Part shown: positions 1 to 10,371 of the stretch, one piece after another
Position numbering within the stretch: the first letter of the stretch is position 1
How the letters are laid out: each line of letters opens with the position of its first letter
Virus record (IMG/VR): IMGVR_UViG_2565956719_000006
Reading direction: 5' to 3' (one strand)
Origin: a virus
Lineage: Duplodnaviria; Heunggongvirae; Uroviricota; Caudoviricetes
Length of the DNA stretch: 10,371 nt
The notes under the pieces: generated by a model
The model's input: the letters and a program-made list of their open reading frames with translations, nothing else
What the model was told of the DNA's origin: nothing
Database searches by the model: none
Program-made: the position numbers and the translations under genes

Positions 1-8
1 CCGGCAGA

Positions 9-103
9 AGCAGAAAAAGCTTATTATGCTTCCATCGGAAACGATGATCTGGCAGCCTGAGTTCACAGATAAAACACTCTCCAGGAAACCCGGGGCGGTT
101 CAC
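9..103. repeat. Left copy of a perfect inverted repeat of at least 95 bp (partner 10277..10371)
   Basis: Reverse complement of 10277..10371 is identical to 9..103, checked base by base. Identity breaks at 104 and 10276. The right copy runs to the window edge, so the true length is unknown. Confidence 0.9.
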
Positions 104-186
104 CTCACCGTCTGGTCGGTGTCCTGCTGAGACTTATAACTTCCTGTTTTTGTTGGTGTAGTCCTTACACCGTCCAATCATGATTG

Positions 187-211
187 GCTGGCGGGAGTTG
201 AACCCGAGTCC
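187..211 (-). other. tmRNA (ssrA) 3'-end-like fragment, possible att-core remnant
   Basis: Minus strand reads GGACTCGGGTTCAACTCCCGCCAGC. This matches, with one mismatch, the T-arm and acceptor segment of E. coli ssrA as I recall it (GGACGCGGGTTCAACTCCCGCCAGC-TCCACCA). The terminal TCCACCA is absent. Directly abutting is a perfect 14-bp palindrome CCAATCATGATTGG at 174..187. Confidence 0.3.
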
Positions 212-362
212 AAATATCACTAACTTGATGTAATTAATGATTTTTTCGACATTAACTATCTTGCGGATCTTACACGTATCTTTTACTGTTATATCCCAGT
301 CTTCATAACCAACTATGAATAGTAGATAATCTATAAATCCATCGTATAAGAATGACATCGCT

Positions 363-1274
363 ATGACCATACTGGTACCCCCAAGCAAATTTTGCATTTA
401 CTCAGATGATTCTAGGGCTGGGACATTGAACTTCATCAACTCGATTGAATCGATTGGAGTAAAAAATAAAGGTCGAGTTATAGTTGATTTGTCCAAGGTA
501 AAATTTGCCTCAGCTGCGGCATCGGTACTGTTCTTTGCCATAGTAAATAGAGCTCAATTTTTAACCCGGGACCCTAATTTTATACGTTTTAAATGGCCTA
601 AAAAGGATGATAACCCATCTGGGCATAGATGGATCGTTGGTACTGGACTTGCTCGTGCTTTGCTTGCTGGCACAGAAGAGAAACTGAATGCACTTACGAG
701 GGAGGAACGATACTTTCAGTCAGCTGTCGAACCTTACGAGCATATTGTTGAAACAGTACTCATGCTGCAGAAAAGTGCTCTGCTTAATAATGAACAGTTA
801 GGCTTACTGCTGACAGCGATTAGTGAAGCTTTGCTCAATGTTTCTCATCATGCGTATGAAGATGAGGGGTTCGAGTCAGATATTCAGCTTCTCAAAGGTA
901 AACGATGGTGGCAGTGCGCTTGGTTCAATCGTGATGAAAATAAAGTCGTTTTTATCGTTTGTGACCTTGGATTGGGGATTTATAGAAGTTTCGTGCCTAA
1001 TGGTGATGGTCATAGCATTCAAAACGAAGTATCTTCTGTGGAAAGAGCTATGTTAGTAGGGGAATCCCGCTTTGTTGGTTCCGGACGGGGAAATGGCTCT
1101 GAAGATATCAAGAGACCTATTGGGGCAGGTTGTGAGGATAATGAGACACTTCTGATACTAACAGGAAGGGCTCGTTATAGCTATAATTCTAATGACAGTA
1201 GTCCTCGATGTGAGAAGCTAGCTGAGTACATACCGGGTACTTTACTACAATGGTCGCTGGTTCCCAGGAGATGA
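363..1274 (+). CDS. GHKL-superfamily (Bergerat-fold, histidine-kinase-like) ATPase, anti-sigma/RsbW-like class; possible N-terminal STAS-like segment
   Basis: 303-aa ORF with N-box EALLNVSHHAY (aa 155-165), G1 box DLGLG (aa 201-205) and G2 box GSGRGNG (aa 239-245) in canonical order and spacing. N-terminal stretch VIVDLSKVKFASAAASVLF resembles a STAS core motif. Stop lies 4 bp before the next start. The SD is weak, so the start is uncertain. Confidence 0.75.
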   Translation: MTILVPPSKFCIYSDDSRAGTLNFINSIESIGVKNKGRVIVDLSKVKFASAAASVLFFAIVNRAQFLTRDPNFIRFKWPKKDDNPSGHRWIVGTGLARALLAGTEEKLNALTREERYFQSAVEPYEHIVETVLMLQKSALLNNEQLGLLLTAISEALLNVSHHAYEDEGFESDIQLLKGKRWWQCAWFNRDENKVVFIVCDLGLGIYRSFVPNGDGHSIQNEVSSVERAMLVGESRFVGSGRGNGSEDIKRPIGAGCEDNETLLILTGRARYSYNSNDSSPRCEKLAEYIPGTLLQWSLVPRR

Positions 1275-1278
1275 TTTT

Positions 1279-1605
1279 ATGAGAAATATCGTCATAGCGA
1301 AGGAGTTCTCCAGAACACCTTTCGGACGTTACACAACGGATAGCCCACACAGTGCGGAAAGATTTCGTAGAGAGTTTTTGGTGCCTGCGCTGAAGGGTAC
1401 TGAACAGGAGATTGTGGTTGATTTTCGCGGTATAGCACTGGGTGTTGGTTCCTCTTTCTTAGAAGAGGCGTTTGGAGGTCTCATCCGTAAGGAAGGGATA
1501 CCTAAAGCCAACGTTAAAGCACGTTTGATTATAAAAAGTGATGTTCCGTTCTACAAAGAACAGATTGATAAATTTATTGATTTAGCACAACCAGAAAGAG
1601 TATAA
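1279..1605 (+). CDS. Small STAS-like protein (DUF4325-like), candidate partner or substrate of the upstream GHKL ATPase
   Basis: 108-aa ORF with a good SD (AGGAGA) upstream of ATG 1279. Motif EIVVDFRGIALGVGSSFLEEAFGGL (aa 44-68) fits the STAS / DUF4325 pattern (beta-strand, then a Ser-Ser-Phe helix) as I recall the family. Tight spacing to both flanking genes. Confidence 0.7.
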   Translation: MRNIVIAKEFSRTPFGRYTTDSPHSAERFRREFLVPALKGTEQEIVVDFRGIALGVGSSFLEEAFGGLIRKEGIPKANVKARLIIKSDVPFYKEQIDKFIDLAQPERV

Positions 1606-1615
1606 GAGGCGATAG

Positions 1616-2233
1616 TTGATCAGTACGGAACCAATGTCATTAGTAGCACAAATAGGACAGTATTCGTGGTGTATCACAGTAGTTAGCGTCTGCTTAGTTT
1701 TCATTGGATGGCGAGTTGCGTACAATAATTCTGTAAAACTGGCGACACGTTCTGAATCGAAATCAATTATTGATGCTATTTCAAAGTTAGTTATTGAAAT
1801 TTCTGATATTTCTTCTAACTATTGGCTCAGTCAGACAACTCAACCTAAAATTAGAGCATCAAAGCATCGATTGTTAAGGTTGCAAAAGGATAGAACAAAG
1901 GCTTCTGTTTCATACTTGTTAACTATCTTGGCTAAAGCTCAACAAGTTTCCAAACTGATTTGCATTTTGGAAAGCAGAGGACTGTATATACCTGACGAGG
2001 TGTTCTCATCTGTACTAGAGAAAGCAACTCTGGATTGTGAGGTCGCTCACAAGCTTTCAGATGCCGATCGCCCGGTTAAAGCACAAGAAGTAATTGATGC
2101 TTGTATGGGAGTTATCGAAGCGTTACATACTTCTTTTCAAAGGTACCACCCTCCCAAAAAGGATCGTACCTTTATGCAAAGGTTAAAAATTTGGTTTCAA
2201 ACAGTAGACGATTGGCATAATGACTTAAAATAA
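1616..2233 (+). CDS. Membrane-anchored hypothetical protein (one N-terminal TM helix plus charged soluble domain), third gene of the operon
   Basis: 205-aa ORF starting at TTG 1616 with AAGAGG 6 nt upstream (alternative ATG at 1634 has no SD). Hydrophobic segment YSWCITVVSVCLVFIGW near the N-terminus. Starts 11 bp after the upstream stop. Its 3' end overlaps the integrase 3' end by 9 bp. Confidence 0.65.
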   Translation: MISTEPMSLVAQIGQYSWCITVVSVCLVFIGWRVAYNNSVKLATRSESKSIIDAISKLVIEISDISSNYWLSQTTQPKIRASKHRLLRLQKDRTKASVSYLLTILAKAQQVSKLICILESRGLYIPDEVFSSVLEKATLDCEVAHKLSDADRPVKAQEVIDACMGVIEALHTSFQRYHPPKKDRTFMQRLKIWFQTVDDWHNDLK

Positions 2234-3397
2234 AGCCTTTTTATCCTTGATACTTGCCCTCCCATCATACTCTTTCAAGTATTGTCCATAGTGCCTGAAT
2301 AACATTTCAGGCCCTTTATGGCCCATTTGAGCCGCAAGCCAAAACAGGTTTGCTCCCCGGCTGATATGGCTGGTGGCGAATGTATGCCTGGTTTGATATG
2401 GGTTTCTGTAACGAATACCTGCTTTTCGCAATGTTGGCACCCATGCTTTTTTCCTAATTGCATCAGCACTTGCCCAGGGTTTATTGGTCTTTGGATCTTC
2501 AAAGACAGTAGCATCCTTCATGAATGTAAATGGCTTCTGGTTTATCAACGCCAACATTGCTTCTTCAGTCAGTTCAACTTTACGGGTACCGGCTTTTGTC
2601 TTTGTTCCTTTGATAACTCCGACAACACTTGCGCTCTGAACATGGGCTGTTTTTCCAACAAAGTCGATATCATGCCATCGTAGGGCACATAATTCAGAAC
2701 TACGCAGGCCTGTATGTATGGCGAACCGGAACAGATTTTCCCATTGTTTGTTTCCGGCTGCTGCTAGTAATGCATCAACTTCTGCTGGTGATAGCGGATC
2801 AACCACATAGCTGCTTTCTGCTTCTGACTTATCACTTTGGTAGCGCGAAGCTGTTACTAACGATACGGGGTTAATTTGAAGTACCCCATCGGTCACGGCT
2901 TCATCAAGTGCTGACCGTAGGAAAGATAACTGGTTGCGAATGGTTTTTAAGGTTGTTTTCTGGCTTTGAATCCACGCTTTCAGGGTTGCTGGTGTTAATT
3001 CACTTGCAGGGCAAATGTGAAGTGAGGCTAACGCACTACGGCATTTTTTATAGCCACCAATCGTAGAGGGTGAAAGTTTTCTTGTTTCGCAGATTTCAAG
3101 ATATTCGTCCAGGTACATCTTTACCGTTTTGCTTGCAGCAGCATTACCAAAAATTTTCAAACGAGCAGAACGGGGAAAATATTCTGCATAAATGAATGTT
3201 CCCCTTTCGATCTTATTATGGATTTCGCCGAGTGTACGCTCGGCGTATTTAATGTTCTTTGGTGTTACTTCCAGATTGGAAAGCGGCTCACGACATCTAA
3301 CTCCTTTGTAGGTGAAAGTTATATTGATCGTTTCTCCCTGGTGGTGTTTCCTGATTGTTACGCCGCGCGGTAGTTTGAGCAGTTTTGTCTGGCCCAT
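2225..3397 (-). CDS. int: Tyrosine-type site-specific integrase with N-terminal arm-binding (DUF3596-like) domain
   Basis: 390-aa ORF with GAGG SD. N-terminus LPRGVTIRK...ITFTYKGVRCRE is arm-domain-like. Catalytic box residues are present (TGLRSSEL; HxxR in YQTRHTFATS; LAAQMGHKGPEMLFRHYGQY with the terminal Tyr). Confidence 0.95.
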   Translation of the reverse strand: MGQTKLLKLPRGVTIRKHHQGETINITFTYKGVRCREPLSNLEVTPKNIKYAERTLGEIHNKIERGTFIYAEYFPRSARLKIFGNAAASKTVKMYLDEYLEICETRKLSPSTIGGYKKCRSALASLHICPASELTPATLKAWIQSQKTTLKTIRNQLSFLRSALDEAVTDGVLQINPVSLVTASRYQSDKSEAESSYVVDPLSPAEVDALLAAAGNKQWENLFRFAIHTGLRSSELCALRWHDIDFVGKTAHVQSASVVGVIKGTKTKAGTRKVELTEEAMLALINQKPFTFMKDATVFEDPKTNKPWASADAIRKKAWVPTLRKAGIRYRNPYQTRHTFATSHISRGANLFWLAAQMGHKGPEMLFRHYGQYLKEYDGRASIKDKKALF

Positions 3398-3576
3398 TTT
3401 GCAACCTCACTAAGATCAATCCACCTCTCCTTAACGCCTTCAACCTTTAAAACCTGAACACCTTCACGCCAAACACCGCGCTGTACACGTTTGTTTATTG
3501 CTTCAGGAGTTTCGCCAGTTTCTTTGCAATAAGTTGAGATAGGAACACAATCGAGGTTCAGCATACGTTTCTCCAT
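3358..3576 (-). CDS. xis: Excisionase-like small DNA-binding protein (DUF1233/Xis-like)
   Basis: 72 aa from ATG 3576 (MEKRMLNLDCVPISTYCKETGETPEAINKRVQRGVWREGV...). Overlaps the integrase start by 40 bp, the usual xis-int arrangement. An upstream ATG at 3603 would give 81 aa. Confidence 0.7.
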   Translation of the reverse strand: MEKRMLNLDCVPISTYCKETGETPEAINKRVQRGVWREGVQVLKVEGVKERWIDLSEVAKWARQNCSNYRAA

Positions 3577-3605
3577 TATCCCGTCTGCACACGGGAGCAA
3601 CATTA

Positions 3606-4472
3606 TTAACGAATAGTGTCGTTACTTTGAAGTACAGCAAATGCCATTAATACTTCTAAAGTATATCTTCTATAAAATTTAACAAAACCAACATAGAAAA
3701 CATAGACGAAGAAAAAGCTAAGCATTATTGAAAGTAAACTATAAAGATAATCACTATGAGTACATAATCGATAAATAAAGGTTGGAACTGATACCCAAAA
3801 TGAAATTATAAAGATTAAACATATGTTTCTGCAAAAACCATATAATGCAACATAGTTTTGAATTTTTGTTTGATGTTGTTTTGAAAACTCATAAACATAA
3901 TGATATGCCAATCTGAAGAGATCATCATCAAGTCCGTTTTTATCTTGTAATAATTGGCGATTTGTTATGAACTTTTTCTCATAACCTTCTTTGATCATTA
4001 ACCATGTTGTATTAGCTAAATGAAATGGTAGAGATTGAGAATAACATAGTTTTTGTGTTATAAAATCCCATAGTATTATTGGACATAATACGCATTTGAT
4101 TATGCGATTCTTTATTTTTGTTTTTTTATCAGCGCTTCTCTCATCGCATGATGGGCTACAAATGCTTTCTGAGGTATCTATCAATTTTTTAAATAGATAT
4201 TTGGAAGGATATCCTAATTCTTTATTCATGTATTTTTCGATAAAAAATGCTGACGTGATAGAAATAAAATGTCCAGCTATATAAGATATAATAACTATTG
4301 AAGCGTAGTTCAAAATGCCAAAGATTTGACTTTGACCTCTGAGCAATTCACTTAAGTCAATAACAATATCTAGATCGAATGTCAAACCACAGAAATACAT
4401 TAATAGGATAAAAAAACCACCTGGTATTAAATATCCAAGAAAGTCATAGAATGAGAATGGATTTTGATTCAT
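3606..4472 (-). CDS. Polytopic inner-membrane protein of unknown function (AT-rich moron)
   Basis: 288 aa from ATG 4472, preceded by GGAGAG SD (the ORF-track start at 4496 is 8 codons upstream). About 5-6 hydrophobic helices (e.g. FLGYLIPGGFFILLMYFCGLTF, ICLIFIISFWVSVPTFIY, LYSLLSIMLSFFFVYVFYVGFV). Visibly AT-rich compared with neighbours, with an AT-rich 108-bp upstream spacer. Confidence 0.7.
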   Translation of the reverse strand: MNQNPFSFYDFLGYLIPGGFFILLMYFCGLTFDLDIVIDLSELLRGQSQIFGILNYASIVIISYIAGHFISITSAFFIEKYMNKELGYPSKYLFKKLIDTSESICSPSCDERSADKKTKIKNRIIKCVLCPIILWDFITQKLCYSQSLPFHLANTTWLMIKEGYEKKFITNRQLLQDKNGLDDDLFRLAYHYVYEFSKQHQTKIQNYVALYGFCRNICLIFIISFWVSVPTFIYRLCTHSDYLYSLLSIMLSFFFVYVFYVGFVKFYRRYTLEVLMAFAVLQSNDTIR

Positions 4473-4580
4473 TGTTGCTCTCCAATAATTTTTCAATTTG
4501 TAATATAACCTATATCTATATGTTAATAAATTACTTATATGTTCTTTTATGGCAGAGTTTGAATTCGTACGTGCTGATTT

Positions 4581-5105
4581 TTACGACTCAGTTAACTCTT
4601 TAAAGCGTTCCATAAACATCCCATAGGTATGGCCTGGCGACAGTGGAATAACTTTGAACATCTCTGTTGCCGGGATACCTTCCAGTACGGGCCAGAAAGA
4701 GCCATCATCAAGCCCGAGATCGCGGCGTTCGGTTGCCAGCATGATGAGATCGGCATATTTCACGGGCGTACTCATAACCGGGGGTAACCCGTATTTCTCA
4801 CGGATTACGGCGTCTATTTTTTCTTCCATCCGTTTATAGTCAGGAAGAAGGCGTTTCAGTGGCGCCGGGATGTCCTGGCAATACGCTTCTGTTGCATCAT
4901 GCATTAACGCTTCAAAAGCAAATTCCTGCGGTACCAGTTGGCTGCAAAGCACCGCATGTTGGGCGACGCTGTAGAAATGTGAAAGATGTCCTGCAAAGCG
5001 ACAGATATTTGAAAGAGAAACCGCGATATCGTTAATAACGATGTCGTCTTTATTTATCCTGTCATAATAAAAATGCTTCCCGGAAAAAGTTTTAATAAAT
5101 GACAT
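4581..5105 (-). CDS. yfdR: HD-domain phosphohydrolase (YfdR-like, 5'-deoxynucleotidase family)
   Basis: HD motif context HLSHF...ALMHDATEAY. ATG 5105 has a GGAG SD; in-frame GTG starts at 5117 and 5132 are alternatives. Symbol is from my recollection of the E. coli K-12 CPS-53 yfdP-yfdQ-yfdR cluster (120/274/178 aa), which matches the sizes and order here. Confidence 0.8.
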   Translation of the reverse strand: MSFIKTFSGKHFYYDRINKDDIVINDIAVSLSNICRFAGHLSHFYSVAQHAVLCSQLVPQEFAFEALMHDATEAYCQDIPAPLKRLLPDYKRMEEKIDAVIREKYGLPPVMSTPVKYADLIMLATERRDLGLDDGSFWPVLEGIPATEMFKVIPLSPGHTYGMFMERFKELTES

Positions 5106-5199
5106 TTTGTTCTCCACGTATATGCGCTGCACCGCGCTGAATTCTGGTAAAAGAAAGCCCTCACCATCCGGCGATTATTGAGTCAATTACGTTTCCATA

Positions 5200-5221
5200 A
5201 ATGCCCCCGCAGGGGCATTTG
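5200..5221. other. Intercistronic GC-rich hairpin (9-bp perfect stem, 4-nt loop) between the yfdQ-like and yfdR-like genes
   Basis: AAATGCCCC-CGCA-GGGGCATTT. No U-tract on either strand, so it is not a canonical intrinsic terminator. Confidence 0.5.
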
Positions 5222-5232
5222 CAGTAATGAAA

Positions 5233-6057
5233 TCAGGCGGTAAAAGTACCAATAAAGGTTTCTACTTTGCTGTCCTTGAATTTCTCAACAAGCAGATCAC
5301 GAAATTCGTTAGCCATTTCTTCCTGCACTGCTTCCAGCTGAATAATGCGCAGAACCAGTACAGGACGATCGCCAGTGATAATGCTGAGGCGTAATTTAAA
5401 CGGACGTTCTTTCAGGCCTTCAAACGGAACGCATTTAAATTCAAATGCCACTGGCATAATATCTTTGGTCTTCGCTTCGACAGACTCCATCAGGGAGCGT
5501 TTGCCGCTGAAGTCATTGTCTTCAAAATCAGCGGTCTGGTTTGCTTCAATCGTGATTTTACGGACTGCCGCAGCCGCTTTTGTTGCCTGAATAGCATCAC
5601 CATTAGCATCAAAGCCCACAAGGTAGTCGGCCCAGTCTTCAATCCATTCTGCCAGTGACTTCTGGGAGTTACGCTCGCCGTTAACAGACAACAGGGCAGA
5701 GAACGGTGCTGTCTTTTTCAGTTTGAGAGTGGCGGTGTTATCTGCGTGACCAGGCTCATCAATAGTACCCAGGTTAAGCACACTGACGGCACGCATATTA
5801 TCGGCATCGATAAAGCAGCGGGTGCCTTCATCCGCAAGATCTTTAGAATAACGGGTAAAGTCATCGATGCTGGCAGTGGAAAGCGCACCACGGAAACGGA
5901 AGCGATTTAAATTAAATTTTTCCAGATCATGAATGCGGAAATTCTCAGGCAATACCACAGCATCGGCACCAATCTTACTGATAATTTCATTAACACCCTG
6001 AGCAGAAATAAGGGCATGGATTTGATTAATTGCGGTTGCGTCTAAGTTCTGAGACAT
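5233..6057 (-). CDS. yfdQ: YfdQ-like prophage protein (DUF2303 family)
   Basis: 274-aa ORF with GAGGA SD 7 nt upstream of ATG 6057. Length and neighbourhood match my recollection of K-12 YfdQ. Confidence 0.8.
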
Positions 6058-6122
6058 AATAAGTCCTCACTATATAAAGATATTCAGTGATGAGATAAAT
6101 AATCAGTTAATTAAGAACGATA

Positions 6123-6485
6123 TTAATGACCTGCTGCGCGGAGTTTTCCGTCAGGTTCACCGGCAAGAGTCAGTAATTGTCCCTGGTCTTCCTGCAGAAT
6201 AGTCAGGCGACCACCGCGATTGACATACATCGGCGTTTCGGTGGTGTCTTCTTCGGAAATTTTCCCGCGGTTAGTCGGACGAACATATGAGAGTTTGTGT
6301 TTTATTTTCACACGGTTCTCATCAAACGGTTCGATTTCCAGGTTGAGCGAGACCTTACCTTTGGTTTTCGTGTTCATCACACCGGAAGCGACTTCACTGA
6401 GAACTGCGCCGATTTTGGTTTCAAATACGCCGCCGTCCAGCTCCCCGATAAATTCCTGCACGTTGGTACTGCGTTCGCTAGCCAT
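6123..6485 (-). CDS. yfdP: YfdP-like small prophage protein
   Basis: 120 aa from ATG 6485 with a strong GAGGAG SD. The ORF-track 226-aa form adds an Arg/Cys-rich, non-protein-like extension running into GC-rich non-coding DNA. Confidence 0.7.
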   Translation of the reverse strand: MASERSTNVQEFIGELDGGVFETKIGAVLSEVASGVMNTKTKGKVSLNLEIEPFDENRVKIKHKLSYVRPTNRGKISEEDTTETPMYVNRGGRLTILQEDQGQLLTLAGEPDGKLRAAGH

Positions 6486-6533
6486 TTTGCTGCTCCTCAT
6501 CATATCGACCCTGCAAGGTCGGTTGGTTTCTCC

Positions 6534-6622
6534 ACAAAACAGAGAAGAACACCTGCGGTGGCAGCCGCCCGGGTGGATTGGGTTATGAGCCCGTCGTCCG
6601 GTGATGCTCTTCTCTGTTTTGT
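6534..6622 (-). promoter_or_regulatory. Candidate structured leader RNA element: 15-bp perfect inverted repeat closing a 59-nt GC-rich loop, with boxA-like motif at its edge
   Basis: 6534..6548 (ACAAAACAGAGAAGA) is the exact reverse complement of 6608..6622. The enclosed segment contains two further short hairpins (GCGGTGGCAGCCGC; CGGGT...GCCCG). Minus strand at 6621..6633 reads CCGCTCTTTTTAC. It lies about 50 nt upstream of the yfdP-like SD. Confidence 0.3.
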
Positions 6623-6953
6623 AAAAAGAGCGGTACCAGCCGGAAGCAAGGGTACAAGCTGGTACCGCCAGGACTACACACAGCATAAAGTTGTGGTGCC
6701 GGGTGCCTCCCGGTGCCTGGCGAAGGTTGCACACCAGGCGGGTGGGTATCCACAGAAGGTCGACTGTCAGCCTCAACCTTAACCCGCGTGCGCTGAGCCG
6801 CATTCACCACAACGCTAAGGATTCTCTCTGGTTGAAAATACTTAGCTGTTATGTGCCTGCTTTTAGCCACATCAGGCGAGGTGGGCCTGGTTATTCCCCA
6901 ACAACAAGGATTCGGCTAATCTGGATGACTCTGTTCTTAGAGGGGATAATTAA

Positions 6954-7466
6954 ATGGGAGCGATTTATGTTAAACGTTTGATTCTGTCGGTAGCACTGAT
7001 AATACCGATAGCATCCAATGCTTCTGATGCTTTGAACCAGCCGAGCAGTAGTCTAAATGATGGTGTTGAGACTTTTTTTATTTCCTGCTTTGATATGCCT
7101 CAGGAAACAACTACTGATATGGACGCTTGTCAGAGAGTTCAGTTAGCTCAGGTTAGTTGGGTTAAGAATAAGTATTCGGTGGCCGCCCTGAATCGTTTGA
7201 AACAAGACAACAAGGATGATCCACAGCGTCTGCAGGAATTAACTGCTTCTTTTAACGCGGAAAGTGAAGCTTGGACAGAATTAATTGAGAAAGCGTCAAA
7301 GTCCGTCCAGGTTGATTATGCAGGAGGAACTATAGCTGGCACTGCAGTTGCATCACGTCAAATTGGTCTTCTGGAATTACAATCCCACGATATCTGGGAG
7401 CACTGGCTACGATTCGAGGACTCAACTCCTCCTCTTTTGCCAGAACCAAAGTTCAAATCTGAGTAA
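6954..7466 (+). CDS. Secreted/periplasmic protein with Sec signal peptide (possibly DUF1311/LprI-like), moron
   Basis: 170-aa ORF with SD GAGGGG. N-terminus KRLILSVALIIPIASNA|SDA is a typical signal peptide. Two Cys in the mature N-terminal part. Own intrinsic terminator downstream. Confidence 0.75.
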   Translation: MGAIYVKRLILSVALIIPIASNASDALNQPSSSLNDGVETFFISCFDMPQETTTDMDACQRVQLAQVSWVKNKYSVAALNRLKQDNKDDPQRLQELTASFNAESEAWTELIEKASKSVQVDYAGGTIAGTAVASRQIGLLELQSHDIWEHWLRFEDSTPPLLPEPKFKSE

Positions 7467-7493
7467 TAAGTCATCCAGATTGTTAAAGAGCGA

Positions 7494-7517
7494 AGCGTCC
7501 TATAGGGCGCTTTTTTG
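7494..7517 (+). terminator. Rho-independent terminator of the secreted-protein gene
   Basis: AGCGTCC-TATA-GGGCGCT stem (7 bp, one G-U) followed by TTTTTT, about 28 nt after the stop. Confidence 0.6.
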
Positions 7518-7594
7518 TTGCTAACGAATCATCCTGGACTTCATATGCCCCAGGCGGCTACTTCGTGGGCGTCCTGCCTGTTTGTTGTTTCTCT

Positions 7595-7630
7595 TGGGTA
7601 CATTATGTGTCTCAAAGGTACATTGTCAAG
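7595..7630 (-). promoter_or_regulatory. Putative leftward (PL-like) promoter with GTAC-core operator-like repeats
   Basis: Minus strand has TTGACA, an 18-nt spacer and TAATGT. Two direct GGTACATT repeats (7597..7604, 7617..7624) share the GTAC core of the OR palindromes. Confidence 0.3.
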
Positions 7631-7656
7631 TATAAAAAAACCTGCCGAAGCAGGTT
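7631..7656 (-). terminator. Rho-independent terminator downstream of cI
   Basis: On the minus strand, a CCTGC-TTCG-GCAGG hairpin (extendable by two A-U pairs) is followed by a U-run, 13 nt after the cI stop. Confidence 0.6.
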
Positions 7657-7668
7657 CATAAACATTGA

Positions 7669-8343
7669 TTAGGCTTTGATTTTGTATCTTCTTGGTTTTC
7701 CTGAGAAAATCACAGTACCAATTATAGAGCAATTACCGTTGATCTTAATGTAAGGCTCAGGCCAGTTTGGGTTTAACGCTTTGAGATAACGCTGTGTCCC
7801 ATCTTCTATCAACCTTTTGAAGGTGGTTTCACCTGTATCGTGCATCAATGCAATAACGTCGTCACCGTGGCAGGCAGGTACTTCAGGATCGACAAAAATC
7901 ATGTCTCCCGGGCGGTACTCATCAATCATTGAATCACCTATCACCCGCAAGATATAAGTCATTTCCCCACAGGGTACAGGGCAGGGATACGTTTCTGCTG
8001 TGCTCAAATCAACCTCAGAATATCCAACTTCTTTCCATGCTCCGGCCTGTACCCATGATATGACAGGGACTAATGTGATTTGTTTATTAGTGATTGAAAC
8101 ATCAGGTTTTTTTGTGATGTTCGTTGTCTGGTGTTCTTGATCGAGCCATCCGACAGGCAGGTCGAAACATTTTTCGATGTGTCGTGCCATGCTGTCACCG
8201 ATATTTTTAGTAGCACCATCTCCCATAAACCTGCTGGTCTGGGTTGGCTCGCGATCAATCATAGTGGCAAAGGAAGAATTCCCGCCAACACCATCTCTCA
8301 GTTTTCTGGCGTTAGACCGCCGGATGTCATGGATTGTTTTCAT
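7669..8343 (-). CDS. CI-like phage repressor (N-terminal HTH, C-terminal S24 LexA-like autopeptidase)
   Basis: 224 aa. C-terminal domain has catalytic Ser in VIGDSM and Lys in TFKRL, the LexA/CI S24 signature. Divergent from the cro-like gene. Confidence 0.9.
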   Translation of the reverse strand: MKTIHDIRRSNARKLRDGVGGNSSFATMIDREPTQTSRFMGDGATKNIGDSMARHIEKCFDLPVGWLDQEHQTTNITKKPDVSITNKQITLVPVISWVQAGAWKEVGYSEVDLSTAETYPCPVPCGEMTYILRVIGDSMIDEYRPGDMIFVDPEVPACHGDDVIALMHDTGETTFKRLIEDGTQRYLKALNPNWPEPYIKINGNCSIIGTVIFSGKPRRYKIKA

Positions 8344-8434
8344 AACGAAATTAAAACCCTTGTACCGTTAAGGTACAAGTATCTTGAAGGTTCATTTCAA
8401 TCATGTAATATGTACACCGTAGGTACACATTGTA
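8344..8434. promoter_or_regulatory. Immunity switch: OR-like operators with divergent PR and PRM promoters
   Basis: Palindrome CTTGTACC-GTTAA-GGTACAAG at 8359..8379 and imperfect TGTACACCGTAGGTACACA at 8411..8429. PR candidate is TTGAAG (8384..8389), 16 nt, TAATAT (8406..8411). PRM candidate on minus is TTGTAC, 17 nt, TTTAAT, ending 6 nt before the cI ATG, which implies a leaderless cI mRNA as in lambda. Confidence 0.6.
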
Positions 8435-8634
8435 TGAAAGCGTATTGGGACTCTTTAACCAAAGAACAGCAGGGCGAGTTGGCCGGAAAAGTTGGCTCAA
8501 CACCTGGCTACTTACGGCTGGTTTTCAATGGCTATAAAAAAGCCAGTTTTGTGCTGGCTAAAAAACTTGAGCAATGCACGTCAGGTGCAATTACGAAATC
8601 TGACTTAAGACCGGATATCTATCCGAAAGATTAG
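8435..8634 (+). CDS. Cro/YdaS-like small HTH regulator
   Basis: 66 aa from ATG 8435 (MKAYWDSLTKEQQGELAGKVGSTPGYLRLVFNGYKK...ITKSDLRPDIYPKD), position and pattern of a YdaS/Cro-family protein. The longer ORF-track form (8131..8634) would overlap cI and the operators. Confidence 0.75.
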
Positions 8635-8665
8635 CAGAACACTTTCAATTTTTAACCACAGAACG

Positions 8666-9229
8666 ATGAGGCTAACCGTGGGTAAGTATCACTGGAAAAT
8701 AGAAAAACAGCCTGAGTGGTACGTGAAAGCTGTCAGAAAAACGATCGCGGCGTTGCCGGGTGGTTACGCTGAAGCGGCTGACTGGCTCGATGTAACAGAA
8801 AACGCTTTATTCAACCGCCTTCGTGCAGATGGCGATCAGATTTTCCCGCTGGGATGGGCAATGGTTTTACAGCGTGCTGGTGGCACTCACTTCATTGCTG
8901 ATGCTGTGGCGCAGTCTGCAAATGGCGTCTTTGTGTCTCTTCCTGACGTCGAGGATGTGGACAACGCCGATATCAACCAACGCCTGCTGGAGGTCATTGA
9001 ACAGATCGGCAGTTATTCAAAACAGATTCGTTCAGCAATTGAAGACGGTGTAGTGGAACCGCATGAGAAGACAGCAATTAACGATGAGCTGTACCTCTCA
9101 ATTTCGAAGCTGCAGGAGCATGCAGCACTGGTCTACAAAATCTTTTGCGTTTCAGAAAGTAGTGACGCCCGCGAGTGTGCAGCTCCGGGCGCCGTGGCGT
9201 GTCGTGACTGTGGAGAAACTAACGCATGA
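8666..9229 (+). CDS. CII/YdaT-like phage regulatory protein (putative)
   Basis: 187-aa ORF immediately downstream of the cro-like gene. Alternative GTG start at 8678 has a better SD (GAGG). Family assignment is by position and general resemblance only. Confidence 0.6.
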
Positions 9230-9564
9230 ACAGTTTAACAACACACTACCGTCGCTCGCAACTGATTGCGCTTCCTGTACCGGGTGGAAAAGCGAAGGTG
9301 GAGTATTGCTATGCAGTAAATGTACCAGGTGACAGGGAAATTGTAACCCACAGCTTTGCTGAGTGGGCTGTGGGTGATTTCAACCGGCAGAAGGAGACAG
9401 TCCTTTGCGACAAGTTAACCGCTGGTTCAAAGATCACTACGGAGTGCCCGTCAGAGTCATTCGTTGGGAACCGGAAACACAACGGGTTATCTACCTCCGC
9501 GAAGGCTATGAGCATGAATGCTTCAGTCCGCTCGAACAGTTTCGTCGTAAATTCAGGGAAATAG
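9226..9564 (+). CDS. Hypothetical protein, translationally coupled (ATGA overlap) to the CII/YdaT-like gene
   Basis: 112-aa ORF whose ATG overlaps the upstream TGA (ATGA). Its stop is 9 nt before the O-like gene start. No recognisable motif. Confidence 0.5.
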
Positions 9565-9573
9565 AGGTCGGTC

Positions 9574-10317
9574 ATGAGCACTAAATTAACCGGCTATGTA
9601 TGGGATGGTTGCGCTGCGTCAGGCATGAAGTTATCCAGCGTGGCAATTATGGCCCGCCTGGCTGATTTCAGTAATGACGAAGGTGTGTGCTGGCCATCAA
9701 TTGAAACCATTGCCCGCCAGATTGGCGCGGGGATGAGTACCGTCAGAACGGCTATCGCACGGCTGGAAGCAGAAGGCTGGTTAACGCGTAAGGCGCGTCG
9801 CCAGGGTAACCGCAATGCGTCGAATGTTTATCAGCTTAACGTTGCGAAGCTTCAGGCAGCGGCATTTTCTCAACTGTCAGATTCTGACCCGTCAAAATCT
9901 GACGCATCAAAATCTGCCCCGTCAAAATTTGATGCGTCGAAATCTGGCAAAAAAGCGGGTTTTCACCCGTCAGAATCTGGCGGGGATCCGTCAGTAAAAT
10001 CAAAACATGATCCGTCAGATAAAAAAACTTCTCGTCCGGACGCTTCGCAACCGGACACGCAGACGGCTGAACAGGAGTTTTTAACTCGCCATCCTGATGC
10101 TGTTGTATTCAGCCCTAAAAAGCGCCAGTGGGGAACGCAGGATGATTTGACCTGCGCACAGTGGCTCTGGAAAAAAATCATCGCCCTGTACGAGCAGGCT
10201 GCCGAATGTGACGGCGAGGTGGTTCGTCCCAAAGAACCGAACTGGACAGCCTGGGCAAACGAAATTCGCCTGATGTGTGAACCGCCCCGGGTTTCCTGGA
10301 GAGTGTTTTATCTGTGA
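9574..10317 (+). CDS. Lambda O-like replication initiator (N-terminal HTH domain, low-complexity linker); C-terminus possibly truncated or chimeric
   Basis: 247 aa with SD AGAGG. The Ser/Asp/Lys/Pro-rich linker coincides with the iteron array. The last 13 codons and the stop lie inside the terminal inverted repeat, which begins at 10277. Confidence 0.8.
   Translation: MSTKLTGYVWDGCAASGMKLSSVAIMARLADFSNDEGVCWPSIETIARQIGAGMSTVRTAIARLEAEGWLTRKARRQGNRNASNVYQLNVAKLQAAAFSQLSDSDPSKSDASKSAPSKFDASKSGKKAGFHPSESGGDPSVKSKHDPSDKKTSRPDASQPDTQTAEQEFLTRHPDAVVFSPKKRQWGTQDDLTCAQWLWKKIIALYEQAAECDGEVVRPKEPNWTAWANEIRLMCEPPRVSWRVFYL
9875..10030. repeat. Origin-of-replication-like iteron array with adjacent A-rich tract inside the O-like gene
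   Basis: At least five tandem ~15-bp imperfect palindromic units (CTGTCAGATTCTGAC, CGTCAAAATCTGACG, CATCAAAATCTGCCC, CGTCAAAATTTGATG, CGTCGAAATCTGGC, CGTCAGAATCTGGCG), then CCGTCAG repeats and AAAAAAA at 10021..10027. This mirrors ori-lambda organisation. Confidence 0.7.
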
Positions 10318-10371
10318 ACTCAGGCTGCCAGATCATCGTTTCCGATGGAAGCATAATAAGCTTTTTCTGCT
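10277..10371. repeat. Right copy of the perfect inverted repeat of at least 95 bp (partner 9..103)
   Basis: Exact reverse complement of 9..103. Runs to the window edge. Confidence 0.9.

Follow-up and report, generated by a model that had tools for sequence, protein, structure and literature searches.

The 10,371-nucleotide stretch analysed here (the window) corresponds to one contig of E. coli HVH 148 (4-3192490) (GCA_000495015.1, scaffold KI538723.1, 1.71 Mb), and the perfect inverted repeat that bounds it is very probably explained by two copies of an IS629/IS1203 insertion sequence that bracket a 10.2-kb prophage remnant in opposite orientation, with contig breaks inside the IS setting the length of the repeat. 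The element is 1310 bp long and belongs to the IS629/IS1203 group of the IS3 family, and each arm of the repeat is the IRR-proximal end of one copy.

A repeat search of the window recovered the inverted pair 9-103/10277-10371 over 95 nt with 100% complementarity, so the perfect repeat of at least 95 bp reported in the preliminary description is real. The second-longest inverted pair in the window was 30 nt long with 73% complementarity, and by our own arithmetic the chance expectation for a perfect 95-mer in 10 kb is about 1e-50. The terminal 25-mer of the arms, TGAACCGCCCCGGGTTTCCTGGAGA, occurs twice in the window (78-102, minus strand; 10278-10302, plus strand) and was found in none of 200 shuffles. 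When the window ends were read against full IS copies, the true homologous unit proved to be 94 nt (9-102 and 10278-10371), the 95th pair (103/10277) being a flanking base that matches by chance. The boundaries of the IS are marked by ...GGTTCA up to position 102 and by TGAACC... from position 10278, and window positions 1-8 are IS sequence too. The suggestion that the edge of the window limits the match was also borne out, as runs of N lie directly beyond both ends of the window in the deposited scaffold and the 95-nt limit is therefore an assembly break. The apparent repeat length of about 95 bp is a property of the assembler and not of the biology.

Window positions 1-103 matched 24,821 places in 4,074 of the 5,426 complete E. 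coli genomes searched, mostly with at least 99% identity, and the annotation of these places reads "IS3-like element IS1203 family transposase". By comparison with a full copy (L003; 1310 bp, beginning TGAACCGCCCCGG and finishing CCGGGGCGGTTCA), the arm consists of the last 60 nt of the transposase coding sequence (the 3' end of orfB) plus 42 nt up to the right end of the element. Accordingly, window positions 1-60 translate as PAEAEKAYYASIGNDDLAA followed by a stop, the last 19 codons of the transposase, and positions 10278-10371 match the final 94 nt of the reference IS without a difference. The 5'-TG/CA-3' ends and the terminal sequence TGAACCGCCCCGG... of IS3/IS629/IS1203 elements are present exactly at both sites of the 25-mer and recur in two full copies (L001 and L003), and the IRL ends are present beyond both gaps of the scaffold. 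Elements of the group are about 1.3 kb long, with orfA and orfB linked through a programmed -1 frameshift and a transposase of the DDE (rve) type. All sequenced parts of the two copies, that is 102 and 94 nt on the IRR sides and 219 and 342 nt on the IRL sides, the middles of both copies being N, are 100% identical to a 1310-bp copy in strain NCTC11151, which is annotated with a programmed frameshift and an AL1L pseudoknot. Nor do the visible parts of the right-hand IS speak for a hybrid of two subtypes, as recombination might have left, since this natural copy matches them all. The subtype is widespread (1,299 records with a match of at least 99% identity) and 49 of its 1310 positions (3.7%) differ in the O157 IS1203 copy used for comparison, a divergence inside the 4-5% spread among IS629/IS1203 subtypes (PMC3271280).

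The two copies stand in opposite orientation on either side of the block, with their IRR ends inward and their IRL ends outward. The gaps that flank the window measure 930 N within the IS on the O side and 1075 N within the IS on the accessory-gene side, and past each gap the IS sequence picks up again and reaches its proper IRL end (after 342 nt on the O side and 219 nt on the other). As 874 IS nucleotides are missing in the gap of 930 N and 989 in the gap of 1075 N, each gap fits one 1310-bp copy, and from these gap sizes, the middles being N, both copies were assumed to be full-length. The window, which occupies positions 428-10798 of its locus (L004, in KI538723.1), is a short-read contig that ended about 100 nt into each multicopy IS because the assembler could not cross the element. 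A second, independent assembly of this type (L008, GCA_000408305.1) has 94-nt contig stubs on both sides of a gap in the same IS type, and one of these stubs ends ...AAGCTTTTTCTGCT, as does the right end of the window. Nor are the arms the terminal inverted repeats of a linear phage or plasmid genome, since the window lies within a chromosomal scaffold of 1.71 Mb and has chromosomal genes to its left and right.

Between the arms lies a discrete block, as had been proposed, whose features are collected in Table 1. Over the 10,177 nt compared (window 103-10279), it is collinear with the genome of UTI89 and differs from it by 11 mismatches (99.9% identity). The UTI89-type prophage sits between glaH and ssrA, and the parent prophage region is present in more than 100 other genomes. 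UTI89-type genomes have no IS at either of the two sites, the left one being intergenic upstream of glaH and the right one lying within the O-like gene.

Table 1. Coordinates of the features in the 10,371-nucleotide window of E. coli HVH 148.
Feature	Position	Strand	Description
IS copy A, 3' end	1..102	+	Transposase end 1-60, right terminal inverted repeat 78-102; 100% match to annotated IS1203-family ends
CCT, one copy of 3-bp target-site duplication	103..105		IS insertion in the intergenic region upstream of glaH
Block	103..10277	+	10,175 bp; left arm of UTI89-type lambdoid prophage and adjacent island genes
Three accessory genes	363-2233		
Integrase	2225-3397	-	Tyrosine integrase with Arm-binding domain (Pfam)
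Excisionase-like gene, AT-rich membrane protein gene, yfdR-, yfdQ- and yfdP-like genes			After the integrase, in that order
LexA-type repressor	7669-8343	-	
cro-like and CII-like genes, then 5' part of O-like gene			Right end of the block
Truncated O-like replication initiator	9574..10317	+	Residues 1-235 native, 236-247 and stop from IS
IS copy B, 3' end, inverted relative to copy A	10278..10371	-	Terminal repeat 10278-10302; transposase stop and last codons 10320-10371

The accessory module encodes a 303-aa protein with a weak match to histidine-kinase-like ATPases (HATPase_c_2, below the cut-off), a 108-aa STAS-like DUF4325 protein and a 205-aa protein without a family, the first two of which resemble an anti-sigma kinase/anti-anti-sigma pair. 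The 303-aa protein is common (9,143 blocks), and none of the three genes gave a PADLOC match. As the module is also found without the prophage (L008) and beside other neighbours (L007, L010), it is probably island cargo and not part of the phage gene set.

Several other features of the block were recorded. The gene at 3606-4496 (minus strand), between the excisionase-like gene and yfdR, is AT-rich (27-30% GC). Its product, a 296-aa predicted membrane protein, belongs to no Pfam family and resembles Csx27 weakly in PADLOC (E 1.4e-5), and the gene has the look of a moron acquired not long ago. Positions 5944-5962, a stretch of 19 nt in the yfdQ-like gene (5233-6057, minus strand), contain five of the 11 mismatches with UTI89, and the resulting variant of YfdQ is common to prophages at other chromosomal sites (L015-L018, L023); this suggests that resident prophages exchanged a small patch of sequence by recombination. 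The stretch 6123-6803 is locally GC-rich (up to 57% GC), and here RefSeq relatives annotate a frameshifted hypothetical gene upstream of yfdP; within it, positions 6534-6558 and 6598-6622 form a 25-nt imperfect inverted repeat (84%). An Rfam search of the window gave no match, and a scan of positions 1-500 for promoters and terminators gave nothing above chance. Pfam detected no invertase or resolvase among the 10 block proteins scanned, the tyrosine integrase being the sole recombinase. An invertible segment of the Hin/Gin/Pin type does not fit either, as the arms are IS ends and the pin-like remnant of UTI89 lies in the part that is deleted here.

In the preliminary description, the right arm was taken to encode the natural C-terminus of an O-like replication protein and the left arm to be an inverted duplicate of that coding fragment, and both assignments have to be abandoned. 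In BLASTP comparisons, the O-like open reading frame is identical to the 313-aa protein of UTI89 in 235 of 235 residues and then diverges; its last 12 codons (EPPRVSWRVFYL) and its stop codon come from the IS, and the C-terminal 78 residues of the 313-aa protein are absent. Both arms are the 3' end of the IS transposase gene plus the terminal repeat. The suggested comparison with related prophages revealed the uninterrupted gene, which in UTI89 is intact, 313 aa long and without an IS. The product of the fusion between the truncated gene (O') and the IS (ESP27306.1) occurs on one contig only in the collection. A protein-database search with the missing 78-aa C-terminus of O, looking for an IS-O' fusion, returned only unrelated fragments, as is to be expected from the scaffold, where the 3' part of O does not adjoin the IS at all. 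On the other hand, positions 9862-9984 of the O-like gene hold six copies of a 15-nt periodic repeat of the TCAAAATCTGNCNCG type, translated PSKSDASKS..., which are presumably origin iterons kept in the remnant despite the truncated initiator.

The same comparison was made for the sequence to the right of the left arm. UTI89 is contiguous and without an IS at this point (...GTCTCCTCACCG...), where the window reads GGTTCA followed directly by CCTCACCG. The partner of the CCT triplet lies outside the window, beside the IRL of the O-side IS (L004 12072-12074, read as AGG); there, the outer flank on the glaH side matches UTI89 up to ...GTCTCCT, followed by one extra G and then by the IRL (TGAACC). 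The two CCT copies are the 3-bp target duplication of one original insertion, as is usual for IS629, which generates target duplications of 3-4 bp and has 62% of its copies in prophages (PMC3271280). The extra G (L004 12071) stands where UTI89 has a C, and the IS copies in NCTC11151, L008 and L003 are without an extra base; it could reflect a target duplication of 4 bp (CCTC) whose last base has mutated, imprecise cleavage at the end of an IS circle, or a base-call error.

Searches for the two inner junctions elsewhere were largely negative. For the left junction, no genome among the 5,426 complete E. coli genomes covered at least 80% of the query. The right junction gave two complete genomes with at least 80% coverage, both as two-piece matches spanning 332 and 435 bp against a query of 262 bp, which we take to mean that an IS lies close to this site but not at it. 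In collections that do not include the source genome, the exact left junction had no match among species-representative genomes and neither junction had one among viral contigs.

Beyond the O-truncating IS, the scaffold continues with the region upstream of glaH and then with glaH-lhgO-gabDTP. On the far side of the other IS, a DUF262/GmrSD gene (L019 17323-18330) is cut after nt 979, in codon 327 of 629, which leaves 326 complete codons; this flank is identical to UTI89 in 1500 of 1500 positions, and next to the gene are GIY-YIG and DpnII-like genes, towards ssrA in UTI89. In UTI89, 28,260 bp (coordinates 2904807-2933066) holding the rest of O, late regulators and the lysis, head and tail genes lie between the DUF262 cut and O codon 236, and all of this is absent at the HVH 148 locus. 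The triplets at the O-side and DUF262-side junctions are mismatched (CAC versus GTA), which points to a deletion or a recombinant IS and not to a simple insertion. The DUF262/GmrSD family is linked to the restriction of modified DNA and the gene has lost its C-terminal half, so a likely defence gene was inactivated by the IS events as well.

To account for this arrangement, we propose a series of IS-driven steps in the decay of the prophage. One IS would have inserted upstream of glaH by copy-out/paste-in, the mode of transposition of the IS3 family, creating the CCT duplication, and another copy would have inserted into the O-like gene at codon 235. Then, a deletion of 28.3 kb would have removed everything from O codon 236 to a point within DUF262/GmrSD, the late and structural genes included, either by recombination with a third IS copy in DUF262 or by an IS-promoted adjacent deletion. 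Finally, homologous (RecA-type) recombination between the inverted 1.3-kb copies would have flipped the block. Both the order of these events and the recombination mechanism are what we infer from the junctions. We found no single-event model that covers the four junctions together with the deletion and the inversion; intramolecular replicative transposition as in IS26 was rejected, since it leaves the junction triplets unexplained and is not known as a mode of movement in the IS3 family.

The deposited scaffold joins the O' end through one IS to the glaH flank and the accessory-gene end through the other IS to the DUF262 flank, so the block runs opposite to the backbone on both sides and the CCT copies are on different IS copies. 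This is the footprint expected from homologous recombination between inverted IS copies. With the 28-kb deletion adjacent, it agrees with one of the origins first offered for the repeat, namely that it marks the end points of an inversion or recombination event. Because the four junction sequences are the same with or without an inversion, only the orientation assigned by the scaffolder bears on this last step, and from this scaffolding we consider it probable that the deposited orientation reflects the real chromosome and that the inversion took place.

The same IS copies and the same 28-kb deletion would also be found if the block had never been inverted and the contig had been misoriented by the scaffolder, the true order being DUF262'-IS-O'...int...accessory genes-IS-glaH. 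All four junctions are compatible with this order, which leaves both CCT copies around a single IS, as in a simple insertion, and needs one rearrangement fewer; moreover, orientation errors classically arise with contigs that have identical inverted repeats at their two ends. However, the sized gaps of 930 and 1075 N each fit one IS, implying read-pair links that agree with the deposited orientation, and a flipped 10-kb contig would shift the few-kb links of a jumping library by several kb. We regard a misoriented contig as rather unlikely, and a real inversion remains the preferred reading.

Two further origins had been put forward for the repeat, a mobilised cassette with long terminal inverted repeats and a palindromic assembly artefact. 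The geometry of a composite transposon is certainly there, with inverted copies of one IS, their IRL ends outward and cargo between them, as in Tn10 and Tn5, the composite transposons whose inverted IS arms likewise flank a cargo segment. Unlike those elements, the unit described here has no common outer duplication (GTA against CCT(G)), its outer flanks being about 38 kb apart in the ancestral (UTI89) arrangement, and its cargo is still at the ancestral locus: the glaH-side outer flank was ancestrally contiguous with the block and shares the CCT triplet with it, so the block never left the locus. In addition, the inner junctions occur in none of the 5,426 complete genomes, the fusion protein is confined to its one contig, and the unit was seen at no other locus, so that arrival of the whole IS-block-IS unit by transposition is hardly credible. 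A fold-back artefact, or an inverted duplicate of an O-gene fragment, is less credible still. The position of the repeat exactly at both contig ends speaks in favour, but the arm is an IS end found about 24,800 times and not O sequence, and the intact O diverges exactly where the IS starts. Furthermore, the two arms are followed inwards by different sequences, each collinear with reference genomes, and the IS continues past both gaps to its proper ends. The sole artefact is thus the pair of contig breaks inside the IS.

We also considered whether the IS-bracketed 10-kb segment might be a recurrently flipping, RecA-driven switch or a nascent composite transposon, both of which we hold to be very improbable. 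As a switch, it would, in the deposited orientation, aim the early rightward operon (cro-cII-O') at glaH-lhgO-gabDTP and couple prophage derepression to host glutarate and GABA catabolism; against this stands a strong terminator-like hairpin, AGCCCGCTGATGCGGGCTTTTTT (L004 ~12123-12145), between the IS and glaH in that direction. As a nascent transposon, it could move the immunity region together with the HATPase/STAS accessory module, but no second copy of the IS-block-IS unit was found.

The features of the two copies agree with those of IS629/IS1203 elements in other lambdoid prophages of E. coli, namely a length of 1310 bp, with which the gap sizes agree, the ends TGAACC...GGTTCA, a 3-bp duplication, a preference for prophages, gene truncation and strain-specific sites; the difference is in the host, here the extraintestinal strain HVH 148 with a UTI89-type prophage and not O157. 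The same IS is found in the integrase gene of the same prophage in NCTC11151 (with a CAA duplication) and in CP101741, and APEC E12053 appears to carry one in its integrase gene as well, its position being taken from the hit table only. In L008 (12081-13563), an element of the same type joins the integrase gene, at the point equivalent to window position 2442, to the region upstream of DUF262, and this is an IS-bounded loss of the whole prophage and of DUF262. At the same locus of CP101741.1 (L021/L022; GCA_030625705.1, ~891-917 kb), the yfdP-yfdQ/repressor/cro region of this prophage type is present three times in tandem, which may be a real amplification or an assembly problem.

Prophage and IS repeats have been described at the ends of inversions in E. 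coli O157 on a scale of 1.15 Mb (PMC7430833). Likewise, inverted repeats lie here at both ends of the flipped segment, the target duplication is split between IS copies, and non-matching triplets mark the deletion; unlike the O157 case, the segment measures 10 kb and its inversion is read from the scaffolding alone. As for the gene content, the remnant resembles CPS-53/KpLE1, a cryptic prophage remnant of E. coli K-12 that carries yfdN, yfdP, yfdQ and yfdR. Both keep the integrase, regulatory and early genes along with homologous yfd genes, and both are without late genes; in HVH 148, unlike in K-12, the decay is recent, the IS-marked breakpoints are still visible and the intact parent is present in the more than 100 genomes mentioned above.

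Judged by its gene content, the remnant is a grounded cryptic prophage that keeps its integrase, repressor and iterons and is predicted to be unable to replicate, lyse or package. This is an ordinary case of an already known kind, the IS-mediated truncation, deletion and probable inversion of an E. coli prophage, and would not surprise a specialist. Perfect inverted or direct repeats of about 94-100 nt located exactly at the ends of a window should be read first as contig breaks in a multicopy IS, and an open reading frame that continues into one of these arms will usually be a truncated gene whose tail is encoded by the IS. The biological import of the finding is small, one more common IS turning an inducible phage into a grounded remnant, and its value lies in offering a clean, fully explained case together with a caution on repeats at contig ends.

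What the first reader, a model, noticed from the sequence alone, without database searches (positions are those of the whole stretch)
174..211. tmRNA (ssrA) 3'-end-like 25-mer next to a perfect 14-bp palindrome: possible att remnant
The minus strand at 187..211 matches, 24 of 25, the T-arm and acceptor portion of E. coli ssrA as I recall it, but lacks the terminal TCCACCA. ssrA is a classic integration target, so this could be a partial att core or the trace of an earlier integration. The abutting palindrome CCAATCATGATTGG (174..187) could be a recombinase or regulator site. It sits about 2 kb from the integrase 3' end, with the three-gene operon between, which would make that operon cargo lying between int and att.
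Basis: partly seen in the sequence, partly recalled or inferred. Interest (0 to 1): 0.5.

Follow-up and report, generated by a model that had tools for sequence, protein, structure and literature searches.

The report
Prophage boundary scar from tmRNA gene
This is the far boundary (attR) of a prophage integrated into the E. coli tmRNA gene ssrA: a left-over 25-base copy of the gene's tail, missing five bases, followed by the gene's normal downstream DNA, which is an ordinary and well-understood integration signature.

Summary
Minus strand 211..187 matches ssrA nt 332-356 at 24/25, far beyond chance.

Only 5 bases (TCCAC, nt 357-361) are missing, not 7. Homology to the native ssrA 3' flank then resumes and runs to an IS629 end at 1-102.

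In near-identical genomes such as UM146, the same site lies 43 kb from an intact ssrA in the same orientation. A myovirus-type prophage and a tyrosine integrase lie between them. ssrA joined directly to this flank exists as an empty site in 709 E. coli genomes.

So this is the prophage's own distal junction, not a relic of an earlier event. Its integrase is 91% identical to that of Citrobacter phage phiNP, whose 25-bp ssrA attachment site was mapped experimentally. The phage LLS record annotates the equivalent "tmRNA pseudogene".

The 14-bp palindrome is native ssrA flank beginning with the CCA end. It is absent from phiNP, altered in other lysogens, and expected by chance about 0.7 times per window.

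The three genes between int and att occupy a variable cargo slot.

One point of interest: deletions starting exactly after CCAGC recur in displaced ssrA fragments, including K-12 psaA and Shewanella CP4So. Excision here would probably leave a defective tmRNA gene.

The parts
1..102 (+). Right end of IS629 (3' end of orfB, stop at 58-60, plus the terminal inverted repeat). It is inserted into the ssrA 3' flank 84 bp from the remnant. It is not part of the att site.
   Evidence: 98-100% identity to IS629 copies in Stx phages. The IRR tip TGAACCGCCCCGGG maps to 89-102 on the minus strand. This junction is absent from 5,426 complete E. coli genomes.
103..186 (-). Bacterial side of attR: the native sequence that follows ssrA in unoccupied E. 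coli loci. It is also homologous to the P' arm of related phages.
   Evidence: ssrA joined to this flank is found at 100% identity over 655 bp, with at least 80% coverage in 709 genomes.
174..187 (.). Perfect 14-bp palindrome CCAATCATGATTGG. In the native locus its first CCA is the tmRNA CCA end. It is probably incidental.
186..187 (-). Site of the 5-bp deletion (TCCAC, ssrA nt 357-361). It removes the U of the G.U pair and most of the acceptor 3' strand.
   Evidence: Alignment of attL, attR and the window. Four genomes with the same prophage junction are not deleted here.
187..211 (-). Displaced ssrA 3' fragment (nt 332-356: T-arm plus the first 4 nt of the acceptor 3' strand), with phage-derived G336T.
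196..202 (-). T-loop TTCAACT flanked by the T-stem halves. This is one of two candidate crossover segments. It lies inside the 25-bp phiNP core.
   Evidence: The phiNP core GGTTCAACTCCCGCCAGCTCCACCA is given in PMC6456863. The crossover position itself is inferred.
212..261 (-). AT-rich phage-side spacer of the P arm.
   Evidence: Comparison of six phage arms. Role inferred.
262..283 (-). Candidate tandem arm-type integrase sites (AAAGATACGTG TAAGATCCGCA), a degenerate form of AAGGATMCGCA x2.
   Evidence: By eye, all six related arms compared carry a tandem motif in the corresponding part of the arm. A strict regex finds tandem pairs only in att arms, in five of the seven sequences scanned. 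Function inferred.
363..1274 (+). Cargo gene 1, 303 aa, with weak HATPase_c_2 (anti-sigma-kinase-like ATPase) similarity.
1279..1605 (+). Cargo gene 2, 108 aa, STAS-like DUF4325.
1634..2233 (+). Cargo gene 3, 199 aa, with no family match.
2225..3397 (-). Tyrosine integrase (Arm-DNA-bind_2 + SAM-like + Phage_integrase domains), 91% identical to phiNP Int.
3358..3564 (-). Probable excisionase (68 aa) overlapping the int start, as xis does in phiNP and LLS.
   Evidence: Assigned by position only. No Pfam hit.

Best explanation
Window 103-283 is the distal junction (attR) of a phiNP/LLS-like temperate myovirus integrated into the E. coli tmRNA gene ssrA.

How the junction arose. The phage attP carries a copy of the last ~30 nt of ssrA plus a ~165-bp trailer and terminator. 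Its tyrosine integrase recombines this copy with the chromosomal gene somewhere within nt 337-363. After integration the working ssrA ends in phage-supplied sequence (attL). The original chromosomal tail is pushed about 43 kb away, where it sits behind phage-arm DNA. That displaced tail is the 25-mer.

What is phage and what is host. The G->T change at nt 336 is phage-derived. Everything from the palindrome leftwards is the original chromosomal flank.

The deletion. The displaced tail has no function of its own and has lost TCCAC. Because the deletion removes the acceptor 3' strand, including the U of the G.U pair, one of two outcomes follows. Either excision can no longer occur, or excision would leave ssrA without a usable 3' end. 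In both cases the prophage is hard to lose.

The surroundings. The three genes between int and the P arm are cargo. The IS629 is a later, unrelated insertion.

Shown versus inferred. Shown: the anatomy, the two copies, the empty site, the relatives and the polymorphism. Inferred: the crossover position, the timing of the deletion and its consequence for excision.
For: - Match to ssrA: 24/25.
- Identity to a known prophage: window 100-10279 is 99.86% identical to the UM146 prophage.
- Layout in UM146: glaH, then the remnant, then cargo, int and about 43 kb of phage genes, then intact ssrA and smpB. Both copies are on the same strand, and they are the only two in 50 kb.
- Repeat between the two junctions: 91.8% over 122 columns, continuing to a shared terminator.
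- Origin of each side: downstream of attL the variants are phage-type, as in LLS. Downstream of attR they are the native type found in empty sites.
- Empty attB: 100% identity over 655 bp.
- Integrase relatives: 91% identity to phiNP and 86% to LLS.
- Published mapping: phiNP integration into a 25-bp ssrA 3' site was mapped experimentally in K-12 (PMC6456863; PMC3072379).
- Annotation precedent: the LLS record annotates 'tmRNA pseudogene' and attP one cargo gene downstream of int.
- Host origin of the right side: the same or 95%-identical integrase junctions are followed by whatever 3' end and flank the host had. These are intact TCCACCA, delT or del4, with three different flanks.
- Timing of the deletion: the window-type junction occurs undeleted in four genomes and with del5 in most of 119.
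Against: - The window stops 10 kb into the prophage, so the ssrA end of this particular genome was not seen.
- The exact IS629 junction is not in the complete-genome collection.
- The site is not a complete core. Five of the 25 phiNP core bases are missing, so its competence for recombination is unknown.
- The same del5 occurs behind at least five different phage left arms and with three flank alleles. A single late random deletion does not easily explain that.
Confidence: 0.9

Rival explanations
1. The 5-bp deletion is not neutral decay. It is a recurrent, site-specific lesion that couples prophage loss to loss of tmRNA function. It would arise either as a scar at an integrase cleavage site at C356|T357 or as a selected 'addiction' mutation. 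Excision would then act as a costly event or a regulatory switch, as in Shewanella CP4So. This refines the best explanation and does not replace it.
For: - IMG/VR contigs with CGGGTTCAACTCCCGCCAG intact: the first departure from ssrA falls at T357 in 95 contigs. It falls at C358 in 2, at C359 in 2, at A360 in 0 and at C361 in 0.
- The 95 are mostly deletions of 1, 3, 4, 5 or 6 nt, all starting at T357, with many flanks and left arms.
- K-12 psaA, the CP4-57 attR, also lacks this T.
- The CP4So attR lacks the same U. Excision there transfers the deletion into ssrA and abolishes tmRNA function (PMC5148205).
- No E. coli complete genome has ssrA with del5.
Against: - The contigs are not phylogenetically independent.
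- Positions 337-355 were not scanned.
- The hot spot is seen with two nearly unrelated integrase families (about 25% identity over 89 aa). That argues against a scar specific to one enzyme.
- The crossover position of the phiNP-type integrase is unknown.
- No excision data exist for this prophage, and the UM146 copy carries several frameshifted genes.
Confidence: 0.3
2. The 25-mer is a relic of an earlier, different element in a tandem array, and the present prophage's true att lies elsewhere.
For: - Tandem arrays at ssrA are common. L019 and L020 show a second integrase island immediately after the equivalent remnant.
- The same del5 lies behind different left arms.
Against: - In UM146 only two copies of the core exist across the whole interval, and native chromosome (glaH) follows within 0.7 kb.
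- The DNA abutting the remnant carries a motif pair similar to that seen in the arms of the five related elements compared, by eye.
- No tRNA or tmRNA gene or other core copy is present in the window.
Confidence: 0.05
3. The palindrome CCAATCATGATTGG is a functional protein-binding site, either an integrase core site or a regulator operator.
For: It is perfect, it abuts the core, and it is conserved in LLS attP, in UM146 attL and in many native loci.
Against: - It is absent from phiNP attP, which recombines with ssrA (PMC6456863).
- It is replaced by CCAAATAATGATTGG in three lysogens of the same prophage.
- It lies outside the 25-bp phiNP core, apart from the terminal CCA.
- Chance expectation is 0.7 per window.
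- Other ssrA flanks, such as the CP4-57 type, lack it.
Confidence: 0.05
4. Chance resemblance to ssrA.
For: None beyond the shortness of the match.
Against: - 24/25, against a next-best of 15/25.
- Homology continues into the native ssrA flank.
- An intact ssrA lies at the other end in near-identical genomes.
Confidence: 0

Closest known systems
Citrobacter rodentium phage phiNP, ssrA attP/attB (Petty et al. 2011, PMC3072379; Magaziner et al. 2019, PMC6456863)
   Same: The integrase is 91% identical. Both are myovirus-type temperate phages with int followed by cargo and then a tmRNA 3' copy. The published 25-bp core GGTTCAACTCCCGCCAGCTCCACCA overlaps the remnant. The P' arm is homologous to the flank seen here.
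   Different: Here the site is the prophage attR, not attP. It lacks TCCAC of the core and carries G336T. The cargo differs (HATPase_c_2-like, STAS-like and unknown, versus an AAA ATPase). phiNP has no palindrome after CCA.
Escherichia phage LLS (PQ299149), annotated 'tmRNA pseudogene' and attP
   Same: The integrase is 86% identical. The order is the same: xis, int, one cargo gene, tmRNA 3' copy, palindrome, about 165 bp of trailer with the tandem AAGGATACGCA/AAGGAGCCGCG motif, then a terminator.
   Different: The LLS copy is complete through CCA, as a functional attP must be to restore ssrA. The window copy is the displaced, deleted one.
CP4-57 of E. coli K-12 (psaA remnant) and CP4So of Shewanella oneidensis (Zeng et al. 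2016, PMC5148205)
   Same: Both are ssrA-integrated prophages whose distal remnant carries a deletion starting at the U of the acceptor G.U pair (K-12: CCGCCAGC-CCACCA). In CP4So, excision moves the defect into ssrA and abolishes tmRNA function.
   Different: Those elements use P4-like IntA/AlpA, which is only about 25% identical over 89 aa to the integrase here. They lack 1 nt rather than 5. Their ssrA homology starts later (nt 349 in K-12). The consequence of excision has not been tested for this prophage.
Generic tDNA-island signature used by Islander (Hudson, Lau and Williams 2015, PMC4383910)
   Same: An intact tDNA, a same-orientation displaced 3' fragment and an integrase between them. 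The island restores the gene.
   Different: None in principle. The fragment here is shortened by a 5-bp deletion.

Membership tests
tDNA-integrated prophage/island junction (Islander criteria) | A fragment matching the 3' part of the target tRNA/tmRNA gene | tested here: met
   24/25 to ssrA nt 332-356 of UM146 and K-12.
tDNA-integrated prophage/island junction (Islander criteria) | A full-length target gene in the same orientation at the other end of the element | tested here: met
   Met in UM146, whose prophage is 99.86% identical to the window. ssrA is at L002 44384-44746 (-) and the remnant at L002 1267-1291 (-). This cannot be seen in the window itself, which covers only 10 kb.
tDNA-integrated prophage/island junction (Islander criteria) | An integrase gene inside the interval | tested here: met
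   390-aa tyrosine recombinase at 2225-3397 (-): Arm-DNA-bind_2 7.5e-24, Phage_integrase 2.3e-16.
tDNA-integrated prophage/island junction (Islander criteria) | An unoccupied site exists in which the gene and the distal flank are contiguous | tested here: met
   A synthetic ssrA + attR-flank query is 100% identical over 655 bp. 709 genomes have at least 80% coverage.
tDNA-integrated prophage/island junction (Islander criteria) | The element supplies a replacement 3' end so that the gene stays intact | tested here: met
   UM146 attL is an intact ssrA followed by a phage-type trailer, as in LLS attP.
phiNP/LLS-type ssrA-targeting integration module | An integrase closely related to phiNP Int | tested here: met
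   91.2% identity to phiNP and 85.6% to LLS, with 98-99% coverage.
phiNP/LLS-type ssrA-targeting integration module | The complete 25-bp core GGTTCAACTCCCGCCAGCTCCACCA at the site | tested here: not met
   The window has GGTTCAACTCCCGCCAGC-----CA, with 5 bp missing. The core is complete at attL of UM146 and at the same junction in L022-L024.
phiNP/LLS-type ssrA-targeting integration module | Int-dependent recombination at this site | not testable with these tools
   Needs an excision or integration assay.
Excision-coupled ssrA inactivation (CP4So / CP4-57 type) | The distal remnant lacks nucleotide(s) of the acceptor 3' strand, including the U of G.U | tested here: met
   TCCAC (nt 357-361) is deleted. 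The K-12 psaA and CP4So remnants lack the same T.
Excision-coupled ssrA inactivation (CP4So / CP4-57 type) | P4-like IntA/AlpA recombination module | tested here: not met
   Window Int against K-12 IntA: 25% identity over 89 aa, E = 0.009.
Excision-coupled ssrA inactivation (CP4So / CP4-57 type) | Excision transfers the defect into ssrA and abolishes tmRNA function | not testable with these tools
   The only indirect evidence is that no complete E. coli genome carries ssrA with this 5-bp deletion; the best hits are the intact gene at 98.5%.

The most novel reading that the evidence does not exclude
The TCCAC deletion is one instance of a general, previously unquantified hot spot. In displaced ssrA fragments, deletions of 1-6 nt start exactly after CCAGC (C356|T357). 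They occur behind unrelated integrase families and with many flanks. This would be either a molecular scar marking a tyrosine-recombinase cleavage position or a selected lesion that makes cured cells tmRNA-defective. In either case ssrA prophages would become 'addictive', and a host lineage would stay locked into always carrying some ssrA-restoring element.
Probability: 0.3. Interest if true: 0.5.

Novelty: new member of a known kind. Interest (0 to 1): 0.2.

Why it matters
As an att remnant it matters only for annotation. It fixes the int-proximal end of a prophage that is widespread in ExPEC/APEC B2 strains such as UTI89, S88, APEC O1, IHE3034 and UM146. It also marks the three genes next to it as phage cargo.

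The deletion could matter more. If excision moves it into ssrA, curing this prophage would cost the cell trans-translation, as shown for CP4So in Shewanella. The sharp deletion hot spot at C356|T357 could be used to map integrase cleavage sites from genome data alone, or to recognise prophages that have become hard to lose.

Tried and rejected
- ARAGORN and Rfam report no gene, only a sub-threshold T-arm match. This is expected for a 25-nt fragment.
- Searching phage genomes for an attP that carries the 5-bp deletion returned only LLS, whose copy is intact. IMG/VR and metagenome scans found the deleted form only at prophage-chromosome junctions. I therefore dropped the idea that the deletion is phage-borne with the crossover inside the palindrome. 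Two further results argue against it. The same junction occurs undeleted. A 95%-identical integrase sits next to remnants followed by host-dependent 3' ends and flanks.
- A hypothetical cured site (ssrA with del5) was not found in any complete E. coli genome.
- The source genome with the IS629 junction was not found.
- My own recollection of the K-12 ssrA 3' end (GGGGGTTCAAATCCCCCC) was wrong and was corrected.
- The LLS 'attP' annotation (20 nt ending in the T-loop) was considered as evidence for a T-loop crossover. I rejected it because its basis is unknown.
- Williams 2002 and 2003 (the sublocation paper and 'Traffic at the tmRNA gene') and Wang 2009 are not in the held library, so the sublocation assignment for this integrase family could not be checked.
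- PADLOC gave no hit for the cargo genes.

Full report
**1. Observation**

The plus strand at 174-211 reads CCAATCATGATTGGCTGGCGGGAGTTGAACCCGAGTCC. On the minus strand, 211..187 is GGACTCGGGTTCAACTCCCGCCAGC.

The annotated ssrA genes of E. coli UM146 and K-12 MG1655 both end GGACGCGGGTTCAACTCCCGCCAGCTCCACCA. The 25-mer therefore matches nt 332-356 of the 363-nt gene at 24/25, with a single G->T change at nt 336. The next-best 25-mer anywhere in the window has 10 mismatches.

ARAGORN and Rfam report no tmRNA gene. Only the T-arm gives a sub-threshold Rfam match.

The palindrome is present and perfect at 174-187. A 14-bp perfect palindrome is expected 0.7 times in a window of this size and composition.

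**2. What is missing**

Aligning the window with both ends of the UM146 prophage shows that only TCCAC (nt 357-361) is absent. After it, the sequence CAATCATGATTGGACGGTGTAAGGAC... continues exactly as it does after the real ssrA. The palindrome is therefore not a separate element placed next to the remnant. In the native locus it begins with the CCA end of tmRNA.

**3. Context**

- Window 1-102 is the right end of IS629.
- Window 100-10279 is 99.86% identical to a prophage of UM146 and of many B2 ExPEC/APEC genomes, including UTI89, S88, APEC O1, IHE3034 and NU14.
- In UM146 the order is: gabP-gabT-gabD-lhgO-glaH, the remnant, three small genes, the integrase, about 43 kb of lambdoid-regulatory and myovirus-structural genes, then ssrA and smpB. 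The remnant and ssrA are on the same strand and are the only two copies of the core in 50 kb.
- The two junctions share an imperfect direct repeat. It runs from GGAC of the T-arm through about 165 bp of trailer to a common intrinsic terminator (91.8% over 122 columns).
- A synthetic sequence joining ssrA to the flank at the remnant is found at 100% identity over 655 bp. 709 genomes have at least 80% coverage. That is the unoccupied attB.

Downstream of the working ssrA the variable positions are phage-type, as in phage LLS. Downstream of the remnant they are the native type. This is the arrangement expected when attP supplies a new 3' end and the old one is displaced (principle stated in PMC4383910).

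**4. Relatives**

The 390-aa integrase has Arm-DNA-bind_2, SAM-like and Phage_integrase domains. It is 91% identical to that of Citrobacter phage phiNP, 86% to Klebsiella phage Kp4866-6 and 86% to Escherichia phage LLS.

phiNP was shown experimentally to integrate into a 25-bp site, GGTTCAACTCCCGCCAGCTCCACCA, at the 3' end of ssrA in C. rodentium and in K-12, regenerating the gene (PMC6456863; PMC3072379).

The LLS record annotates a 'tmRNA pseudogene' and attP one gene downstream of int. Its sequence there is collinear with the window: tmRNA tail, palindrome, trailer, terminator.

By eye, all six related arms compared carry a tandem motif resembling AAGGATMCGCA x2 upstream of the core. In the window it lies at 262-283 and is degenerate. 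The same pair recurs in the P' arm and in the native flank. I read these as arm-type integrase sites, which is an inference.

**5. Cargo**

Integrases 95-97% identical to the window's sit next to unrelated genes in the same slot:
- a 302-aa ORF in L007;
- a 272-aa ORF in L018;
- a 271-aa protein in LLS;
- an AAA ATPase in phiNP.

The window's cargo is a weak HATPase_c_2-like protein, a STAS-like DUF4325 protein and an unknown 199-aa protein. None is in PADLOC.

**6. The palindrome**

- It is native ssrA flank.
- It is also present in LLS attP.
- phiNP, which is recombination-proficient, has CTTTAGACAGG in its place.
- Three genomes with the same prophage junction have CCAAATAATGATTGG.
- The CP4-57-type flank lacks it.

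I conclude it is incidental.

**7. Origin of the 5-bp deletion**

The crossover must lie between the phage-specific T336 and the first flank-specific base after A363.

A 95%-identical integrase, with an identical left arm, is followed in different genomes by four different right sides:
- intact TCCACCA plus a palindrome-type flank;
- CCACCA (delT) plus a CP4-57-type island;
- TCCACCA plus a third island;
- CCA (del4).

The window-type junction itself occurs in 119 genomes. Every listed hit below the top four has the 330-nt span that indicates del5. Three genomes have an intact TCCACCA, and one has two substitutions instead.

So the right side of the remnant is host-derived, and the deletion is polymorphic among lysogens of the same prophage. 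It most likely arose after integration. No free-phage attP with the deletion was found.

**8. A wider pattern**

I scanned IMG/VR for contigs that keep CGGGTTCAACTCCCGCCAG... intact and counted where they first depart from ssrA.

| First departure | Contigs |
|---|---|
| C356 | 15 (mostly other organisms' tmRNA or tRNA ends) |
| T357 | 95 |
| C358 | 2 |
| C359 | 2 |
| A360 | 0 |
| C361 | 0 |

The 95 resolve into delT (43), del3 (4), del4 (19), del5 (6), del6 (3) and other junctions (20), with many flanks and left arms.

The K-12 CP4-57 remnant psaA is CCGCCAGC-CCACCA, which is again delT. In Shewanella CP4So the same missing U lies in attR. There, excision transfers it into ssrA and abolishes tmRNA function (PMC5148205).

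The integrase here is almost unrelated to P4-like IntA, so the hot spot is not tied to one enzyme family.

Caveats:
- The contigs are not independent.
- The suffix-based classification is heuristic.
- Positions left of nt 356 were not scanned.

Whether the hot spot is a cleavage scar, a selected 'addiction' lesion or both is open. No complete E. coli genome has ssrA carrying the 5-bp deletion. That is compatible with blocked excision or with counter-selection of excisants.

**9. Verdict**

The finding is a genuine, correctly recognised ssrA-derived att remnant. It is the attR of a phiNP/LLS-like prophage, a known kind of feature with close, experimentally characterised relatives.

The palindrome hypothesis is rejected, and the cargo reading is supported. 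The finding itself is ordinary, so interest is low. The recurrent deletion anchored at C356|T357 is the one aspect worth following up.

Noticed in passing
window 186/187; IMG/VR loci L026-L118; K-12 L258 273-286: Displaced ssrA 3' fragments show a sharp deletion hot spot starting exactly after CCAGC (T357). It is seen in 95 IMG/VR contigs, against 2, 2, 0 and 0 at the next four positions. Deletions are 1-6 nt long, lie behind unrelated integrase families and occur with many flanks. K-12 psaA has delT too.
   Followed up: partly
window 103-186; L002 44200-44384; L004 7093-7245; L006 26-185: The 'native' ~165-bp trailer between ssrA and its terminator in E. coli is homologous to the P' arm of LLS and phiNP attP. 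The shared region includes a tandem AAGGATACGCA/AAGGAGCCGCG motif and hairpins with compensatory differences between copies. The chromosomal flank may itself be an old phage arm, or the phages may have captured it.
   Followed up: partly
window 363-2233 (+): The three-gene cargo block in the int-attP slot encodes a 303-aa protein with weak HATPase_c_2 similarity, a 108-aa STAS-like DUF4325 protein and a 199-aa protein with no family. This pairing resembles a partner-switching kinase/antagonist pair. No PADLOC match. Unrelated cargo occupies the same slot next to 95-97% identical integrases.
   Followed up: partly
window 1-102: An IS629 right end is inserted into the ssrA 3' flank, just before the flank's copy of the tandem AAGGATACGCA-type motif. 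This IS-flank junction is not present in any of 5,426 complete E. coli genomes searched.
   Followed up: partly
L021 (E. coli HH97, NZ_CP116409) remnant: The same prophage junction is full length but has two substitutions in the remnant (T-loop C->A, and T357->A), while the ~300-bp surroundings carry one change. This is another sign that the remnant core mutates faster than its flanks.
   Followed up: no
L015 (metagenome contig ERZ506759 NODE-1245) about 110 nt 3' of the remnant: The flank switches from native-type variants to the phage-type variant (gacaTaaaagg) within one low-coverage contig. This is either gene conversion between attL and attR trailers or an assembly chimera.
   Followed up: no
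window 10280-10371: The last ~90 bases of the window no longer align with the UM146 prophage, which suggests a mosaic breakpoint in the early region.
   Followed up: no
L002 (UM146) 7579-36942: The UM146 copy of this prophage has several frameshifted genes (holin, small terminase, a tail protein and an HTH replication-region gene), so it is probably defective there.
   Followed up: no

Follow-up and report, generated by a model that had tools for sequence, protein, structure and literature searches.

The window, that is, the whole stretch of 10,371 nt that was analysed, carries three consecutive genes of the same orientation, here termed A, B and C (RefSeq WP_000154254.1, WP_001244589.1 and WP_000060412.1, respectively; Table 1). 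Their coordinates and the gaps of 4 bp between A and B and of 10 bp between B and C are as given in a preliminary description of this DNA, and conservation and synteny rule out that the reading frames are open by chance. An AGGAGA Shine-Dalgarno sequence lies within the last codons of A, 7 nt upstream of the ATG of B, and AAGAGG is located 6 nt upstream of the TTG of C. In other lineages, ATGA-type overlaps occur between the genes of the trio. The three genes are translationally coupled. RefSeq places the start of C at the ATG at 1634, resulting in a protein of 199 aa, but the start at 1616 is favoured because of its stronger Shine-Dalgarno sequence and because homologues lack the internal methionine.

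Table 1. Features in the left part of the window and their positions
Feature	Position	Strand	Description
att core remnant tggCTGGCGGGAGTTGAACCCG	185..206	.	22 nt; marks the attL junction
sigma-70-like promoter candidate TTCATA-17-GATAAT	302..330	+	consensus scan; 33 bp upstream of A
gene A	363-1274	+	ORF of 303 aa
A, N-terminal STAS-fold domain	363..728	+	residues 1-122; motif DLSxVxxASAAAS
A, predicted C-terminal RsbW/SpoIIAB-type GHKL (Bergerat) kinase domain	729..1274	+	residues 123-303
gene B	1279-1605	+	ORF of 108 aa
gene C	1616-2233	+	ORF of 205 aa, TTG start
C, transmembrane helix	1661-1723	+	residues ~16-36
tyrosine integrase (Arm-DNA-bind_2 + Phage_integrase)	2225..3397	-	Pfam; convergent with C, overlap of 9 nt
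excisionase	3358..3603	-	PHROG phrog_2917, E 8e-45

The trio is convergent with the integrase gene (int) and starts 175 bp from attL, and therefore needs its own promoter in this interval. A sigma-70-like sequence is present there as a candidate only, since sites of this kind are no more numerous in the region than expected from shuffling. An Rfam scan of the window detected no RNA families, and ARAGORN detected neither tRNA nor tmRNA in it; the failure to find a tmRNA is explained by the fact that only the 22-nt att remnant lies within the window.

Position within an ssrA-integrated prophage

The att core corresponds to the reverse complement of the 3' end of the E. coli ssrA (tmRNA) gene. 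Loci with the same allele of the trio diverge in their left flanks at TGGTGGAGCTGGCGGGAGTTGAACCCGCG, 150-175 bp upstream of A, and in strain SF-173, the annotated ssrA gene forms the other end of the prophage, 43 kb to the right. The core remnant represents the attL junction, and the DNA to its right thus belongs to the prophage. A location of the trio in host DNA beyond the prophage boundary is likewise rejected, given where the left flanks diverge and that ssrA lies at the opposite end.

In E. coli, Salmonella and Klebsiella loci, the trio always adjoins a tyrosine integrase of the same family as in the window. The adjacent and convergent int bears out the earlier view that the genes occupy a cargo slot of a prophage next to the integrase. 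Two alleles of the trio, with identities of 52/70/42% for A/B/C, are found next to integrases that are 98% identical, and closely related prophages carry unrelated cargo between attL and int. The arrangement is best explained by a conserved mobile cassette, which constitutes lysogen-expressed accessory cargo (a "moron") inside the attL of an ssrA-integrating lambdoid/SfV-like E. coli prophage.

Features of the three proteins

A is a two-domain cytoplasmic protein in which a STAS domain is fused to a predicted serine-kinase domain of the GHKL type, the ATP-binding site of which is intact. The N box (E155/N159), the G1 motif (D201-L-G-x-G205) and a G2-like motif (R242-G-N-G-S-E-D) are present in the canonical GHKL order, and residues E155, N159, D201, G203, G205, R242, G243 and G245 show no variation among 26 homologues and are also retained in the Acinetobacter and Rhodospirillaceae relatives. 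By its three-dimensional fold, the C-terminal domain falls with the anti-sigma serine kinases and the N-terminal domain with STAS proteins. Motifs and fold together support the initial assignment of A to the RsbW/SpoIIAB-type GHKL proteins. Within the DLSxVxxASAAAS motif of the N-terminal domain, an invariant alanine occupies the position of the phospho-serine of STAS proteins.

The profile scores of A are low, with 22.9 bits against Pfam HATPase_c_2 (gathering threshold 27.4) and 11.7 bits against the NCBIfam RsbW model (threshold 145); the NCBIfam search returned nothing matching A, B or C. These sub-threshold scores indicate that A is a divergent relative and not an orthologue of RsbW. Some homologues of A have a precomputed PF13581 match. 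Comparing the profile of A with solved structures yielded only a marginal match to the N box of RsbW (E 0.76), and neither the profile of its N-terminal domain nor that of B gave a significant alignment with SpoIIAA. A word-indexed search retrieved 163 clusters of A homologues, and a full profile search 2318 clusters at 50% identity.

Protein B is a free STAS-like protein. It matches DUF4325 (PF14213) with 51.9 bits at a cut-off of 23, in agreement with the STAS-like character attributed to it before. Conserved-column analysis revealed the invariant motif G57-[ST]58-S59-F-L-E-E-x-F-G-G-L-x-R70, of which G57-[ST]58-S59 is invariant or nearly so among the homologues. The B homologues form 151 clusters, all with a length of ~100-125 aa, and PF14213 is found in every listed homologue of more than 63 aa. 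Searches of solved structures with B alone and with its profile returned nothing meaningful.

Protein C is a single-pass inner-membrane protein with N-out/C-in topology and a four-helix bundle. As described previously, it combines a membrane anchor, provided by its one N-terminal hydrophobic helix, with a soluble, charged helical domain. A conserved juxtamembrane motif, N-x-x-K-L-A-T-R-S-E-S-K-S (TRSESK), precedes the cytoplasmic four-helix bundle, which contains TLDCE and HPP motifs. No Pfam family matches C, and a fold search recognised a generic four-helix bundle only and no effector fold; the earlier term "membrane effector" is still a guess. Matches of C to generic helical bundles, designed proteins, sensor four-helix bundles and talin were rejected as indicators of homology or of a sensor function.

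Distribution and defence context

Genes A, B and C are always co-inherited. The order A-B-C was found in 13 of 13 distinct genome lineages and in 40 of 40 IMG/VR viral loci, and it is kept in all examined loci of Gamma- and Alphaproteobacteria. The homologues are therefore co-localised and not scattered, in line with the treatment of the trio as a single system in the preliminary description. The cassette is present in only 129 of 5426 complete E. coli genomes; its native carriers comprise ST95 lysogens such as UTI89 and APEC O1. Its hosts include Enterobacterales, Vibrionaceae, Pasteurellaceae, Acinetobacter, a Francisella phage and Rhodospirillaceae. In Acinetobacter and Rhodospirillaceae, an A-like gene and a DUF4325 gene are accompanied by a short third gene encoding a hydrophobic helix. 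The trio of Haemophilus and that of the inducible Francisella phage KIRK are located directly downstream of a cI repressor gene, a position held by rexAB in lambda. In Photobacterium, the cassette stands alone as an islet beside an IS fragment, with no phage genes within 8 kb flanks; the Acinetobacter locus is likewise devoid of phage genes within 6 kb flanks, and the cassette also occurs in one small integrative element.

The absence of a sigma factor, stated earlier for this DNA, applies to the window and to the flanks of every locus examined. A PP2C/SpoIIE-type phosphatase was not found among the neighbours in any of these loci, a result that covers the gene neighbourhoods and is compatible with a distant host phosphatase. 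A, B and C each fall in PHROG families, and tblastn of A against 50,697 deposited phage genomes gave no match; the phage link of the trio comes from prophages, IMG/VR and PHROGs and not from deposited phage genomes.

The slot between attL and int is a hotspot for defence cargo. In JJ1886 (ST131), it is occupied by PD-Lambda-5 instead of the trio. On the attR side, the SF-173 prophage carries genes for a Type IV restriction enzyme, PD-T4-3 and the validated DS-24 (WP_000183405.1); this cargo places the trio in a defence island that spans attP in the circular phage. PADLOC-DB 2.0.0 contained no match for A, B or C at E values up to 1, and the view that the trio matches no named defence system still holds.

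The further claim that the system is undescribed is only partly correct. The DefensePredictor paper (Science 2026, PMC13092281) lists the identical three proteins in its Table S6 as candidate "VPUS", where they are assigned to the category "structural defense homolog" and predicted to be defensive with log-odds of 5.75. VPUS was cloned with its native upstream region on the low-copy plasmid pCV1 in MG1655 and challenged with 24 phages. According to Table S6, it was scored defensive = FALSE, with no EOP drop of at least tenfold and with unchanged plaque size (PMC13092281). This result is the summary flag of that table and refers to one host and a limited panel; the authors themselves note that unvalidated systems may require different phages, hosts or system boundaries (PMC13092281). 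In the main text and the available supplementary files of PMC13092281, no domain analysis, mechanism or name for VPUS was found. A literature search on STAS/HATPase anti-phage functions, STAS-like defence, and partner-switching in combination with prophages revealed nothing relevant, and STAS/HATPase-type domains are not mentioned in two defence-discovery papers of 2026.

Possible function of the cassette

Several known systems resemble the trio in part. In SpoIIAB-SpoIIAA and RsbW-RsbV, an anti-sigma serine kinase is paired with a STAS antagonist, whereas the trio lacks both a sigma factor and a PP2C phosphatase. Protein A furthermore differs from SpoIIAB and RsbW by its own N-terminal STAS domain with an alanine at the phospho-site, and the partner is a DUF4325 protein rather than a canonical STAS protein such as SpoIIAA or RsbV. 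The trio also adds an obligatory membrane-anchored third component and, unlike the SpoIIA and Rsb modules, is carried on temperate phages and mobile islets. A sigma factor is also regulated by Rv1364c of Mycobacterium tuberculosis, a fused RsbU phosphatase-RsbW kinase-STAS polypeptide that contains sensor and PP2C domains and in which the STAS domain follows the kinase. The trio has its STAS domain N-terminally and lacks the phosphatase; in addition, it comprises a membrane protein and a second STAS-like protein, which is free. SiaABCD of Pseudomonas aeruginosa is a sigma-less partner switch that controls a diguanylate cyclase; SiaA (PP2C) and SiaD (cyclase) have no counterpart in the trio, the third component of which is a small single-pass membrane protein. 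Lambda RexAB and the trio are alike in being lysogen-expressed prophage cargo, adjacent to cI in some phages and composed of cytoplasmic and membrane components. They share no sequence or fold relationship, however, RexB is a multi-pass channel-like protein, and an exclusion phenotype was not seen for the trio against the 24 phages.

Our preferred reading, to which we give slightly less than an even chance, is that the mobile cassette constitutes a sigma-less, membrane-tethered partner-switching module that is used for phage exclusion or abortive infection. In such a module, located at the inner membrane, the STAS domain of A with its alanine at the phospho-site would act in cis as a non-phosphorylatable pseudo-substrate, which occupies or gates the kinase. 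B, with its invariant [ST]-S, would be the exchangeable partner and probably the phospho-acceptor. The phospho-site was assigned from the motif position and from a profile alignment of 66% probability. C would serve as membrane anchor, and its juxtamembrane TRSESK segment would provide either the input or the output. Without a phosphatase, the switch would be one-way, as expected of a terminal response. The module may then protect the lysogen against other phages by exclusion or abortive infection, with a range beyond the 24 phages tested. An abortive-infection or exclusion role had already been suggested for this locus and is the best-supported role on context, but the one phage challenge, with its limited 24-phage panel, was negative. 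Rather doubtful is the more specific proposal of a new anti-phage/superinfection-exclusion system, in which an inner-membrane partner switch, composed of an RsbW-type kinase with pseudo-substrate STAS, a DUF4325 acceptor and a membrane helical protein, operates without sigma factor or phosphatase, is widespread in proteobacterial temperate phages and is active outside the tested panel.

The same partner switch could instead alter the physiology of the lysogen, such as envelope/stress, biofilm or virulence traits, by sequestering or phosphorylating a host protein at the membrane, with anti-phage activity not being its purpose. SiaABCD offers a precedent for sigma-less partner switching, but we regard a lysogenic-conversion regulator of this kind as unlikely. 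The movement of the cassette among very different hosts speaks against reliance on a single host-specific target, the genes next to it in the phage cargo region serve defence rather than virulence, and none of the three proteins contains an output domain (for example, a cyclase or DNA-binding domain). A regulator of the prophage life cycle, which would sense the cell or membrane state and tune its own induction, lysis timing or superinfection immunity, would be in line with the role of partner-switching modules as classic developmental switches and with the cI-adjacent position in Haemophilus and KIRK. In Enterobacterales prophages, however, the trio is located at the end opposite to the immunity region and convergent with int, the Photobacterium and Acinetobacter loci are free of phage genes in their flanks, and the unrelated cargo in the slot of close prophages shows that the trio is dispensable for the phage cycle. 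Such a function is very improbable and the least probable of those considered here.

The compact, translationally coupled and mobile nature of the cassette would also suit an addiction or toxin-antitoxin-like module that stabilises the prophage or islet, in which C or the kinase A would be toxic and neutralised by B and/or the STAS domain of A. The lone Photobacterium islet, the small integrative element and the truncation of C in at least one locus (L016) point in the same direction. Moreover, DUF4325 genes are reported to be transcriptionally coupled to a PIN (VapC-like) group (PMC5499597), which suggests that DUF4325 can be a toxin partner. We nevertheless consider this quite improbable, because three genes with a 303-aa kinase as the most widespread part are atypical of toxin-antitoxin pairs and because the complete operon could be cloned in MG1655. 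Toxin-antitoxin-like behaviour would be compatible with abortive infection and thus does not exclude the preferred reading of a phage-exclusion module.

Pairs of partner-switching kinases and STAS proteins are known from textbooks as regulators of sigma factors, and our search found no reports of a phage-carried, sigma-less, membrane-tethered partner switch or of STAS/RsbW-type signalling in anti-phage immunity. If defensive, the cassette would add a phosphorylation-based switch to the logic of bacterial immunity and explain one unvalidated machine-learning prediction; if not, it would represent a lysogenic-conversion signalling device in clinically important lineages. Since candidate catalytic and acceptor residues are now defined, either outcome can be tested by simple genetics. 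The A family, with more than 2000 clusters at 50% identity, is entirely unannotated and travels with temperate phages, among them phages of Salmonella, Klebsiella, Yersinia and both uropathogenic and avian pathogenic E. coli.

Gene organization and protein families of the trio

The preliminary description had proposed three packed genes encoding a GHKL ATPase, a STAS-like partner and a membrane-anchored protein, and genes A, B and C are indeed found at those positions, all on the plus strand, with intergenic gaps of 4 bp (A/B) and 10 bp (B/C). AGGAGA lies within the last codons of A, 7 nt ahead of the ATG of B, and AAGAGG 6 nt ahead of the TTG of C; judged by sequence, both junctions appear suited to translational coupling. 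In RefSeq, the start of C is placed at the ATG at 1634 rather than at the TTG at 1616, but the latter is favored by its stronger Shine-Dalgarno sequence and by the existence of homologues without the internal Met at 1634.

Coordinates and matches of the main features
Feature	Position	Strand	Remarks
Candidate promoter of the trio	302-330		Consensus matches of this kind not above chance
Gene A	363-1274	+	ORF, 303 aa
Gene B	1279-1605	+	ORF, 108 aa
Gene C	1616-2233	+	ORF, 205 aa, TTG start
Integrase gene	2225-3397	-	Convergent with C; 9-nt overlap with the end of C
Multi-pass membrane protein	3606-4496	-	296 aa; between xis and yfdR
Protein with signal-peptide-like N-terminus	6954-7466	+	170 aa; phrog_7681 (annotation: function unknown)
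Type IV methyl-directed restriction enzyme	SF-173, attR/ssrA side		1415 bits
PD-T4-3	SF-173, attR/ssrA side		E 7e-137
WP_000183405.1	SF-173, attR/ssrA side		Validated DS-24 of PMC13092281

For protein A, the kinase domain had been recognized as a GHKL ATPase, but the STAS domain fused to it had been missed. Across 26 aligned homologues, with identities as low as 41%, E155 and N159 of the N box, D201-L-G-x-G205 (G1) and R242-G-N-G-S-E-D (G2-like) are invariant, although the profile match to HATPase_c_2 stays below threshold (22.9 bits versus a cut-off of 27.4) and the PDB sequence match, to the RsbW N box, is marginal. Together with a confident AlphaFold model (pLDDT 85.6, pTM 0.88), the invariant ATP-site motifs identify A as a STAS-kinase fusion. 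In agreement with this STAS domain, several members of the A family show weak STAS_2, STAS and DUF4325 matches, and a profile-profile comparison of the domain with the B family gave a probability of 66% (E 5.8e-5).

The STAS-like nature of B is borne out by its DUF4325 match (51.9 bits, cut-off 23). In all 151 clusters of homologues the protein stands alone and is about 100-125 aa long; G57, S59, F60, L61, E62, E63, F65, G66, G67, L68 and R70 are invariant, with either Ser or Thr at residue 58. B aligns to the phage protein family phrog_5816 (441 positions) over positions 341-439 only, so in some phages the DUF4325 domain may form the C-terminal part of a much larger protein, possibly one in which it is fused to an A-like protein.

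Protein C had been described as a single-pass membrane protein with a soluble domain, and the model agrees: it is all helical (pLDDT 78.7), with one long helix comprising membrane span and stalk, followed by a bundle of four helices. Of 36 different C homologues encoded on viral contigs, almost all contain a single N-terminal hydrophobic helix, and since most have 0-1 basic residues before it and 3-5 after it, C is predicted to be N-out/C-in with a cytoplasmic bundle. Its best-conserved part is a juxtamembrane N-x-x-K-L-A-T-R-S-E-S-K-S motif, still recognizable at 22% overall identity. Searches of Pfam, PADLOC and NCBIfam gave no family match for C.

In the profile alignment of A with B, S58/S59 of B stand opposite A53/S54 of A, and a non-significant alignment of the A STAS domain to SpoIIAA puts A51 at the position of the phospho-serine; in either register (A53 or A51), A carries an invariant Ala at the putative phospho-site. 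This pattern suggests that B may be a phospho-acceptor and the STAS domain of A a non-phosphorylatable mimic. There is good support for the molecular identity of the trio as a phage-borne cassette in which a STAS-fused RsbW-type kinase is combined with a free STAS-like protein and a helical protein anchored in the membrane. The simplest mechanism would be a partner switch that operates at the membrane without sigma factor or phosphatase, in which C would provide the tether, B would be the exchangeable and probably phosphorylated partner, and the STAS domain of A would serve as a built-in pseudo-substrate.

Conservation and prophage setting

The expected co-localization of homologues holds throughout: the A-B-C order is kept in every genome locus recovered (Pluralibacter, Budvicia, Rouxiella, Serratia, Cognaticolwellia, Oceanospirillaceae, Enterobacter, Salmonella/E. 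coli, Klebsiella, Yersinia and Photobacterium) and in 40/40 IMG/VR viral loci. Even the distant B homologues of Acinetobacter baumannii and one Rhodospirillaceae genome have a full-length A homologue upstream (hmmsearch E 1e-27 and 3e-15) and, downstream, a short protein whose N-terminal helix is hydrophobic. In Haemophilus, where the trio is placed after cI, the product of the third gene is shorter and starts with a hydrophobic helix, behind which further helices follow. In the Francisella temperate phage KIRK, the cI repressor gene is likewise followed directly by genes for a hypothetical protein of 293 aa, a DUF4325 protein of 112 aa and a transmembrane protein of 125 aa (PMC7924643), which by gene lengths and annotation is the layout of the trio. 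As first noted for the window, no sigma factor adjoins the trio in any locus examined, and neither does a PP2C phosphatase. At 50% identity, a full profile search for the A family yielded 2318 clusters at E <=1e-3 and 1177 at <=1e-10; A, B and C each fall within a PHROG family annotated as unknown function. Within the trio, B is the most and C the least conserved.

The window is E. coli DNA. Many ST95-type extra-intestinal strains, UTI89, APEC O1 and UM146 among them, match bases 100-4600 with 100% identity; the remainder is a lambdoid/SfV-type early region (xis, yfdR/Q/P, cro, a replication gene and a cI-like repressor of the LexA family). The trio is carried by 129 of 5426 complete E. coli genomes, always as a single chromosomal copy beside this integrase. 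The att junction was mapped by comparing the same trio allele next to differing left neighbors (csiD/glaH, P4-like satellites, LysR region). These flanks part precisely at TGGTGGAGCTGGCGGGAGTTGAACCCGCG, 150-175 bp ahead of A; we take this sequence to be the 3' end of ssrA in reverse complement, and positions 185-206 of the window hold a remnant of 22 nt. In strain SF-173, whose trio is identical, the prophage stretches rightwards for 43 kb, up to the annotated ssrA gene, beyond which lies smpB. Given the divergence point and this ssrA end, the trio belongs to the prophage and lies between attL and int; it therefore needs a promoter of its own.

The proposed location in a prophage cargo slot beside the integrase is thus confirmed, and the slot content varies among prophages with this integrase family, which is present in 412 E. 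coli genomes. In JJ1886 (ST131), it holds an adenine methylase matching PD-Lambda-5_B (E 6e-124) and an AAA_15/AAA_21 ATPase. In CFT073 (locus L075, 3226-4414) and SCU-101 (locus L077, 3262-4450), it is occupied by a different unit of two overlapping genes (271 and 127 aa) that match neither Pfam nor PADLOC, another cargo candidate in a defense hotspot. The other end of the SF-173 prophage, next to attR/ssrA, carries three defense genes. As the trio and these genes flank attP in the circular phage genome, the trio is part of a defense-gene cargo island. The attR/ssrA-side cargo of SF-173 (locus L078, 27497-32591) comprises the restriction enzyme, a DinI-like pseudogene, PD-T4-3, a 97-aa protein and WP_000183405.1.

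Biological role

The trio had been regarded as undescribed, which is only partly correct. The RefSeq accessions of C, B and A are exactly the members of the VPUS transcription unit (WP_000060412.1, WP_001244589.1, WP_000154254.1) in Table S6 of the DefensePredictor paper (Science 2026; PMC13092281), where it is an unvalidated candidate with a maximum log-odds of 5.75, hand-selected in the category "structural defense homolog". Its architecture is neither described nor explained there, and a literature search found no other paper treating this module. One survey reports transcriptional coupling between a VapC-like PIN group and DUF4325 genes (PMC5499597). The component parts belong to known families; what has not been previously described is the combination of a fused STAS-kinase, a DUF4325 partner and an obligatory single-pass membrane protein, carried by phages and lacking sigma factor and phosphatase.

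A role in phage exclusion or defense is our leading reading, held with slightly less than even confidence. It is favored by the position in a defense-cargo island, by the patchy distribution, by the location after cI in two unrelated phages, by the machine-learning score, and by allele swapping next to a constant integrase: two E. coli/Salmonella alleles share 52/70/42% identity for A/B/C, while the adjacent integrases are 98% identical. The phage-challenge phenotype that had been anticipated was not seen in the sole direct test, in which MG1655 pCV1-VPUS, carrying the unit with its native upstream region on a low-copy plasmid, was challenged with 24 phages; with a tenfold EOP drop or smaller plaques counting as positive, VPUS was scored defensive = FALSE and received no DS name (PMC13092281). 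Its authors point out that unvalidated systems may require other phages, hosts or boundaries (PMC13092281). Lysogenic conversion by the trio is rather unlikely, but deserves consideration; a toxin-antitoxin-like stabilizer is a minor prospect, and self-regulation of the prophage is slightly less probable still.

Additional features of the window and related loci

The gene at 3606-4496, in a very AT-rich patch (GC 0.28-0.31 versus about 0.45 nearby), encodes a member of phrog_12528 (annotation: function unknown) with weak similarity to the type VI-B CRISPR accessory membrane protein Csx27 (PADLOC E 1.4e-5; NCBIfam 14.9 bits versus a cut-off of 65), and is a possible second exclusion or defense moron. 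The gene at 6954-7466 is a likely moron, because its strand is opposite to that of the surrounding leftward early region. The GC-rich stretch 6123-6803 (0.53) contains long overlapping ORFs on both strands; the RefSeq annotation of this stretch is yfdP and a frameshifted pseudogene.

In four Salmonella/E. coli and Klebsiella loci (L011, L015, L017, L020), an Arm-DNA-bind_3-type integrase directly left of the trio, ~375 bp from A, abuts this ssrA-type att core. In L017 and L020 this integrase is part of a P4-like satellite that also encodes Psu, Ogr/Delta and a primase, L017 additionally encoding an OLD-like nuclease, and in L011 and L015 it is part of another integrative element; these loci are tandem arrays of ssrA-integrating elements.

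Perfect 95-nt inverted repeats at 9-103 and 10277-10371 are the ends of two IS3-family copies bracketing a 10.2-kb segment, which could be open to inversion or mobilization. One copy sits ~80 bp to the left of attL, in host DNA, and the other inside the phage replication gene at 9574-10317, so the prophage of the source genome is disrupted.

Follow-up and report, generated by a model that had tools for sequence, protein, structure and literature searches.

The window (the whole 10,371-nucleotide stretch of viral DNA analysed here) carries on its minus strand a gene for a 288-residue membrane protein, placed between an excisionase-integrase pair and the early-left genes of a CPS-53/lambdoid-type prophage. 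The features of this region are given below.

2225..3397, minus strand: tyrosine integrase (Arm-DNA-bind_2 and Phage_integrase domains, Pfam)
3358..3603, minus strand: xis, the excisionase ORF directly downstream of the membrane gene (phrog_2917, E = 8e-45; UTI89 annotation)
3606..4472, minus strand: coding sequence of a Csx27-like inner-membrane protein of 288 aa with four predicted transmembrane helices (ORF and translation, hydropathy, AlphaFold2, phrog_12528)
4473..4580, minus strand: AT-rich spacer of 108 bp, GC 0.26, from the yfdR stop to the membrane-gene start (sequence, GC)
4480..4483, minus strand: Shine-Dalgarno sequence GGAG, 7 nt 5' of ATG 4472, read from minus-strand ...ATTATTGGAGAGCAACAATG
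4502..4530, minus strand: weak sigma-70-like promoter candidate, TTTATT, 17 nt, TATATT (relaxed scan, 8 of 12 matches)
4581..5132, minus strand: yfdR-like HD-domain 5'-deoxynucleotidase (phrog_318, E = 4e-108; weak Pfam YfbR-like match; RefSeq 4581-5105)

The integrase and xis define the slot in which the membrane gene lies, and the yfdR-like gene, found in 2971 of 5426 complete E. coli genomes, is the last conserved early-left gene upstream of it. The ORF runs from ATG at 4472 to TAA at 3608-3606. Its RefSeq entry is WP_001075212.1, 'hypothetical protein', and hypothetical is the label of the product in every annotation source consulted. The start at 4472 is backed by the family alignment, which opens at MNQNPF, and is preceded by the good Shine-Dalgarno sequence that the earlier note had pointed out. 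An alternative TTG start at 4496 was rejected, as it would add eight unconserved residues across this site.

A sharp shift in base composition relative to int/xis and the yfdR-like gene had also been claimed, together with an AT-rich upstream spacer belonging to the gene itself, and both are borne out. The GC content of the membrane gene is 0.284 (GC3 0.215), against 0.467 for xis, 0.441 for int, 0.460 for yfdR and 0.461 for yfdQ, and a sliding GC profile falls to 0.26-0.31 over 3600-4650. The spacer bounds the cassette upstream and is the sole possible site for a gene-specific promoter. A standard consensus scan of 4473..4580 gave no promoter and no intrinsic terminator; the candidate at 4502..4530 fails that scan, and chance matches of its kind arise easily in AT-rich DNA. 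A terminator scan revealed none on either side that would isolate the gene. It is co-directional with early-left yfdP-yfdQ-yfdR and with xis/int, and the long-ORF ATG of xis at 3603 lies 2 nt past its stop codon (the RefSeq start of xis is 3564). Given the shared direction, the lack of terminators and the weakness of the promoter candidate, the membrane gene may be expressed in lytic growth and not in the lysogen. The same arrangement would suit an early gene that benefits the phage, that is, a counter-defence or host-takeover membrane factor made from a pL-type early-left transcript, and related prophages do hold ea/Ea22-type early accessory genes and a PAPS-reductase-like gene in this slot.

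In E. coli K-12 the gene order in CPS-53 is yfdR-yfdS-yfdT-ypdJ-torI(xis), so the earlier statement that this slot holds yfdS/yfdT was right, with ypdJ to be added. These three genes fill the same slot, from yfdR to the excisionase, and encode small soluble proteins unrelated to the membrane protein of the window. Homology between K-12 and the window does not extend beyond 4586, which is the 3' end of yfdR, and recombination breakpoints lie on both sides of the membrane gene, at 4485/4586 and at about 3562. Slot cargo in other yfdR-bearing prophages is unrelated too, and includes a DUF551 gene and a PAPS reductase with Ea22/Eaa genes, among others. With breakpoints that bracket the gene and unrelated cargo elsewhere, the proposal of a cassette replacement is supported. 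Neither flanking inverted or direct repeats, nor a tRNA, nor an Rfam family was found at the cassette, suggesting that it moves by recombination rather than transposition.

Alleles of 100% down to 48% identity (among them about 100, 85, 78, 52 and 50%) lie directly upstream of xis-int, including some in Klebsiella phages. The xis-proximal slot is held in two unrelated int/xis modules, and in most lambdoid-type viral loci an integrase lies at +2 from the gene, again as two unrelated clusters. In this CPS-53/lambdoid-type prophage, the membrane gene is thus an accessory cassette ('moron'), complete in itself and exchanged horizontally. The allele of the window is carried by 205 of 5426 complete E. 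coli genomes, the sequence being identical in at least 177, and the gene is present in UTI89, S88, APEC O1 and the E. coli type strain.

The protein matches phrog_12528 over its full length (E = 8e-174, residues 1-288 against profile positions 1-288), and all 113 of 113 aligned homologs match this and no other PHROGs family. There are 659 clusters at 50% identity, spread over many phyla (Proteobacteria, Bacteroidota, Bacillota, Chloroflexota and others), with near-invariant motifs throughout. This large cross-phylum family, and the apparent distant relationship to Csx27 described below, were missed in the first reading. Pfam, NCBIfam and PHROGs gave no functional family, and the family has no Pfam domain or name in any source; Pfam revealed no additional domain in ten longer relatives, so no domain fusions were seen. 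Relative to their flanks, members have the higher AT content in 97% of 76 genome loci and in 100% of 73 viral loci; the AT-richness is therefore family-wide and not peculiar to the locus in the window.

The uniform label of hypothetical and the strong AT-richness, which makes long ORFs seem suspect, could be taken to mean that the gene is a decaying or functionless remnant, or an annotation artefact, filling a variable region. However, long chance ORFs are disfavoured in AT-rich DNA because stop codons are themselves AT-rich, and dN/dS against alleles of 78-85% identity is 0.16-0.23, showing that this is a real gene under selection. With 659 clusters of full-length homologs that share invariant residues and a confident structure prediction in addition, the remnant reading is effectively refuted and its chance negligible.

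Hydropathy, an AlphaFold2 model (pLDDT 90.5, pTM 0.89) and the positive-inside rule applied over 113 homologs place transmembrane (TM) helices at about 12-34, 50-77, 208-232 and 243-266. Five to six helices had been counted earlier; only four strong ones were found, and the surplus probably corresponds to an amphipathic helix at 35-46 and a weakly hydrophobic stretch at 123-143. The helices form a 2+2 arrangement around a K/R-rich helical domain of about 130 residues (about 78-207). The predicted topology is N-in/C-in with this central domain in the cytoplasm; over the 113 homologs the domain has a net charge of +5.6 and the periplasmic loops are net negative. The AlphaFold model has no match among solved or viral structures.

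Conservation is strongly one-sided. Cytoplasmic halves of the TM helices average 2.93 bits and periplasmic halves 1.17 bits (p = 8e-14), conservation is lowest in the periplasmic loops and periplasmic TM halves (0.5-1.5 bits), and the conserved residues all lie on the cytoplasmic face. Y14, Y64, G67/H68, E79, H191, H200, R215, K265 and E273 are invariant there. The statement that the product has no recognisable catalytic motif stands in so far as no known motif is present, but the family is marked by its own, very strongly conserved motifs: NPFSxYDFLGYLIPG, SYxxGH, GYPSKYL, YHY..H..QNYVALYGFxR and KFYRRFTLE. Invariance of Tyr, His, Glu, Arg and Lys residues on one face would also be compatible with a membrane enzyme.

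In overall plan the protein resembles MotA, PomA, ExbB and TolQ: the TM helices are arranged 2+2, TM2 and TM3 are separated by a large cytoplasmic insert, and the C-terminal tail is cytoplasmic. Stator subunits were the top Foldseek matches, though non-significant (best E 0.42, TM-scores about 0.2), and Pfam MotA_ExbB matched 0 of 113 members. A single ExbD gene lies 480 bp upstream of one member (L165). No MotB/ExbD-type partner recurs. Homology to MotA/ExbB/TolQ was rejected and the resemblance is topological only. A holin or lysis protein was also rejected: the gene is far from any lysis module, its 288-aa product has a large cytoplasmic domain, and there is no PHROG lysis annotation. The earlier note, which suspected a superinfection-exclusion or abortive-infection factor, had named homology to a housekeeping transporter or to a structural or lysis protein as what would speak against it; none was found in Pfam, PHROGs, NCBIfam or fold searches.

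One recurrent similarity did emerge. The PADLOC model of Csx27 (PDLC01605), an accessory protein of subtype VI-B1 CRISPR-Cas13b systems, matches the window protein with E = 1.4e-5 (23.6 bits) across TM1-TM4 (residues 6-268 against positions 4-188, which is 185 positions of the 206-position model). It matches 77 of 113 family members (best 2e-10), the VI-B 'tm_4' model matches 22 of 113, and the independently curated NCBIfam model CAS_Csx27 (NF040557) matches 17 of 113 (best 2e-6). Among the 113 members no other membrane family recurs in the PADLOC or NCBIfam libraries. At the level of sequence profiles the family therefore appears to have a weak but specific distant similarity to Csx27, with which it shares four predicted TM helices and immunity-related neighbourhoods.

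The window protein is not Csx27 proper. NCBIfam CAS_Csx27 does not match it at E ≤ 0.01. It is also about 80 residues longer than the Csx27 model because of its larger cytoplasmic domain between TM2 and TM3, Csx27 having about 200 aa and a short TM2-TM3 connection. Unlike Csx27, it is stand-alone and phage-borne: there is no cas13b or CRISPR array at the locus, both the window and the UTI89 locus holding prophage genes only, and no cas gene recurs beside members in 75 genome loci. Metagenome contigs scanned with a type VI-B direct-repeat consensus yielded PspCas13b-like loci with a 1090-aa effector, in which the only nearby 'membrane' ORF was a spurious antisense frame that does not match the family.

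The four-TM 'Csx27 family' of Makarova et al. 2019 is said to have DprA/ComF-like, ubiquitin-system and WYL-HTH genes as neighbours and, in one subfamily, DNA-modification genes. DprA/ComF-like, ubiquitin-system and WYL neighbours do not recur among 147 immediate neighbours in 75 genome loci; restriction-modification (R-M) or DNA-methylase genes adjoin members in four loci (L016, L081, L173 and L174). According to the passage of PMC7642515 that cites Makarova et al. 2019, Csx27 proteins have been proposed to be ssDNA channels. In E. coli, Csx27 was found to repress interference by Cas13b, the effect reaching 10^5-fold (10.1101/092577). This repression is the only experimental datum on Csx27 and is silent on pore formation.

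Several distant members lie among defence genes. In L016 the order is hsdM-hsdS-[member]-x-AbiEi-like-AbiEii-x-hsdR, with the member inside a type I R-M/AbiE operon, and in L081 it is Dcm-Vsr-MvaI/BcnI-[member]. Another member adjoins AbiH (L168), and L173 and L170 have members beside DpnII and 4 kb from Hachiman, in a conjugative-element-like region. In L174, a phage accessory module, the member forms part of a separately oriented unit and has a BglII R-M system beside it. Tight coupling to PIN_8 or a patatin phospholipase was seen in L074 and L078. Several settings are not related to defence: one member lies between fabB and the thr operon (L163), and others are in the capsule or glycosyltransferase loci taken up below. 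BLAST clustering and Pfam/PADLOC scans of the 147 immediate neighbours revealed no conserved operon partner, the commonest Pfam family accounting for 4 of 147, which suggests that the membrane protein works alone.

The closest parallel in E. coli is WP_000193205 (280 aa, phrog_12528), which is 42% identical to the window protein over its full length and is carried by 289 of 5426 complete genomes, compared with 205 for the window allele. Both genes are accessory cargo of prophages and occupy variable regions. WP_000193205 differs in position, lying between gpQ and gpA in the cos-proximal hotspot of Peduoviridae (P2-like) phages and not beside xis-int of a lambdoid prophage, and is paired with an upstream same-strand DUF4760 gene, a partner that the window locus does not have. 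Its orientation is opposite to that of the neighbouring phage genes. The gpA-gpQ interval is the old/tin anti-phage hotspot of P2-like phages, although partition systems, toxins and other cargo without a defence role are found there too (PMC9122126). The DUF4760 + WP_000193205 set has > 160 listings in Table S5A of the 2022 study (PMC9122126). Literature and supplement searches on WP_001075212, WP_000193205 and DUF4760 returned one catalogue entry and no experiment, and literature searches revealed no phenotype for any family member.

These contexts bear on the idea of an early gene of benefit to the phage. The repression of Cas13b by Csx27 (up to 10^5-fold; 10.1101/092577) could be read in its favour, but E. 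coli has no Cas13b to repress. Furthermore, R-M/Abi operons of bacteria and sites beside AbiH and Hachiman are places for defence genes and not for counter-defence, and P2-like phages and L174 carry the gene in a separately oriented unit, as is usual for morons expressed in the lysogen. A phage-benefit function is accordingly rated as quite unlikely.

A lysogenic-conversion enzyme is another candidate. Such a protein would act on an inner-leaflet lipid or lipid-linked glycan precursor and alter the cell surface, and perhaps phage adsorption. In its favour, Tyr, His, Glu, Arg, Lys and Asn residues that are invariant or nearly so cluster where the membrane meets the cytoplasm, an enzyme-like pattern. 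Capsule or glycosyltransferase-type neighbours (glycosyltransferase, epimerase, WecG) occur in about 10% of diverse genome loci, two Bacteroides members lie inside capsule glycosyltransferase operons, and CPS-53 of K-12 itself has the gtrABS conversion genes. However, no enzymatic partner or pathway recurs, and neither sequence nor fold comparison linked the protein to a membrane enzyme, whether GtrA, an acyltransferase, Wzx/Wzy or another. The Bacteroides members in capsule loci are tightly coupled to a PIN nuclease or a patatin, so that they look like parts of an inserted conflict module; capsule loci are themselves AT-rich landing pads for foreign genes. An envelope-modifying role is thus very unlikely.

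The accessory position of the family (the xis slot, the P2 hotspot, R-M/Abi islands) is one that it has in common with exclusion and Abi proteins. By this association, a superinfection-exclusion or abortive-infection function is consistent with the genomic context; the membrane protein is probably a phage-exclusion factor, and an anti-phage role in general appears reasonably likely. RexB, the CRISPR accessory pore Csx28, P22 SieA, T4 Imm and HK97 gp15 are likewise small or medium-sized polytopic inner-membrane accessory proteins of prophages or defence loci for which action at the membrane has been proposed, and lambda RexB has four TM helices. No sequence, profile or fold similarity to RexB, SieA/SieB, Imm, gp15, Csx28 or PADLOC systems was found. 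RexB needs RexA and Csx28 needs Cas13b, whereas the window protein has no conserved partner, and its large conserved cytoplasmic domain is absent from RexB, Csx28 and the Sie proteins.

Exclusion could take place at entry, with the inner-membrane protein blocking incoming phage DNA without killing the cell, as P22 SieA, T4 Imm and HK97 gp15 do. A single prophage gene in a classical moron position, with an inner-membrane product and no partner, is what this would require, and the ssDNA channels proposed for the Csx27 family, as PMC7642515 relays it, would fit interference with DNA passage. The pattern of conservation argues otherwise, since the periplasmic parts, which would meet the injection apparatus, are the least conserved and the conserved residues face the cytoplasm. 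Moreover, the family keeps near-invariant motifs across phyla, whereas Sie proteins are narrow, fast-evolving families, and it shows no similarity to known Sie proteins in PHROGs, Pfam or PADLOC. Entry exclusion is on balance unlikely.

The preferred, though tentative, reading is a membrane effector of the abortive-infection type that defends the lysogen against other phages; it is given somewhat less than an even chance. As an inter-phage conflict protein in the inner membrane, it would guard the lysogen by means of a sensing module made up of the N-terminal motif, the cytoplasmic ends of TM1-4 and the helix preceding TM3. This module would detect an intracellular infection cue or a partner, after which the protein would alter membrane permeability or energisation. 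We infer such an effector or gating action to be the most likely single mechanism, though with a confidence that also stays below even. It is rather doubtful, but conceivable, that phrog_12528 represents the Csx27 module in a widespread form that stands on its own: a membrane-embedded solo immune protein of previously unseen fold that would read an infection cue at the cytoplasmic face and alter permeability or block the passage of nucleic acid. If so, about 9% of complete E. coli genomes would carry a new anti-phage system consisting of one gene, and work on the E. coli prophage member would also account for the contribution of Csx27 to Cas13b immunity.

Morons of prophages and the cargo of hotspots have already proved to be a source of new anti-phage systems, and this candidate combines a single gene, well-studied pathogenic strains, a large cross-phylum family, a confident fold without a match and defined invariant residues. 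The E. coli member also offers a tractable way into the Csx27 family, whose role in type VI-B CRISPR has stayed unexplained since 2017. Even if the protein is not defensive, a family that is AT-richer than its surroundings, solitary and conserved on the cytoplasmic face only calls for an explanation.

The membrane gene and the DNA immediately ahead of it are arranged as follows:
3606-4472, minus strand, ORF of the membrane gene (288 aa; ATG at 4472, TAA at 3608-3606)
4473-4580, minus strand, spacer upstream of the membrane gene (108 bp, GC 0.26)

Computed gene by gene, GC is 0.284 in the membrane gene (GC3 0.215) versus 0.467 in xis, 0.441 in int, 0.460 in yfdR and 0.461 in yfdQ, and the sliding profile drops to 0.26-0.31 across 3600-4650. 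The sharp shift in base composition relative to flanking genes, described in the earlier note, is therefore real, as are the AT-rich spacer and its Shine-Dalgarno sequence (GGAG, 7 nt ahead of the ATG). Two nucleotides separate the stop codon of the membrane gene from the ATG that opens the long xis ORF. Standard consensus scans revealed neither a promoter in the spacer nor an intrinsic terminator before or after the gene, and a relaxed scan of the spacer gave TTTATT-17-TATATT as its sole match. No Rfam family, tRNA or flanking repeat was found at the locus. An early gene benefiting the phage itself is a distinctly unlikely explanation, favoured by co-orientation with the early-left operon and by the failure of the spacer scans to yield a convincing promoter belonging to the gene. 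Within the coding sequence, a palindrome with a 5-bp stem (CGCATTTGATTATGCG; 4091-4106) has a terminator-like score on both strands, but in AT-rich DNA it has probably arisen by chance.

A prophage identical to the window is present in E. coli UTI89, S88, APEC O1, IHE3034 and type strain ATCC 11775, where the gene product is WP_001075212.1, a 'hypothetical protein', as it is in all public sources. In K-12 CPS-53 the gene order is yfdP-yfdQ-yfdR-yfdS-yfdT-ypdJ-torI(xis), so the slot between yfdR and xis does contain yfdS/yfdT, as stated in the earlier note; nucleotide homology between K-12 and the window ends at 4586, the end of yfdR. In other related prophages the slot is occupied by DUF551 plus a 428-aa protein, a methyltransferase pseudogene, a PAPS-reductase-family gene with Ea22/Eaa genes, or another allele of the membrane-gene family followed by a PrtN-type excisionase. 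Recombination junctions are found on both sides of the gene, upstream at 4485, just before the Shine-Dalgarno sequence (prophages with another upstream neighbour), and downstream as divergence at ~3562 (prophages with another downstream neighbour). Since these junctions bracket the gene and other cargo fills the slot, the proposed cassette replacement is correct, and the slot is the variable 'ea-like' region of this prophage group. While yfdR is present in 2971 of 5426 complete E. coli genomes, the cassette is in only 205.

In E. coli CB6837 (L184, 5727-6299) a Panacea-domain protein lies just beyond the family allele and PrtN-type excisionase; Panacea is the hallmark antitoxin domain of toxSAS and other toxin-antitoxin modules. 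In E. coli 2010C_5028 (L188, 3756-4634) the slot downstream of yfdR has the PAPS-reductase-family gene and then Ea22/Eaa-type genes; phage PAPS-reductase-family genes are often tied to DNA modification.

Against same-slot alleles (78-85% identity), dN/dS for the membrane gene is 0.16-0.23. This selection, together with conservation of the family, rules out a functionless remnant. An exhaustive HMMER search recovered 659 clusters at 50% identity (369 with E ≤ 1e-10), nearly all full-length (270-300 aa), from Proteobacteria, Bacteroidota, Bacillota, Chloroflexota, Acidobacteriota, Gemmatimonadota and others. The family has no Pfam domain, and all 113 aligned members match phrog_12528 (unknown function) alone. 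Relative to their flanks, members are AT-richer at 97% of genome loci (GC lower by 9.5 points on average) and at 100% of viral loci (lower by 16 points), a pattern that marks an accessory gene in continual movement. No phenotype for any member was found in the literature searched.

Hydropathy gives four strong transmembrane segments (~12-34, 50-77, 208-232 and 243-266), rather than the five or six helices first suggested, in pairs that enclose a hydrophilic, K/R-rich region of ~130 aa. AlphaFold2, given 113 homologs, predicts an all-helical structure with high confidence (pLDDT 90.5, pTM 0.89). Family-wide, net charge is +5.6 in the central region and ~+1.0 at the C-terminus, with net negative charge in both the TM1-TM2 and the TM3-TM4 loop, indicating N-in/C-in topology with a cytoplasmic central domain. 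Residues F6, Y14, G18, Y64, G67, E79, R215 and K265 are invariant in the family alignment, and D10, H68, S74, P89, S90, H191, H200, N206-F213 and E273 nearly so. The cytoplasmic halves of the four helices average 2.93 bits versus 1.17 for the periplasmic halves (Mann-Whitney P = 8e-14), and periplasmic loops only 0.5-0.7 bits. Such one-sided conservation implies that the protein acts at the cytoplasmic face.

The best Foldseek matches of the model were MotA/PomA/ExbB, which share its 2+2 topology and cytoplasmic insert. As these matches were non-significant (TM-scores ~0.2), they were taken as topology resemblance only and not as homology. Given them, it is curious that one Bacteroidota-like contig (L165) carries an ExbD-family gene (7153-7518) 480 bp upstream of a family member; this single case is probably coincidence.

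The membrane protein matches the PADLOC Csx27 model over residues 6-268 (E = 1.4e-5), as do 77 of 113 family members tested singly (best 2e-10). The related type VI-B 'tm_4' model matches 22 of the 113 and the independently built NCBIfam CAS_Csx27 model 17 (best 2e-6). No other membrane family in the PADLOC or NCBIfam library recurred among their matches. The specificity of these weak matches argues for true, if distant, homology to Csx27 rather than hydrophobic bias, as judged from profile comparisons. The membrane protein is not itself Csx27, as it has no cas13b or CRISPR array, is ~80 residues longer and does not match the NCBIfam model. A type VI-B repeat-based scan of metagenome contigs found Cas13b loci without recognisable Csx27. 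Csx27 repressed Cas13b interference in E. coli (10.1101/092577). Makarova et al. 2019, as cited in PMC7642515, placed it in a four-TM family predicted to form ssDNA channels and linked to natural-transformation, ubiquitin-system and DNA-modification genes.

Genomic contexts of relatives were compared in 77 viral contigs and three phage or genome records. In this viral sample, xis-int is directly preceded by alleles of ~100, 85, 78, 52 and 50% identity; the xis/int modules concerned are of two unrelated kinds, and the gene upstream of the allele varies. The arrangement holds for E. coli, Salmonella and Citrobacter-type prophages and for Klebsiella phages. A relative with 42% identity (WP_000193205; 289 of 5426 E. 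coli genomes) is carried by P2-like phages, where it is flanked by gpQ (portal) and gpA (replication) and orientated opposite to its neighbours. In these phages (L003, 5448-6843; L162, 4464-5843) it is paired with a 165-aa DUF4760 gene 39 bp upstream on the same strand (8/8 loci), which suggests a two-gene unit; the window membrane gene, in contrast, lacks this partner. The gpQ-gpA interval is the old/tin anti-phage hotspot, where the cargo set with WP_000193205 accounts for > 160 entries in Table S5A and lies outside the systems described as tested (Rousset et al. 2022, PMC9122126).

No conserved neighbour was found in 75 diverse bacterial genomes, but some single contexts are suggestive. Individual members lie within hsdM-hsdS-[member]-x-AbiEi-like-AbiEii-x-hsdR (L016) and Dcm-Vsr-MvaI/BcnI-[member] (L081), adjoin AbiH (L168) or DpnII (L173), lie 4 kb from Hachiman in a conjugative-element-like region (L170), or form part of an accessory unit in a phage, where a BglII R-M system adjoins (L174). 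By raw count, a recognised defence gene was within a few genes in about half of the ~16 contexts inspected individually. Other contexts are neutral, with one member flanked by fabB and the thr operon (L163) and several having glycosyltransferase neighbours. Among the suggestive contexts are also Bacteroides capsule operons, in which the member is closely linked to either a PIN_8 nuclease or a patatin of 635 aa (L074, L078). Such capsule loci, and a conservation pattern like that of enzymes, would fit an envelope-modifying enzyme, which is nevertheless very unlikely. A further suggestive case is a distant member that sits among small cassettes arrayed as in an integron (L167, 7187-16867), a long run of co-directional, unrelated genes (NADAR, RraB, NTP_transf_6, acetyltransferases, TfoX_C, DUF4440) resembling a chromosomal integron cassette array.

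Several features point to a putative inter-phage conflict function for the membrane gene: it is stand-alone, mobile and AT-rich, its family occupies accessory slots of prophages and a hotspot validated for defence and is embedded in R-M/Abi islands, and it is probably distant kin of a CRISPR accessory membrane protein. The product may be a membrane effector of the abortive-infection type with a built-in cytoplasmic sensor or gate. Entry exclusion by a periplasm-facing block of DNA injection is unlikely, and the effector is favoured over it, because the conserved surface lies wholly on the cytoplasmic side and conservation of the family extends across phyla. Membrane morons beside xis-int are a familiar kind, and candidate defence genes without known function are numerous. 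What is new is the placing of this E. coli gene in a large, unnamed, structurally novel family, which joins prophage slots, the P2 hotspot, R-M/Abi islands and Csx27.

Elsewhere in the window, 6123-6810 (minus strand) is locally GC-rich (0.52-0.57) and contains yfdP and a RefSeq frameshifted pseudogene (UTI89_RS28885); a mechanical ORF list gives one 226-aa frame in this stretch. A 170-aa ORF (6954-7466, plus strand), placed just left of the cI-like repressor (7669-8343) and transcribed opposite to the early-left genes around it, begins with what resembles a signal peptide and weakly matches the LprI family of lysozyme inhibitors (E = 0.006). This further moron-like insertion occupies the position where lambda has rexAB/sieB-type genes.

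Between the integrase and the chromosomal junction is a three-gene module (363-2233, plus strand):
363-1274, plus strand, 303 aa, weak histidine-kinase-like ATPase match (HATPase_c_2)
1279-1605, plus strand, 108-aa STAS-like DUF4325 protein
1616-2233, plus strand, 205 aa, phrog_30059

None of the three ORFs has a PADLOC match. Together they resemble a second set of cargo genes, which may form a switch of the anti-sigma/anti-anti-sigma type or a candidate defence system. Among otherwise near-identical prophages (L084-L117), the gene just past int, at position +3 from the membrane gene, differs (clusters of 205, 129, 594 and 266 aa), indicating that the int-distal edge is a second variable cargo slot.

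Follow-up and report, generated by a model that had tools for sequence, protein, structure and literature searches.

The block between positions 6486 and 6953 of the analysed DNA (10,371 nucleotides in total, hereafter the window) is non-coding, with no reading frame conserved, and it probably forms the distal part of a pL (early-left) leader on the minus strand, composed of a chain of RNA modules: a hairpin, a small RNA (sRNA) of the STnc100/PasD type with its terminator, and a folded leader of the gene yfdP. The sRNA is a divergent member of a known prophage family in a setting, the pL leader, not described for that family; the yfdP leader is, judged by covariation among homologs, a conserved, undescribed and unnamed folded 5' leader.

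The window matches the chromosome of Escherichia coli ATCC 11775 with 100% identity. It covers the immunity and early-left region of a lambdoid prophage of the e14/SfV/ST64B type, in which there is neither an N gene nor an N-like ORF. The early-left leader location proposed in the sequence-only reading was borne out: the block is situated between the CI-like repressor gene with pL and the first early-left gene, yfdP (Table 1). It begins approximately 640 nt downstream of the pL start and occupies about 750-1100 nt from this start, behind terminators. On the minus strand it is followed by yfdP, yfdQ (DUF2303), a gene for a YfbR-like 5'-deoxynucleotidase (PGAP gene name yfdR), a low-GC ORF, xis and int; the same arrangement of repressor, non-coding block and yfdP is found in SfV, ST64B, mEp460 and LLS. 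Matches to the block were present in 2809 of 5426 complete E. coli genomes (about half) and in 61-74 phage records. The homolog in the e14 element of strain K-12 shares 89.5% identity with the window, and the homology of SfV, e14 and ST64B stops at position 6884 or earlier. The GC content of the block (0.55-0.57) is higher than that of its flanks (approximately 0.43).

Table 1. Features of the block and of its surroundings in the window.
Feature	Position	Strand	Remarks
CI-like repressor, S24-peptidase	7669-8343	-	
pL-type sigma-70 promoter, strong (TTGACA-N16-CATAAT)	7602-7629	-	outside block
ATGTACC operators flanking pL	7597-7603 and 7617-7623		outside block
Element A, conserved pL-proximal RNA	7525-7582	-	outside block, directly after pL
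Hairpin after element A	7495-7510	-	outside block
Consensus boxA CGCUCUUUAACAA (GCUCUUUAACAA), perfect	7480-7492	-	outside block
Moron, 170-aa gene	6954-7466	+	strand opposite to leader
Variable spacer and 5' region of opposite-strand moron	6885-6953	.	unlike SfV, e14, ST64B
Upstream hairpin GCCUG-AUGUGGCUAAAAG-CAGGC	6855-6877	-	marks RNA 3' end in K-12
STnc100 (RF02076)-like sRNA	6621-6843	-	cmscan, model 1-206 of 206
sRNA 5' hairpin AGCUAAG...CUUAGC	6814-6846	-	directly before core; MFE fold
sRNA core, multi-hairpin domain	6690-6813	-	closed by 9-bp helix
Family signature hairpin CCGGG-AGGCA-CCCGG	6699-6713	-	within invariant 22-mer CACCGGGAGGCACCCGGCACCA
Conserved single-stranded stretch UGCUGUGUGUAGUC	6672-6685	-	between core and terminator
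Intrinsic terminator of sRNA	6623-6668	-	11-bp stem 6658-6668 / 6630-6640, then UCUUUUU 6623-6629
yfdP-leader element, three-way junction	6530-6627	-	alignment, RNAalifold, fold z = -5.22
P1, long helix	5' arm 6600-6627 (including terminator U-tract); 3' arm 6530-6553	-	
P2	6569-6599	-	
P2 apical hairpin CGGGCUCAUAACCC	6580-6593	-	14 nt identical to tRNA-fMet anticodon stem-loop
P3	6555-6568	-	
Motif GGAGAAAC(C/U)AAC	6522-6533	-	after P1 3' arm, partly overlapping; nearly invariant
P4 hairpin CGACC-UUGCAG-GGUCG	6506-6521	-	just upstream of Shine-Dalgarno; 96% of cells paired
yfdP Shine-Dalgarno GAGGAG	6493-6498	-	
yfdP	6123-6485, ATG 6485-6483	-	annotated in identical strain ATCC 11775

All inverted repeats described before were found, and each is longer than had been stated. 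The perfect 15-bp repeat (6534-6548 / 6608-6622) extends to 25 nt with 84% complementarity (6534-6558 / 6598-6622), and the GGTACC-containing stem, which had been given as 9 bp, is a perfect 11-bp repeat (GCGGTACCAGC / GCTGGTACCGC, 6630-6640 / 6658-6668); a third perfect repeat of 9 bp (6690-6698 / 6805-6813), with arms 106 nt apart, had been missed. Folding of the minus strand, proposed as a check, gave structures far more stable than those of shuffled sequences both for 6615-6850 (z = -4.55) and for 6480-6635 (z = -5.22), with none of 200 shuffles equally stable in either case.

The view that the block encodes a protein, either ymfH or a decayed N-like antiterminator gene, can draw on annotation: the sole annotated ORF over the block is the 103-aa YmfH of K-12 e14, and PGAP records a frameshifted pseudogene for this region in ATCC 11775, the strain identical to the window. 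The homologs make it very improbable. Compared with K-12, the window and SfV each contain two 1-nt insertions, with stops in every frame; substitutions relative to K-12 are distributed over the three codon positions as 9/12/12 in the window, 10/12/11 in SfV and 22/24/26 in ST64B, i.e. with no third-position excess in any of the three and no synonymous-site pattern across homologs. Furthermore, the ymfH ORF runs across a working terminator, and conservation tracks base-pairing. A decayed N-like gene was likewise dismissed since no ORF is conserved. Similarly hard to credit is an OL-like operator cluster with CI bound at the GTAC repeats. GGTACC is indeed overrepresented in the window (6 copies versus 1.04 expected; none of 200 shuffles reached 6), two of the six copies are located in the 11-bp stem, one in each arm, and the true operators share the GTAC core. 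However, full ATGTACC operators exist at pL and OR and none in the block, and the same block occurs behind at least 10 promoter/operator types, i.e. in heteroimmune phages. Relatives have lost the GTAC, and the stem shows the covariation of an RNA hairpin; it is therefore not considered to be an operator.

The GGTACC stem and the adjoining boxA-like string CCGCTCTTTTTAC on the minus strand (6621-6633) together make up the sRNA's intrinsic terminator instead. Compensatory substitutions alter the stem among relatives (GGUACC; GGCGUC/GACGCC; GUUAUCC/GGAUAAC), where it is followed by the RNA tails GCCCUUUUU, GACCUUUUU or GCAAUUUUUU; at the boxA-like site the homologs read GCCCTTTTT, GACCTTTTT or GCAATTTTTT. 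Thus, the conserved feature is a GC-rich hairpin with a run of U behind it; neither GTAC nor GCUCUU is retained, and the supposed boxA motif is the U-tract of the terminator. Transcript data agree with this assignment: Term-seq of K-12 (Adams et al. 2021, supplementary files 1 and 3) documented three minus-strand 3' ends in the e14 homolog, the coordinates of which were mapped to the window via locus L120; all transcript evidence used here derives from this homolog, in which the core is mutated and yfdP is deleted. The 3' end at 1201195 falls on the final U in the homologous U-tract, which corresponds to window position 6623. A second end, at 1201257, is positioned one base after the core closing helix and one base 5' of the conserved stretch UGCUGUGUGUAGUC (window 6686). 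The strongest of the three, 1201423, lies right after CAGGCAC (window approximately 6853), i.e. directly after the upstream hairpin, which indicates that the conserved block 6846-6884 begun by this hairpin is transcribed and ends upstream RNAs; the same block recurs in otherwise unrelated leaders. Two further pairings involving the terminator region were rejected. A switch between the pre-terminator UGUGUGU and the P1 5' arm is contradicted by the covariation of this arm with the 3' arm and not with the invariant upstream stretch, and a duplex between the terminator tail and the Shine-Dalgarno sequence (GCUCUU/AGGAGC), seen in several relatives, is unconvincing given that CU-rich tails pair with any Shine-Dalgarno sequence.

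The suggestion of an sRNA in the block was correct, the attribute "novel" was not. In an Rfam scan the window aligned over the full length of the STnc100 model (RF02076) with a score of 45.4 bits (E=2.1e-7), missing the gathering score of 47 by 1.6 bits; sister copies scored 40.6 bits (phiES15) and 35.1 bits (ST64B). The core feature of STnc100, UGGUGAAU...CACCGGGAGGCACCCGGCACCA with a long-range closing helix, is present. The exact 22-mer CACCGGGAGGCACCCGGCACCA (6692-6713) occurred in 128 copies among the viral contigs sampled, only 18 of which are of the pL/yfdP type. The closing helix (GUUGUGGUG / CACCACAAC, 6805-6813 / 6690-6698, a perfect inverted repeat) covaries in the family (GCAUGGUG/CACCAUGC, GUGUGGUG/CACCACAC, UAUGGUG/CACCAUA), and a sister subfamily of pL leaders carries the signature hairpin as GGUGG-AGGCA-CCACC, in which both partners of three pairs are exchanged and the loop is unchanged (this covariation was read directly from the sequences, as the MAFFT/RNAalifold alignment of 10 cores is one base off at this site). 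Relatives carry equivalent 5' hairpins of different sequence. The stretch UGCUGUGUGUAGUC is retained also where leaders differ in their cores, and it could act as the seed of a processed sRNA of approximately 60 nt (6623-6685); no site complementary to it was found within the window.

STnc100 has been described in the literature as a multi-copy prophage sRNA that is expressed and Northern-verified in EHEC and that overlaps the Hfq-bound EcOnc27 downstream of stx2; the PasD sRNAs of EPEC, reported to be Hfq-dependent, are related to it. With STnc100, PasD1/PasD2 and EcOnc27/sRNA103 the window copy shares, in addition to the full-length model alignment, the identical 22-nt core and the AGGCA hairpin, the long-range closing helix, the 5' hairpin, a Rho-independent terminator, and the location in lambdoid prophages with several copies per genome. 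It deviates by its sub-threshold score, by a first core hairpin of the GCGG type (GCGGCUCAGCGC...) versus the canonical CCCCCU...GGAGGGG, by the lack of a clear promoter of its own, and by its position, since described copies belong to the late region (downstream of stx2 or near Q); moreover, its K-12 homolog, unlike STnc100, carries the protein-gene annotation ymfH. No convincing sigma-70 promoter was found directly upstream of the sRNA, only weak candidates: the best, cTGAtg-N16-cATAAc, lacks the -7 T, and the sole match of a pattern scan upstream of 6843 (9/12, 6946-6973) falls inside the moron start. The sRNA may therefore derive from pL transcripts, and may be merely a processed piece of them. 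A sigma-54 promoter (TGGC-N-GGCA) in the upstream block was discarded on account of a 1-nt insertion in e14 and Kosakonia L026 that breaks the GG-N10-GC spacing.

The yfdP leader was analysed in an alignment of 21 versions from at least 12 enterobacterial genera, the covariance analysis across related prophages that had been suggested as a check. In the predicted structure, 97.2% of the cells are paired, versus 43-60% with partners slid by 1-3 columns, and 12 of 37 pairs display compensatory changes on both sides, versus 1-6 in the slid controls; on four of five measures the observed value was attained by none of 500 shuffles, and on the fifth, further standard pair types, by 33 of them. The long helix P1, the middle of which corresponds to the originally noted 15-bp repeat, comprises 23 aligned pairs with 98.8% of cells paired and five compensatory pairs. 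Four of its columns are U-G in 14-21 of the 21 sequences and would be C-A mismatches on the other strand, which identifies the minus strand as the functional one. As the 5' strand of P1 uses the terminator U-tract (the GGAG of the GGAGAAAC motif pairs with it via G-U pairs), the leader would fold on read-through RNA only. It precedes yfdP in phages of Escherichia, Shigella and Salmonella as well as in Klebsiella, Enterobacter, Leclercia, Kosakonia, Phytobacter, Mangrovibacter, Atlantibacter, Superficieibacter, Scandinavium and Pseudocitrobacter, and in Providencia P1 is present with a different apical part. The module 6486-6670 moves with yfdP into phages having other upstream RNAs; in phiES15 the sRNA and terminator are directly followed by kil, with no leader element. 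Even a relaxed Rfam scan of 6480-6640 returned noise only and no family for this leader. A pseudoknot of the P2 loop CUCAU with AUGAG near the ribosome-binding site was not conserved in the 21-leader alignment and was abandoned.

According to the sequence-only reading, the block could carry a nut- or put-like antitermination RNA. Such an idea is reasonable for the leader as a whole and wrong for the features that were named. At 6621-6633 no conserved CGCUCUUUAACAA-like boxA was found, and the helix of approximately 28 bp that follows is not a boxB. The putL and putR sites, both read out from HK022, revealed no similarity to the block; only CAGGAUGA is shared with put, and this with element A and not with the block, hence homology to put was rejected. 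The prophage resembles HK022 in being an N-less lambdoid phage with an HK022-related CI (GTAC operators) and RNA elements in the pL leader, whereas the HK022 put sites (two stems, approximately 70 nt, putL directly after pL) have no counterpart of similar sequence or structure in the block. At the putL position the window contains a different RNA, element A, followed by a consensus boxA, while put uses no boxA. These elements, together with the operators (7480-7629), are located approximately 850 nt upstream of the block. Element A (approximately 60 nt) has an invariant 5' half and a covarying stem. At least 10 different promoter/operator types precede it, and in one Enterobacter prophage it stands at the exact putL position after an HK022-type pL; in many phages it is followed by the hairpin and the consensus boxA, which are kept while the sequence beyond differs. 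A relaxed Rfam scan of 7460-7610 gave noise only. The answer to how pL transcription passes the terminator probably lies outside the block.

That the block itself, by its STnc100-like core or by the junction, acts in cis on RNA polymerase as a processive antitermination signal is regarded as improbable. In its favor, phages of the e14/SfV/ST64B type have no N homolog, STnc100-family cores stand at the head of long operons, and a put-like RNA mechanism has been suggested by specialists for the related phage LLS, the element not having been located (literature); LLS is without element A, yet keeps the upstream hairpin, the STnc100-like core and the yfdP leader. Besides the missing similarity to put, the lack of a relevant Rfam match and the non-conserved terminator tail taken for boxA, it is opposed by the arrangement of the block: the core is followed by its own terminator, functional in vivo in K-12, the three-way junction is downstream of this terminator, and the 5'-proximal conserved element with consensus boxA at 7480-7582 is the better candidate.

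Less remote, although still rather unlikely, is the reading of the yfdP-leader junction as a binding platform, i.e. a translational operator or tRNA mimic and not mainly a nuclease site (the two are not mutually exclusive), for which YfdP itself, MetRS, the 30S P site with IF3, or an anticodon nuclease (VapC, for instance) are candidate partners. The P2 apical hairpin equals tRNA-fMet over 14 nt, with three G-C pairs and the loop CUCAUAA (the tRNA sequence was verified by the 4-copy tRNA-Met gene in 5426 of 5426 genomes). Most of the 21 homologs retain C32-U36 (CUCAU) together with the GGG/CCC stem, and 19 of the 21 retain GGCUCAU, with P3 free to vary; furthermore, the junction is always linked to yfdP, and related leaders contain tRNA-like T-arm motifs. 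Mimicry of this kind is known from the E. coli thrS operator, where the mRNA leader contains a mimic of a tRNA anticodon arm. The likeness consists in a 5'-leader hairpin upstream of the ribosome-binding site that copies a tRNA anticodon stem-loop; in contrast to the thrS type, the yfdP leader resembles the initiator tRNA, precedes a phage gene and shows only partly conserved mimicry. Positions 37-38 vary (AA, UC, UA), the P2 stem is shorter in four homologs, and in e14, Scandinavium and Providencia P1 is retained but the motif is lost; the probability that some tRNA is matched over 14 nt by chance is about 0.01, which is a rough estimate and not a computed value. However, a simple processing site does not explain the strong sequence conservation of the P2 loop. 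Somewhat more doubtful still is the proposal that the junction represents a new class of cis-regulatory RNA, formed on read-through transcripts only, in which the tRNA-fMet mimic engages the machinery of translation or of tRNAs (MetRS, the 30S P site with IF3, or, as decoy or sensor, a VapC-type anticodon nuclease).

For the preferred reading of the block as a chain of RNA modules, the following course of events is proposed. The upstream hairpin would stabilise the 3' end of upstream transcripts. The sRNA (approximately 6843-6623) would consist of the structured core and the single-stranded stretch and end at the intrinsic terminator (6630-6668 plus U-tract), so that transcripts stopping there would yield an RNA of approximately 220 nt; cleavage just 3' of the core would probably give a seed-plus-terminator sRNA of approximately 60 nt of the Hfq-binding type. 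We infer this endonucleolytic release because the K-12 3' end 1201257 is found directly 5' of the conserved UGCUGUGUGUAGUC. The terminator may also insulate the genes yfdP-yfdQ-yfdR...xis-int against stray leftward transcription. Polymerases reading through would transcribe the yfdP leader, in which the P1 helix of 24-28 bp could form with the U-tract as its 5' strand and could serve as a processing site, most likely for RNase III. By cleavage of P1 the sRNA would be detached from the mRNA, and yfdP would be controlled in its stability or translation; the P2 loop, P4 and the GGAGAAAC motif might be the recognition or translation-control part.

Processing is proposed because a conserved duplex of 24-28 bp has a terminator on one side and a ribosome-binding site on the other; the lambda N leader and sib/tI use such a duplex for RNase III cleavage. 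P1 possesses the conserved duplex, of about 20 bp or more, that is taken to characterize an RNase III-type site. The resemblance to tI/sib lies in a structure that exists solely on transcripts reading through a terminator, and that to the N leader in a long pL-leader duplex preceded by a regulatory RNA site and followed by the ribosome-binding site of the first gene; in both comparisons a plausible RNase III substrate might, by analogy, decide the fate of the mRNA. In contrast to sib, which is an extension of the terminator hairpin, the U-tract here is taken up by a separate helix that encloses a three-way junction with a conserved loop; neither lambda element has sequence similarity to the yfdP leader, and RNase III cleavage in the latter is suggested by analogy. 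In sum, the data establish the architecture of the block, its conservation with covariation, its lack of coding, its resemblance to the sRNA family and, for the K-12 homolog, 3' ends in vivo; for the window we infer RNase III processing, an effect on yfdP, Hfq dependence of the sRNA, and the way in which pL transcription passes the terminator.

The "hypothetical protein" ymfH (K-12; a pseudogene in the type strain) is thus replaced by defined RNA elements. The presence of an STnc100/PasD sRNA in the early-left leader ties sRNA production to prophage induction, and a strongly covarying, unnamed leader RNA is now tied to the widespread yfdP-yfdQ-yfdR early module. Should the doubtful tRNA-mimic proposal be true, the junction, the STnc100-like core and element A with boxA would together constitute an RNA-only early-left control of N-less lambdoid phages. 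With element A and boxA, concrete candidates are provided for the passage of terminators in the pL operon of these phages.

Immediately downstream of the early-left promoter pL, the transcript carries a conserved RNA, here termed element A, in which ACAGGCAGGACGCCCACGAAGUAGCCGCC is followed by a 5-bp stem and then by GGAUGAUUCG. Among the fetched comparison loci it occurred in 45 distinct versions, preceded by at least ten different promoter/operator types; its stem covaries, and a search of Rfam returned no match to the element. In L016, element A occupies the position that is taken by the antiterminator RNA putL in HK022. Element A is regarded as a candidate put-like antiterminator of the N-less lambdoid phages.

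Features of the window and of a related locus (positions in the window unless a locus is named)
Feature	Position	Strand	Remarks
Element A, conserved RNA	7525-7582	-	immediately 3' of pL promoter
Hairpin + boxA unit	7480-7513	-	hairpin, then perfect consensus boxA CGCUCUUUAACAA
170-aa ORF (moron)	6954-7466	+	antisense insertion in pL leader
296-aa ORF	3606-4496	-	between xis and YfbR-like gene
Palindrome, near-perfect, 75 nt	9875-9949	+	within 247-aa ORF 9574-10317
tmRNA 3'-end match, 15 nt, CGGGUUCAACUCCCG	192-206	-	near prophage's integrase end
ymfH	L120 3502-3813		E. coli K-12 e14; 103 aa, GTG start

The adjoining hairpin + boxA unit, which has the same order of hairpin and boxA as the rrn leaders, is conserved in 13 distinct versions, with divergence beginning past AACAAUC; its hairpin doubles on the plus strand as the terminator of the moron. 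The moron product has a signal-peptide-like N-terminus and no match in Pfam. Since different genes are found at this site in other phages (ymfI in e14, orf33 in SfV), the stretch from element A/boxA to the upstream hairpin is an insertion hot spot. The 296-aa ORF, likewise lacking a Pfam match, is very low in GC (0.26-0.30 versus ~0.43 elsewhere); it has the appearance of a moron gained in recent time and may have a role in defence.

The palindrome is built from repeated GUCAAAAUCUGAC-like units and could represent iterons or an origin; its match to mir-5880 was considered to be due to chance. The tmRNA match is consistent with a putative attachment site in ssrA, as has been reported for the related phage LLS.

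In K-12 e14, ymfH overlaps the yfdP-leader element as well as the STnc100-like RNA and the working terminator of that RNA; coding conservation was looked for in ymfH and none was seen, and the gene is probably a spurious protein annotation. Some yfdP-upstream leaders (L006, L008, L014 and L027) contain tRNA-like T-arm motifs (GGUUCGAUUCC, GGGUUCGAAUCCC, GUCCGUUCAAUUCGGAC), situated in a hairpin 5' of the STnc100-like core, the structured part of the prophage sRNA. Two copies of the invariant 22-mer of this core were present on each of the viral contigs L129, L136, L153, L167, L176, L187 and L192, mostly spaced by 270-920 nt (~4 kb in L176): such paired cores on one contig are repeated sRNA modules.

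Follow-up and report, generated by a model that had tools for sequence, protein, structure and literature searches.

Judged from its sequence and its relatives, ORF170 is a genuine gene under purifying selection, is passenger cargo of an SfV/CPS-53-like prophage, and encodes a divergent member of the DUF1311/LprI superfamily that is predicted to be exported by the Sec pathway to the periplasm. We hold these statements of identity, taken as a set, with high confidence. By analogy with characterised superfamily members, the protein may antagonise a peptidoglycan-cleaving enzyme, and this second proposal is put forward more tentatively. The gene lies at positions 6954 to 7466 of the window, which is the whole 10,371-nt stretch of Caudoviricetes DNA analysed here (IMG/VR record IMGVR_UViG_2565956719_000006).

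ORF170 is a conserved gene of an SfV-like prophage

Positions 6800 to 7700 of the window were 99.9% identical to the chromosomes of the ExPEC E. coli strains UTI89, NU14, IHE3034, APEC O18 and UM146. In the UTI89 prophage, the annotated gene order is integrase, yfdR, yfdQ, yfdP, a 170-aa hypothetical protein (WP_000500990.1), ymfK, ymfT and ymfL, followed by replication genes, Dam, RusA, an antiterminator, a holin and a GH24 lysin. ymfK is annotated there as a LexA-family repressor and ymfT as cro-like. The backbone of this prophage is that of the Shigella phages SfV and SfIV and of the K-12 remnants CPS-53/e14. The ORF170 product is identical to the UTI89 'hypothetical protein' and matches phrog_7681, a PHROGs family whose function is not known; NCBIfam gave no match for it, and a literature search by protein accession, locus tag and PHROG number found nothing. 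The cassette was present at about 100% identity in 142 of 5,426 complete E. coli genomes (2.6%), with ExPEC lineages such as UTI89, IHE3034, APEC O18 and NU14 among the carriers, and no copy was found on plasmids. The gene and its translation and termination signals are as follows.

6954–7466, + strand: ORF170 coding sequence, 170 aa and stop codon (open reading frame list; dN/dS; AlphaFold model)
6940–6945, + strand: Shine-Dalgarno sequence GAGGGG, 8 nt upstream of the ATG (read directly from the sequence)
7492–7522, + strand: intrinsic terminator, stem-loop at 7492–7513 and T run (backbone, common to phages with other cargo)

The dN/dS of ORF170 was 0.11 against the copy in a K. variicola prophage and 0.21 against that in an E. 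albertii prophage, values that point to purifying selection. A chance open reading frame was rejected on these ratios, on the depth of homologues and on the confidence of the structural model described below. The preliminary description had presented the gene as a compact and self-contained unit with its own Shine-Dalgarno sequence, signal peptide and intrinsic terminator. The three elements are indeed present, the signal peptide with a predicted SNA/S cut, but the unit is not self-contained: comparison with related phages indicates that most of the leader and the whole of the terminator are shared backbone, common to unrelated cargo genes and not private to ORF170. The terminator stem has nine pairs, five of them G-C, closes on a 4-nt loop and is followed by TTTTTTG. 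Terminator-like sites in the region numbered 12, compared with 2.5 expected from shuffled sequences. A search of the + strand over 250 bp upstream found no consensus sigma-70 promoter for ORF170, and its expression in the lysogen is therefore assumed. Sigma-E-like and sigma-54-like motifs picked out by eye upstream of the gene were discarded, as they were not conserved or had the wrong spacing.

ORF170 lies outside the immunity module and opposes a presumed pL

ORF170 converges on the repressor gene, as the preliminary description had stated, and sits between that gene and the early-left genes yfdP, yfdQ and yfdR. The following features separate ORF170 from the repressor or belong to it.

7669–8343, − strand: cI/ymfK repressor gene (LexA-family, S24 peptidase; open reading frame list and UTI89 annotation)
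7638–7657, − strand: terminator of the cI transcript, immediately left of the cI stop codon (SfV annotates the equivalent site)
7602–7629, − strand: pL-like promoter TTGACA-16-CATAAT (11/12), reading leftward, antisense to ORF170
7586–7604 and 7606–7624, no strand assigned: two operator-like 19-nt repeats, 20 bp apart, overlapping the pL-like promoter

The operator-like repeats share the half-site TGTACC/GGTACA with two perfect palindromes, TGTACN7GTACA, located between cI and cro (8361–8377 and 8411–8427). In heteroimmune relatives with other repressors, the backbone is kept up to 7586–7589 and diverges from exactly there, and in ST64B a different operator set begins at the same point. The stretch 7586–7629 thus resembles an OL/pL region, and its promoter is presumed to be pL. 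The break in heteroimmune relatives, the promoter and the operators together put the start of the immunity module at about 7586. Since the pL-like promoter and the cI terminator lie between cI and ORF170, the gene falls outside this module; it is downstream of the presumed pL, on the strand antisense to the early-left transcript expected from it.

In lambda, rexAB shares the strand of cI, with which it is co-transcribed, and occupies the part of the immunity module that separates cI from pL. The preliminary description had assigned ORF170 to the corresponding slot, and this assignment did not hold. ORF170 is on the strand opposite cI, beyond both the cI terminator and the pL-like promoter and operators, so that it is neither co-transcribed with cI nor placed between cI and pL.

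Three further observations concern the surroundings of the gene. An exact rrn-type boxA is found on the pL strand, beside a shared hairpin. A comparative alignment revealed a conserved RNA structure in the pL leader, with compensatory changes; it was seen in that alignment only, the single-sequence fold of the leader being unremarkable (z 0.01). An STnc100-like sRNA lies just past the cargo slot.

ORF170 occupies an exchangeable slot bracketed by an inverted repeat

BLAST comparison with related phages placed ORF170 in a short segment whose contents differ from phage to phage.

6925–7474, no strand assigned: exchangeable cargo segment (BLAST boundaries 6924/6926 and 7473/7475)
6918–6930, no strand assigned: left arm of the inverted repeat, AATCTGGATGACT (kept in the copies from K. 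variicola and E. albertii; co-varies with the cargo)
7469–7481, no strand assigned: right arm of the inverted repeat, AGTCATCCAGATT (kept in the copies from K. variicola and E. albertii; co-varies with the cargo)

The flanks of the segment are backbone common to PhiR29_1, SfIV, E. coli M7424 and Ec-042, all of which carry other small + strand genes in the slot, and only about 550 bp are exchanged. The alternative cargo includes an 'ECs1072 family' protein, a hydrophobic and probably membrane protein, and a coiled-coil protein with a zinc-ribbon-like cysteine pattern, the last read by eye from the translation. We then fetched 120 viral contigs carrying the left frame of the slot, 112 of which also carried the right frame. 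At least eight unrelated cargo families filled the slot in these 112 contigs, which agrees with the earlier suggestion of a cargo or conversion-type gene. The longest open reading frame in the slot was on the + strand in 109 of them, ORF170-type cargo was present in nine, and no empty slot was found in the viral contigs. The frames themselves occur in 885 E. coli genomes.

All cargos in the 112 contigs were bracketed by an inverted repeat that reads AATCTGG at the start and CCAGATT at the end. The inner bases of the repeat vary with the type of cargo and retain their complementarity: the arm pair AATCTGGATGACT / AGTCATCCAGATT was associated with ORF170-type cargo only, and the pair AATCTGGATATCC / GGATATCCAGATT with several other cargo types. 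Both the Klebsiella and the E. albertii copies retain the 13-bp repeat despite about 25% divergence of the coding sequence. The repeat may act in RNA, for example by clamping the 5' and 3' ends of the cargo mRNA or of the antisense pL transcript together, or it may act in DNA and frame recombination.

The lambda genes bor and lom are examples of lambdoid morons, or lysogenic-conversion genes. Like these, ORF170 is an extra gene lying between conserved backbone sequences that are differently filled in related phages; it has a terminator, adjoins the immunity region and would presumably be expressed in lysogens. It differs from them in that its leader and terminator are owned by the backbone and serve all cargo types in common, and in that an inverted repeat brackets the cargo.

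A bolder reading, which we consider quite improbable, is that the slot is a dedicated cassette-exchange site in the early-left leader of SfV-like phages and that ORF170 is a phage-delivered 'orphan immunity' protein. Cargo would then lie inside a split palindrome, AATCTGGAT / ATCCAGATT, directly beside the boxA, with the structured pL-leader RNA on one side and the STnc100-like sRNA on the other. It would be expressed only while pL is silent, and ORF170 would shield lysogens from peptidoglycan-hydrolase weapons (type VI muramidases and the lysins of competing phages).

The ORF170 product carries a predicted signal peptide

6954–7022, + strand: signal peptide codons M1–A23, with a predicted SPase-I cut at SNA/SD (hydropathy, −3/−1 rule, conserved ASNASD)

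The N-terminus of ORF170 has an n-region with K7 and R8 and a 12-residue hydrophobic core, L9–A20, with Kyte-Doolittle values of 2.5–3.3. The residues S21-N22-A23 ahead of S24 satisfy the −3/−1 rule, which places the predicted cut after A23 and leaves a mature protein of 147 aa that is acidic (pI 4.6) and has a mass of about 16.5 kDa. The cleavage region, ASNASD, is nearly invariant among ORF170 homologues, and an N-terminal hydrophobic stretch was present in 48 of 50 family members. These features are those of a typical Sec/SPase-I signal peptide and predict export. A lipoprotein was considered and rejected, as there is no lipobox cysteine.

ORF170 is a divergent member of the DUF1311/LprI superfamily

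ORF170 matched the Pfam family PF07007 (LprI/DUF1311) at 17.3 bits (E = 0.0062), below the gathering threshold of 22 bits. The match spanned residues 50–137 of ORF170 and positions 8–96 of the 106 in the profile. It was the sole Pfam match of the protein even at E values up to 10, and MliC was absent. The same family was matched, weakly, by 11 of 12 close homologues. An exhaustive HMMER search of 1.84 billion representative proteins with a profile of the close homologues returned 246 relatives at E ≤ 1e-3, most of them about 140 aa long. When 50 of these relatives were sampled, 45 matched PF07007, with a best E value of 2.8e-19. A profile of the 50-sequence family matched PDB 3gi7, the DUF1311 protein PP0307 of Pseudomonas putida, with an E value of 2e-6; searches of the PDB sequences with the single ORF170 sequence and with the close-homologue profile gave noise only. 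The suspicion of an LprI/DUF1311-type fold voiced in the preliminary description was thus borne out at the level of the superfamily.

An AlphaFold model of ORF170 built on the 50-sequence alignment had a pLDDT of 90.7 and a pTM of 0.81. This alignment was used in place of one of 12 sequences, from which an earlier model was poor (pLDDT 57) and gave meaningless Foldseek matches. The model has a β-hairpin at residues 31–43, helices at 53–85, 90–121 and 128–152, an extended proline-rich segment and a final strand at 164–169. The three helices form a bundle as in the solved member 3gi7. Compared to PP0307, ORF170 adds the N-terminal hairpin and a C-terminal DSTPPxLPEP tail with its strand, neither of which is covered by 3gi7. 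Two conserved elements map to the coding sequence.

7086–7130, + strand: codons 45–59, spanning the invariant cysteines C45 and C59 where helix 1 begins (both present in 50 of 50 sequences)
7419–7448, + strand: codons of the C-terminal motif D156-S-T-P-P-L-L-P-E-P165 (nearly invariant in the wider family)

The C45–C59 pair is presumed to form a disulfide, and in the model it holds the helix bundle. A second pair of cysteines, present in 39 of the 50 sequences, is replaced in ORF170 by S115 and R135, which sets ORF170 apart within the DUF1311/LprI family, as does its sub-threshold score. Positions 115 and 135 have lost their cysteines jointly throughout the enterobacterial clade that includes ORF170, and this clade has gained the N-terminal hairpin. 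The C-terminal signature of the subfamily, W..WL.Y.DSTPPxLPEP, is nearly invariant.

Relatives are found in prophages and in ordinary chromosomal surroundings

Close homologues of ORF170 were confined to Enterobacteriaceae. The same slot, with the order yfdP, gene, repressor, was found in prophages of K. variicola (71% identity) and E. albertii (65%), and the K. variicola copy adjoins a different repressor. Other relatives, in Raoultella (66%) and Klebsiella sp. (56%), lie outside prophages in ordinary chromosomal surroundings. A sister clade, about 42% identical, is spread over Erwinia, Lonsdalea, Enterobacter, Sodalis and Pantoea, where its contexts differ, and members of the wider family are chromosomal genes of sphingomonads, vibrios, Psychromonas, halomonads and further groups. 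A weak match to the NCBIfam family UmoC, a regulator of flagellar biogenesis, was seen in 9 of 16 members of the wider family.

Loci of relatives were collected with a 16-sequence alignment, and three genes on each side were clustered for 68 chromosomal loci, with open reading frame calling that is crude in high-GC genomes. The neighbours displayed lineage-specific synteny only (e.g. sucC, etfAB, sensor kinases, formate dehydrogenase and AmpC), and no toxin, effector, lysozyme-like or type VI partner recurred among the 68 loci. Similarly, no effector or hydrolase gene recurred beside the homologues in prophages. The neighbours of ORF170 itself are yfdP and the repressor, and no type VI cluster or effector was found nearby. 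A tblastn search of the 50,697 INPHARED records found no homologue in isolated phage genomes, and the PADLOC defence models matched neither ORF170 nor two other cargo proteins of the slot.

ORF170 may antagonise a peptidoglycan hydrolase

ORF170 has a helical-bundle fold of a binding type and no catalytic motif, and so binding is its most likely mode of action. The DUF1311 proteins that have been characterised lead us to propose, by analogy, that its product would bind and neutralise, or modulate, a periplasmic peptidoglycan-cleaving enzyme. The target could be an incoming muramidase effector of a type VI system, lysozyme of the host, a lysin from a phage or one of the cell's own lytic transglycosylases, and the outcome would be a lysogen whose cell wall is protected or tuned. 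Because ORF170 opposes pL, the lysogen would produce the protein for as long as pL is repressed; after induction, convergent early-left transcription would damp the gene. Identity and antagonism combined we place slightly below an even chance, and the mechanism taken by itself is possible but distinctly short of even.

The analogy draws on several systems. Etsi4, a DUF1311 protein of EHEC, rescues E. coli from Etse4, a toxic type VI effector that acts in the periplasm (PMC12981562). In Pantoea, LprI-domain genes adjoin type VI effectors that resemble lysozyme and are found as orphan immunity genes as well (PMC9796082), and LprI-domain genes are found beside WHIX effectors (PMC12135965). Etsi4, the orphans of the Pantoea hcp island and the WHIX neighbours are small periplasmic DUF1311 proteins, and copies that lack an effector are known among them (PMC12981562, PMC9796082, PMC12135965); ORF170 would be akin to them as a small DUF1311 protein predicted to be periplasmic. 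In contrast to them, it is borne by a prophage and has neither a type VI cluster nor an effector in its vicinity, and the likeness drawn here is at the level of the domain. Since no effector recurs as a neighbour, it is superfamily analogy that carries the 'immunity' reading.

According to PMC7933661, the lipoprotein LprI of M. tuberculosis (Rv1541c) inhibits lysozyme and contains an MliC domain in addition to DUF1311. ORF170 has the DUF1311 domain and predicted export in common with it, but has neither a lipobox nor an MliC match. In Salmonella Typhimurium, the periplasmic LprI-domain protein ScwA (SL1344_0490) is encoded by a low-GC gene acquired horizontally, depends on its disulfides and is linked to the cell wall; it alters the levels of MltD, Slt, AmiC and other hydrolases, has DUF1311 without MliC, confers no lysozyme resistance and tones down virulence (PMC7933661). 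Given that LprI has a separate MliC domain and that ScwA gives no resistance, 'lysozyme inhibitor' may misname the DUF1311 domain. ScwA also differs from the phage-borne ORF170 in being chromosomal and 275 aa long, with the domain at its C-terminus and two disulfides. Against hydrolase antagonism by ORF170 itself stand the sub-threshold Pfam score, the absent second cysteine pair and the failure to find a promoter, as well as the weak resemblance of some wider-family members to UmoC.

That resemblance bears on the strongest of the alternatives, in which ORF170 would be a modulator of envelope homeostasis or signalling that alters the host's own cell-wall enzymes or Rcs/flhDC signalling, and with them the physiology or virulence of the lysogen, as has been reported for ScwA and UmoC. 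This we consider rather unlikely, although several observations point towards it. ScwA, with the same domain, shifts MltD, Slt and AmiC levels and virulence (PMC7933661); genes of the wider family stand alone on chromosomes, in contexts conserved within lineages, and lack a toxin partner; and the cassette is found in the ExPEC lineages named above. The UmoC matches of the 9 relatives, however, score 25–42 bits, far under the 120-bit cutoff, and ORF170 itself has no such match. With ScwA, a protein of different length and with two disulfides, ORF170 has only the domain in common.

ORF170 could also be a captured enterobacterial periplasmic housekeeping gene, kept by linkage and with no lysogen-specific function. 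The non-prophage relatives in Raoultella (66%) and Klebsiella (56%), the wide distribution of the family in Proteobacteria, the failure to find a promoter and the presence of the cassette in only 2.6% of complete E. coli genomes are consistent with such a neutral hitch-hiker. It is nevertheless improbable, because purifying selection acts across prophage copies of three genera (dN/dS 0.11–0.21), the slot is retained despite about 25% nucleotide divergence, and the bracketing repeat and frame are conserved.

Superinfection exclusion, by a periplasmic block of DNA ejection, of a virion-associated lysin or of endolysin-mediated lysis by superinfecting phages, would suit a site beside the immunity region typical of lysogen-expressed exclusion genes, a slot that gathers many small unrelated genes as defence hot spots do, and a prophage family whose GH24 endolysin is a plausible target class for a lysozyme-inhibitor-like fold, but it is very unlikely given the lack of a PADLOC match for ORF170 or two other cargo proteins, the close relatives in non-phage chromosomal loci, the lack of a homologue among 50,697 sequenced phages, and the hindrance that an endolysin inhibitor would pose to the prophage's own lysis unless shut off.

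ORF170 is a divergent, unannotated addition to a known superfamily and is found in a known type of place, a cargo hot spot beside an immunity region. The more unusual material is in its surroundings, namely the framed and strand-biased slot, the boxA, the pL-leader RNA structure and the STnc100-like sRNA. If hydrolase antagonism is correct, the prophage would equip its host in advance against type VI attack, host lysozyme or rival phages, which would bear on the fitness of ExPEC carriers (UTI89, IHE3034 and APEC O18, for example). A testable function would then also follow for a widespread and unstudied DUF1311 subfamily that is recognised by its DSTPPxLPEP tail. Whatever the protein does, the framed, strand-biased slot downstream of pL offers a convenient natural system for studying how passenger genes are swapped and regulated in temperate phages.

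A framed cargo slot enclosed by an inverted repeat

ORF170, the gene for a 170-aa predicted exported DUF1311/LprI-type protein, lies in an exchangeable slot delimited by the following features of the window.

6885-6924 and 7475-7522: frames of the cargo slot (loci L090-L093 and L094-L213)
6918-6930 and 7469-7481: arms of the inverted repeat of the slot

At least eight unrelated cargo families occur in the slot, and every one of them is enclosed by the AATCTGG...CCAGATT inverted repeat, the inner bases of which co-vary with the type of cargo. The site is framed such that one leader and one terminator are common to all cargo. In 109 of 112 viral contigs the cargo ORF runs on the plus strand, and no empty version of the slot was found in the viral contigs searched. 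An RNA clamp and a recombination frame are candidates for the mechanism of the slot.

On the opposite strand, read from the presumed early-left promoter pL, the 12 nt at 7480-7491 (minus) match the rrn-type boxA core GCTCTTTAACAA exactly. Immediately before this match is the hairpin that, on the plus strand, acts as the cargo terminator; immediately after it comes the cargo repeat. This placement of boxA between terminator hairpin and cargo repeat suggests that a single palindrome works for both strands.

The pL-like promoter and a conserved leader element

Upstream of the boxA match on the same strand are the promoter and the start of its presumed transcript.

within 7586-7629, minus: pL-like promoter, TTGACA-16-CATAAT (11/12)
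7523-7586, minus: ~64-nt noncoding element with which the presumed early-left transcript starts (loci L003, L007, L214-L217)

Two operator-like 19-nt repeats overlap the promoter. Their half-site, TGTACC/GGTACA, recurs in the perfect palindromes at 8361-8377 and 8411-8427. In heteroimmune relatives, which carry other repressors, divergence sets in at exactly 7586-7589, and the noncoding element is kept in such phages of Salmonella (ST64B), Citrobacter (phiNP), Pantoea (AH07) and Klebsiella. Its consensus fold consists of two hairpins and an outer stem, with compensatory changes in 3 of the 16 pairs. An Rfam search with the element gave no match. The element could be a leader RNA or a nut- or put-like antitermination RNA.

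An STnc100-like sRNA, and possible further cargo genes

STnc100 is a prophage sRNA family, and a probable relative lies in the window.

6621-6843, minus: STnc100-like sRNA (RF02076), full-length match, 45.4 bits (gathering score 47), E 2.7e-8
6534-6622 and 6630-6668: hairpins with the STnc100-like region

A terminator-like hairpin closes the match, and the region 6500-6700 folds much better than its shuffles (z -7.1). RefSeq annotates a pseudogene here, a 'frameshifted hypothetical protein'. Between this region and the cargo leader, the K. variicola prophage (L003, ~5385-5890) has an insertion of ~500 bp relative to the window, including a stretch on the opposite strand that by its appearance putatively resembles the 3' half of a tRNA.

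Three genes in the same orientation adjoin the integrase (363-2233, plus).

within 363-2233, plus: 303-aa protein, weakly matching a histidine-kinase-like ATPase domain (HATPase_c_2, E 9e-5)
within 363-2233, plus: 108-aa protein, STAS-like DUF4325 (E 6e-14)
within 363-2233, plus: 205-aa protein without a match

PADLOC gave no hit for this group. The three genes may form a partner-switching-like cargo at this end of the prophage. Between xis and yfdR lies a 296-aa ORF (3606-4496, minus) with a hydrophobic N-terminal part, a very low GC content (28%) and a weak PADLOC match (E 1.4e-5) to the type VI-B CRISPR-associated membrane protein Csx27. It looks like a further cargo gene.

Relatives of ORF170

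A sister clade of ~163-aa proteins, with ~42% identity to ORF170, is found in Erwinia, Lonsdalea, Enterobacter soli, Sodalis and Pantoea (L012-L016). Its members look very alike by eye among the five genera, their genes lie in unrelated chromosomal contexts and one copy adjoins an integrase-like ORF. Together, these observations suggest that the sister clade has spread horizontally in recent times.

Follow-up and report, generated by a model that had tools for sequence, protein, structure and literature searches.

Put RNAs are, to our knowledge, documented only for HK022 and a few relatives, and we know of no resolved route to distal early gene expression for most N-less lambdoid and SfV/e14/ST64B-type phages. 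In HK022, a lambdoid phage without N, putL is a structured RNA from the start of the PL transcript (PMC9378689). In CRISPR arrays, a boxA alone protects long untranslated RNA from Rho (PMC7665894); the gamma-proteobacterial consensus of boxA is GYTCTTTAANA (Baniulyte 2017, PMC5725501).

The locus described here lies in a stretch of 10,371 nucleotides (the window, meaning the whole of the DNA that was analysed), which is 99.8-99.9% identical to a prophage of extraintestinal pathogenic E. coli (such as UTI89, NU14, APEC O18 and IHE3034). An initial annotation had read it as antitermination-competent leftward early transcription that starts at a PL-like promoter, passes a boxA and crosses the antisense of a convergent gene. 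This reading is partly supported, and its core is the best explanation of the comparative evidence. What the annotation missed is a conserved structured leader RNA between the promoter and the boxA, which is the more likely "RNA-based" component of antitermination. It also overlooked the portable unit (terminator, boxA and inverted repeats) of which the boxA is part and by which convergent cargo genes are bracketed.

Immunity region and leftward promoter

The immunity region is of the SfV/SfIV/e14 type, and the window is best explained as that region of a temperate prophage of the SfV/e14 type that lacks N. Read along the minus strand, the order is cI, a 200-nt non-coding stretch, a cargo ORF lying on the plus strand and a leftward operon running from yfdP to int:

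7669..8343, minus strand: cI-type repressor gene, ymfK/cohE-like, 224 aa, S24 peptidase (ORF list; Pfam Peptidase_S24, E 1.5e-26)
7631..7657, minus strand: intrinsic terminator of the cI transcript, an 8-bp stem (7657..7638) followed by a T-run (terminator scan)
6954..7466, plus strand: convergent cargo ("moron") ORF, 170 aa (ORF list; hypothetical in the UTI89 annotation)
3606..6803, minus strand: early-left operon beyond the cargo (ORF list, Pfam, UTI89 annotation)
6123-6803, minus strand: yfdP-like ORF of this operon
5233-6057, minus strand: yfdQ/DUF2303 of this operon
4581-5132, minus strand: yfdR-like HD hydrolase of this operon
within 3606..6803, minus strand: 296-aa ORF of this operon
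2225-3397, minus strand: xis and int, beyond the 296-aa ORF

The counterpart of the repressor gene is annotated cI or ymfK in SfV, SfIV and UTI89, and the cI terminator is also annotated as a terminator in SfV and Ayreon. The cargo ORF gave only a sub-threshold Pfam match, to LprI, and the same slot holds genes unrelated to it in other phages. No N-like gene is present in the window prophage, where the gene next after the boxA is convergent; the remark of the initial annotation that there was no obvious N gene was borne out, and the published analysis of SfII, SfIV and SfV likewise finds no N, and no cII or cIII (PMC3851460). Far to the right, the prophage encodes a Q-type "antitermination protein" (UTI89 annotation).

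The non-coding stretch begins with a promoter and its putative operators:

7602..7629, minus strand: PL-like sigma-70 promoter, TTGACA-16-CATAAT (11/12 match; start predicted near 7595)
7586..7622: two operator-like 17-bp sites, 7622..7606 and 7602..7586, with TGTACC/GGTACA half-sites

The two hexamers (TTGACA at 7629..7624 and CATAAT at 7607..7602, separated by a 16-nt spacer) were the top match within 6500-8800. A promoter about 100 nt upstream of the boxA had been proposed, and its presence stood, although its parse as TTGACA-18-TAATGT did not, TTGACA-16-CATAAT fitting better (11/12). It was also said to lie just beyond the cI terminator, and the terminator scan places it directly past the stem of that terminator (7657..7638). 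The GGTACATT repeats noted earlier are real (plus strand 7597-7604 and 7617-7624) but do not flank the promoter: both are inside it, covering -35/spacer and -10/+1. Each forms the strong half of one 17-bp operator-like site and shares the half-site GGTACA with two 17-bp palindromes, TGTAC-N7-GTACA, that lie between cI and cro, at 8361-8377 and at 8411-8427; the window has 12 copies of TGTACC versus 3.3 expected. We infer that the repeats are operator half-sites related to OR, with repressor binding predicted. Since the promoter lies past the cI terminator and is overlapped by operator-like sites related to the cI-cro palindromes, 7629..7602 is very probably the repressor-controlled PL of the prophage, with its putative start near 7595.

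The promoter is kept in e14, SfV, SfIV, PhiR29_1 and UTI89, and the annotation of phage Ayreon marks a "promoter" at its counterpart. The e14 element of K-12 has the same cI, promoter and leader as the window, and ymfJ is its first gene downstream of PL; both ymfJ and intE of e14 come on late during the SOS response, the behaviour that a CI-like repressor would be expected to give (PMC11002266). For the yfdP operon, no other promoter had a good score, the top leftward candidate (6973..6946) reaching 9/12. The exact 33-nt promoter pattern had zero matches in IMG/VR, because the window carries a private C at 7609. From the predicted start (~7595) to the start of the boxA, the predicted distance is about 103 nt.

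The leader RNA

Most of this distance is taken up by the leader, which begins a few nucleotides past the predicted PL start site. It was found by aligning relatives and then scanning IMG/VR and one genome per species; about half of the matches in the genome scan were due to chance, in high-GC coding regions, and were filtered out.

7520..7589, minus strand: conserved structured leader RNA, 70 nt (comparative alignment, covariation)
7587..7581 with 7528..7522, minus strand: helix P1 (columns 3-9 with 62-68)
7578..7576 with 7570..7568, minus strand: helix P1a (columns 12-14 with 20-22)
7554..7550 with 7537..7533, minus strand: helix P2 (columns 36-40 with 53-57)

The 88 distinct copies align without gaps. 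Across these sequences, 89.8% of the cells in P1, P1a and P2 are paired, versus at most 43% when the partners are slid, and changes on both sides of a pair affect 272 cells versus 78.5 in shuffles, a number reached in none of 500 shuffles; the covariation score is 0.53 versus 0.13. P1 and P2 covary clearly, P1 taking the forms GCGAA/UUCGC, AACGAA/UUCGUU, AUCGAA/UUCGAU, GCAAA/UUUGC, CCACC/GGUGG, GUCAUC/GAUGAC and others, and P2 appearing in 27 forms. P1a and P2 were recovered independently by RNAalifold. The nearly invariant parts are single-stranded: CACGAAGUAGCC, the P2 loop GGCAUAUGAA (GGCRUAYGAA) and AUGA. The single-sequence minimum free energy fold of the 137-nt RNA from leader to boxA was uninformative (z = -0.32), and the structure was taken from covariation instead. 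A covariance model scored the window copy at 91 bits (E 2e-29) and found a single copy per phage, always in the left operon; no second copy was found by this model on the PR side. The leader is thus almost certainly a real conserved structured element.

Two other interpretations of parts of the leader were dropped. An inner pairing of CGAA (of CACGAAG) with UUCG gave way to the covarying P1 formed by the 5' end, and a CsrA site (AGGA in the P1a loop plus CAGGAUGA) was abandoned, its second GGA being part of the P2 stem, which covaries. That the leader is read in the PL sense follows mainly from its adjacency to the promoter; wobble pairs, with 24 G.U cells spread over 12 pairs versus 64 A.C cells concentrated at terminal positions and in one lineage, are only modestly informative.

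The whole window gave no Rfam match at gathering thresholds, and the minus strand of 7520-7589 gave none even at E <= 10 (7400-7680 scanned); a weak match to Phe_leader concerned the plus-strand terminator only. We found no paper containing the leader core sequence. The RNA appears to be uncatalogued and, as a candidate new RNA family, is well supported.

At least 12 unrelated promoter/operator sequences, of different immunity types and from many Enterobacterales genera, precede the leader, and its conservation, with P1, mostly starts 10-15 nt past the predicted -10 (two outliers, 6 and 21 nt). Because the leader sits at a mostly similar distance after unrelated promoters, transcription appears to start here across the family. 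In ZF40, YeP1, ST64B and mEp237 it follows the repressor gene at a distance of ~100 nt, and the genes that follow it differ completely among carriers (SfV-like phages, mEp237, ZF40, YeP1). The likeliest role would be that of a cis-acting elongation or antitermination element. Of 5426 complete E. coli genomes, 1814 have the leader and 1077, about a fifth of the total, have it together with the boxA module; the leader also occurs in phages of Klebsiella, Salmonella, Citrobacter, Enterobacter, Yersinia, Serratia, Pantoea, Xenorhabdus, Photorhabdus and Pectobacterium.

The boxA and the cargo platform

Between the leader and the cargo lie the boxA and elements that it shares with the edge of the cargo cassette:

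7480..7492, minus strand: rrn-type boxA, CGCTCTTTAACAA (consensus match; rrnB identity; recurrence downstream of the leader)
7492..7520, plus strand: intrinsic terminator of the cargo gene, stem 7492-7513 and then a T-run (terminator scan)
7458..7481: PL-proximal inverted-repeat arm, directly after the boxA and overlapping the cargo stop codon (repeat search)
6892..6941: distal arm (6918-6941) and constant distal junction ATTCCCCAACAACAAGGATTCGGCT (repeat search, class comparison)

The initial annotation had identified the minus strand of 7480..7492 as boxA. It does read CGCTCTTTAACAA, contains the 12-mer GCTCTTTAACAA of the E. coli K-12 rrnB leader, and includes the sole match to GYTCTTTAANA in the window (GCTCTTTAACA at 7491..7481, minus strand). 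Called "rrn/lambdoid" at first, it is rrn-type, since its 12-mer is identical and, as in rrnB, a hairpin precedes it by 2-3 nt; the lambda-type part of the label fell away, with no boxB downstream and no N. The match had also been judged unlikely by chance, which holds for the exact 13-mer (~3e-4 expected by arithmetic in 2 x 10371 bases), whereas for the consensus the window statistic alone is only suggestive (0.09 expected by shuffling, with at least one match in 17 of 200 shuffles).

It is the comparative data, rather than this statistic, that make the boxA convincing. Among 65 leader-anchored loci (one genome per species), 11 have a consensus boxA on the leader strand no more than 400 nt downstream, and none has one in any of three controls (upstream same strand, upstream reverse and downstream reverse). 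The only position of the 11-mer that differs among the 11 loci is the N of GYTCTTTAANA. Eight share one hairpin-boxA module, so that only about four contexts are independent; the other three (L241, L309 and L331) have no hairpin and unrelated flanks. The boxA is thus kept in related leader-anchored loci, in at least four sequence contexts, while the flanks vary, and a single mutated copy (GCTCTTTAGCAA) was seen among ~48 module-bearing loci of 80 anchored on cI. The remaining 54 leaders have no boxA. A further 120 IMG/VR loci are uninformative on its conservation because the retrieval pattern contained boxA.

Immediately 5' of the boxA, at 2-3 nt, the cargo terminator sequence itself forms a weakened hairpin on the PL-sense RNA, with a C.A mismatch and an interrupted U-tract. 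In the window, its energy is -12.3 kcal/mol in the cargo sense versus -7.2 in the PL sense; 25 variants average -10.85 and -7.02 respectively, with the cargo sense the stronger in 23 of them. The hairpin is weaker on the PL-sense RNA because of its G.U pairs, and with this asymmetry it would hinder PL transcription little. No strong minus-strand intrinsic terminators were found at 2000-7100, so that Rho is the main expected obstacle to a PL transcript that, in the window, would run untranslated for ~790 nt from the predicted start to the first co-directional start codon.

The link of the boxA to such untranslated stretches recurs in other carriers. Module-bearing loci have 41 different downstream sequences (cargo classes), and in 37 of these the first substantial ORF after the module is convergent, usually stopping 9-25 nt from it. 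Among leader loci, the first ORF is convergent in 8/10 with boxA versus 11/51 without (Fisher p = 8e-4, uncorrected for relatedness and with crude ORF calls), and the first co-directional ORF lies at a median distance of 818 nt where there is a boxA versus 225 nt where there is none. In boxA-less e14, SfV and an L173-type class, a translated co-directional ORF follows the leader directly. Since some boxA-less relatives (11/51; Ayreon) appear to have convergent ORFs or long untranslated stretches, the boxA is not obligatory. The commonest cargo class, the SfIV-type, has a plausible co-directional ORF of 68 aa with a good ribosome-binding site 45 nt after the boxA.

The cargo itself is bracketed by a repeat. 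The proximal arm (24 nt) is 79% complementary to 6918-6941, just upstream of the cargo start codon, and PhiR29_1 and SfIV are arranged likewise around different cargo; an equivalent of the repeat occurs in 37 of the 41 cargo classes. The two arms change together between cassettes (ATGACT/AGTCAT in the window versus ATATCC/GGATAT in PhiR29_1). At the distal boundary, 37 of the 41 cargo classes show the reverse complement of AATCTGGATATCCCCAACAAC followed by the constant AACCGAATCCTTGTTGTTGGGGAAT. The hairpin, boxA, repeats and distal junction are jointly absent from SfV, e14 and Ayreon. From the hairpin through the boxA, the proximal arm, the cargo and the distal arm to the constant end, the elements make up one exchangeable platform. 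The bracketing repeats could form a long-range stem in the PL RNA that loops out the cargo antisense, or could equally be recombination ends at the DNA level.

We lean towards the boxA being a functional Nus-loading, anti-Rho site, with both Nus loading and Rho resistance predicted from the comparisons above. In that case, inactivation of the cI repressor would allow RNA polymerase to start at the operator-covered PL (7629..7602), near 7595, and to move leftwards, and the first 70 nt of the transcript would fold into the leader RNA. The polymerase would pass the hairpin, a good terminator only for the opposite strand, and then transcribe the rrn-type boxA. NusB and NusE (S10) would bind the boxA and assemble with NusA, NusG and SuhB into an elongation complex that resists Rho, as happens at rRNA operons and CRISPR arrays; the untranslated transcript would cross the cargo antisense, and yfdP, yfdQ, yfdR, xis and int would be expressed. 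The hairpin, the boxA and the repeats would together act as a portable "insulating" platform that keeps cargo transcription out of PL and cI, yet lets PL transcription past the cargo.

The strongest competitor, which we nevertheless consider unlikely, is that the boxA has no Nus function and is a passenger of the cargo-cassette end, either as a DNA recombination junction beside the inverted repeat or as a flank of the cargo terminator. It abuts the same hairpin in 8 of the 11 species-level cases, and as a flank it would serve as an A-tract upstream of the stem in the cargo sense and as a U-tract in the PL sense; the U-rich boxA could likewise double as the tail of a weak reverse terminator, which would speak against its being functional. 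Phages with different cargo cease to be homologous immediately past AATCTGG, the inverted repeats and constant distal junction delimit the cassette, and sampling by pattern cannot show selection on the boxA itself. A passenger would not be expected in the three leader-linked loci that have a boxA in unrelated flanks with no hairpin (L241, L309, L331), nor would it account for an 11-mer that changes only at the consensus N while hairpin loops and spacers vary. The boxA is also always in the PL sense, with zero matches in the three controls; its identity with rrnB extends to the hairpin-to-boxA spacing; and the inverted repeat starts only after the boxA, the distal arm having no boxA complement.

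We think it improbable that the site is protein-dependent and nut-like, with an unrecognised antiterminator (an N analogue or an early Q-like protein) binding the leader or a nearby hairpin and using boxA and Nus factors in the manner of lambda N. The position matches nutL, the invariant single-stranded segments of the leader would suit specific recognition, a conserved CCCCAAC and a covarying hairpin follow the boxA in the Xenorhabdus-type and L309 loci, and the Q-type protein is encoded in the prophage, if far to the right. Against this, no N-like gene was found here or in the published SfII/SfIV/SfV analysis (PMC3851460), no common phage partner is evident among post-leader genes that differ completely between carriers, and 54 of the 65 leaders lack a boxA. 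A search for a boxB-like hairpin in homologs, which the initial annotation had suggested, found none conserved 3' of the boxA across cargo classes.

Sequences 3' of the boxA differ between these classes and have only the inverted-repeat arm in common. A local 6-bp stem in the window, AAUCUG (7481..7476) with CAGAUU (7461..7456) around a 14-nt loop, is not general, and the CCCCAAC segment with its covarying hairpin was observed after the boxA in the Xenorhabdus-type and L309 loci.

It is about equally improbable that the promoter mainly yields the leader as a short non-coding RNA of about 85-115 nt, which ends at the hairpin/boxA and either works in trans or is just a by-product, with transcription of the early-left genes starting elsewhere. 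A strong promoter, a conserved structured RNA and a hairpin followed by UUCGCUCUUU do resemble an sRNA gene. The PL-sense hairpin is weak for such an end, however (-7.2 kcal/mol, C.A mismatch, interrupted U-tract), the leader of e14, SfV and many other loci runs into an ORF with no terminator between, and no other promoter of the yfdP operon scored well (best 6973..6946, 9/12). Finally, a negative boxA, at which Nus binding would repress a downstream ORF or promote Rho termination and so damp early-left expression, has a documented precedent at suhB (PMC5725501) and a small ORF 45 nt after the boxA in the SfIV-type class, but is very improbable given the lack of a co-directional start codon near the boxA in the window and 37 of the 41 classes, and a link to long untranslated stretches that fits protection rather than repression.

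The locus offers two very common, testable cis elements for N-less phages, the leader and the boxA, and its cargo platform is a hotspot for dozens of different accessory genes in pathogenic E. coli. If the boxA works as a Nus-loading site, Nus-factor antitermination extends to prophage operons without N, and convergent "moron" genes could be tolerated in an early operon without polarity, the cargo being terminated one way and the operon Rho-proofed the other. A broader proposal is tentative, and we regard it as rather doubtful: the leader may be a new class of cis-acting, protein-independent RNA for processive antitermination or anti-pausing, an unrelated functional analogue of HK022 put in a large share of the enterobacterial prophages that lack N. 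It would work with a portable rrn-like unit (opposite-strand terminator, boxA and cargo-bracketing long-range stem) that allows convergent cargo in the early-left operon, and Nus factors might in addition help the bracketing stem to form, a chaperone role like that proposed for 16S rRNA, perhaps so that RNase III can cut out the cargo antisense RNA.

Comparison with described systems

In rrn operons, boxA precedes the processing stem that brackets 16S. The window resembles the E. coli rrn leader in its identical boxA 12-mer (GCTCTTTAACAA), followed by a long untranslated transcript, and in a hairpin that ends 3 nt before the boxA, versus 2 nt in the K-12 rrnB leader; its boxA, too, precedes a long-range inverted repeat bracketing an untranslated insert, which recalls the 16S stem. 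It differs in being a phage early operon under a repressor, and in that the hairpin upstream of its boxA is not a conserved boxB but another gene's terminator in reverse complement. No boxC was identified in the window, and Nus binding there is a prediction.

With nutL and N of lambda, the window shares the genomic place (immediately after PL, past the cI terminator), a boxA, and the presumed purpose of distal early-left expression. Unlike lambda, it has no N gene and no boxB with a GNRA-like loop 3' of the boxA, and its boxA is the rrn form GCTCTTTA rather than the lambda form CGCTCTTA.

The leader can also be compared with the put RNAs, which start at or near +1 of PL and act in cis on RNA polymerase (beta' zinc-binding domain). 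The leader matches them by position, and, like putL of HK022 and HK639, it is a ~70-nt structured RNA at the start of the putative PL transcript in an N-less phage with no dedicated protein; as in HK639, it is present in single copy and only in the left operon. Its architecture is different, P1 enclosing P1a and P2 where put consists of two adjacent stem-loops. That the leader is a homologue of HK022 putL/putR or of HK639 putL was rejected on local alignment, blastn and covariance model. Smith-Waterman comparison, with putL located and numbered against Hwang 2022, gave a chance-level score only; HK022 and HK639 were both unlisted in a "distant" blastn of the leader; and the covariance model had no match in the put region of HK022, even at E <= 10, and matches at noise level alone (10.7 bits or less) in the HK639 stretch, with none at the annotated putL. 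Strings common to leader and put (CGAAC..GGC, CAGGAUGA) are apparently coincidental.

The boxA of CRISPR arrays is likewise a lone boxA before a long untranslated RNA, has arisen repeatedly and needs no dedicated phage protein (PMC7665894); in the window, the RNA to be protected would be the antisense of cargo in a prophage operon, and the boxA is fused to an opposite-strand terminator. The boxA of the suhB 5'-UTR is similarly a perfect GYTCTTTAANA match in a non-rRNA transcript (PMC5725501), although that site is close to a start codon and represses, whereas the window has no start codon nearby. Antitermination by boxA and Nus factors is thus already known; what is new, so far as could be checked, is its putative use in the early operon of an N-less prophage, joined to a terminator of the opposite strand where a cargo cassette begins or ends.

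The promoter spacer and the opposing hairpin

At position 7609, in the spacer of the leftward early promoter PL, the window carries C (GACACA), against T (GATACA) in UTI89, e14, SfV, SfIV, PhiR29_1 and all IMG/VR relatives, and because of this C the exact promoter pattern finds no IMG/VR match. The substitution weakens the right-hand half-site of the operator-like element at 7622..7606, which also lies in the spacer. Downstream of the promoter, the region encoding leader helix P1a has as its reverse complement a terminator-like hairpin with a T-rich tail (7565-7581, plus strand), the second of its kind, which could provide a fallback terminator ahead of PL and cI for transcription running rightwards.

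The leader RNA and its variants

7520-7589, minus strand: conserved structured leader RNA of 70 nt at the 5' end of the PL transcript, with helices P1, P1a and P2
L212 (phage mEp237) 1570-1650: extra conserved segment after the leader

The leader RNA is preceded by at least 12 different promoter/operator types, in many Enterobacterales genera. The window leader had no Rfam match, and homology to put, the antiterminator RNA of HK022 and HK639, was considered and rejected after local alignment, blastn and covariance-model searches. Leaders of the CCACC and GUCAUC P1 subtypes (L212, L214, L215, L221, L256 and other comparison loci) are followed on their 3' side by the conserved segment AACGCGCAG...AAACGUUCCGC..CCNGGCGAYAAGGG, which may form a second RNA domain, and then by a conserved ORF with the N-terminus MIDFARKP. 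Phage Ayreon (L002 2400-3060) shares its cI and PL promoter with the window; a different leader replaces the conserved one, and boxA is absent. This Ayreon-type leader sits 5' of the conserved leader in some IMG/VR loci (e.g. L014 and L093).

Stems and boxA variants

Beginning at the final two bases of boxA, a local 6-bp stem pairs AAUCUG (7481..7476) with CAGAUU (7461..7456) across a 14-nt loop (window 7456-7481, minus strand). The stem was seen in cargo classes of the window type and PhiR29_1 type and is missing from the SfIV type. At loci L241 and L309, the stretch ~40-150 nt 3' of the leader carries a boxA that lacks the hairpin; next come a conserved segment, CCCCAAC..AAAUG.GNUGUAUCAC, and a hairpin that covaries (CACUGG..CCAGUG vs CACCG..CGGUG). 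Together these may constitute a more complete nut-like site in prophages of the Xenorhabdus type. The boxA-like GACTCTTTAACCA at 8449-8461 (plus strand), on the PR transcript 15 nt inside the cro (ymfT) ORF, has 3 mismatches to the 13-mer and is probably a chance occurrence.

The cargo boundaries and the yfdP-like ORF

Imperfect inverted-repeat arms flank the convergent cargo gene:

Window 6918-6941 and 7458-7481
L004 3119-3144 and 3673-3698
L005 3119-3138 and 3795-3814

These repeats span 20-26 bp, and both arms vary in concert from cassette to cassette. In 37 of the 41 cargo classes, the distal cargo end consists of AATCTGGATATCCCCAACAAC in reverse complement and then the constant AACCGAATCCTTGTTGTTGGGGAAT. 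One possibility is that the repeats pair in the RNA, leaving the cargo looped out; another is that they mark the ends at which cassettes are exchanged. Window 6123-6803 (minus strand) is a single intact ORF of 226 aa, like SfIV orf34; in its UTI89 counterpart (L003 6824-7511), PGAP calls yfdP (121 aa) and a frameshifted pseudogene.
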